A stretch of 30,049 bases of DNA from an uncultured Anaerolineaceae bacterium (GCA_964408835.1 CAYPAZ010000001.1:1-30049); one strand, 5' to 3'; shown: positions 1 to 30,049, counted from the stretch's first letter. The notes: generated by a model not told the origin, from the sequence alone. Program-made: numbers and translations.

Positions 1-435
1 CTCGACGGCGCGCGCCTCGCGCGGCAAGCGCGCGAGCGCGATAGCTGCAAGCTGGTCCGGATCGTCCGCAAGCGAAGCGACGAACCCAGCCGCGCCGCGG
101 GCCTCGGCGAACTGGAAGGCCTGGCAGAGGATGGTAGTCGGGGGTTCGAAGGGTGGCCGGGGGAGTGCCTCGCTCCAGAGCGTGAAGTACCCACCCTCAA
201 GACCAAGGGCCCCGTACTCGCTCAACGCTGCGTCCCTGTCGGAGGTAAGGTCGGCGATGTTCGAGGGTACGAAGGTACCGTCGTTCTGGAGATAGAACTG
301 CTGGGGCACGTCCTCGCGGCCGCAGACCACCTGTTCGAGCGCGTCCTGGTCGAGGCCGGCGGGAATACCTGGGCCGCAAGCCGCGAGGATCAGCCCCGCG
401 GCGGCGGCAACCAGCGGCCTAGGCTTCGGACTCAC
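1..435 (-). CDS. Putative lipoprotein, 5' part (runs off the left edge; absent from the ORF track)
   Basis: Manual translation from GTG at 435: MSPKPRPLVAAAAGLILAAC-GPGIPAGLDQDALEQVVCGREDVPQQFYLQNDG..., open to base 1 (145 codons). It has a basic N-terminus, a hydrophobic stretch and a lipobox LAAC (Cys20). The start overlaps the end of the upstream small membrane gene. Confidence 0.75.
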   Translation of the reverse strand, partial: MSPKPRPLVAAAAGLILAACGPGIPAGLDQDALEQVVCGREDVPQQFYLQNDGTFVPSNIADLTSDRDAALSEYGALGLEGGYFTLWSEALPRPPFEPPTTILCQAFQFAEARGAAGFVASLADDPDQLAAIALARLPREARAVE

Positions 436-652
436 CGTCGAGGTCGGGAGGCCCGATGAGGCCGTGGGCGCTGGAGTAGCGTTCCACCAGCACAATGAGC
501 CCGAAGAACGGGAAGAACGCAACTGCCGCCCCCAGGCCCCACCACCAGAAGCCCCCGACGAAGAACAGGATTGCGAGGGCCGCGGCCAACGACATGCCGA
601 TGATGGAGAAGATCCGGCCGGCGAGTACCCAGGGAGTGACGGGGGAGTTCAC
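419..652 (-). CDS. Small hypothetical membrane protein (~77 aa, two hydrophobic segments)
   Basis: C-terminal part of track ORF 419..952. GTG at 652 gives MNSPVTPWVLAGRIFSIIGMSLAAALAILFFVGGFWWWGLGAAVAFFPFFGLIVLVERY... This start avoids overlap with the divergent cyclase gene. The start is uncertain. Confidence 0.6.
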   Translation of the reverse strand: MNSPVTPWVLAGRIFSIIGMSLAAALAILFFVGGFWWWGLGAAVAFFPFFGLIVLVERYSSAHGLIGPPDLDGESEA

Positions 653-749
653 TCGTCCGATCTTGGAGGGAGGCTGGTGGTGCGTCCAGTTCGATTTGAC
701 CCGCGCGCAGCATCCCGAAAGAATCCGACCGCGAGCGAGGAGGAGAATC

Positions 750-1709
750 GTGACGATCCCAGAGCGTTTACCGTCGTTCGATGAGTTGCCGGTCGCCGAA
801 GGCGCCCCGCCGAAGTCTGCCTGGTGGCTCTTCGGGCGGGATGACCAGGTGGGGATGTTCAACCTGCAAACCCCCGACCGCATCGCCGCTGCCGCCCGGC
901 TCGTCCAGCGCGGCGCGATGTTCCCGATGAACTGGGAGATGGAACTGCCCAACCCGCCGCTCTACGATCGCGGAGCCATCCGCCAGAAGATCTTTCGGCG
1001 ACCGAACGTACACGACGACGTGCTCGACGGGTTCTTCCCCCAGGCGAGCAGCCAGTGGGACAGCCTGGTCCATGTCGGGAACTCGGAGCATGGGTTTTAC
1101 AACGGCGTTGCCGCGGCCGAGGTCACGGGAGAACCCGGTACCCGCGGCGGCATTGAGAACTGGGCACGCCGTGGAATCGCGGGGCGCGCGGTGTTGTTGG
1201 ACATGGCGCGACACTTCCAGGCCACGGGACGCATCCTCGAGCCTGGCACGGACACGCGATTCACCGTGGATGACATCGAGGGCTGCCGGGAGCGGCAGGG
1301 AGTCGTGGTTGAGGCGGGCGACGTGCTTCTGATCCGCACCGGGTGGACGGAGTGGTACCGGACGCTTGACCTGCCCGGCCGCCGGGCCATCGCGAACCGG
1401 GATGTGCTGCGCGCTTGCGGCCTTCTCGCCGGGGAGCCGATGGCGCGCTACCTCTGGGATCTCCACGTGTCCGCCATTGCGAGCGATGTCCCCGCGCTCG
1501 AGGCGTGGCCCCCCACTCCCGCGACCGGCGGCTTCCTCCACGAGTACCTGATCGGGCTCTTCGGGATGGGGATCGGGGAGCTCTGGTACCTGCACGACCT
1601 CGCCGAGGATTGCGCTGCCGACGGCCGCTATGAGTCGTTCCTGGTCAGCGCGCCGCTCAACAAGCTGGGCGGCATCGGCTCGCCGCCGAACGCCATAGCG
1701 CTGAAGTGA
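750..1709 (+). CDS. Cyclase-family (kynurenine formamidase-like) metal-dependent hydrolase, 319 aa
   Basis: GTG at 750 follows a GAGGAGGAG SD. Motifs: QASSQWDSLVH, GIAGRAVLLD, GDVLLIRTGW, IASDVPALE, LFGMGIGELW, APLNKLGGIGSPPNAIA. Confidence 0.85.
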   Translation: MTIPERLPSFDELPVAEGAPPKSAWWLFGRDDQVGMFNLQTPDRIAAAARLVQRGAMFPMNWEMELPNPPLYDRGAIRQKIFRRPNVHDDVLDGFFPQASSQWDSLVHVGNSEHGFYNGVAAAEVTGEPGTRGGIENWARRGIAGRAVLLDMARHFQATGRILEPGTDTRFTVDDIEGCRERQGVVVEAGDVLLIRTGWTEWYRTLDLPGRRAIANRDVLRACGLLAGEPMARYLWDLHVSAIASDVPALEAWPPTPATGGFLHEYLIGLFGMGIGELWYLHDLAEDCAADGRYESFLVSAPLNKLGGIGSPPNAIALK

Positions 1710-2134
1710 CCAGCGCCACGATCCCTCCGGAGGTCCTGGCGTTCCTCCAAGAGATGCGCGTCCCAGGGGTCCTCGCAACGCTCCGCGCGGACGGGAGCCC
1801 GATCACCTCCGCGGTGTGGTACGGGTTGCTCGACGGCGACATCATCATCTCAACCCCGACCGCGCGGCCCAAGGCGCGGAATGCCCGCCGCGACGAGCGG
1901 GTCTCCTTCGTGGTCGACAGGAAGGAGATGCCGTACCGGGGTGTGGCCATCGAGGGGGTCGCGGAAGTGACGGAAGACCCCGATGGCTTGTTGCTGTCTG
2001 CAATCGCTCGCCGCTACCTCGGAGATGAGTTGCCGGATCGCATCCGCGAGCGTGCTGCCGCGGGGGACCGTTCGATCATCCGCATCCGGGCGACACGCGT
2101 CCGGCCATGGAACTTCGAAGAGCGCCCCGGGTGA
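1706..2134 (+). CDS. PPOX-class (split beta-barrel) putative F420-dependent oxidoreductase, 142 aa
   Basis: GVLATLRADGSPITSAVWY, KARNARRDERVSFVV and VAIEGVAEV match the Rv1155-like PPOX pattern. GTGA overlap with the cyclase stop. Confidence 0.8.
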   Translation: MTSATIPPEVLAFLQEMRVPGVLATLRADGSPITSAVWYGLLDGDIIISTPTARPKARNARRDERVSFVVDRKEMPYRGVAIEGVAEVTEDPDGLLLSAIARRYLGDELPDRIRERAAAGDRSIIRIRATRVRPWNFEERPG

Positions 2135-2853
2135 GGCCCCGTGCGCTCCTGCTCGACCTTGGCGACACGGTCTTCGGGCTCGATCGGTTCCCTGCGGAGC
2201 GCGTCCAGCAGGAGTTAGCCCGCCTGCTGGCGGCCGACCGCCTGTTCCCCGGCGAATCAGTCGAGCGGGCGCAGCAGCTCATGGACGGGTTCGGCCGGCG
2301 GATGGCTGAGGGATACGCCCGCGGCGACCTCGTCGAGCGCCATCCGTCAGCGCTGATGCTGGAGGAGTTCGCTGTGCTCGGGGTAGCGCCGCCTACGGAG
2401 GTTGCGGAGCGCATCGACGCGGCGTTTGGAGCGGCTGACGTGGCTCGATTCCGCGCGCCGGGTGACCCTCCCGCGCGGCTCGGGTGGATGCGGGATGCGG
2501 GGCTGGCCGTCGTCGCCGTCTCGAACACCACGACCGCTCCCGAGCTGCTGAGAGGGTTCCTGGCCGAAGCCGGAATTCTCGACTTCTTCGATGGCTTCGT
2601 GTTTTCCATCGAGGCCGGGGTCCGCAAGCCGCATGAGCGCGTTTACAGGCAGGCCCTCGAGATAGCCGGAATCACGCCCGGGGAAGCGGTGTTCGTGGGC
2701 GACCGTGTCGCGCAGGACGTCCGGGGTCCGGGAGCGCTCGGCATCCCCGCAATCCTGACCCACGAGTTTCGCCAGGAGGACCCCGGTGACGCTGAGCCGC
2801 TTCATGTCATAACGGAGCTGGCGGAGCTCCGGCGGGTGCTGGGGTTCGATTAG
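2131..2853 (+). CDS. HAD-superfamily (IA) hydrolase, 240 aa
   Basis: Motif I LLDLGDT, motif II VSNT, motif III RKP, motif IV FVGDRVAQDV. GTG at 2131 overlaps the PPOX TGA (GTGA). Confidence 0.85.
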   Translation: MRPRALLLDLGDTVFGLDRFPAERVQQELARLLAADRLFPGESVERAQQLMDGFGRRMAEGYARGDLVERHPSALMLEEFAVLGVAPPTEVAERIDAAFGAADVARFRAPGDPPARLGWMRDAGLAVVAVSNTTTAPELLRGFLAEAGILDFFDGFVFSIEAGVRKPHERVYRQALEIAGITPGEAVFVGDRVAQDVRGPGALGIPAILTHEFRQEDPGDAEPLHVITELAELRRVLGFD

Positions 2854-3488
2854 CTGGTTGCCGCTTCGAGCAGTGCGATCACTTCGTCCACTGTGGCGGA
2901 CCGCCAACCGGCCCAGATCTCGCCCTTCTGCCACTCGAGATAACGTTCCCGGGCCTCCGCGCGCGCTTGCTTGATCTCATCCTCGGAGGGCTCGTGGCCG
3001 AGGCGCTTTGCGATTGCCTCGGGGCTGTTGTCGCCCACCACCTCACGGGTCACATGGATCTGCTCGTTCGCAAGCTTCGGGCGCTCAATGAAGTGGCCGA
3101 GGGCCCGGTGGTCCTTGTCGTAGAAAACCAGCACCGGGATCGACTCGAATTCCCCGCCGTTGAGGAACTCCACGATCATGTCCTTGTTCTGGTCTCGCTC
3201 GAAGATCCGGTTCTCGATCCCCATGGTCTCGGCGATGCGCTGGGCGACCGGCATTCCCCGGTAGACATCGGGACACCAGTCTTCACCGATAACCAGCATG
3301 TGGTGGGGGCCGGTGGGCAGGGCAGCCAGGGCTTTCAGCTTCGCAGCCTGCGCTTCGCTGATGACGAAGTCGTTGTAGTTCCGGTCGAAAATTTCCCGAT
3401 TGCGGATCCCGCTCTCAACGTACTCCTGGTAGGTCTTGCCCTTGTTGTAGCGCTCGATGGTGATTACTGACTGGGTTGCCTGCGTCAC
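2850..3488 (-). CDS. Thioredoxin-fold protein with a single Cys (WCPDV), 212 aa
   Basis: VIGEDWCPD active-site-like motif, SIPVLVFYD cis-Pro loop and GHFIERP, typical of the Thioredoxin_9-like family. GGGGGA SD-like sequence before GTG. Confidence 0.8.
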   Translation of the reverse strand: MTQATQSVITIERYNKGKTYQEYVESGIRNREIFDRNYNDFVISEAQAAKLKALAALPTGPHHMLVIGEDWCPDVYRGMPVAQRIAETMGIENRIFERDQNKDMIVEFLNGGEFESIPVLVFYDKDHRALGHFIERPKLANEQIHVTREVVGDNSPEAIAKRLGHEPSEDEIKQARAEARERYLEWQKGEIWAGWRSATVDEVIALLEAATS

Positions 3489-3530
3489 GGTTTGATCCCC
3501 CCGGTAGGTTGTTCCTAGCTAGTCACCAGC

Positions 3531-4976
3531 CTACATCACCGAACTGGGCCCTGCACCCGCGCCCTCCATCGCTTTCGCTTCATCCCAGAGGGCATCGAGG
3601 CCGGCCAGGTCGAGCGCCTTCATATCGATGGCCCGGGCCTCCGCGACCTGTTCCATGGCCCGGAAGCGCCGCCGGAACTTCTCGTTGGCCAGGCGAAGCG
3701 CCTGCTCCGCATCGATACCAAGCCGCTGGCCGATGTTCGCAAGCACGAAGAGGATATCGCCGAACTCGTCCTCCCGTGCCGCCGCGTCCCCGGCTCGGGC
3801 GAACTCCCCGATCTCTTCCTGGAGCTTCTCCAACGGCCCATCGATGGATGGCCAGTCGAACCCGACGCGACGCGCTCTGCCCTGGATCGATTGGGAAGCT
3901 GCCAGCGAAGGCATCGATGCCGGGACTCCATCCAGGATTGAGCCTTCGGGCTTCTCCGCCTTCTTGAGCCCCTCCCAGTCCTGGTAGACCTGTTCGCTCG
4001 ACTTCGCCGTGGCTTCGCCGAACACGTGGGGGTGGCGGCGGATCAGCTTGCGTGTGATGTGCTCCGTGACATCGGCCAGCGTGAAGTCGCCCGTTCGCTG
4101 CGCCACGGCGGCGTGCATTGCGACCTGGAGGAGCACGTCGCCCAGCTCCTCGGTAATGCGCGCTGGCTCGGAGGAGTCGATCGCTTCGAGCAACTCATAG
4201 GCTTCCTCCAACAGGTGTGGGCGCAACGACTCGTGGGTCTGCTCGCGATCCCACGGGCAGCCGTCTTCTGCGTGGAGCCGCTCGATGACGTACCAGAACC
4301 CGTCCAGGCGCCGGACATCGTCGATTGGGTCCAAGGCGGGCAGGAAGAGCGTGTCGAGGTAGCTCCATGCCTGCCGGTCGAGCTCGGCGAGTTCCAGCCA
4401 GGTGACCACCTCCCGGGGAGTCGCTAGCTCACGCAAGACCGCGACGCGGTGGGAGGCGGGCAGCACTTCGAGCAGCTTGAGTTTGAGCTCGGCGGCCACG
4501 TCACGGTTGTGTACCTGGCTGATCAGCGCCGGGCGCCAGGTGTCGAACCGGAGCGCATGGGCGTCACAAAGCTGCAAGTTGCCGAGATCGAGCCCGAGCG
4601 CGGTCGCCGCCACATCGGGGTATCCGAGCGCGGCATGGAGGCGCGTCGTCACGCCCGCGGCGGCGCACCTTTCAAGCAGCAGCGCTACCGACTTCTCAGC
4701 GATGAGCGGGTTCCCGGGCACAGCGAACACGAGAGCTCCCGTGCGGGCTTGCTCGAACACGTGCTCGGCGACCCGCCGGTAGATGTCCTCGAACGAGGCC
4801 CCGGACTCGTACAGGTGGTCGCACGATGGCCAGCGCCGGTCCGGGTCGAGTTCCGCGACCGTGGGGTGATGGCGCGTGCGCAACAGGATGGGGATGCCGG
4901 AGCCAAGCAGGTCAAGCGTTTCCGAAGTCAGCAGCTCCCGCCCCGCTGGCCCGAGCCCCACAATGTGGATAGTCAT
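3531..4976 (-). CDS. mazG: Nucleoside triphosphate pyrophosphohydrolase MazG with N-terminal tetrapyrrole-methylase-like domain (YabN type), 481 aa
   Basis: N-terminal IVGLGP...LRTRHHP...AVPGNP. MazG domains GCPWDREQT, EEAYE, EELGDVLLQ, KLIRRHPHVF and a second KLQEEIGE...EFGDILF...ANEKFRRRF. Confidence 0.92.
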   Translation of the reverse strand: MTIHIVGLGPAGRELLTSETLDLLGSGIPILLRTRHHPTVAELDPDRRWPSCDHLYESGASFEDIYRRVAEHVFEQARTGALVFAVPGNPLIAEKSVALLLERCAAAGVTTRLHAALGYPDVAATALGLDLGNLQLCDAHALRFDTWRPALISQVHNRDVAAELKLKLLEVLPASHRVAVLRELATPREVVTWLELAELDRQAWSYLDTLFLPALDPIDDVRRLDGFWYVIERLHAEDGCPWDREQTHESLRPHLLEEAYELLEAIDSSEPARITEELGDVLLQVAMHAAVAQRTGDFTLADVTEHITRKLIRRHPHVFGEATAKSSEQVYQDWEGLKKAEKPEGSILDGVPASMPSLAASQSIQGRARRVGFDWPSIDGPLEKLQEEIGEFARAGDAAAREDEFGDILFVLANIGQRLGIDAEQALRLANEKFRRRFRAMEQVAEARAIDMKALDLAGLDALWDEAKAMEGAGAGPSSVM

Positions 4977-4985
4977 TTGAGTCCG

Positions 4986-4991
4986 AGTATA
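4986..4991 (-). promoter_or_regulatory. Putative sigma70 -10 hexamer (TATACT) of mazG
   Basis: The minus strand reads TATACT-cggactcaa-ATG (9 nt gap), with no SD. Confidence 0.5.
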
Positions 4992-5003
4992 CGGGCGTCC
5001 CCG

Positions 5004-5990
5004 TCAGAGCCGTTCCACCTCGCCGGAGTCCAGGCTCTTGTGGATGGCGACGAGGATCCGTGTTGTCTCCAGACCGTCCTCGAATGAGACGCGAGTCCGG
5101 CCAGTCCCTTCCATCGCCCTGAGGAACGCGGTCATGCGCTGTGGCGCCCACTGGATGGTCGGCGGGAAGCGGTGACGCTCGGAGGCGATGGTGAGGTTCT
5201 GGCGCGTGGTGTCGACATCGATGGCGCCTTTCGTCCCCGCGACCCGGAAACTGAACTCAACCTGGCCGGGCCACGAGTCCGGCAGAATCCAGAGACTTTC
5301 GAAGATCCCGTCGCTGCCGTCGTGATAGCGGACCAGGGCATGGATCCAGTCCCAGGTGTTCGTCCCGGCGTCGGCTAAAACCCCTCGCCCACCAGAGGCA
5401 TAGGCGGTCGCGGCGCGCTTCCCGCCGAGCCAGTAGGCGAGGTCCAGGCAGTGGGACATCAGGAACCAGGCCGGTGTCGTCCCGGAACTCCACGCGAGCT
5501 GGTCCCGCGGAGAAGAGACGGGGTTGTTCAAGCGGACGTTGAACGAACGGACTTCGCCGATCTCCCCAGATTCGATGCTGCGGCGCGCCTCGGCGAAGGG
5601 TGGGTTCCACCGGTTGCTGAAGTTGACCTCTGCATACACTCCGGCCTCCCCCACGGCCGCCACCATCGCTTCGGCGTCCTCCACCGTGGTCGCGAGTGGT
5701 TTCTCGACCAGAATGGCTACACCGGCCCGCGCCAACGCCTCGACCGGCCCGCGGTGGAGCGCATCGGGGGTGGCGACGTAGGCGAGGTCGGGTTTGGTCT
5801 CCACCAGGGCGCGCGAGAGGTCGCCATGTGCCGTGGACGAGAGGCTGTTCGCCAGTTCGAGTGCGCGGACACCGTCGAGGTCGACCACGCCAGCAAGCTC
5901 AACGCCGGGCACTCGTCCCGCCGCGATCATCCGGGCATGGGCGCTCCCCATGGTCCCGGCGCCAACAACCAGAAGCCGTTTGTCTGCCAT
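5004..5990 (-). CDS. Gfo/Idh/MocA-family NAD(P)-dependent oxidoreductase, 328 aa
   Basis: Real start MADKRLLVVGAGTMG (Rossmann GxGxxG). Motifs YVATPDALH, ILVEKPLA and LMSHCLD. The track ORF extension to 6458 overlaps glgP and is rejected. Confidence 0.88.
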   Translation of the reverse strand: MADKRLLVVGAGTMGSAHARMIAAGRVPGVELAGVVDLDGVRALELANSLSSTAHGDLSRALVETKPDLAYVATPDALHRGPVEALARAGVAILVEKPLATTVEDAEAMVAAVGEAGVYAEVNFSNRWNPPFAEARRSIESGEIGEVRSFNVRLNNPVSSPRDQLAWSSGTTPAWFLMSHCLDLAYWLGGKRAATAYASGGRGVLADAGTNTWDWIHALVRYHDGSDGIFESLWILPDSWPGQVEFSFRVAGTKGAIDVDTTRQNLTIASERHRFPPTIQWAPQRMTAFLRAMEGTGRTRVSFEDGLETTRILVAIHKSLDSGEVERL

Positions 5991-5996
5991 CGGCGA

Positions 5997-6002
5997 AGCG
6001 TA
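5997..6002 (-). promoter_or_regulatory. Putative -10 hexamer (TACGCT) for a leaderless Gfo transcript
   Basis: The minus strand reads TACGCT-tcgccg-ATG (6 nt gap), with no SD. Confidence 0.45.
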
Positions 6003-6022
6003 TGCCGATGAGCGCCGCCGGG

Positions 6023-8602
6023 CTACTGCCCGGCCTGGCTCCAGAGCACAAGGCCGCGGCTGAACGGATCCGCAAGCGCTGCGTGGCAGGGCATCAGGCG
6101 GACCGCATATCCCAGCGAGCCAGCCATGGGCGGCTCGAACGAACCCCGATACAGCACCCCGGGGCCACCGCCGCTTGTGTCCGGAGCGAGCAGGACCTCG
6201 CGCTGAGCCGTCACTTCCCCGGATTGGAGGGCGGGACCGATGAGCGCGTGGACCGCAACGTCCGCGGGGTCGAGTCCCCCAAGTTCGACCCGGACCTCTA
6301 CCGTCACAGCCCGGTCCTCGGGTAGAGCGACCACCGGACTGCCAAGGTCGTCCTGCACGCCCAGGATCCGGACTCGGCTCCAGCACTCCCGCACCCGATC
6401 CTTCCAACCTGCGAGCTCGCGCGCGGTGGCCAGGCCATCCCGGCTGAGCTGGTGCCACGCGGCTGCGCCGGGCTCGTAGGACTCGTGCGCATACTCGGCT
6501 ACCATCCGGTCGGTGTTGTAGACGGGCGCGTAACTGGTGATCGTCCGGCGCATGCGGTCGATCCAGGCGTTCGGCAGACCCGACTCGCTGTCCCGCGAGT
6601 AGAACAGAGGCGCGGCCTCGTACTCGAGCAGGTCGTACACGGCCTCCGCGTCGAACGCGTCCTGGAGCTCAGGATCGTCACTCACGCGGTCGCGGCCTAT
6701 ATCCCAGCCTGTGCCGGGCACGTACGCCTCATGCCACCAGCCGTCGAGCACGCTCATATGCAACGTCCCGTTGGCGCACGCCTTCATGCCCGAGGTTCCG
6801 CTGGCCTCAAGTGGCCGCAACGGTGTGTTCAGCCAGATATCGCAACCCTGGACGAGGTCCCGCGCGATTCCGACATCGTAGTGCTCGACGAACGTGACCC
6901 GGTCCCGGAACTCGGGCAGCTGGCTGAAGTGGATTACCTCGCGGATCAGCTGCTTGCCGGCTTCGTCGCGGGGATGAGCCTTGCCTGCGAATATCACCTG
7001 GACGGGGCGCTCGGGATTGTTCAGGATGCGCGCGAGGCGGTCAGGGTTCCGGAACAGCAGCGTGGCTCGCTTGTAGGCTGCGAAACGTCGAGCGAATCCG
7101 ACCGTCAGCGTGCCCGGGTCGAACATTTCTCGCGAACTGGTTGCCTGGCCATGGGCAGAGCGTCGCAGAGGGCTTTGCCGCGCGGCTTCGCGGACGGTTG
7201 CGACCAGGCGGCGGCGAGCCTGGCTCCTGGCGTTCCACAGCGTTGCCGCGTCGACGGACTCAACCGGGTCCCAGAGGCCCGCTTGAGTGGGGTTGTCCCG
7301 CCAACCCAGACCGAGATGTGTGTCGTAGACCTCCGCCATCTCGCGGGATACCCACGAGGGCAGGTGCACGCCGTTCGTCACCGACCCGATGGGGACCTGC
7401 TGTTCTGGAAGTCCGGCCCAGGCCTCGTTCCAGAGCCGTTGCGCCACTCCGCGATGGAGCCGCGAGACGCCGTTGCGCGAGTCGCTCAGACGGAGGCCGA
7501 GCAGGGCCATGGAGAACGGCTCGTTGCCGTCTTCGGGGCCGATCCTGCCCAACCCGAAGAATCCCTCGTCGTCCAGGCCGAGAGACCGGTAATACGGCTC
7601 GAGTTCCCGCTTGAGCAGGTCTGGTGGAAAGAGGTCGATCCCGGCCGCGACGGCGGTGTGCGTCGTGAAGATCGATGAGGCGGCGACGGGAAGACGGGCT
7701 TCCTCGAAGGTTGCGTCCGCGTCGCCCATCAGGGAGCGGATGCGTTCCAGCCCCAGCAGCGCCGAGTGGCCCTCGTTCATGTGGCACACCGCCGGTGTGT
7801 ATCCCAGCGCCTTCAGGGCTCGCACGCCACCTATCCCAAGGACGATTTCCTGCTCGATCCGCATTTGGAGGTCGCCGCCATAGAGCGTTCCCGTGATCCT
7901 GCGGTCTACCGGTGAGTTGCCATCGACGTTCGTGTTCAGCATGAACACCGGGACCTGTCCGACATCTATCCGCCAGATGGCGGCCCGGACTTCGCGGCCG
8001 TCTATGGGCACAGTAACGCTAACCTGGTCTCCCCCCTCCCCCACCACCGGACGCACGGGCTGGGAGGTCAGATCGGTCTCGTCGTATTCCTCGATCTGCC
8101 AGCCGTCAGGCCGGAGGGATTGCTGGAAGTAGCCCTGGCTGTACAGCAGTCCGACCCCCACGAGCGGAAGTCCGAGGTCACTGGCGGACTTCAGGTGGTC
8201 GCCGGCGAGCACGCCAAGGCCCCCGGAGTAGTTCGGCAGGCACTCGGCCAGCGCGAACTCCAGCGAGAAATACGCGATGACATCCCTCTCGCTGAGCTCC
8301 GGCACTGGCACGCGACGCGGCCGGCCGAGATAGGCATCCAGCGACTCCACCGTGGCGCCGAGGCGGGAGAGGAAGTCTTCGTTGCGCGACAGCTGTTGCT
8401 TGTCGTCCTCCGTCAGCGACTGGATGAGTCTGACGGGATTCCGGCCAAGCTGGTCCCAGCGACCGGCCGCGAGTTCCTGGAAGAGGTCCTGCGTTGCGGT
8501 ATCCCATGCCCACCGCAGGTTGTAAGCGAGCCGGGTTAGCGGCTGCAATTGGGGCGGGAGTACTGGCTCGACGAAAAACGTTCGCGTTGCGCGGAGCGGC
8601 AT
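6023..8602 (-). CDS. glgP: Alpha-glucan (glycogen/starch) phosphorylase, 859 aa
   Basis: LAYNLRWAW, YFSLEF...YSGGLGVLAGDHLKSASDLG, HMNEGH, FTTHT, TNGVH, GFARRFAAYKR, AGKAHP and the PLP-lysine motif EASGTSGMKA. ATG at 8602 lies 6 nt after TACAAT. Confidence 0.95.
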   Translation of the reverse strand: MPLRATRTFFVEPVLPPQLQPLTRLAYNLRWAWDTATQDLFQELAAGRWDQLGRNPVRLIQSLTEDDKQQLSRNEDFLSRLGATVESLDAYLGRPRRVPVPELSERDVIAYFSLEFALAECLPNYSGGLGVLAGDHLKSASDLGLPLVGVGLLYSQGYFQQSLRPDGWQIEEYDETDLTSQPVRPVVGEGGDQVSVTVPIDGREVRAAIWRIDVGQVPVFMLNTNVDGNSPVDRRITGTLYGGDLQMRIEQEIVLGIGGVRALKALGYTPAVCHMNEGHSALLGLERIRSLMGDADATFEEARLPVAASSIFTTHTAVAAGIDLFPPDLLKRELEPYYRSLGLDDEGFFGLGRIGPEDGNEPFSMALLGLRLSDSRNGVSRLHRGVAQRLWNEAWAGLPEQQVPIGSVTNGVHLPSWVSREMAEVYDTHLGLGWRDNPTQAGLWDPVESVDAATLWNARSQARRRLVATVREAARQSPLRRSAHGQATSSREMFDPGTLTVGFARRFAAYKRATLLFRNPDRLARILNNPERPVQVIFAGKAHPRDEAGKQLIREVIHFSQLPEFRDRVTFVEHYDVGIARDLVQGCDIWLNTPLRPLEASGTSGMKACANGTLHMSVLDGWWHEAYVPGTGWDIGRDRVSDDPELQDAFDAEAVYDLLEYEAAPLFYSRDSESGLPNAWIDRMRRTITSYAPVYNTDRMVAEYAHESYEPGAAAWHQLSRDGLATARELAGWKDRVRECWSRVRILGVQDDLGSPVVALPEDRAVTVEVRVELGGLDPADVAVHALIGPALQSGEVTAQREVLLAPDTSGGGPGVLYRGSFEPPMAGSLGYAVRLMPCHAALADPFSRGLVLWSQAGQ

Positions 8603-8608
8603 CAAGCC

Positions 8609-8614
8609 ATTGTA
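8609..8614 (-). promoter_or_regulatory. Putative -10 hexamer (TACAAT) for leaderless glgP
   Basis: The minus strand reads TACAAT-ggcttg-ATG. Confidence 0.6.
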
Positions 8615-8642
8615 TCGATGCTCTCCTCCCGGCCCAGCCGGT

Positions 8643-8671
8643 TTGCCGGAATTCGTGCATTTCGCCACAAT
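8643..8671 (+). promoter_or_regulatory. Putative sigma70 promoter of the DRTGG gene (TTGCCG-N17-CACAAT)
   Basis: TTGCCG at 8643-8648, 17-nt spacer, CACAAT at 8666-8671, upstream of the GAAGGGGA SD. Confidence 0.5.
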
Positions 8672-8706
8672 CCACCTGGCGCTCGCGCCGACGAAGGGGA
8701 TTGGGC

Positions 8707-9591
8707 TTGCCGGTTATCTCAGTCGTTTCCGAACAACCCGGGGCCGGTAAGACCGGCGTGGCGGCGGCAATCGCGAGGCACCTGGCGTACCAGGGCACTG
8801 CGGCGCAGCTGGCCCGCATCGCCGATGGCGATCGCGCCGCCGAGGACGCTGCCTTTTACGCCGGACTCGACTTCGTGCCCGGCACTTCGGCCTCGACCAT
8901 TGACGTCTCCACGATCGCCGATCGCGGGCCAGGGACGGCTCTCGTGGTCGAGGGGAACGTGGAGTCGCTCGGCGCCGTGGGGTCGGTGGTGCTGGTCACG
9001 AGAGGGAGCGTCCCGGGGGAAGTTCCGGCGGGGGTTCAGCCTGTCGCGGTGGTAGTAACCGACGTCCCCGTGACGGCTTTGGAGAGCGTCCCATCCGAAC
9101 TCGGCGGGGTGCCGGTTGTTGCGCTTCCGGAGGATCGGGTCCTCGCGGGCTTCAGCGTCTCCGAGATCCGGGCGCTTTTGCGGGCGGAGGTCCTCGTCGA
9201 GGGTGAGCCCGCCGAGGCGACATCCGACTACCTGGTCATCGCGCCGATCGGTTCGGATGCGGGGCAGCCGTACTTCTTGCGCTTCGAGAGCAAGGCTGTG
9301 GTCGGCCGGTTCGACAAGACGGACATGCACCTGGCGGCTCTCCGGGCGTCGCCTAATGTGCTCATCCTCAGTGGTGGAAGGCACCCCAGTGACTATGTCT
9401 TCGACGCCGCGCGGGCGATGGGTGTCCCCGTGCTGCTCTCCGCGAACGACACCGAGAACACCGTGATCGCGCTCGAAGGGATCTGGGATCGGACCCGGTT
9501 CCATGGCCAGAGGAAGCTGGATCGCATGGCTGCCCTGCTTGAGGGCTCGGTATTGTTCCAGGCGGTATGGGCCGCGGGGGCGGCAGTCTAA
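8707..9591 (+). CDS. Stand-alone BioD-like P-loop / DRTGG-domain protein (Pta N-terminal-like), 294 aa
   Basis: TTG at 8707 follows GAAGGGGA. P-loop SEQPGAGKT. DRTGG-like part LPEDRVL...VIAPIGSD...VGRFDKTD...LILSGG...VPVLL...DT. No Pta catalytic domain. Confidence 0.75.
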   Translation: MPVISVVSEQPGAGKTGVAAAIARHLAYQGTAAQLARIADGDRAAEDAAFYAGLDFVPGTSASTIDVSTIADRGPGTALVVEGNVESLGAVGSVVLVTRGSVPGEVPAGVQPVAVVVTDVPVTALESVPSELGGVPVVALPEDRVLAGFSVSEIRALLRAEVLVEGEPAEATSDYLVIAPIGSDAGQPYFLRFESKAVVGRFDKTDMHLAALRASPNVLILSGGRHPSDYVFDAARAMGVPVLLSANDTENTVIALEGIWDRTRFHGQRKLDRMAALLEGSVLFQAVWAAGAAV

Positions 9592-10371
9592 CTAGCTGCG
9601 TTCCGGCTCTGGCCCGAGTGTTGCGTCGATGACGCCGTCGTCGGCCTGGGCTTTCGGAGGTGGCTGCTCACGTTTTGCCGGGGCGAAGGGGTCATGGGTT
9701 TTCTGCGGCTCGAAGGGATCGCGCCGCTGCTCAGCCTGGGGTTGAGCCGGGGTTCGCTGCCGCGTCACCGTGTTCGCCGGACGCGTCGACGCTCGCGCGG
9801 GAGGGGGTTGCGCCGCGACCGGGGTGGGTGGCGACGGCCTTTGAGCGGGTCGAGTCTCTCGCCCATTCGAGGGCGAAGCGCCGGGAAGCGCCGGCCTGGC
9901 TGCACGTACGGGGAAGACCTCTCGCGGGGGCTTTTCGAGCCCGCAAAACGGGCATGCCATCCACGCGTAGCTCAGCGGCTTGGCGCATGAGCGGCAAGGC
10001 TCCTTGAGCTGCGTCCGGCACGAGGGGCAGATCAGGTACTCCTCGTAGACGCGGCGTTTGCAGGTAGGGCAGGACTTCTGGTCCTCAAGTTCCTGGAGGA
10101 GCGCTTCTTCCTCGAGAGACCGTTCGTAGAGCTCTGTGAGCGTGTAACGCGGGCGGAGGATCAGATAAATCCAGTGCCCCGGCAGGAAGAAGAACAGGAC
10201 GAGGAGAATGGCGACGGTCTGGATAATCGGGTCGCGCGTCCGCTGGCGGATGTCCCGGTACGCCCAGAAGACAAGCGTCGCCCACATTGCCGCGACGTAG
10301 ATGCCACCGACCACCAGAATGAGCCGCAGGGTCGCTTCCCAGGACCCGCCCGGCCAGCTGATGGAGTCCAT
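9592..10371 (-). CDS. Membrane-anchored double zinc-ribbon protein with Pro/Ala-rich tail, 259 aa
   Basis: Two N-terminal hydrophobic segments ending IYLILRP, four CxxC pairs (CPTC, CPSC, CRSC, CPFC) and a low-complexity C-terminus. Strong GGAGGTG SD. Confidence 0.8.
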   Translation of the reverse strand: MDSISWPGGSWEATLRLILVVGGIYVAAMWATLVFWAYRDIRQRTRDPIIQTVAILLVLFFFLPGHWIYLILRPRYTLTELYERSLEEEALLQELEDQKSCPTCKRRVYEEYLICPSCRTQLKEPCRSCAKPLSYAWMACPFCGLEKPPREVFPVRAARPALPGASPSNGRETRPAQRPSPPTPVAAQPPPARASTRPANTVTRQRTPAQPQAEQRRDPFEPQKTHDPFAPAKREQPPPKAQADDGVIDATLGPEPERS

Positions 10372-10415
10372 TCACACCTCCGGAGGCGCCGGGGGCCGCC
10401 GCCCCTCCGAAACCG

Positions 10416-10424
10416 AGTATAACA
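10416..10424 (-). promoter_or_regulatory. Putative extended -10 promoter (TGtTATACT) of the zinc-ribbon gene
   Basis: The minus strand reads TGT-TATACT about 45 nt upstream of ATG 10371. Confidence 0.55.
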
Positions 10425-10495
10425 TCGGCCTTCCAACCGGCCATCCGAAATCGCTCAGGTGCCTGCACATTTGCTGCCAACGCTCCCGGGGCGAG

Positions 10496-10504
10496 TGATA
10501 GGAT
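10496..10504 (+). promoter_or_regulatory. Putative extended -10 promoter (TGaTAGGAT) for leaderless pcrA
   Basis: TGA-TAGGAT-ggccct-GTG (6 nt gap), with no SD. Confidence 0.55.
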
Positions 10505-10510
10505 GGCCCT

Positions 10511-12691
10511 GTGACTGCCGCCAATGCCCTGCCCTCTGTCACCGAAGGACTGAACGAGCCTCAGCAATCGGCAGTGACCCACGGCGATGGGCCGGTGCTG
10601 ATCCTCGCTGGCCCCGGGAGCGGGAAGACAAGGGTCATCACACAGCGCATCGCCTACCTCGTGCGGGAGCGGCGCGTACCTCCCTGGCGGATACTGGCCG
10701 TCACCTTCACGAACAAGGCGGCGCGGGAAATGCGCGAACGCGCCGAGCGGCTCCTTGGCGAGGATGCCTCCGCGCTTAGCCTCGGTACATTCCACGCGAT
10801 GTGCGCGCGCTGGCTGCGCATCGACGGTGAGCAGATCGGCATCCCCCGCACCTTCGTCATTTACGACGACGCCGACCAGGTCGGGCTGATGAAGCGCATC
10901 CTCGAGGACATGAATGTCGATCCGCGGCGGTTCAGCCCGCGAGCTGTGCTCTCGGCCGTATCCCACGCCAAGAGCGAACTCATCACCACGGATGAGTACG
11001 GCCGCCGGAGCCAGGACTACTTCAGCGAGGTTGCCGGGCGAGCCTTCGAGCGGTACGACGCGGTGCTGCGCGCGGCCTCCGCGCTCGACTTCGACGACCT
11101 GCTCGTCGAGAGCGTGCGCCTCTTTCGCGAGAGCGCGGAGACGCTGGAGAAGTACGCCGGGCGCTATCTGCACGTGCTTGTGGACGAGTTCCAGGACACG
11201 AACATCGCCCAGTACGTTTTGGCGCGCCAGCTGGCGAGCGAACACGGCAACATCTGCGTCGTTGGGGACCCCGACCAGAGCATTTACTCGTGGCGTTCCG
11301 CCGACATCCGCAACATTCAGAACTTCGAACGCGACTTCCCCGGGTGCACAACCTACCTGCTGGAGCAGAACTACCGCTCGACCCAGGCCATCCTCGATGC
11401 GGCGGACGCGGTTATCGGCAGGAACCCGAACCGGAAGGAACGGAAGCTCTGGACCGACCGCGGGGGTGGGGACCTCATCGTCACGTACGACGCCTACAAC
11501 GACGAGGAAGAGGGCGAGTTCGTGGCGCGGGAGGTCGAACGCCTGGCATCGACCGGGAGGACGTACAGCGACGTGGCCGTCATGTACCGGACGAATGCTC
11601 AATCCCGCCCCCTGGAGGAGGCGCTGCTGCGGCATCGCATCCCGTACCGGCTGATAGGTGGGGTCCGCTTCTATCAACGGCGTGAAATCAAGGATCTCAT
11701 CGCGTACCTTCGCGTCCTCCACAACCGTGGCGACGAGGCCAGCCTGCTACGGATCATCAACGTCCCCGGCCGCGGGATCGGCGACCGCACCATCGAAAGG
11801 CTCCGGGCCATTGCAGCGGAGTCCGGGATCTCAACCTGGGACGCGTGTGAGGAGGTGTCGTCGGGCCGGGTGGAAAGTGGCATCGCGGGGCGTTCGCTGA
11901 CCGCCGTGCGCGAATTCGTCCACATCATCGAATCGCTGCGCACAAAGGTAGATGCGCCCTTGCCGGAGTTGCTGGATGCGGTGCTGACGAGCACGGGATA
12001 CGCCACCTATCTCCGTGACGGCGACCCCGAGGGCGAGGAGCGTCTCGAGAACGTGCTCCAGCTGCGGTCTGTGATGAGCCAGTACGAGGATGTGGGTGAG
12101 GAGGGGCGCGACCTCGCGACGTTCCTCCACGATGTGGCTCTTGTGGCCGATGTCGACGAGATGCGCGAGGGAGTGGAAGCGGTCACGCTCATCACGCTGC
12201 ACACGGCCAAGGGGCTGGAGTTCCCGATCGTGTTCATGGTCGGAATGGAGGAGGGAGTGCTGCCGCACATCCGGAGCTTCGATGACCCGCGCCAGATGGA
12301 GGAGGAGCGCCGGCTGGCCTATGTCGGCATCACGCGGGCGAAGGACGCCCTCTATCTCACGCGAGCGTACCGCCGCTACACGATGGGCGGCGCGCAGGTG
12401 AACCCGCCATCGCGATTCCTGGGGGACATCCCGGGAGGGCTGCTGCAACCGCACGGAGGCGCGAAGCGCTCGTACCTTCAGACGGCCACTTCCCCGCCTC
12501 CGGACGAAACCTTCCGGCCAGCCGCGGCGGCATTCAACGCGGGTGACCGGGTGGCCCACCCGAAGTTCGGTGCTGGAGTGGTGGTGAGCACCCAGAGTCG
12601 CGGGAACGACGTCGAACTCGTCGTTGCGTTCGAGGGAGCCGGCGTGAAGCGGCTGCTCCAGAGTCTCGCGCCGTTGAGCAGTGCGACATGA
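10511..12691 (+). CDS. pcrA: ATP-dependent DNA helicase PcrA/UvrD (SF1A), 726 aa
   Basis: LNEPQ, AGPGSGKT, TFTNKAA, DFDDL, VDEFQDTN, VGDPDQSIYSWR, LEQNYRS, YRTNAQS, TLHTAKGLEF, EERRLAYVGITRA and a C-terminal Tudor-like GDRVAHPKFGAGVV. Confidence 0.96.
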   Translation: MTAANALPSVTEGLNEPQQSAVTHGDGPVLILAGPGSGKTRVITQRIAYLVRERRVPPWRILAVTFTNKAAREMRERAERLLGEDASALSLGTFHAMCARWLRIDGEQIGIPRTFVIYDDADQVGLMKRILEDMNVDPRRFSPRAVLSAVSHAKSELITTDEYGRRSQDYFSEVAGRAFERYDAVLRAASALDFDDLLVESVRLFRESAETLEKYAGRYLHVLVDEFQDTNIAQYVLARQLASEHGNICVVGDPDQSIYSWRSADIRNIQNFERDFPGCTTYLLEQNYRSTQAILDAADAVIGRNPNRKERKLWTDRGGGDLIVTYDAYNDEEEGEFVAREVERLASTGRTYSDVAVMYRTNAQSRPLEEALLRHRIPYRLIGGVRFYQRREIKDLIAYLRVLHNRGDEASLLRIINVPGRGIGDRTIERLRAIAAESGISTWDACEEVSSGRVESGIAGRSLTAVREFVHIIESLRTKVDAPLPELLDAVLTSTGYATYLRDGDPEGEERLENVLQLRSVMSQYEDVGEEGRDLATFLHDVALVADVDEMREGVEAVTLITLHTAKGLEFPIVFMVGMEEGVLPHIRSFDDPRQMEEERRLAYVGITRAKDALYLTRAYRRYTMGGAQVNPPSRFLGDIPGGLLQPHGGAKRSYLQTATSPPPDETFRPAAAAFNAGDRVAHPKFGAGVVVSTQSRGNDVELVVAFEGAGVKRLLQSLAPLSSAT

Positions 12692-13587
12692 TCCCGTTCC
12701 TCTTCAACCCGGCAAGCTGGGACGACTGGGAGGCCTGGCTGGACGCCAACGCCACTGCCCTGGTGGTCATCCTTGGGTTCCTGATCATCTCGTGGTGGCT
12801 TTACCGGGCGTTCGTGGTGCGCTTCTTCCAGCGCGCGGTGGAGCGGGCCGGGCGGATGCGAGGCGACCAGGACATGGTCTCGGTGGAGCGCCGCGCCAAG
12901 ACGCTGGCCTCGACGCTGAACTGGCTGGGCGCGTTGTTCATCGGCTTCGTCGGGATCGGGCTGTTGCTGTCACAGCTTGGCCTGAACGTTTCGGCGCTGA
13001 TTGCGGGCGTCGGCGTGGCCGGCATCGCGCTCGGCCTTGGGGCGCAGACGCTCGTCCGCGATGTCATCAACGGCATGTTCATCCTCACCGAGGACCAGTA
13101 CCGGGTTGGCGATGTCGTCCGCGTCGGTGGAGTCGCCGGCGAAGTCATCGAGCTCAATCCCCGCCGCACCGTGCTCCGGGACCTCGACGGTCACGTCCAT
13201 GTCGTGCCCAACAGCGCCATCACCATCGCTACCAACATGACGCGGGGGTTCTCCCGGGTGAACCTGAATATCGGGGTCGCCTACGAGGAGGACATCGATC
13301 GCGTTGTGCGCGTGGTGAACGAGGTTTGCGAGGAGGTTGCGATCGAGCGCGCGGAAGACATCCTCAAGGCGCCGGCGGTCCTGCGGGTCGATGCGCTCGG
13401 CGAGAACAGCGTGGAGGTGAAGGTGACGGGAGACGTGCGAGCCGGGAAACAGTGGGAGGTCACCGGCGCACTCAGGGCGGCGGTCAAGAAGCGGTTTGAC
13501 GAAGAAGGAATCGAGATCCCCTACCCGCACCGGGTGACGATCACCAGGCCTGGGCCGTCCCCGGACGGCGCGGAGCGTATGGACTGA
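12688..13587 (+). CDS. Small-conductance mechanosensitive channel (MscS family), 299 aa
   Basis: Pore helix ALIAGVGVAGIALGLGAQTLVRDVINGMFIL, YRVGDVV, GEVIELNPRRT, HVVPNSAI and C-terminal IEIPYP. ATGA overlap with pcrA. Confidence 0.92.
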   Translation: MIPFLFNPASWDDWEAWLDANATALVVILGFLIISWWLYRAFVVRFFQRAVERAGRMRGDQDMVSVERRAKTLASTLNWLGALFIGFVGIGLLLSQLGLNVSALIAGVGVAGIALGLGAQTLVRDVINGMFILTEDQYRVGDVVRVGGVAGEVIELNPRRTVLRDLDGHVHVVPNSAITIATNMTRGFSRVNLNIGVAYEEDIDRVVRVVNEVCEEVAIERAEDILKAPAVLRVDALGENSVEVKVTGDVRAGKQWEVTGALRAAVKKRFDEEGIEIPYPHRVTITRPGPSPDGAERMD

Positions 13588-13671
13588 GGGCTCAGTCCCA
13601 CGTTCGGGAGGCATTGGCGCGAACCGTGCGGTCGAATGAGCTGGATGTCGCGTACGGGCGTCACGACACGG

Positions 13672-14154
13672 TCAGCCTCGGTCTGGGCGCTTCGGGACCA
13701 TGACTTTGCGCCGGAAGTAGCAGACTTCCTCGCCCCGCTGGTTGAAGCCCCGCGTCTCGACGGTGACGATGCCGCGGTCCGGCTTGCTGGAGGACTCGAC
13801 TTTGTCGAGCACAGTAGTTTCGCCCCGGATGGTATCGCCATGGAAGGTGGGCTTCGTGTGCTGGAGGCTCTCGATCTCGAGGTTGGCGATGGCCTTCCCC
13901 GAGACATCGGCGACGCTCATTCCGAGCAGCAGTGAGTAGACCAGGTTGCCCACCACCACGTTCTGCCCGAACTGGCTCTCCTCCTCGGCATACCAGCGGT
14001 CGGAGTGGAGGGGGTGGTGGTTCATCGTCATGTCGCAGAAGAGGTGGTCCATCTCCTCCGTGATCGTTTTGCCGGGCCAGTGCTTGTAGACATCGCCGAC
14101 GACAAAGTCCTCGTAGTATCGGCCGAACTTGTCCCGGCCATCATGCACGGTCAT
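13672..14154 (-). CDS. MaoC-family (R)-enoyl-CoA hydratase; candidate mesaconyl-CoA hydratase, 160 aa
   Basis: FGRYYEDF..G.VYKHWPGKTITE..DHLFC..TMNHHPLH...GKAIANL...PTFHGDT...FRRKVMVP. ATG 14154 follows AAGGCGGAG. The specific function is inferred from ccr linkage. Confidence 0.85.
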   Translation of the reverse strand: MTVHDGRDKFGRYYEDFVVGDVYKHWPGKTITEEMDHLFCDMTMNHHPLHSDRWYAEEESQFGQNVVVGNLVYSLLLGMSVADVSGKAIANLEIESLQHTKPTFHGDTIRGETTVLDKVESSSKPDRGIVTVETRGFNQRGEEVCYFRRKVMVPKRPDRG

Positions 14155-14248
14155 GAGGTGGCTCCGCCTTGTCTCGAACCACGAAGACACAAGGGACATG
14201 ACGACCCACTAAAGCCACAGGTCCGGGACGTGGTGCTGTCGTGGGGAA

Positions 14249-15421
14249 TCATACCGGGTAGTCGCGGAGGAGGTTGCGGGTAATGACCAGCTTCTGGATG
14301 TCGCTTGTGCCCTCGGCGATGATCATCAGAGGGGCGTCGCGGTAGTACCGTTCAAGCGGTAGCTCCTTGCTGTAGGCCACTCCGCCGTGAATACGCATGG
14401 CGTCGAGGACCACCTCCTGGGCGATCTCCGTCGCGAACAGCTTCGCCATGCCGGCGTCGAGATCGCTGCGTTCGCCGGCGTCCTTCTTGCGCGCCGCGTC
14501 GAACGTTAGCAGCCGGGCAGCGCGGATCTTCGTCGCCATCTCCGCGAGCCTGATCTGCTGGGCCTGGTGCTGGATGATGGGTACACCGAACGCTTCACGC
14601 TTCTGGGCATAGCGTATGGCGTCGTCGAAGGCCGCCTGAGCGACGCCGACTCCCCTGGCGGCGACGTTGACTCGGCCAACTTCAAGTGCGGACATAATGT
14701 GTTGGAAGCCGCTCCCCTCCTGGCCCCCCAACACCGCGCTCGCCGGGACGCGCGCATCCTCGAAGGAAAGTTCGGTCGTCTCGACGCCCTTGTAGCCGAG
14801 CTTCTCGAACTTCTTGCCTTTGATGAAGCCGGGGGTGTCGTGGGGGACCAGGAACGCGGTGATCCCGCGGTGTCGCGGTTCGGCGTTGGGGTCGGTCTTG
14901 GTCATGACGAGGTAGACACCGGCGCGATGGCCGTTCGTGACCCACATTTTCTGGCCGTTGATGACATAGTCGTCGCCGTCGCGGCGGGCGGTCGTCTTGA
15001 TGGCCTGGGCATCGGAGCCAGCGTCAGGTTCGGTGATGCTCAGCGCACATCGCATCTCCGGTTCCACGAGCTTTGGGAGGTAGTAGTCCTTCTGCTCCGT
15101 GGTGCCGTACTCGTTGATGGCGTAACCGACGAGCACATGCGTGTTGATGATGCCGGCGAGGCTCATCCACCCCCTTGCGAGTTCGATGCAGACCCCCGCG
15201 TAGCATTCGAACGTCAGGTCGAGCCCGCCGTAGCTCTCCGGGATCTTGATCCCGAACAGGCCCATGTCGGACATCCCCTTGAGTAGCGGCTCGGGGAACT
15301 CGTCTGCGTGCTCGAACTCGGAAGCGCTGGGCCGGACCTCGCGGTCGACCCACACCCCGACGTTGCTCACGATCTCGCGGGCGATAGGGTCGAGGATGTC
15401 GGCGGCGAAGTCGCGGGCCAT
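14249..15421 (-). CDS. Acyl-CoA dehydrogenase; candidate methylsuccinyl-CoA dehydrogenase, 390 aa
   Basis: IPESYGG, ARGWMSLAGIINTH, SITEPDAGSD, NGQKMWVTNG, GYKGVETTEL, EVGRVNVAARG, IHGG and AEGTSDIQK. The specific function is inferred from context. Confidence 0.9.
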   Translation of the reverse strand: MARDFAADILDPIAREIVSNVGVWVDREVRPSASEFEHADEFPEPLLKGMSDMGLFGIKIPESYGGLDLTFECYAGVCIELARGWMSLAGIINTHVLVGYAINEYGTTEQKDYYLPKLVEPEMRCALSITEPDAGSDAQAIKTTARRDGDDYVINGQKMWVTNGHRAGVYLVMTKTDPNAEPRHRGITAFLVPHDTPGFIKGKKFEKLGYKGVETTELSFEDARVPASAVLGGQEGSGFQHIMSALEVGRVNVAARGVGVAQAAFDDAIRYAQKREAFGVPIIQHQAQQIRLAEMATKIRAARLLTFDAARKKDAGERSDLDAGMAKLFATEIAQEVVLDAMRIHGGVAYSKELPLERYYRDAPLMIIAEGTSDIQKLVITRNLLRDYPV

Positions 15422-15424
15422 GGT

Positions 15425-16327
15425 TCAGCTTCCGGCGAGGGCCCGCTCGCGGGCCTCGATATCACTCTGCCACTCAACGATGTCGACTGCCCGCAGGTAG
15501 ATGGGCCGGTCGATCATCTTGCCGTCGAGCCCGACTGCGCCGAGTCCCTGCCGTTCGCCCTCTTCGTAGGCTTCGACGACGCGCTTCGCCCAATCCAGCT
15601 CATCGTCCGGCGGGGCGAAGACGCGGTTGGCCACATCGACCTGGGTCGGATGGATGCAGTACTTGCCGCGGTAGCCGAGGACGCGTGCGTGGGTAATGTC
15701 CCGTTCGAAGTGCTCGATGTCCTGGTAGTCGGGCTCGGGGCAGTCGATGGGTACAAGATTCGCCGCCATGGCAGCGTTCGCCATCCGGGCCCGGCCATAC
15801 TCGATCTCGACGCCGCCACGGGTGCGCATGACGCCGAGGCTGGTGACGTAGTCCTCGGCGCCCATCGAGGCCCCTATCAGGCGGCCGGAGCTGAAGCAGA
15901 TCGCCTCCACTTTGGCCATGCCTTCTGTCGACTCGATCCACGGGATGAGCTTCACGGTGCCGGGCTCCATACCCTGCGTCTTTTCCAGCAGCGTCAGATA
16001 GTGGTCGACCTGGACCAGCGTCTCCGGGTTGTGCGTCTTGGGCAGATGGATGCCGTCGAGCCCGGGACGGACCACTGCCTCAAGGTCCTCTTCCAGCAGC
16101 CCGGTGGTCAGATCGTTCGGCCGGACGAACACCATGCGGCCCTTCTTGGGGAAGTCGGGAAGGACGCCCTTCACGATCTCGCGGGCCTTCGGCTTGTCGG
16201 CGAACGCAACCGAGTCCTCAAGGTCGAACAGGATGATGTCGGCCGGGATGTCCCGCGCCTTCTCGATGAACCGTTCGCGGATCCCAGGGACGGACATCAT
16301 GGAACGGATGATGGGGAGCTTCACCAT
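15425..16327 (-). CDS. CitE/malyl-CoA lyase-family CoA-ester lyase (HpcH/HpaI), 300 aa
   Basis: RSMMSVPG, DLEDSVA, FVRPN, IESTEG, GAEDY, GKYCIHPTQV and C-terminal DGKMID. ATG 16327 follows GAAAGG. Confidence 0.88.
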   Translation of the reverse strand: MVKLPIIRSMMSVPGIRERFIEKARDIPADIILFDLEDSVAFADKPKAREIVKGVLPDFPKKGRMVFVRPNDLTTGLLEEDLEAVVRPGLDGIHLPKTHNPETLVQVDHYLTLLEKTQGMEPGTVKLIPWIESTEGMAKVEAICFSSGRLIGASMGAEDYVTSLGVMRTRGGVEIEYGRARMANAAMAANLVPIDCPEPDYQDIEHFERDITHARVLGYRGKYCIHPTQVDVANRVFAPPDDELDWAKRVVEAYEEGERQGLGAVGLDGKMIDRPIYLRAVDIVEWQSDIEARERALAGS

Positions 16328-16429
16328 AGTCAGGTCGCCTTTCGACAGAGGGTAGTGAAGGAGGCATCGCATTATGGATGCTTCCCGGGAGTCAGCGCAC
16401 GTGGGCGGCGTGGCCCGGCGCGCCCGGGG

Positions 16430-17686
16430 TCAGGAAACCGTCGTCATCCCTTCGCGTGGCGCGCCGACGAGGATCACCATGTTCCCGTCGGGCTGCGAGT
16501 TTTCGTACATGAGCTGATGGCACTCGCCGGTCTCCTCGAACGGGAATACGCGGGAAACGCAGGGGTCCACCTTGCCCGCGACGACCAGGTCGTTGAAGGC
16601 GTTCGCCTGCTCATCGTTGGCGAAGTGCGAGCCCTGCAGCCGCTTCTGGCGCATCCAGAGGTACCGCAGGTCAACATCGGCGTTGTAGCCGCTCGTCCCA
16701 GCGCAGATAACGACCATCCCGCCGTTGTCGGCGACGAAGATGGAGGTTGGGATGGTGTCCTGGCCCGGGTGTTCGAAGACGATCCGCGGGTTCTTGCGCT
16801 CGCCGAGCACATCCCAGAGTGCTTTGCCGAATGCCCGCGCACCGACGGTGAACTTCCCCATCGTCTCGGCGTCGTCCCAGGCAGGTAGCCGGCCCCAGTG
16901 GTCGAAGTCCTTGCGGTTGATGCAGCCGATGGCGCCCAGGCGCTTGCAGAAGTCGTACTTGGCCTCGTTCGAGACCACCGCCACGGGCTTCGCTCCCTTG
17001 AGCGCCGCGAGCTGGATGGCCATAGAACCAAGCCCGCCGGCTCCACCCCACACCAACACCACGTCGCCCTCACGGACGTCGTGCGGTGGCCAGCCGAAGA
17101 GCATGCGATAGGCGGTGGCGCCCACGAGAGTTGGCGCGGCAGCAGCCTCCCACGTCAGCTGTGGCGCTTTGGGCATGCACTGGTGAGCCTGGACCTTTGT
17201 GAACTGGGCAAACGAGCCCCAGTTGGTCTCGTAGCCCCAAATCTTGAACGAGGGGCTGAACATGGGGTCTTCGCCCGAGAGCACCTCCGGGGCGTTCACA
17301 TCCCAGCTGCCACAGTGGACGACGACTTCGTCCCCGACTTTGAGATTCTTCACATTCGAGCCGACCGCGTAGACGATTCCAGAGGCGTCACTTCCGCCGA
17401 TATGGAAGTCTTCGGTTTCGCCGCCCCGTTGCCGGGCGGCGATGACATCGACCGGCGTGCCAAGGCTTGCCCAGACGTTGTTGTAGTTCACCCCGGCGGC
17501 CATGACGTAGACGAGCGCGTCTTCGGGGCCGATTTCCGGGACGGGCACGACCTCGGACTGGAATGCCTGCCGCGGCTCACCGAAGCGAGACTGGCGGATG
17601 AGCTGCGCGTGCATGGTGGCGGGGATGTGGCCGAGCGGCGGCGCCTCCCCGAGGGCATAGAGATCCTTGAGGGTGTCAGTGGACAT
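16430..17686 (-). CDS. ccr: Crotonyl-CoA carboxylase/reductase, 418 aa
   Basis: [93 protein letters not shown] 17686 follows GAGGAAG. Confidence 0.93.
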
Positions 17687-17741
17687 AGCTTCCTCGAAGC
17701 GCAAGCCGGTGCGGTTGGCTGGCGGAGATGGTGGTCGCCAC

Positions 17742-17770
17742 AATCTACAAGAGCGCTATTGACGCGTAAA
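17742..17770 (-). promoter_or_regulatory. Putative sigma70 promoter of the ccr cluster (TTTACG-N17-TAGATT)
   Basis: On the minus strand, TTTACG at 17770-17765, a 17-nt spacer and TAGATT at 17747-17742, about 55 nt upstream of the ccr ATG. Confidence 0.6.
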
Positions 17771-17810
17771 CCGGCGACACCTCTGTGCCATAGCCGGGGC
17801 ATATGGCTTG

Positions 17811-18884
17811 TTATGGAACCGGCAGCTCAGCCCCTTCGGCGGCGGACCGATAGCAGGCAGCCACGACCTCGTGGGCGCGCAGCGCAACGGCGAAGTCGGG
17901 GAATGCTGGCCGGCCGTCCGCCACCGCCTGCAGGAACCGGACATCCTCGAGCATCCCCTGCCGCGCAAGGTCGGCTTCCAGCTCGCTCAACCCGGCGAGG
18001 CTGACGTAGCGGTCGAGCACTTCCTCGGAGGTCAGTTCGACTTCCGGGCCTTCAGCCAGCGCGTACCGGATCGGCCCGAGGAAGTCATGCTCGGTCCAGA
18101 ACCATCCACGCTCGAAGAACACCTCGAGCAGGCGGCGCGTCAGGCGGCGTGACTCCACGGCGTGCCAGATCGAGCTGAGCGTGGTCTGGTGGCCGCCCTC
18201 GTGCTGGAAAGTGGCCATGGCGACATCCTCGATCCCGTCGTGGCCCGTGGTGACGCGGGTATGGCAGCGGACCCTCTCGATGGGCCCGAACAGCCAGTGG
18301 AAGACGTCGACATCGTGGATCGAGTGCTCGACCAGCGTGCCGCCGCCGGTGCGGGCGGGGTCGCCCCGCCAGGTGCTGCGATAGTGCCCTTCGATGGGGA
18401 AGACCTGGTCGTCGCGCATGTGCGCTGTGAGCAGCGGCCCGAGGTCGTGATTGGACATCAGGTCGGCAAGCACGGTGTAGACGGGAGAGTACCGGAGCAC
18501 GAGGCCCACCTGGTTGACCACCCCCGCGTCGCGGGTGAGCGCCGCCATCCGCCGGACCGCTTCGATGGACATGGCCAGCGGCTTCTCGCAGAAGATTGCC
18601 AGCCCTCGCTCCACGGCTGCCTCCACCAGCGCTGGATGAGCGGAGGTTTCGGTGCAGATGTAGACAGCGTTGAGGCGCGGGTCCGCGAGCAGCGTCTGGG
18701 CGTCGCTTGTCGCGACATCGGCGCCGACGATGTCGGCGAATGCGCGAGCCCGCTCAAGGTCCAGGTCACAGGTCGCTGCGTACTGGGCAGGTACCAGTTC
18801 CGAGCGAATCGCCCCGCGGATGTTGCGCGAATGAAAGCGGCCGATGTGGCCGCAACCGATGAGTCCGACAACGGGATAAGGCAC
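17811..18884 (-). CDS. Gfo/Idh/MocA-family oxidoreductase, ~357 aa
   Basis: VGLIGCGHIG, AVYICT..SAH, IFCEKPLA, QVGLVLRYSP, GGGTLVEHSIHDVD. GTG 18884 is preferred because the alternative ATG 18917 overlaps a TAAAAT -10 candidate (18921-18916). The start is uncertain. Confidence 0.85.
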   Translation of the reverse strand: MPYPVVGLIGCGHIGRFHSRNIRGAIRSELVPAQYAATCDLDLERARAFADIVGADVATSDAQTLLADPRLNAVYICTETSAHPALVEAAVERGLAIFCEKPLAMSIEAVRRMAALTRDAGVVNQVGLVLRYSPVYTVLADLMSNHDLGPLLTAHMRDDQVFPIEGHYRSTWRGDPARTGGGTLVEHSIHDVDVFHWLFGPIERVRCHTRVTTGHDGIEDVAMATFQHEGGHQTTLSSIWHAVESRRLTRRLLEVFFERGWFWTEHDFLGPIRYALAEGPEVELTSEEVLDRYVSLAGLSELEADLARQGMLEDVRFLQAVADGRPAFPDFAVALRAHEVVAACYRSAAEGAELPVP

Positions 18885-18923
18885 GTCTGGAAGGCTCTTG
18901 GAGAGTTTTGCCTGCATTTTACT

Positions 18924-19079
18924 GGTGGGTTGCCCTCTGTTGCTCACCCTACCCTGTGGGGAGCCGAATATGCCGTTGTGGGCTTAACGGCCCCCACCGC
19001 CCCTCAAAGGGCGAAAACGGCCGCCTGCAGAAGCGATCACCTGGGGGCGCAAGCGTGGTCTTCTGCGGGCGGCCTTTTT
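18924..19079 (+). ncRNA. Candidate structured RNA of unknown family (four stems, ends in a terminator-like hairpin)
   Basis: Consecutive stems 18924-30/18942-48; 18956-61/18992-97 enclosing 18972-77/18986-91; 18998-19002/19009-13; 19019-32/19061-74 with inner 19035-40/19055-60 and a GCAA tetraloop; then T5. Four G-U wobbles pair only on the + strand. Confidence 0.35.
19019..19079 (+). terminator. Intrinsic-terminator-like hairpin
   Basis: The 14-bp stem GGCCGCCTGCAGAA / TTCTGCGGGCGGCC is followed directly by TTTTT. Confidence 0.55.
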
Positions 19080-19118
19080 GCTGCCCTGCGCCAGGTCTAC
19101 TCTGAGACTCCCCGTCCT

Positions 19119-19146
19119 TTGCCCGCCTTGAGGCCCGTGCTATAGT
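19119..19146 (+). promoter_or_regulatory. Putative sigma70 promoter of the nuo operon (TTGCCC-N16-TATAGT, extended -10 TG)
   Basis: TTGCCC at 19119-19124, TG at 19138-39 and TATAGT at 19141-19146, about 40 nt upstream of nuoA. Confidence 0.65.
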
Positions 19147-19187
19147 GCGCCCGGACTTTAAGACAGATTTCACAAGCGGGCGGCGGC

Positions 19188-19562
19188 GTGCTCAGCGAAT
19201 ACGGCCACCTCGGAATCATCGTCATCCTGGCCATCATCTTTCCCCTCGGGGCGGTGGTGACTTCGTGGGCGCTCAAGTTCGTCGGGATCCGGCCGGATGT
19301 GGCCTCCGACCCCGTGAAGGATGACACCTACGAGTGCGGTATCCGCACCGAGGGACCGAGCGTCCCGCAGTTCAACTTCCGCTTCTACTACGTCGCTCTG
19401 CTGTTCGTGCTGTTCGATGTTGAGTTGGTGTTCCTGTTCCCGTGGGGAGTGGTCCTGGCGGATGTCGGCACGGAGGGGTACCTGCTCGGGATGACATTCA
19501 TCGGGATCCTGTTCCTCGGGCTCCTCTACGAGTGGCGAAAGCGGGCGCTCGAATGGCGGTAG
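19188..19562 (+). CDS. nuoA: NADH-quinone oxidoreductase subunit A, 124 aa
   Basis: Three hydrophobic segments, loop [29 protein letters not shown] and [10 protein letters not shown]. Confidence 0.95.
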
Positions 19563-20089
19563 CCGGCACGCACACCTGGACCGGCGACGAAGCCAGGGCC
19601 GCTGCCGAGCGGCTGGTCCCCGGCTCCGTCGCCCGGAGCACCGGGGTGGCGGCCTACATCAAGCCCGAGGCCTGGGTTGAGACGCTACGCGCCCTGCGAG
19701 ACGACGCGGAGACGAACTTCGTGTTTCTCACCAACCTCTGCGGAGTGGACTGGTGGGATCACCTCGAGGTCGTCTGTCATCTGCAATCCCTCAACAAGAA
19801 CCAGGCGTGCTGCGTGAAGCTGGAAGTCCCTGACCGGGAGAACCCGAGCGCGCCGAGCCTTGTCGATGTCTGGCACGGGGCATGGATGCAGGAGTGTGAG
19901 GCCTACGACATGTTCGGCATCGTGTTCGAAGGCCATCCGAACCTCCACCGCATCCTGCTCTGGGAGGGGTTCCCCGGCTGGCCGCTGCGGAAGGACTTTC
20001 TCTCGCTCCCCGGCGGGTTGCAACCCGGCCTGAGTGAATTCGCCGGGACCTCCCCACGCAACGAGCCTCCCGTGAGAGTGGTGGAATGA
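19553..20089 (+). CDS. nuoC: NADH-quinone oxidoreductase subunit C, 178 aa
   Basis: ATG at 19553 lies inside the nuoA end. [46 protein letters not shown]. Confidence 0.92.
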
Positions 20090-21195
20090 CCAGCCCGCTG
20101 CAGACCGAGCCCTTCGTCATCAACATCGGGCCGCAGCATCCTTCGACCCACGGTGTCTTCCGGATCCGCGCCACCGTGGACGGCGAGCGCGTCGTCGACG
20201 CGGAGATGATCATGGGCTACCTCCACCGCTCGATGGAGAAGCTGGCCGAGGAACGCACGTACACCCAGAACATCCCCTTCACCGACAGGACGGACTACCT
20301 TTCGAGCATGTCCAACAACCTGGGGTACTGCCTGGCGGTTGAGAAGCTCGCCGGCATCGAAGTCCCCGCCCGCGGGAGCGCCATCCGCGTAATCATGGCC
20401 GAACTCCAGCGCATGGCCAGCCACTGCATGGCCATCGGCGCGTTCACCAACGACACCGGCGCCTGGCAGACCCCGGTGATGTGGGGCTTCCGTGACCGCG
20501 AGAAGATCCTGGACCTCTTCGAGATGACCTGCGGCGCCCGGCTGACGTGCAACTACATGCGCATCGGTGGCGTGGCGTTCGACCTCCCGAAGGAGTTCGA
20601 ACCGGCATGCCGACAGGTCCTCCGCGACTTTCCCCGGCTCGTGGACGATCTCACCGACCTCCTGCTCGGCAACGAGATCTTCCTTGTGCGTTCGAAGAAC
20701 GTGGCGGTGATACCGCCCGAGATGGCGATCAACGCCAGCCTCAGCGGGCCGATGCTGCGAGGCAGTGGTGTGGCCTGGGACATCCGCAAAGCGGACCCTT
20801 ACTGCGGGTACGAACAGTACGATTTCGACATCCCGCTCGGTCACCAGGGCGATGCGTTCGACCGGTTCATCGTTCGGCTCGAGGAAGTCCGCCAGAGCTG
20901 CCGGATCGTCGAGCAGGCGCTGGATGCGTTGCCGGGTGGCCCCCACTCCACGCAGATCCCGCTGGCGCTCAGGCCGCCGGAGGGTGAGGCATACGCGCGG
21001 GTGGAATCGCCGCGCGGGGAGCTCGGCTACTACGTGGTGAGCGATGAGGGCCCCTCGCCCTATCGCTTCCACATCCGGCCCCCGTCGTTCATCAACCTCA
21101 GCGTCCTGAAGGAGATGACCGTTGGCGGTACGGTGGCCGATGCCATTGTGGCGCTCGGCTCGGTCGATATCGTCGTCGGGGAGATCGACCGCTGA
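20086..21195 (+). CDS. nuoD: NADH-quinone oxidoreductase subunit D, 369 aa
   Basis: [60 protein letters not shown] and the terminal DIVVGEIDR. No Ni-binding CxxC motifs. Confidence 0.96.
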
Positions 21196-22457
21196 TGGCC
21201 CTCCCCGCGCTCGTCTCCGACAACTGGTACGACATTCGTGACCTGGGCAATCTCTCGCGGGAGATCCTGGAGTTCGTCGACAGGATGCTTGGCAGCGAAG
21301 CGGCCTACATCGTCTCGCCGATCATCGGGTTCGTGGCCGGGTTCCTCATCTTCATCCTGCCTTCCCAGCTCATCGTCGGGGTGTATGGCGAACGGAAACT
21401 CATCGGCCGCATCCAGTCGCGCTTCGGCCCCAATCGGGTGGGCCCGTTCGGGCTGCTCCAGCCAATCGCCGATGCAATCAAGCTGATCCAGAAGGAGGCA
21501 CTCACGCCAAGGAGCGCCGACAAGGTCGTGATGTACATCGCGCCTATCGTGTTCGTCGCGCCTGCGGTGATGCTGATCGCGGTCATCCCCTTCGGGCCGA
21601 ACATGATCATCGCCGACATCCCGAACTCGCTGCTCTACGTGGTCGCAGTGACCTCGCTCCCGGTCCTGGCAGCGTTCATGGCGGGCTGGAGCCACAACAA
21701 CAAGTACTCGTTGTTTGGGTCTATGCGCATCGTGGCGATGTCGATTAGCTACGAGATCCCGCTCGTCATTGCCTTGCTCTCGGTGGCCCTCATGACCGGC
21801 AGCCTGAACCTGAACGAGATGGTGATCTGGCAGCGGGAGGCCGGGATCATGTTGGCCTGGCTGCTGCCGATCTCGTTCATCGTGTTCTTCATTAGCGCCA
21901 GCGCCGAACTCAACCGGACGCCTGCCGACATCGCCGAGGCCGAGTCGGAGATCGTTGCCGGGTACCTGACCGAGTACTCGGGTATGAAGTGGGGGCTGTT
22001 CTACGGCATGGACATCGGCTACGCCCTCGGCGCCGCTGCGATCGGCTCTACGGTCTTCCTCGGCGGCTACTGGTTGTTCGGGCTGGAGAAGTGGGTCCCC
22101 GGCTGGCTCATCCTGATTACGAAGGCCCAGGTGTTCTATCTGGTGTTCATCTGGACGCGCGGCACGCTCCCAAGGCTCCGGATCGACCAGTTGATGTCGT
22201 TCGCGTGGAAATACATGCTGCCGATCGCGCTCTTCAATCTCGTGATCGTCGCAACCCAGAAGACCATCTGGGCCCAGAATCCTGACTGGAACGAACACGT
22301 GGTCGTGTACGCCTTCGCCGCGATCAACATTGCAGCGGCGGTGGCCCTGATCGTCGGATGGGCGCGGCTGATGGGCTACCGGCCCGAGAAGCAGTTGGTC
22401 CGGCCAGTCATGGTGAACGAAGCCACTGGATACACCCCTTCCGGAGGGGGCCAGTAA
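21195..22457 (+). CDS. nuoH: NADH-quinone oxidoreductase subunit H (extended), 420 aa
   Basis: ERKLIGRIQSRFGPNRVGPFGLLQPIADAIKL..KE, KYSLFGSMR...ISYE, AELNRTPAD..EAESE, EYSG, RGTLPRLRIDQL. Confidence 0.95.
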   Translation: MALPALVSDNWYDIRDLGNLSREILEFVDRMLGSEAAYIVSPIIGFVAGFLIFILPSQLIVGVYGERKLIGRIQSRFGPNRVGPFGLLQPIADAIKLIQKEALTPRSADKVVMYIAPIVFVAPAVMLIAVIPFGPNMIIADIPNSLLYVVAVTSLPVLAAFMAGWSHNNKYSLFGSMRIVAMSISYEIPLVIALLSVALMTGSLNLNEMVIWQREAGIMLAWLLPISFIVFFISASAELNRTPADIAEAESEIVAGYLTEYSGMKWGLFYGMDIGYALGAAAIGSTVFLGGYWLFGLEKWVPGWLILITKAQVFYLVFIWTRGTLPRLRIDQLMSFAWKYMLPIALFNLVIVATQKTIWAQNPDWNEHVVVYAFAAINIAAAVALIVGWARLMGYRPEKQLVRPVMVNEATGYTPSGGGQ

Positions 22458-22981
22458 TGGAGGGCGCGGGCGTGACCATCGGGTTCTGGACGCTGAGCGT
22501 CGTGACACTCGGCTCCGCGGGCGGCGTGCTGGTCGCTCGCAACCTGCTCCACGCCATCCTGTTCCTTATCGTGTCGTTCATCGGCGTCGCAGGGTTCTTC
22601 CTCATGCTCTCGGCCGAGTTCCTGGCGATGGTCCAGGTGCTCATTTACGTCGGGGCGATCACCGTGCTCATCCTCTTCGCTATCTTCCTCACGCCCCTCG
22701 CGGGGCGAGATAACGCCGAAACGAAGATGCTCGCTCCCGCGGCGATGCTCGCGGTAGCGCTGGCTGCCGTGTTCATCTTCGTGATCTGGGAGACCGACTG
22801 GTCCGTCGTGGCGGCTGACCCGGGAGCGGAGGCCCTTGGCACCGGTGAGCTGGGCCGGGCGCTCTTGAGCACATGGGCCCTTCCGTTCGAGCTCGCAGCG
22901 GTGCTCCTGACCGCGGCACTCATCGGGGCGGTGATGCTTGCCCGCTCCAACGAGGAAGAGCAGGAGGACCTGGGAGAGTGA
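22457..22981 (+). CDS. nuoJ: NADH-quinone oxidoreductase subunit J, 174 aa
   Basis: TAATG overlap with nuoH. RNLLHAILFL, AEFLAMVQVLIYVGAITVL and PFELAAVLL. Confidence 0.94.
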   Translation: MEGAGVTIGFWTLSVVTLGSAGGVLVARNLLHAILFLIVSFIGVAGFFLMLSAEFLAMVQVLIYVGAITVLILFAIFLTPLAGRDNAETKMLAPAAMLAVALAAVFIFVIWETDWSVVAADPGAEALGTGELGRALLSTWALPFELAAVLLTAALIGAVMLARSNEEEQEDLGE

Positions 22982-23292
22982 CGCTCGATCTGGAACACTT
23001 CCTGACCGTCGGGGCGCTGCTGTTTGCCGCGGGTCTGCTCGTCGCTCTGAGCAAGCGCAACATCATCGGCGTCCTGATGGGCATCGAACTCATGCTCAAT
23101 GCAGTGAACCTGACGCTAGTCGCGTTCGCGCGCTTCAGCGAGTCGGCGCAGCCGGTCACGGGGCACGTGTTCGTCCTGTTTGTCCTTACCGTCGCGGCTT
23201 CCGAAGCCGCAGTAGCCCTGGCGCTCGCCATGGCGGTCTACCGCAACCGGCAGACCGTCGATGTCGACTCGCTCAACCTGCTGAGGTCGTAG
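22978..23292 (+). CDS. nuoK: NADH-quinone oxidoreductase subunit K, 104 aa
   Basis: GTGA overlap with nuoJ. KRNIIGVLMGIELMLNAVNL and VAASEAAVALA. Confidence 0.95.
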   Translation: MTLDLEHFLTVGALLFAAGLLVALSKRNIIGVLMGIELMLNAVNLTLVAFARFSESAQPVTGHVFVLFVLTVAASEAAVALALAMAVYRNRQTVDVDSLNLLRS

Positions 23293-23295
23293 CTC

Positions 23296-23493
23296 ATGTG
23301 GGTTGAGTTCATGACCGTGAAGAACGCTTACGTCGCGGAGCTCTGGAGGGAGCTGTTCGCGGCGGAGGGCCTTGCCATCCGCGTGGTCCCACCTGTCGGC
23401 TATGGCGAGAAGGCTTCGATGCGCGACGAGCGCACGCTCTACGTCCCCAGCGGCAAAGCTCACGTGGCCCGCGAAATCCTGAGGAAGATCTAG
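23296..23493 (+). CDS. Small hypothetical protein, DUF2007/PII-like pattern, 65 aa
   Basis: Fills the nuoK-nuoL gap exactly, with 3-nt spacers on both sides. The pattern AELWRELFAAEGL...V...LYVP....A.EIL resembles DUF2007. Confidence 0.75.
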   Translation: MWVEFMTVKNAYVAELWRELFAAEGLAIRVVPPVGYGEKASMRDERTLYVPSGKAHVAREILRKI

Positions 23494-23496
23494 CCC

Positions 23497-25455
23497 ATGC
23501 CTCTCTTCCTCGCCGAGAACGTCCGCGAAGTGCCATCGACCGACGAGTGGCTGATCTGGGCGATCATCGTTGCGCCGCTCGCGGCCTGGGGGGTGATCGC
23601 GGCCTCTGGGCGCAAGTTCCCGGTGGTTGCCGGTTGGCTGGCCATCCTCGGAGTTGGCGCCTCCCTGGCGCTGAGCACGATCGTCCTGTTCGATGTCCTC
23701 GACGCGGATGGCGGGGTGGCCCAGTACACCCATGAGTGGTTCACGGCCGGGTCGCTGACCGTGAATCTCGGCGTGCGCATCGACGGCCTCACGGCCGCGA
23801 TGTTGATGGTGGTCACGAGTGTCTCGTTCCTGGTGCAGGTCTACTCCACGGGTTACATGAAGGGCGACCCGGGGTACGGGCGCTACTTCGCCCACATGTG
23901 CCTGTTCACCGCGTCGATGCTCGGCCTGGTCCTCGCGGACAACCTCTTCATGATGTTCATCTTCTGGGAGCTAGTGGGCCTCTGCAGCTATCTGCTCATC
24001 GGCTTCTGGTTCCACAAGCCCAGCGCGGCCGCCGCGGCGAAGAAGGCCTTCATCATCACCCGCATCGGCGACCTCGGGTTCCTGGCCGCTGTGCTCCTGA
24101 TCTGGACCCGGACCGGCACCTTCGACATCGCAGAGATCCACGAAATCGCGATCGCGGGAGCGGTCTCCGGCTGGGTCATCACATGGTTCGCGCTCGGGGT
24201 GTTCGCGGGGGCTGCGGGCAAGAGCGCTCAGTTCCCACTCCATGTCTGGCTCCCGGACGCCATGGAGGGCCCAACGCCCGTTTCGGCGCTCATCCACGCG
24301 GCGACCATGGTGGCGGCCGGGGTGTACCTGGTGGCGCGGTTCTTCCCCGTGTTCGAAGCGTCCAGCGAGGCGGCCACAACCGTAGCGTGGATAGGTGCGG
24401 GTACGGCACTTATCGCCGCGACCATCGCCCTCGTGCAGACCGACTTCAAACGCGTCCTGGCCTACTCAACGGTGAGCCAGCTGGGCTACATGATGCTCGC
24501 ACTTGGTGTGTTCGGGTATGTGGCGGCGATCTTCCACCTCTTCACGCACGCGTTCTTCAAGGCCCTGCTTTTCCTCGGCAGCGGCTCCGTGAACCACGCC
24601 ACGAACACCTTCGACATGCGCCAGATGGGCGGGCTCCGGAAGTACATGCCGATTACGTTCTGGACGTTCGTGATCGGGTCGCTGAGTCTCTCGGGCATCT
24701 TCCCGCTCGCCGGCTTCTGGTCCAAGGACGAGATCCTGCTCGATGCCTGGCGCGACAACCGCGTGCTCTGGGGGGTGGCGGCATTTGTGGCGTTCCTGAC
24801 ACCGTTCTACATGTTCCGCGCGATATTCCTGACCTTCTTTGGCGAGTACAAGGGCGGGCAGCCGGTAGACCACCACGACGAGGACTCGCACTTCCACGGC
24901 GACCCTGCCCACCCACACGAGTCGCCGTGGACCATGGCCGGGCCGCTGGTGGTGCTCGCCGTCGCGGCGGTGGTGGCTGGTCTGTTCAACGCGCCAAACA
25001 TCGGCGACTTCGGGCACTTCATCGAGGGCGCGCTGCCGGAGGTGCACGAGCACGCCAGCACCTTCGAGTGGGAAATCGCGCTCAGTTCGACCGCGCTGGC
25101 CCTGACCGGGATTGGGCTGGCCTACGTTGTCTACATAAAGGAGTGGGTGACGGCGCGGTCCATCCGGCTGACGTTCGCGCCATTCGCCACGGTCTTCGAG
25201 AAGAAATACTACCTCGACGCGCTCTACGAAGACCTCTTCGCGAGGCGCATCTTCCAGCGTGGCTGGAACCGCCTGTTCGAACTGGTGGACACGCACGTGG
25301 TGGATGGCGCCGTCAACGGCTCGGCAAGGCTGACGGGGTGGAGCAGCAGCCAGCTCAGGGCCGTCCAGAACGGCCAGGCACAGGCGTACGGGTTCGGGCT
25401 TGTGGCGGGCGCAATCATCGTGGTCGCGGCGATCGTCGTCGCGAACCCGTTATAG
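23497..25455 (+). CDS. nuoL: NADH-quinone oxidoreductase subunit L, 652 aa
   Basis: YSTGYM, FWELVGLCSYLLIGFW, RIGD, GKSAQFPLHVWLPDAMEGPTPVSALIHAATMV, HAFFKALLF, FWSKD and PHESP, plus a C-terminal transverse-helix region. Confidence 0.97.
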   Translation: MPLFLAENVREVPSTDEWLIWAIIVAPLAAWGVIAASGRKFPVVAGWLAILGVGASLALSTIVLFDVLDADGGVAQYTHEWFTAGSLTVNLGVRIDGLTAAMLMVVTSVSFLVQVYSTGYMKGDPGYGRYFAHMCLFTASMLGLVLADNLFMMFIFWELVGLCSYLLIGFWFHKPSAAAAAKKAFIITRIGDLGFLAAVLLIWTRTGTFDIAEIHEIAIAGAVSGWVITWFALGVFAGAAGKSAQFPLHVWLPDAMEGPTPVSALIHAATMVAAGVYLVARFFPVFEASSEAATTVAWIGAGTALIAATIALVQTDFKRVLAYSTVSQLGYMMLALGVFGYVAAIFHLFTHAFFKALLFLGSGSVNHATNTFDMRQMGGLRKYMPITFWTFVIGSLSLSGIFPLAGFWSKDEILLDAWRDNRVLWGVAAFVAFLTPFYMFRAIFLTFFGEYKGGQPVDHHDEDSHFHGDPAHPHESPWTMAGPLVVLAVAAVVAGLFNAPNIGDFGHFIEGALPEVHEHASTFEWEIALSSTALALTGIGLAYVVYIKEWVTARSIRLTFAPFATVFEKKYYLDALYEDLFARRIFQRGWNRLFELVDTHVVDGAVNGSARLTGWSSSQLRAVQNGQAQAYGFGLVAGAIIVVAAIVVANPL

Positions 25456-25464
25456 GGGGCCGCG

Positions 25465-26925
25465 GTGGAACTGACATTCCTCGTGTTCTTACCCCTTGCC
25501 ACGGCGGTGGTTGTGCTGCTCGTGCCACGACGGCACGAGCAGAACGCGAAGTGGGTCGCGTTGGCGGGCGCCCTCGCCACTCTTGGTCTATCGCTGGTGC
25601 TGTGGGCCCGGTTCGACAACGACGCTAGCGGCTTCCAGTTCGTCGAACGCCACGAGTGGGTCGATGCCGGTTCGTTCAACCTCCAGTACTTCCTCGGGGT
25701 CGATGGGCTGAGTCTTCCGCTGGTGGTCCTCACCACGGTCCTGACAGTGGCCTCCGTCCTCGTGTCGTTCTCGATTACCAGGCGCCCCCGGCTCTACTAC
25801 GCCAACCTCCTCGTGCTCTCGACCTCGGTGCTGGGTGTTTTCATATCGCTCGACTTCCTGCTCTTCTTCCTGTTCTGGGAGCTGGAACTCATCCCGATGT
25901 TCCTCCTCATCAGCATCTGGGGCTCCGGGCGGAACGTGTATTCAGCGACCAAGTTCGTGCTGTACACCATCGCCGGCTCGGCGTTCATGCTCGTCGCCAT
26001 CCTCGTCCTGGCGTTCGAAGCGGGCACGTTCGACCTGGAGGTCCTGGGCCAGAGCGACCTGACGACGGCCATCATCCCGCTCGGCTGGGTGTTCTTCCTC
26101 CTGCTCATCGGGTTCCTCGTGAAGCTCCCCGCTGTGCCCGTGCACACCTGGCTCCCCGATGCGCACACTGACGCACCGACGGCCGTTTCGGTGATGCTGG
26201 CGGGCGTCCTTCTGAAGATGGGCGGGTACGGGATCATCCGCATGTGCGTGACGATCCTCCCGGACCAGGCCGATGACTACTCGACCTGGTTGGCCGGGCT
26301 TGCGGCGGTGAGCGTGCTTTACGGCGCGTTCGTCACGTTCCGCCAGACCGATGTGAAACGGCTGATTGCGTACTCGTCGGTTTCGCACATGGGCATCGTG
26401 CTGCTTGGTATCGCGGCCCTTGGCGAAACCGGGCTCGCGGGTGCGAGCTACCAGATGCTGGCCCACGGGCTCATCACCGGCTTGATGTTCGTGATGATCG
26501 GCTTGATGTACGAGCGGACGCATACCCGGGAGATCGCAAAACTCGGCGGGCTCGCCCGGCAGATGCCGATCATCGCGACGGGGATGGTGTTCGCCGGCTT
26601 TGCGAGCCTTGGGCTGCCTGCCCTTGCCGGGTTCATCGCCGAGATAACCGTCTTCCTTGGGGCCTTCCAGAAGTACGAGTGGGCCACGCTGATGGCGATT
26701 TTCGGCGTTGTGCTTTCGGCCGGATACATCCTCTGGCTGCTGGAGCGGACCATGTTCGGTCCGGTGAAGCACGAGTGGGATGGCCTCGAAGACCAGAGGC
26801 ACTGGTGGGAGCATTCGGCGGTACTCGGCCTGGTTGGTCTGATCGTACTCCTCGGCGTCTACCCCGCCCTGATCATGGACAAGCTGGGGCCGGCAATTGA
26901 GCCGATCATCGCGAGGGTTGGGTGA
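25465..26925 (+). CDS. nuoM: NADH-quinone oxidoreductase subunit M, 486 aa
   Basis: GVDGLS, FFLFWELELIPM, KLPAVPVHTWLPDAH, LLKMGGYG, AYSSVSHMG, HGL and GFIAE. Confidence 0.96.
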   Translation: MELTFLVFLPLATAVVVLLVPRRHEQNAKWVALAGALATLGLSLVLWARFDNDASGFQFVERHEWVDAGSFNLQYFLGVDGLSLPLVVLTTVLTVASVLVSFSITRRPRLYYANLLVLSTSVLGVFISLDFLLFFLFWELELIPMFLLISIWGSGRNVYSATKFVLYTIAGSAFMLVAILVLAFEAGTFDLEVLGQSDLTTAIIPLGWVFFLLLIGFLVKLPAVPVHTWLPDAHTDAPTAVSVMLAGVLLKMGGYGIIRMCVTILPDQADDYSTWLAGLAAVSVLYGAFVTFRQTDVKRLIAYSSVSHMGIVLLGIAALGETGLAGASYQMLAHGLITGLMFVMIGLMYERTHTREIAKLGGLARQMPIIATGMVFAGFASLGLPALAGFIAEITVFLGAFQKYEWATLMAIFGVVLSAGYILWLLERTMFGPVKHEWDGLEDQRHWWEHSAVLGLVGLIVLLGVYPALIMDKLGPAIEPIIARVG

Positions 26926-28385
26926 TGCTCGACAACCTCGATTTCATTGGCCCCCAGCTTTCGGTCCTGGTTGGCGCCGGCCTGATCATCGGGTTCGATT
27001 CCGTGTTTCCGCGCCAGAGGCGGGTGATCCCGTTCCTGGCATTGCTCGCGCTCGCGTTCTCGATCGCCTACACGACCTCCTGGGTCTCCCGCGACGACTA
27101 CCAGGCCGGCTTCCACGACACTCTCGTGCTGGACCAGTACGCGGTGTTCTTCTTCTATCTCTTCGCCGGGATAACGGCGACGGTTGTGCTCGCGTCCATC
27201 GACTGGGTCCGACGCGATGGGCGCAGTGAGTCGGAGTACTACGCGCTTGTCCTGGTGACCTGCGCGGGCCTCATGTTCCTGGCGAGCTCCCGCGACCTCA
27301 TCACCATCTTCATCGCGCTTGAGATGTCGTCGATCCCGCAGTACGTCCTCGCAGGGTGGGGGAAGGATTCGAAATCAAGCGAGGCGGGGGTGAAGTACCT
27401 CCTGCTGGGAGCGATAGCGTCGTCGCTGCTCCTTTACGGCATGGCGCTGCTCTACGGCGCCACGGGCACCACCCTGCTCAGCGGAATCTCAGAGTACGTG
27501 TCCACCGAGGGCGAAGAGAACCGGGCGCTCCTCCTGCTGGCGACCACGCTCATCATCGCGGGATTCGGGTTCAAGATGGCTGTCGTCCCGTTCCAGATGT
27601 GGGTGCCGGACGTGTACCAGGGGGCGCCGACACCAGTGGCGGCGTTCCTTTCGGTCGGTTCGAAGGCGGCTGCTTTCGCGGTCGTGATCCGCATCTTCTT
27701 CGAGGCACTTGACGCCGAGTTCCTGAGCGACGACTGGTCGATGGTCTTCGCCATCCTGGCGGCCGTGAGCATGACCCTCGGAAACGTCATGGCCGTCGTA
27801 CAGACCGACATCAAACGGATGCTGGGGTACTCTTCGGTCGCCCAGGCAGGGACCATCCTTATCGGTGTTGCGGCGATTTCCGCCTCGGGCGAGGAATTCA
27901 CGCTCGGCGCTGGTGCTGTGCTGTTCTTCGCCGGAACATACGCGTTCACGAACCTCGGGGCGTTCATCGCCGTGATCGCCATCTCGCAGAAGATCGGCAG
28001 CGACCGGATCGCTGACTACGCGGGCATGTGGAAGCGGGCGCCGGTGCTCACGGTTGTGCTCACGCTGTGCCTCGTCTCGCTCACAGGCATTCCGCCCACC
28101 GCGGGGTTCTTCGCGAAGCTGTACATCTTCCACGCGGGTATTCGCGCCGACCTCTGGTGGCTGGTCATCATCGGTGTGGTGAACACCATCGTGTCCGGCT
28201 TCTACTATCTCGGGGTCGTCCGGCAGATGTTCGCCAGCCCGGCCCAAAGCGATGAGCCCGTCCCGGCCACAGTGCCGATCATGATCGCGCTCGGTGTGGC
28301 GACGGCCGGCGTCATCGCGTTTGGGATCTTCCCTTCGCCGTTGATGGAAGCCGCTCGCGAAGCCGCGTCCGTCTTCGCCCGGTAG
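26925..28385 (+). CDS. nuoN: NADH-quinone oxidoreductase subunit N, ~486 aa
   Basis: ATG 26925 (or GTG 26922) overlaps the nuoM stop. FIALEMSS, EAGVKY, GFKMAVVPFQMWVPDVYQGAP, SKAAAF, KRMLGYSS and GIPPTAGFFAK. Confidence 0.96.
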   Translation: MLDNLDFIGPQLSVLVGAGLIIGFDSVFPRQRRVIPFLALLALAFSIAYTTSWVSRDDYQAGFHDTLVLDQYAVFFFYLFAGITATVVLASIDWVRRDGRSESEYYALVLVTCAGLMFLASSRDLITIFIALEMSSIPQYVLAGWGKDSKSSEAGVKYLLLGAIASSLLLYGMALLYGATGTTLLSGISEYVSTEGEENRALLLLATTLIIAGFGFKMAVVPFQMWVPDVYQGAPTPVAAFLSVGSKAAAFAVVIRIFFEALDAEFLSDDWSMVFAILAAVSMTLGNVMAVVQTDIKRMLGYSSVAQAGTILIGVAAISASGEEFTLGAGAVLFFAGTYAFTNLGAFIAVIAISQKIGSDRIADYAGMWKRAPVLTVVLTLCLVSLTGIPPTAGFFAKLYIFHAGIRADLWWLVIIGVVNTIVSGFYYLGVVRQMFASPAQSDEPVPATVPIMIALGVATAGVIAFGIFPSPLMEAAREAASVFAR

Positions 28386-28391
28386 CGCACC

Positions 28392-28859
28392 GTGAGTTCC
28401 CCTTTCGATATCTCAGTGGAAGTGGCCACGACGGAAGGCGCGGTCGATACCGGTGCGCTGGTGGACCTGGCGGAACGGGTGATGTCCGGCGAAGAGCTTG
28501 CGGAAGGCACGGGGCTCGCGGTTGTGTTCGTCGACGACCCCGAGATCCAGCGCCTGAACCGGGTCTTCCTGGGCTTCGACGAACCGACAGACGTGCTGTC
28601 GTTCCCCGACTCCGAGGAGTTCGTGCAGGCCAGGGAGGCCCCGCCGTACCTTGGTGATGTCGCGATCTCGCTCCCGACGGCCATCCGCCAGGCCCGGGCG
28701 GCAACCCACGGGCTCGACCGCGAGGTGGCTCACCTGCTGGTGCACGGCATCCTGCACCTCTGCGGCTACGACCATGTCGCCGGGGGTGAAGAGGAGCGCC
28801 GGATGAGGGAGCGCGAGGAGCACTACCTGGGCGACCTGGGGGCGGCCCACACCCACTAA
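28392..28859 (+). CDS. ybeY: rRNA maturation endoribonuclease YbeY, 155 aa
   Basis: LNRVF...PTDVLSF, YLGDVAIS and the Zn motif HGILHLCGYDH (H3xH5xH). Confidence 0.93.
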   Translation: MSSPFDISVEVATTEGAVDTGALVDLAERVMSGEELAEGTGLAVVFVDDPEIQRLNRVFLGFDEPTDVLSFPDSEEFVQAREAPPYLGDVAISLPTAIRQARAATHGLDREVAHLLVHGILHLCGYDHVAGGEEERRMREREEHYLGDLGAAHTH

Positions 28860-28888
28860 CCCCGGTCGTATCACCGGTACATCTGTTC

Positions 28889-28894
28889 TATACT
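28889..28894 (+). promoter_or_regulatory. Putative -10 hexamer (TATACT) of dnaX
   Basis: TATACT lies 26 nt upstream of GTG 28921, with an AGGGG SD-like sequence at 28911-28915. Confidence 0.45.
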
Positions 28895-28920
28895 CGGGTC
28901 ACCAGTCCTCAGGGGTAGCC

Positions 28921-30049
28921 GTGCTTTACGGGAAATGGCGGCCTCGCAGTTTTGCCGAGGTCGCGGGCCAGGATCACATCGTCACCACGCTGAAGAACGC
29001 GGTGGCCACGGGGCAGGTGGCGCACGCCTATCTGTTCACCGGCCCGCGCGGGACGGGGAAGACGACATCGGCCCGCATCCTCGCGAAGGCAGTCAACTGC
29101 GATAAGCCCGTCCAGGGCGACCCCTGCAACGAGTGCCCTTCGTGCGAGGCCATCAACCGGGGCGCTGCGCTCGACCTCGTGGAGATGGATGCAGCGAGCA
29201 ATCGCGGGATCGACGATGTGCGGGAGCTGCGAGAGCGCATCGCGTATGCACCGAGTGACCTGAAGAAGAAGGTCTACCTCCTCGACGAAGCCCACCAGCT
29301 CACCCAGCAGGCGTTCAACGCGCTCCTCAAGACACTGGAGGAGCCCCCTCCGCATGCGATCCTGATCCTGGCCACCACCGAAGCTCACGAAATGCCGAAG
29401 ACCATCGTCTCGCGGTGCCAACGGTTCGATTTCCGGCGGGGCGACGACCGCGATGTTGTCGGGCGCCTCTCGTACATCGCTGGGCAGGAGGGCTTCTCCA
29501 TCCCCGAAGAGGGGTTGCGACAGATCGCCCGGGTCGCCCACGGGGGTTTCCGCGATGCAATCACGCTCATGGAGCAGGTCGTCGCTCAGCATGGGCCTGC
29601 ACCATCCACCGAGGACGTCGAGGAATCGCTCGGTGTGACGCGCGACGAGCGCACCGAGCTCCTTGCCGACGCCATTCTCGAAGCGGACCTACAGCGGGCG
29701 CTCGCGTTAGCACGGGAGGTTGCGGACGGTGGCGTGGAGTTCCAGCGCTTCACGCGCAACACTATCGACGTTTTCCGCGACCGCCTGGCTGCGCTTCTTT
29801 CGGGGCCAGACAAGCCATCGAACACCGACGTCATGGGACTCCTGCGGGCCATAGACGCCCTGGCCTCAGCAGACTTCAAGCGTGACCCCGCAAGCCCAGT
29901 GCCGCTTGAAGTTGCTGTCGCGACGGCGGTGCTGGGGCCGCTGGGTGCAGCACCGGTCGAGGCGGCATTGGCCGGCGCGACCGGCCAATCGCCGGCGACT
30001 GCCCAGCGCGCGTCAGCGCGGCCCCGGCCGGCAACTAGCGGCAGTGCCA
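28921..30049 (+). CDS. dnaX: DNA polymerase III subunit gamma/tau, 5' part (runs off the right edge; absent from the ORF track)
   Basis: Manual translation: VLYGKWRPRSFAEVAGQDH...AHAYLFTGPRGTGKT...NC...PCNEC.SC...DAASNRGIDDVR...DEAH...AFNALLKTLEEPP...SRCQRF. Open to the window end (376 codons). Confidence 0.96.
   Translation, partial: MLYGKWRPRSFAEVAGQDHIVTTLKNAVATGQVAHAYLFTGPRGTGKTTSARILAKAVNCDKPVQGDPCNECPSCEAINRGAALDLVEMDAASNRGIDDVRELRERIAYAPSDLKKKVYLLDEAHQLTQQAFNALLKTLEEPPPHAILILATTEAHEMPKTIVSRCQRFDFRRGDDRDVVGRLSYIAGQEGFSIPEEGLRQIARVAHGGFRDAITLMEQVVAQHGPAPSTEDVEESLGVTRDERTELLADAILEADLQRALALAREVADGGVEFQRFTRNTIDVFRDRLAALLSGPDKPSNTDVMGLLRAIDALASADFKRDPASPVPLEVAVATAVLGPLGAAPVEAALAGATGQSPATAQRASARPRPATSGSA

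What the first reader, a model, noticed from the sequence alone, without database searches (positions are those of the whole stretch)
13672..17686. Actinobacterial-style ethylmalonyl-CoA pathway cluster (ccr - CoA-ester lyase - acyl-CoA dehydrogenase - MaoC) in a probable Chloroflexota genome
Seen: four same-strand genes behind a TTTACG-17-TAGATT promoter. Ccr keeps the CO2-pocket motifs NYNN-W, WGYE and GSH, equivalent to Asn81, Phe170 (here Tyr), Glu171 and His365 of Kitasatospora setae ECR, so it should carboxylate rather than only reduce. Established: the ethylmalonyl-CoA pathway uses Ccr, Epi, Ecm, Mcd, Mch and Mcl to assimilate acetyl-CoA with CO2 without isocitrate lyase. From memory, Streptomyces clusters ccr with meaA/ecm, a CitE-like lyase, a single-domain MaoC and an acyl-CoA dehydrogenase carrying the same ARGWMS..GIINTH / GYKGV.TTEL / HWPGKT motifs. 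Inference: CO2-co-assimilating acetate metabolism, possibly exchanged with Actinomycetota. No PKS lies nearby, which argues against extender-unit supply.
Basis: partly seen in the sequence, partly recalled or inferred. Interest (0 to 1): 0.6.

Follow-up and report, generated by a model that had tools for sequence, protein, structure and literature searches.

The report
Ethylmalonyl-CoA pathway operon in Chloroflexota
An uncultured Chloroflexota bacterium (family Tepidiformaceae) has a four-gene operon for the CO2-fixing enzyme Ccr and three later enzymes of the ethylmalonyl-CoA route that turns acetate units into cell carbon. The route is well known, but I found no report of it in this lineage, and here it probably relies on an unusual two-piece B12 mutase encoded elsewhere in the genome.

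Summary
Four co-directional minus-strand genes at 13672-17686 encode a bona fide crotonyl-CoA carboxylase/reductase (Ccr), a CitE-like CoA-ester lyase, an acyl-CoA dehydrogenase and a single-domain MaoC hydratase.

**Supported:** the dehydrogenase and hydratase are reciprocal-best-hit orthologues of mcd and mch in the Streptomycete emc operon (50% and 73-76% identity).

**Not supported ("actinobacterial-style"):**
- The Ccr belongs to the AntE/Methylorubrum branch, not the Streptomyces branch.
- The lyase is a different CitE subfamily, inserted in only 2 of 25 family genomes.
- No ecm lies in the operon, and trees give no sign of recent transfer.
- The core ccr-mcd-mch is found across the family (21 of 24 relatives).

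**The missing mutase** is probably a split, MCM-like large subunit on contig C184 ("group B"). Its clade has diagnostic motifs and sits beside ccr, mcd and mch in at least four other Chloroflexota lineages. It never co-occurs with the fused Ecm found in three relatives.

The epimerase is present. Isocitrate lyase was not found, and malate synthase only in one relative.

**Caveats:** cultured Tepidiforma do not grow on acetate alone; the genome is 75% complete; nothing was assayed.

The parts
16430..17686 (-). ccr: crotonyl-CoA carboxylase/reductase, 418 aa
   Evidence: TIGR01751 scores 580.3 bits against a cutoff of 378.55. Best solved relatives are AntE 4y0k (556 bits) and M. extorquens Ccr 4gi2 (490 bits). 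Motifs: NYNNVW 67-72, WGYE 150-153, QGSHF 351-355. It has Phe at the AntE Val350 pocket position.
15425..16372 (-). CitE-like CoA-ester lyase, candidate beta-methylmalyl-CoA/L-malyl-CoA lyase. 315 aa as listed; probably 300 aa from Met16 at 16327.
   Evidence: PF03328 scores 148 bits. It is below every NCBIfam cutoff: citE 215/443, RipC 136/375. Best solved relative is Mcl 5ugr, 146 bits. An orthologue in the same position exists only in G005. The same subfamily heads the citE-mcd-mch-mutase operon of L038.
14249..15421 (-). Acyl-CoA dehydrogenase, actinobacterial-type (2S)-methylsuccinyl-CoA dehydrogenase (mcd) orthologue, 390 aa
   Evidence: Reciprocal best hit with the Streptomycete emc-operon mcd (372 bits against 216 for the next hit). 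Shared clade at 100/98 support. It has a helix-G Arg at the PdMCD Arg-421 column and Ala in place of the Tyr-375 aromatic. There is no N-terminal extension; PdMCD 6es9 scores only 237 bits.
13672..14199 (-). Single-domain MaoC hydratase, mesaconyl-CoA hydratase (mch) orthologue. 175 aa as listed; probably 160 aa from Met16 at 14154.
   Evidence: 73.5% identical to the mch of the Streptomycete emc operon. 71-76% identical counterparts occur in 24 of 26 Streptomycetaceae genomes. PF19315 MC_hydratase scores 80 bits. Best solved relatives are the Mch structures 4e3e and 8hgn (82 and 75 bits), against PhaJ at 31 bits.
17742..17770 (-). Promoter-like TTTACG-17-TAGATT upstream of ccr (weak)
   Evidence: The sequence was read directly. 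It matches 8 of 12 consensus positions, below the scan threshold, so it is no better than chance.

Best explanation
The operon encodes four enzymes specific to the ethylmalonyl-CoA (EMC) pathway.

1. Ccr reductively carboxylates crotonyl-CoA with NADPH and CO2 to (2S)-ethylmalonyl-CoA.
2. An epimerase (contig C6) and a B12 mutase encoded elsewhere convert this to (2S)-methylsuccinyl-CoA.
3. The ACAD (Mcd) oxidises it to mesaconyl-CoA.
4. The MaoC protein (Mch) hydrates that to beta-methylmalyl-CoA.
5. The CitE-like lyase cleaves it to glyoxylate and propionyl-CoA.

Shown: the gene identities, orthology to the genetically validated Streptomycete emc operon, and family-wide conservation.

Inferred: substrates, direction of flux, and the identity of the mutase. 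The mutase is most likely the split 'group B' MCM-family large subunit on contig C184. It would work with the genome's single detected B12 small subunit, encoded in the Mcm/Epi operon on C6.

The lyase is an accessory gene inserted into an older ccr-mcd-mch core.
For: - Ccr is above the curated equivalog cutoff, with the CO2-pocket motifs and a small-substrate Phe.
- MaoC and ACAD are reciprocal best hits of the mch and mcd genes of the Streptomycete emc operon. That operon is required for growth on acetate (PMC4606968).
- The ACAD clade is separate from generic SCADs. It carries a clade-specific helix-G Arg at the column of PdMCD Arg-421, the carboxylate binder. It also lacks the Tyr-375 aromatic, as in the alpha-branched-substrate enzyme IBD.
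- The ccr-mcd-mch core is conserved. Ccr is in 21 of 24 and MaoC in 21 of 24 same-family genomes, and the genes are adjacent in G022, G021, G012, G008 and G005.
- The epimerase is above its cutoff on C6.
- Group-B mutases keep the Tyr-89 and Arg-207 equivalents and form a clade at 99.2/100 support. They carry their own 'RTHTQTGGS' and 'ALSC' motifs.
- Group-B mutases lie beside ccr, mcd or mch in G173, G120, G340, G146, G029 and L038.
- They are mutually exclusive with the fused Ecm in 25 family genomes: 19 have group B, 3 the fused Ecm, none both.
- 7 of 9 B-like genomes in a 300-genome phylum sample are Ccr-positive (the count includes unpublished G332).
- No true isocitrate lyase was found; malate synthase was found in one relative only.
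Against: - Nothing was assayed.
- The genome is only 75% complete.
- No fused Ecm orthologue was found in G000. The group-B assignment rests on context and motifs alone.
- Only one of PdMCD's three substrate arginines has an equivalent.
- The CitE-like lyase is below every curated family cutoff and is missing from the cluster in most relatives.
- The CitE-ACAD-MaoC trio also occurs in genomes without a Ccr match (G068-G071).
- Cultured Tepidiforma cannot use acetate as sole carbon source (PMC10284905).
- The fate of glyoxylate is unresolved, because malate synthase was not found in G000 or in 4 of 5 near-complete relatives.
Confidence: 0.7

Rival explanations
1. The CitE-ACAD-MaoC trio is a catabolic module for C5-dicarboxylates (methylsuccinate, mesaconate, itaconate or citramalate). 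It would yield acetyl-CoA plus pyruvate, or propionyl-CoA plus glyoxylate. Ccr would be adjacent for an unrelated or only loosely coupled reason.
For: The trio occurs without any Ccr match in four other Chloroflexota genomes (G068-G071). The best NCBIfam names for MaoC and CitE are the itaconate enzymes RipB/Ich and, after citE, RipC. CLYBL, a citramalyl-CoA lyase, is the second-best solved relative of the lyase.
Against: The RipB and RipC scores are far below their cutoffs (135/340 and 136/375). No CoA-transferase or CoA-ligase gene is in the operon. ccr, mcd and mch are adjacent across the family, and in other families they also cluster with a dedicated mutase. MaoC is 73-76% identical to the Mch of the emc operon.
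Confidence: 0.13
2. The cluster is a crotonyl-CoA node. The ACAD would be a butyryl-CoA dehydrogenase that recycles the butyryl-CoA side product of Ccr. MaoC would be an (R)-specific crotonase (PhaJ/CroR) that supplies crotonyl-CoA from (R)-3-hydroxybutyryl-CoA.
For: The ACAD's best NCBIfam hit is a short-chain type, AcrC at 364 bits. Generic SCADs score about 275-290 bits. MaoC-type CroR enzymes exist in EMC organisms (own knowledge).
Against: The ACAD falls in the Mcd clade, not with SCADs. It has a helix-G Arg where SCADs have Gln, and it lacks the Tyr-375 aromatic. MaoC is far closer to Mch (82 and 75 bits) than to PhaJ (31 bits), and is orthologous to the operon Mch.
Confidence: 0.06
3. 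Ccr supplies ethylmalonyl-CoA or another alkylmalonyl-CoA as a polyketide extender unit.
For: The nearest solved relative is AntE, an extender-unit enzyme of antimycin biosynthesis.
Against: No PKS or NRPS domain was found in the window ORFs scanned. Phe occupies the position where AntE has the pocket-widening Val350. The gene is conserved next to mcd and mch in small 2-4 Mb genomes.
Confidence: 0.02
4. The gene set is a partial or relict route. It would carry flux only for co-assimilation or redox/CO2 balancing, and not a full acetate-assimilation cycle.
For: Cultured Tepidiforma incorporate and oxidise acetate but cannot grow on it alone. The lyase is patchy and malate synthase is mostly not found.
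Against: Strong purifying conservation: the ACAD is 80-95% identical across many metagenomes. The complete enzyme set in G000 includes an in-operon lyase. The reported failure on acetate may reflect auxotrophy, because growth drops without yeast extract.
Confidence: 0.09

Closest known systems
Streptomycete emc operon ccr1-ecm-mml-mch-mcd (S. tsukubaensis, PMC4606968; seen here in L118 and L112)
   Same: Single-domain MaoC Mch (73-76% identical). An approximately 400-aa Mcd without an N-terminal extension (50-54% identical, with the same ARGWMS/GYKG/AARG motifs). A Ccr at the head of the operon. A CitE-superfamily lyase.
   Different: No ecm in the operon. The gene order is ccr-lyase-mcd-mch. 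The Ccr is only 40-42% identical and belongs to another branch. The lyase is only 33% identical to mml. The candidate mutase is split and MCM-like rather than a fused MeaA-type Ecm.
Alphaproteobacterial EMC pathway (Cereibacter sphaeroides, Methylorubrum extorquens, Paracoccus denitrificans; Ccr 4gi2, Mcd 6es9/8ciw, Mch 8hgn, Mcl 5ugr/4l9y)
   Same: The same predicted reaction sequence. The Ccr is of the same broad branch (490 bits to 4gi2). The lyase's best solved relative is M. extorquens Mcl.
   Different: The proteobacterial Mcd has an approximately 170-aa N-terminal extension and a three-arginine pocket; here there is no extension and only the Arg-421 equivalent. The proteobacterial Mch is a double hot-dog of about 350 aa; here it is a single domain of about 160 aa.
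AntE, the crotonyl-CoA carboxylase/reductase homologue of antimycin biosynthesis (PDB 4y0k)
   Same: The highest-scoring solved relative (556 bits), with identical CO2-pocket motifs.
   Different: AntE serves polyketide extender-unit supply and has Val350 opening the pocket. The window's Ccr has Phe there and sits with primary-metabolism genes.
Itaconate-degradation pair Ich/Ccl (RipB/RipC). Also, from my own knowledge, the M. tuberculosis Rv2498c-Rv2500c lyase-hydratase-ACAD cluster.
   Same: The same three protein families (CitE-like lyase, MaoC hydratase, ACAD) arranged as neighbours.
   Different: Scores are far below the RipB and RipC cutoffs. There is no CoA transferase and no carboxylase of the MCC type. 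Ccr and a B12 mutase are linked instead.
Mcl/Mch of the Chloroflexus 3-hydroxypropionate bi-cycle (PDB 4l7z/4l80, 4e3e)
   Same: The same phylum and the same chemistry (mesaconyl-CoA hydration, methylmalyl-CoA cleavage). 4e3e is the top solved hit for MaoC.
   Different: The Chloroflexus enzymes are a double hot-dog Mch and an HpcH-type Mcl (86 bits to our lyase). The bi-cycle has no Ccr, Ecm or Mcd.

Membership tests
Crotonyl-CoA carboxylase/reductase (ECR; TIGR01751) | Score above the curated equivalog cutoff | tested here: met
   580.3 bits against 378.55
Crotonyl-CoA carboxylase/reductase (ECR; TIGR01751) | Four CO2-pocket residues (Asn, Phe/Tyr, Glu, His of K. setae ECR) | tested here: met
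   NYNNVW, WGYE and QGSH are present and aligned with the same motifs of AntE. The K. setae numbering itself was not verified.
Crotonyl-CoA carboxylase/reductase (ECR; TIGR01751) | Carboxylating activity with crotonyl-CoA | not testable with these tools
   Needs an enzyme assay
Ethylmalonyl-CoA pathway (gene set) | Ethylmalonyl-CoA mutase (Ecm) | tested here: inconclusive
   No fused Ecm orthologue in G000. A candidate split group-B mutase on C184 is supported by context, motifs and distribution.
Ethylmalonyl-CoA pathway (gene set) | Ethylmalonyl-/methylmalonyl-CoA epimerase | tested here: met
   TIGR03081 scores 115.5 bits against a cutoff of 114.95 at G000:C6:19429-19806
Ethylmalonyl-CoA pathway (gene set) | Methylsuccinyl-CoA dehydrogenase and mesaconyl-CoA hydratase | tested here: met
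   Met at the level of orthology to the Streptomycete operon mcd and mch. The substrates were not assayed.
Ethylmalonyl-CoA pathway (gene set) | Beta-methylmalyl-CoA/L-malyl-CoA lyase | tested here: inconclusive
   A CitE-like gene is in the operon and is nearest to Mcl 5ugr (146 bits). It is below all curated cutoffs and only 33% identical to the Streptomycete mml.
Ethylmalonyl-CoA pathway (gene set) | No isocitrate lyase (glyoxylate cycle absent) | tested here: met
   No hit in G000, which is 75% complete. Only 44-53-bit partial superfamily hits in five 95-98% complete relatives. Agrees with PMC10284905.
Ethylmalonyl-CoA pathway (gene set) | Growth on, or assimilation of, acetate through the pathway | not testable with these tools
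   Published Tepidiforma isolates incorporate acetate but do not use it as sole carbon source
Actinobacterial emc operon | Operon content and order ccr-ecm-mml-mch-mcd | tested here: not met
   The window has ccr-lyase-mcd-mch without ecm. The Streptomycete loci L118 and L112 have ecm after ccr.
Actinobacterial emc operon | Ccr and lyase orthologous to the actinobacterial ones | tested here: not met
   Ccr is 40-42% identical and scores about 300 bits to Streptomyces/K. setae structures, against 556 bits to AntE. The lyase is 33% identical.
Proteobacterial Mcd (PdMCD type) | An approximately 170-residue N-terminal extension | tested here: not met
   The protein is 390 aa and aligns to 6es9 residues 174-550 only
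Proteobacterial Mcd (PdMCD type) | Three-arginine carboxylate pocket (Arg-252, Arg-376, Arg-421) | tested here: inconclusive
   Mapped through MCAD anchors given in PMC5798300. Only the Arg-421 column holds a clade-specific Arg. The Arg-252 column reads N-T-H. The loop position is Lys, and generic ACADs also have a basic residue there. PdMCD itself could not be aligned directly.
Itaconate degradation (Ich/RipB, Ccl/RipC) | Scores above the equivalog cutoffs, and an itaconate CoA-transferase nearby | tested here: not met
   135 against 340 and 136 against 375 bits. No CoA transferase among the window ORFs scanned.

The most novel reading that the evidence does not exclude
Chloroflexota run the ethylmalonyl-CoA pathway with a previously unrecognised kind of ethylmalonyl-CoA mutase. 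It is a split large subunit of about 560-580 aa from the MCM family ('group B').

- It keeps the Tyr-89 and Arg-207 equivalents.
- It carries 'RTHTQTGGS' and 'VQS.ALSC(F/Y)DEAL' in place of the canonical 'RFHTQT' and 'LHTNS'.
- It has no B12 subunit gene of its own. It presumably shares the genome's single detected small subunit with the Mcm and Icm-like paralogues.

In three Tepidiformaceae genomes it appears to have been displaced by a fused Ecm that is 59-64% identical to the Streptomycete one.
Probability: 0.55. Interest if true: 0.6.

Novelty: new variant of a known kind. Interest (0 to 1): 0.5.

Why it matters
The EMC pathway is a textbook alternative to the glyoxylate cycle, and its Ccr is the fastest known carboxylase, much used in synthetic CO2-fixation designs.

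If the reading holds, it matters in three ways:
- **Wider phyletic range.** A thermophile-rich, poorly cultivated Chloroflexota lineage carries a conserved EMC gene set. In a 300-genome phylum sample, 17 genomes have Ccr.
- **Published physiology.** The lack of growth of Tepidiforma on acetate was attributed simply to the missing glyoxylate cycle. These genes suggest a different explanation.
- **A new mutase form.** A split, MCM-like Ecm would give a natural case of how methylmalonyl- and ethylmalonyl-CoA specificity is set. It could also supply thermostable parts for pathway engineering.

Tried and rejected
The neighbourhoods of the Streptomyces and Polyangiales CitE-like homologues P0214 and P0174 could not be read.
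- **The one genome-contig scan** was dominated by distant thaumarchaeal CitE-like genes. Only L031-L040 were useful.
- **The C39 mutase fragment** looked like an Ecm at first (57% identity to the Streptomycete Ecm). I rejected that: G030 shows the same pattern within one gene, and C39 and C6 are 77-79% identical to the canonical, Epi-linked group-A mutase.
- **The top HpcH hits of G022 and G021** are HpaI/GarL keto-acid aldolases, not CoA-ester lyases.
- **P0342** was chosen as a bridge to PdMCD but turned out to be an animal MCAD. I used it only as a numbering anchor.
- **The JBC 2008 Ecm paper** is not held, so published Ecm signature residues could not be consulted.
- **The listing of cluster members** gave almost no taxon names.
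- **The MaoC tree** is too short to resolve any direction of transfer.
- **A recent transfer from Actinomycetota**, considered for the cluster core, was rejected. Tepidiformaceae are monophyletic and not nested, and the core is found across the family.
- **PhaA, PhaB, CroR and propionyl-CoA carboxylase** were not searched in G000.

Full report
**Observation.** The window is the whole contig C1 of a 2.43-Mb assembly in 349 contigs, 75% complete. Four minus-strand ORFs occupy 13672-17743.
- Ccr scores 580 bits on TIGR01751 against a cutoff of 378.55.
- The other three proteins are a CitE/HpcH-family lyase, a three-domain acyl-CoA dehydrogenase and a single MaoC hot-dog protein. Each is below every curated NCBIfam cutoff.
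- The ccr start at 17686 follows GAGGAAG.
- The gaps between genes are 57, 3 and 49 nt.
- The lengths of homologues indicate that the lyase and MaoC start at their internal Met16.
- The promoter-like TTTACG-17-TAGATT exists, but at 8 of 12 positions it is not above chance.

The flanking genes are unrelated. An MscS channel and UvrD lie downstream. A Gfo/Idh/MocA oxidoreductase lies upstream, followed by a nuo operon. No PKS domain was found in the ORFs scanned.

**Organism and conservation.** The nearest homologues are named Tepidiformaceae, Tepidiforma or Dehalococcoidia. Ccr is over its cutoff in 21 of 24 same-family genomes, and the MaoC orthologue is in 21 of 24.

In G022, G021, G012 and G008 the cluster reads ccr-ACAD-MaoC with no lyase. 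Only G005 shares the inserted lyase. The lyase's next relatives are about 70% identical metagenomic and Polyangiales proteins, then Streptomyces and Kitasatospora proteins at 61-64%. Other Chloroflexota lyases are only about 50% identical. I therefore read the lyase as an accessory gene inserted into an older core.

**Comparison with the actinobacterial operon.** A Kitasatospora locus gave access to Streptomycetaceae genomes.
- Their emc operon reads ccr-ecm-(lyase)-mch-mcd (L112, L118). This matches the published 6,067-bp ccr1-ecm-mml-mch-mcd operon, which is required for growth on acetate (PMC4606968).
- The window's MaoC is 73.5% identical to the operon Mch and 71-76% identical to counterparts in 24 of 26 Streptomycetaceae genomes.
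- The ACAD is 50-54% identical to the operon Mcd.
- Both are reciprocal best hits.
- The Ccr is only 40-42% identical, and the lyase only 33%.

Against solved structures, the Ccr is nearest to AntE (556 bits) and M. extorquens Ccr (490 bits). The Streptomyces and K. setae enzymes score only about 300 bits. The Ccr has Phe where AntE has Val350.

**ACAD and MaoC evidence.**
- The ACAD tree gives one clade at 100/98 support. It holds the Tepidiformaceae (monophyletic), the operon ACADs of other Chloroflexota and the Streptomycete Mcd, apart from generic SCADs. The internal order of the clade is unresolved.
- I mapped active-site columns using MCAD anchors stated in PMC5798300. The clade has Arg on helix G ('AARG', where SCADs have 'AAQG') at the PdMCD Arg-421 column.
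- It has Ala or Gly in place of the Tyr-375 aromatic before the catalytic Glu.
- In Tepidiformaceae, Leu replaces the canonical Tyr-133 aromatic.
- No equivalent of PdMCD Arg-252 was seen.
- There is no N-terminal extension.
- MaoC is closest to solved mesaconyl-CoA hydratases (82 and 75 bits), against 31 bits for PhaJ.

**Rest of the pathway.**
- No isocitrate lyase or malate synthase hit was found in G000.
- In five 95-98% complete relatives there are only weak partial isocitrate-lyase superfamily hits. Malate synthase was found only in G008. The Tepidiforma isolates also have neither enzyme annotated.
- An epimerase above its cutoff lies in a conserved operon with a mutase large subunit and a B12 small subunit. 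In G000 this operon is on C6.

**The mutases** fall into four groups:

| Group | Members include | Key residues | Reading |
|---|---|---|---|
| A | G000 C39 + C6 (Epi-linked) | Canonical Tyr, Arg and LHTNS | Mcm |
| B | G000 C184 | Tyr and Arg kept; 'RTHTQTGGS' and 'ALSC' | Candidate split Ecm |
| C | G022_1801367, G021_727919 | Phe and Gln | Icm-like |
| Fused | G022, G009, G014 only | 59-64% identical to Streptomycete Ecm | Ecm |

Among the 25 family genomes, group B is in 19 and the fused Ecm in 3. None has both.

**Context for group B.** Group-B-type mutases sit inside EMC clusters in other Chloroflexota:
- L145 (G173) and L148 (G120) hold mcd-mch, mutase B, ccr and an HpcH lyase within 12 kb.
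- In L146 (G340) and L147 (G146), ccr is followed by mutase B.
- L149 (G029) and L038 have lyase-mcd-mch-mutase B-SDR in one operon.

These mutases form one clade with G000 C184 at 99.2/100 support and share its motifs. The clade is weakly sister to the fused Ecm.

In a 300-genome phylum sample, 17 genomes are Ccr-positive and 9 have a B-like mutase. Seven have both. G236 and G332 are flagged unpublished and are included only in these counts. Without them the counts are 15, 8 and 6. Related genomes are not independent, so these counts overstate the association.

Only one B12 small-subunit gene is detectable in G000 (C6), and none lies next to any group-B gene.

**Caveats.**
- The CitE-ACAD-MaoC trio also occurs in four genomes without a Ccr match. 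The module is therefore not strictly tied to Ccr.
- A second, very divergent CitE-like gene (G000 C15) is conserved in 22 of 24 family genomes. It may be the lyase, or a thioesterase, in relatives that lack the in-operon gene.
- Published Tepidiforma isolates incorporate and oxidise acetate but cannot use it as sole carbon source. That paper does not mention Ccr or the EMC pathway.
- No paper in the searchable library describes an EMC pathway in Tepidiformaceae or other Chloroflexota, or a split Ecm. Subscription literature was not searched.

**Verdict.** This is a real operon of EMC-pathway genes. It is ordinary in its chemistry but undescribed for this lineage. Its make-up is mosaic, and it probably depends on a split Ecm.

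Noticed in passing
L047, L059, L065, L073, L077, L080, L082, L088-L091, L100, L101, L104, L108, L109 (match near 10001 in most): In many Thaumarchaeota/Nitrososphaeria genomes, a CitE-like gene (about 36% identical to the window's) lies directly downstream of an MDR-family gene that is 27-31% identical to Ccr. The pairing is conserved and its function is unknown to me.
   Followed up: no
G000:C6:17947-18321; G022:C1:2330353-2330733 and equivalents: Each Tepidiformaceae genome examined shows only one stand-alone B12-binding small-subunit gene but two or three split mutase large subunits (groups A, B, C). This implies a shared small subunit.
   Followed up: partly
G000:C15:13272-14222 (L132:1282-2235, minus strand): A very divergent CitE-like protein scores only 28-36 bits to solved CitE/Mcl structures. 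It is conserved in 22 of 24 family genomes and was not found in sister families. It may be the lyase or a malyl-CoA thioesterase of relatives that lack the in-operon lyase.
   Followed up: partly
window 17811-18947 (minus strand): A Gfo/Idh/MocA oxidoreductase lies directly upstream of ccr. The same arrangement occurs in G022 and G008 (61-66% identity), but no match was found in the fetched loci of G021 or G012. I see no obvious link to the pathway.
   Followed up: no
L038:5624-9621: An Mcl-like HpcH lyase (349 aa) and SucC/SucD-like (malate-thiokinase-like) subunits are transcribed divergently from the citE-mcd-mch-mutase-SDR operon. A DUF559 endonuclease-like ORF sits between them. This looks like a glyoxylate/malyl-CoA supercluster.
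   Followed up: partly
G014 (C29:9417-11384) and G001, G004: G014 has a fused Ecm, and G001 and G004 have group-B mutases plus MaoC. None of the three shows a Ccr above the cutoff. This could be an assembly gap or a real loss.
   Followed up: no
L033 (Kitasatospora sp. NPDC057198, 1-10863): The actinobacterial CitE-like gene closest to the window's (61% identity) sits with a TetR regulator, two SDRs, a thiolase and three ACADs. One of those ACADs falls in the Mcd-like clade. This is a second, uncharacterised lyase/ACAD module in Streptomycetaceae.
   Followed up: partly
G000:C39:11894-12553 (L003): The N-terminal fragment of the group-A mutase has an in-frame TAA 40 nt from the contig end. This is probably an assembly-end error.
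   Followed up: no

Follow-up and report, generated by a model that had tools for sequence, protein, structure and literature searches.

The stretch of DNA that we analysed (the window) is 30,049 nt long, and positions 19188–28385 hold ten tightly coupled genes in the order nuoA-C-D-H-J-K-X-L-M-N, as determined by Pfam matches and by reading of the junctions (Table 1). All seven membrane subunits of complex I (A, H, J, K, L, M, N) were matched by Pfam. The nuoA stop and the nuoC start overlap by 10 nt (19553–19562), nuoC and nuoD overlap by ATGA, nuoD and nuoH by TGATG, and nuoH and nuoJ by TAATG; the other junctions measure −4, +3, +3, +9 and −4 nt. Gene nuoC lies directly 3' of nuoA, in the usual slot of nuoB, and nuoJ lies directly 3' of nuoH, in the usual slot of nuoI. 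We found no PF01058 gene and no NuoI-type gene inside the operon, and its junctions leave no space for nuoB or nuoI. A CxxC motif occurred in none of the ten proteins (0/10), and NuoH contains zero cysteines. An earlier note on this DNA had read the same gene order, lacking nuoB and nuoI, and the same overlaps at the A/C, C/D, D/H and H/J junctions; both readings were confirmed.

Table 1. Genes and upstream site of the nuo operon in the window.
Feature	Coordinates	Strand	Description
promoter-like site TTGCCC-16-TATAGT with TG extension	19119..19146	+	consensus scan; ~40 nt 5' of nuoA
nuoA	19188..19562	+	124 aa, GTG start; PF00507, E 1.7e-29
nuoC	19553..20089	+	178 aa, ATG at 19553; PF00329, E 5e-40; TIGR01961, 122 bits
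nuoD	20086..21195	+	369 aa, quinone-site subunit; PF00346, E 2e-95
nuoH	21195..22457	+	420 aa, extended at N- and C-terminus; PF00146, E 2e-102
nuoJ	22457..22981	+	174 aa; PF00499, E 3e-33
nuoK	22978..23292	+	104 aa; PF00420, E 8e-27
ORF X	23296..23493	+	65 aa, soluble, DUF2007-like, between nuoK and nuoL
nuoL	23497..25455	+	652 aa; PF00361, E 1e-86, and PF00662
nuoM	25465..26925	+	486 aa; PF00361, E 3e-77
nuoN	26922..28385	+	487 aa; PF00361, E 3e-76

An alignment by eye of 13 family members showed, upstream of nuoA, a conserved TGCTATAGT block and, downstream of it, a conserved GACAGATTTCACAA leader block in 12 of them. The promoter-like site listed in Table 1 may function as the operon's promoter, judging from its sequence.

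The subunits encoded in the window retained the residues expected of a working enzyme in the places where we looked. Window NuoD aligned to Thermus Nqo4 (E 1e-110) with H22, Y71 and D123 opposite His38, Tyr87 and Asp139, all three of them kept, and its identity within the family was 77–85%. Both membrane glutamates were conserved in NuoK, and the WELVG and GKSAQFPLHVWLPDAMEGP motifs were present in NuoL. These results bear out the earlier suggestion that the quinone-site His and Tyr of NuoD and the charged residues of NuoK had been retained. ORF X gave no Pfam match, even at E up to 5, and its orthologue in one related genome (G030) reached PF09413 at 25.3 bits, below the cut-off of 25.7. Across the class, ORF X was found at the same position between nuoK and nuoL, both in operons that lack nuoB and nuoI (B/I-less) and in operons that contain them.

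The B/I-less layout was found in all 80 related loci that we fetched, which came from Tepidiformaceae and included the complete chromosome of Tepidiforma flava, so the synteny of the ten genes is conserved. It occurred in 15 genera of the window's family and in three other families; among 20 further families, 13 had it. Operons from 15 sampled Dehalococcoidia families show this layout. Orthologues of nuoH at 63–71% identity were present in 16 of the 18 other family genomes searched. Fourteen other families kept the order A-B-C-D-H-I-J-K-X-L-M-N, X included, and nuoB and nuoI were always either both in the operon or both out of it. In a NuoD+NuoH tree, 29 of the 31 B/I-less operons formed one clade (SH-aLRT 99), and a tree holding all 31 together was not rejected (p-AU 0.51); the best free tree requires three state changes rather than one. 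The tree is compatible with one joint loss of nuoB and nuoI from the operon. We concluded that the data support displacement of the two genes by an old rearrangement, as had been proposed before, since the layout spans 15 sampled families and a single event is compatible with it.

The source MAG also carries a second, ordinary 11-gene nuo operon, A-B-C-D-H-I plus J-K-L-M-N, on contigs C199 and C84, and this second set was present in nearly every relative. The MAG is fragmented (349 contigs, 75% complete, 3.5% contamination), which would favor an artefact of assembly or binning, in which nuoB and nuoI were lost from the window by misassembly or the second set is a contaminant. Nevertheless, because the layout recurs in 80/80 independently assembled related loci, closed chromosomes included, it is the product of neither chance nor misassembly. 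Misassembly at the A/C and H/J junctions, named in the earlier note as what would overturn the layout entirely, is ruled out by the same tight junctions in those 80 assemblies. Contamination is likewise ruled out as the source of the second set, given that both sets recur in nearly all relatives, including closed genomes. We regard the probability of an artefact as practically nil.

We located a lone nuoB in the source MAG on contig C174 (2054–2716), away from the window operon. Its product matched PF01058, scored 234 bits with the NuoB subfamily model, aligned to NDUFS7 in the PDB (E 1e-58) and to Thermus Nqo6 (E 1e-57), and keeps all four cysteines that bind cluster N2 (CC..C..C ligands with the tandem CC). 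In the family genomes checked, the lone NuoBs were 84–89% identical to it, and most genomes of the family had such a second PF01058 copy outside the operon. With the NuoB encoded inside X-type operons the C174 protein shared 59–64% identity, as compared with 50% for the NuoB of the second set. The NuoB tree agreed with this affinity when used unrooted, the only use we made of it, as a divergent NuoB-like root gave a branch of 9.6 substitutions. In Tepidiformaceae the lone nuoB is preceded by a small four-Cys ORF, which had no Pfam match, even at E up to 5. Structure prediction, which had been proposed for this purpose, was run with window NuoD and NuoC and the C174 NuoB. The predicted complex had an ipSAE of 0.86 against 0.00 for the best control. 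Of the solved complexes, 51 of 78 attained this mark, as did 2 of 108 mismatched pairs. The predictor may have been reproducing complex I structures already solved, and the value does not tell the paralogues apart.

The lone NuoI of the relatives contained two complete CxxCxxCxxxCP motifs and aligned to Thermus Nqo9 (E 4e-17). An X-type lone NuoI with both motifs was present in most family genomes and in 5/5 closed chromosomes checked, and in the NuoI tree the lone copies and the X-operon copies grouped together (100/100) against the second set. The five complete chromosomes each had exactly two NuoB and two NuoI genes: one NuoB and one NuoI gene were in the second operon, and the other two stood alone. 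Directly 3' of nuoI, at all 12 nuoI loci examined in the relatives, lay a NuoG-like gene of 817–1079 aa, with one intervening ORF in genome G019. Its best model was NuoG, at 212 bits, under the NCBI NuoG cut-off of 470. In T. flava and in two further genomes the NuoG-like gene was spread across several reading frames. Some lineages may be losing the gene or may be able to do without it, or the breaks may be assembly errors. Genome G024 and family f22 had B-I-G clusters; a nuoB-nuoI(-nuoG) cluster has thus been kept in two families.

A tblastn search of the source MAG (75% complete) with the relatives' proteins did not find an X-type nuoI-nuoG; the only matches were the NuoI of the second operon and a formate-dehydrogenase-like cluster on C92. 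We read the missing genes as an assembly gap rather than as a demonstrated absence. A nuoE-nuoF pair (PF01257; PF01512 with PF10589) was found in the MAG at C25:6590–8964, its NuoF scoring 413 bits with nuoF_fam, under the cut-off of 559. Judging from the presence of the pair in the genome, NuoE and NuoF may be part of the window-type complex. The earlier note had placed the Fe-S wire at a separate locus, which agrees with the lone nuoB on C174 and the lone nuoI beside the NuoG-like gene in relatives. It had also held that ordinary nuoB, nuoI and nuoEFG elsewhere would reduce the case to a split operon, and this is essentially what we found.

Might the window complex instead borrow NuoB and NuoI from the second operon, so that one Fe-S pair serves two membrane arms and the lone B, I and G act elsewhere? 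The full second set in the source MAG and nearly every relative could supply them, and the structure prediction does not separate the paralogues. But the subunits of the second set are only 37–52% identical to those of the window, and the lone B and I are nearer to the B and I within X-type operons of other families. Moreover, the lone copies have been retained in most family genomes, including every complete chromosome checked, and have no other obvious partner. Such borrowing is therefore very unlikely, and we infer that the trans-encoded NuoB, NuoI and NuoG join the window subunits and not the second membrane arm.

The absence of any cysteine motif from the ten window proteins could also be read to mean that the window complex has no Fe-S clusters at all, i.e., that it is a non-redox, Mrp-like ion translocator from which electron transfer was dropped. 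Against this, the His, Tyr and Asp of the quinone site are all retained in NuoD, which is 77–85% conserved in the family, orthologous NuoB and NuoI are kept in trans with all cluster ligands intact, and the predicted interface of NuoB with NuoD and NuoC is confident. Since NuoD has its site residues and NuoB its ligands, the window complex does not fit the cofactor-less Mrp/Ehr-like class, and we consider a non-redox translocator extremely improbable.

As to electron input, the FrhB/FpoF-type domain PF04432 was not found in the source MAG or in four relatives, including complete genomes, and control genomes gave the expected results; F420H2 input to the window complex was rejected on this basis. 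The interchangeable F420H2 or ferredoxin module put forward in the earlier note was not borne out, given the linkage of nuoI to nuoG, the nuoE-nuoF pair and the lack of a PF04432 match in the genomes searched. Because the displaced nuoI sits beside a NuoG-like gene, our data pointed to an enzyme of the 14-subunit type. The window complex is probably a dispersed-gene, NADH-type complex I, for which NADH would be the donor.

A further alternative is that the displaced B-I-G genes form a separately regulated or exchangeable redox cartridge, with a donor other than NADH or with docking on either arm, which would make this a truly modular complex I. It would account for the position of all cofactor-bearing genes outside the scaffold operon, for the B-I-G cluster of its own in two families and for the atypical NuoG-like protein that falls below the NuoG cut-off. 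The upstream sequences also differ among the three loci: the regions ahead of nuoA, the nuoB unit and nuoI have separate conserved blocks for each set. A regulatory motif shared by the three was sought and rejected, there being no convincing common operator upstream; the short TCACAA was shared, but only between the leader of nuoA and the promoter region of nuoI. On the other hand, no FpoF/FrhB gene for an alternative input was found, and NuoE-F is present, making this alternative highly improbable. Stated more broadly, there may be a function in keeping B, I, G, E and F apart from the scaffold-and-pump operon: the wire cluster of nuoB, nuoI and nuoG would then be an independently regulated or exchangeable cartridge that docks on either of two arms or responds to iron or oxygen supply; we hold this to be unlikely.

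We concluded that the enzyme is an ordinary one that does have an electron wire, and that what is unusual is how its genes are laid out. With a probability of roughly 85%, the window carries the genes for the membrane arm (A, H, J, K, L, M, N), for the two cofactor-free Q-module subunits, C and D, and for X of a normal, redox-active complex I whose cofactor-subunit genes lie at other loci. In a Dehalococcoidia ancestor, nuoB and nuoI would have been removed together from an A-B-C-D-H-I-J-K-X-L-M-N operon and the junctions resealed. In some families the removed genes would survive side by side, as a nuoB-nuoI(-nuoG) cluster; Tepidiformaceae have a lone nuoB, a nuoI-nuoG pair and, at yet another locus, nuoE-nuoF. 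Once assembled, the enzyme would be a complex I of the 14-subunit type plus X, in which electrons would pass from NADH through NuoF, NuoE, NuoG, NuoI (N6a/b) and NuoB (N2) to quinone at the His/Tyr site of NuoD, and quinone reduction would drive the L/M/N/K pumps.

In Thermus thermophilus the whole of complex I is encoded in one nqo operon. Homologues of all 14 core subunits of that enzyme (Nqo1-14; PDB 4HEA, 2FUG) are its likeness to the present case. Here, in contrast, the genes lie over at least four loci, every cofactor-bearing subunit is encoded outside the main operon, and an extra 65-aa DUF2007-like gene stands between nuoK and nuoL. Cyanobacterial and chloroplast NDH-1, a complex I homologue, also has genes dispersed over several transcription units, with ndhC-K-J, ndhA-I-G-E and ndhH separate, and is thus a precedent: an enzyme of this kind can work although its genes are split up. 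Window NuoD and NuoK matched NDH-1 chains strongly. In NDH-1, however, ndhK (NuoB) and ndhI (NuoI) stand beside genes for membrane subunits and NuoEFG is absent, whereas here only Fe-S subunit genes are displaced and homologues of NuoE, F and G exist.

Two further comparisons can be made. Chloroflexus aurantiacus, a member of the Chloroflexota, has a second set of complex I genes that is loosely arranged: in it, nuoE and nuoF are far off and nuoG is uncertain, but nuoB and nuoI are in place (Caur_1986, Caur_1983) (PMC3150298). Precise co-removal of B and I was not described in that paper or in the other literature searched. Complex I-like enzymes of 11 subunits without NuoEFG (A-B-C-D-H-I-J-K-L-M-N) are found in many Dehalococcoidia (PMC3144371, PMC5736913). 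The operon on C199 and C84 is of this kind, and the ancestral operon of the window had the same order plus X. The description does not fit the window operon itself, which lacks B and I and whose displaced nuoI adjoins a NuoG-like gene. The B/I-less layout was nowhere described in the literature we searched, the coverage of which stopped short of the Tepidiforma species descriptions.

The working principle of complex I is not overturned by these results. For annotation, they mean that in Tepidiformaceae, and in many other Dehalococcoidia, calls based on the operon will either miss the Fe-S wire of this complex I or assign it the wrong NuoB/NuoI paralogue, the likely true partners being hundreds of kilobases from the operon. 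For evolution, the case is clean and can be dated: precisely the two genes for Fe-S subunits left a translationally coupled operon together and were regrouped with nuoG, and the junctions were resealed, mirroring the modular origin of complex I. If the wire cluster did prove to be an exchangeable cartridge, Tepidiforma would be a cultivable aerobe with a truly modular complex I. Because Tepidiforma strains have been cultured, the pairing of NuoB and NuoI with either arm and the roles of X and the four-Cys ORF are directly testable.

Nine of the ten ORFs at window positions 19188–28385 were assigned by Pfam to complex I families (NuoA, C, D, H, J, K, L, M and N), with NuoK identified as the frame ending at 23292. 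The junctions described in the earlier note were reproduced: the nuoA stop overlapped the nuoC ATG by 10 nt, nuoC and nuoD overlapped by 4 nt, and nuoD/nuoH and nuoH/nuoJ overlapped by 1 nt each. The other junctions measured, in order, −4, +3, +3, +9 and −4 nt. Because the nuoA/nuoC and nuoH/nuoJ junctions both overlap, neither offers space for a hidden gene. No CxxC motif was found in any of the ten proteins, and NuoH, NuoJ, NuoK and X contained no cysteine. Thermus Nqo4 aligned over the full length of NuoD (E 1e-110), which retained the equivalents of His38, Tyr87 and Asp139; NuoK had both membrane glutamates, and NuoL carried the usual WELVG and GKSAQFPLHVWLPDAMEGP motifs. Judged from these motifs and alignments, the quinone-site and pumping residues are intact in the subunits inspected (NuoD, NuoK and NuoL), as the note had held.

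Coordinates of features in the window, in contigs (C) of the Tepidiformaceae MAG G000, and in loci (L) fetched from T. flava
Feature	Location	Strand	Size	Remarks
nuoA leader	window 19147–19187			between −10 box and start
ORF X	window 23296–23493		65 aa	no Pfam match of its own
ybeY (PF02130)	window 28392–28859	as nuoN		starts 7 nt past nuoN stop; dnaX next
Second nuo operon, A-B-C-D-H-I	C199:2–4523	minus		holds one PF01058 gene
Second nuo operon, J-K-L-M-N (continuation)	C84:2940–8679	minus		
Four-Cys ORF	C174:1783–1983	+	~65 aa	conserved; just 5' of lone nuoB (2054)
Lone nuoB	C174:2054–2716			second PF01058 gene outside window; stands alone
nuoE-nuoF pair	C25:6590–8964			
Formate-dehydrogenase-like cluster	C92:46–4335			NAD-dependent type
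Second-operon nuoI, T. flava	L208:10357–11970	minus	537 aa	
NuoG-like gene, T. flava	L210:6556–8999			NZ_CP115149.1 ~342.5–345 kb; spread over 3–4 reading frames

We retrieved 80 loci by NuoD similarity (80–85% identity, 10 kb flanks); among them were the closed chromosome of Tepidiforma flava YIM 72310, a cultured strain, and many closed chromosomes from MAGs. All 80 showed the order A-C-D-H-J-K-X-L-M-N as far as each contig extended, and no NuoB, NuoI or NuoG homologue lay within the 10 kb flanks. These concordant assemblies exclude an assembly artefact. In the genome collection searched, 15 other Tepidiformaceae genera and three other families of the class had the same order, and broader sampling revealed it in 13 of 20 additional families. 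The synteny is conserved in at least 15 sampled families. The remaining seven of the 20 had A-B-C-D-H-I-J-K-X-L-M-N, as did seven families sampled earlier (two on partial evidence). No locus examined lacked just one of nuoB and nuoI. We concluded that the layout without these two genes is real and old.

ORF X occupied the same position, between nuoK and nuoL, in operons with and without nuoB and nuoI across the class, and is therefore older than their removal; it was not detected in one operon examined (genome G021). Its orthologue in the distant relative G030 gave a borderline match to DUF2007 (25.3 bits, below the 25.7 cut-off).

With the second nuo set as root, a tree of NuoD+NuoH placed 29 of 31 operons lacking nuoB and nuoI in one clade (SH-aLRT 99), and the other two among operons containing both genes, on weakly supported branches. 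A tree constrained to unite all 31 was not rejected and was slightly better (p-AU 0.51). The simplest reading of these trees is therefore a single ancient removal of both genes, and the number of events may be up to three. In one locus of family f53 (L218, genome G124), a NuoI homologue lay ~1.2 kb upstream of nuoA of such an operon on the same strand, which may be an intermediate or secondary location of the displaced gene.

The MAG (2.43 Mb, 349 contigs, 75% complete) contained two PF01058 genes outside the window. One belongs to an ordinary 11-gene operon, A-B-C-D-H-I-J-K-L-M-N without EFG, whose subunits were 37–52% identical to those of the window. Its NuoI is very long, lying within open frames of 436–790 aa in relatives; a two-cluster ferredoxin makes up just the first ~120 residues, and the ~400-aa C-terminal extension had no Pfam domain. 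The other gene, on C174, is the displaced nuoB. Its product matched NDUFS7 and Nqo6 (E ~1e-58) and kept the cluster N2 ligands CC..C..C. Most family genomes had a second, non-operon PF01058 copy, and lone NuoBs 84–89% identical to the C174 copy were present in the family genomes checked. The C174 NuoB was 59–64% identical to NuoB inside X-type operons of other families, against only 50% for the second-operon NuoB. In the NuoB tree, lone copies formed a clade (99/94) among X-operon copies, and second-operon copies a long-branched clade of their own (100/99). The window complex could share NuoB and NuoI with the second operon, but no such sharing need be assumed and the phylogeny disfavors it.

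Just 5' of lone nuoB, a zinc-ribbon-like ORF (CxxC ... CxxxxC, core CRKCDDGDLVPFSDFGSQGAPIHFKAWVCTNPDCGYNIKIRNGDLFIDEPINDG) was present in 10 of 10 family loci examined, C174 included, and in neither of two loci from other families (genomes G024 and G019). It had no Pfam match and could encode a NuoB accessory or assembly factor.

Most family genomes also carried, besides the second-operon gene, a lone nuoI of ~157 aa with both CxxCxxCxxxCP motifs, and in the NuoI tree these copies grouped with X-operon NuoIs against the second set (100/100). A NuoG-like gene lay downstream in all 12 relatives whose nuoI locus was inspected, directly consecutive except in G019 (one ORF between). Its product (817–1079 aa) had the series Fer2_4, NADH-G_4Fe-4S_3, Fer4_Nqo3, Molybdop_Fe4S4, Molybdopterin and Molydop_binding, with a weak molybdopterin score, as in NuoG; its best match was the NCBI NuoG model, yet below cut-off. 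Besides T. flava, the gene was split or shortened in L102 (G008) and L110 (G001), and was a single ORF of 816–1079 aa in the other nine loci inspected; the interruptions reflect either genuine frameshifts, hence decay, or indels introduced by long-read sequencing. The nuoI-nuoG pair was not found in the MAG assembly, which we read as a gap because completeness is 75%.

In each of five closed family chromosomes, NuoB and NuoI were both present in exactly two copies, one encoded in the second operon and one standing alone; the lone genes were distant from that operon and from each other, and in T. flava also from the main operon. Other families varied: nuoB, nuoI and nuoG were consecutive in the single-contig genome G024, family f22 (three closed genomes) had nuoB adjoining nuoI with nuoG 0–10 kb downstream, and family f38 resembled Tepidiformaceae, with nuoB alone and nuoI-nuoG paired. 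The Fe-S wire thus lies at separate loci, as the earlier note had proposed: nuoB on C174 and nuoI-nuoG in relatives, with nuoB and nuoI orthologous to the X-operon genes. The conservation of the quinone site and the retention of NuoB and NuoI as partners contradict an Fe-S-free complex. The suggested F420H2 input found no support; a search of the MAG and four relatives detected no FrhB/FpoF domain, and control genomes were positive in the same search.

The predicted structure of window NuoD and NuoC with C174 NuoB had an ipSAE of 0.86 (best control 0.00). Of 78 solved complexes, 51 attained this mark, as did 2 of 108 mismatched pairs. The score may stem from solved complex I structures that the prediction model has already learned, and it does not distinguish paralogues. 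Because the quinone site and cluster ligands are intact, the displaced genes are retained and orthologous to in-operon genes elsewhere, and this prediction scores 0.86, the window complex is most likely an ordinary NADH:quinone oxidoreductase plus X, with Fe-S subunits supplied in trans. The operon would encode the membrane arm and a cofactor-free scaffold, on which NuoB (N2), NuoI (N6a/b), NuoG and NuoE/F made from other loci would dock. That these subunits assemble in the cell, that NADH is the donor and that NuoE/F serve the window arm rather than another enzyme are inferences. A further NuoF-like gene, on C92 (418 aa), is part of the formate-dehydrogenase-like cluster, alongside a 208-aa 2Fe-2S/4Fe-4S protein and a 698-aa molybdopterin subunit (PF00384, 240 bits).

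A promoter-like TTGCCC-16-TATAGT lay ~40 nt 5' of nuoA. The nuoA leader contained a block, GGGACAGATTTCACAA(A/G)CGGCG, kept in 12 of 13 family members (same position in loci L042–L056), and lone nuoI promoters had GTGTTTGTnnTCACAAT in common, overlapping the −35 region. TCACAA was the only element common to the nuoA leader and the lone nuoI promoters. Upstream sequences differed among the three loci (nuoA, the lone nuoB unit and the lone nuoI). That the displaced genes form an independently regulated redox cartridge is very improbable, and the tests made gave this idea no support. At the other end, ybeY may share a transcript with the nuo operon, given its spacing and strand.

Complex I genes are also dispersed in cyanobacterial ndh. 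Dispersal is described for the second Chloroflexus nuo cluster (PMC3150298), and nuoEFG operons apart from the other nuo genes have been reported in Chloroflexi (PMC5736913). A literature search of partial coverage found no published account of the present layout. It is distinctive in that exactly the two Fe-S genes jointly left a coupled operon, that they regrouped with nuoG, and that the layout is fixed in at least 15 sampled families alongside a second ordinary 11-gene operon. The novelty lies in the gene organization of a known enzyme, with a mechanism that is not new.
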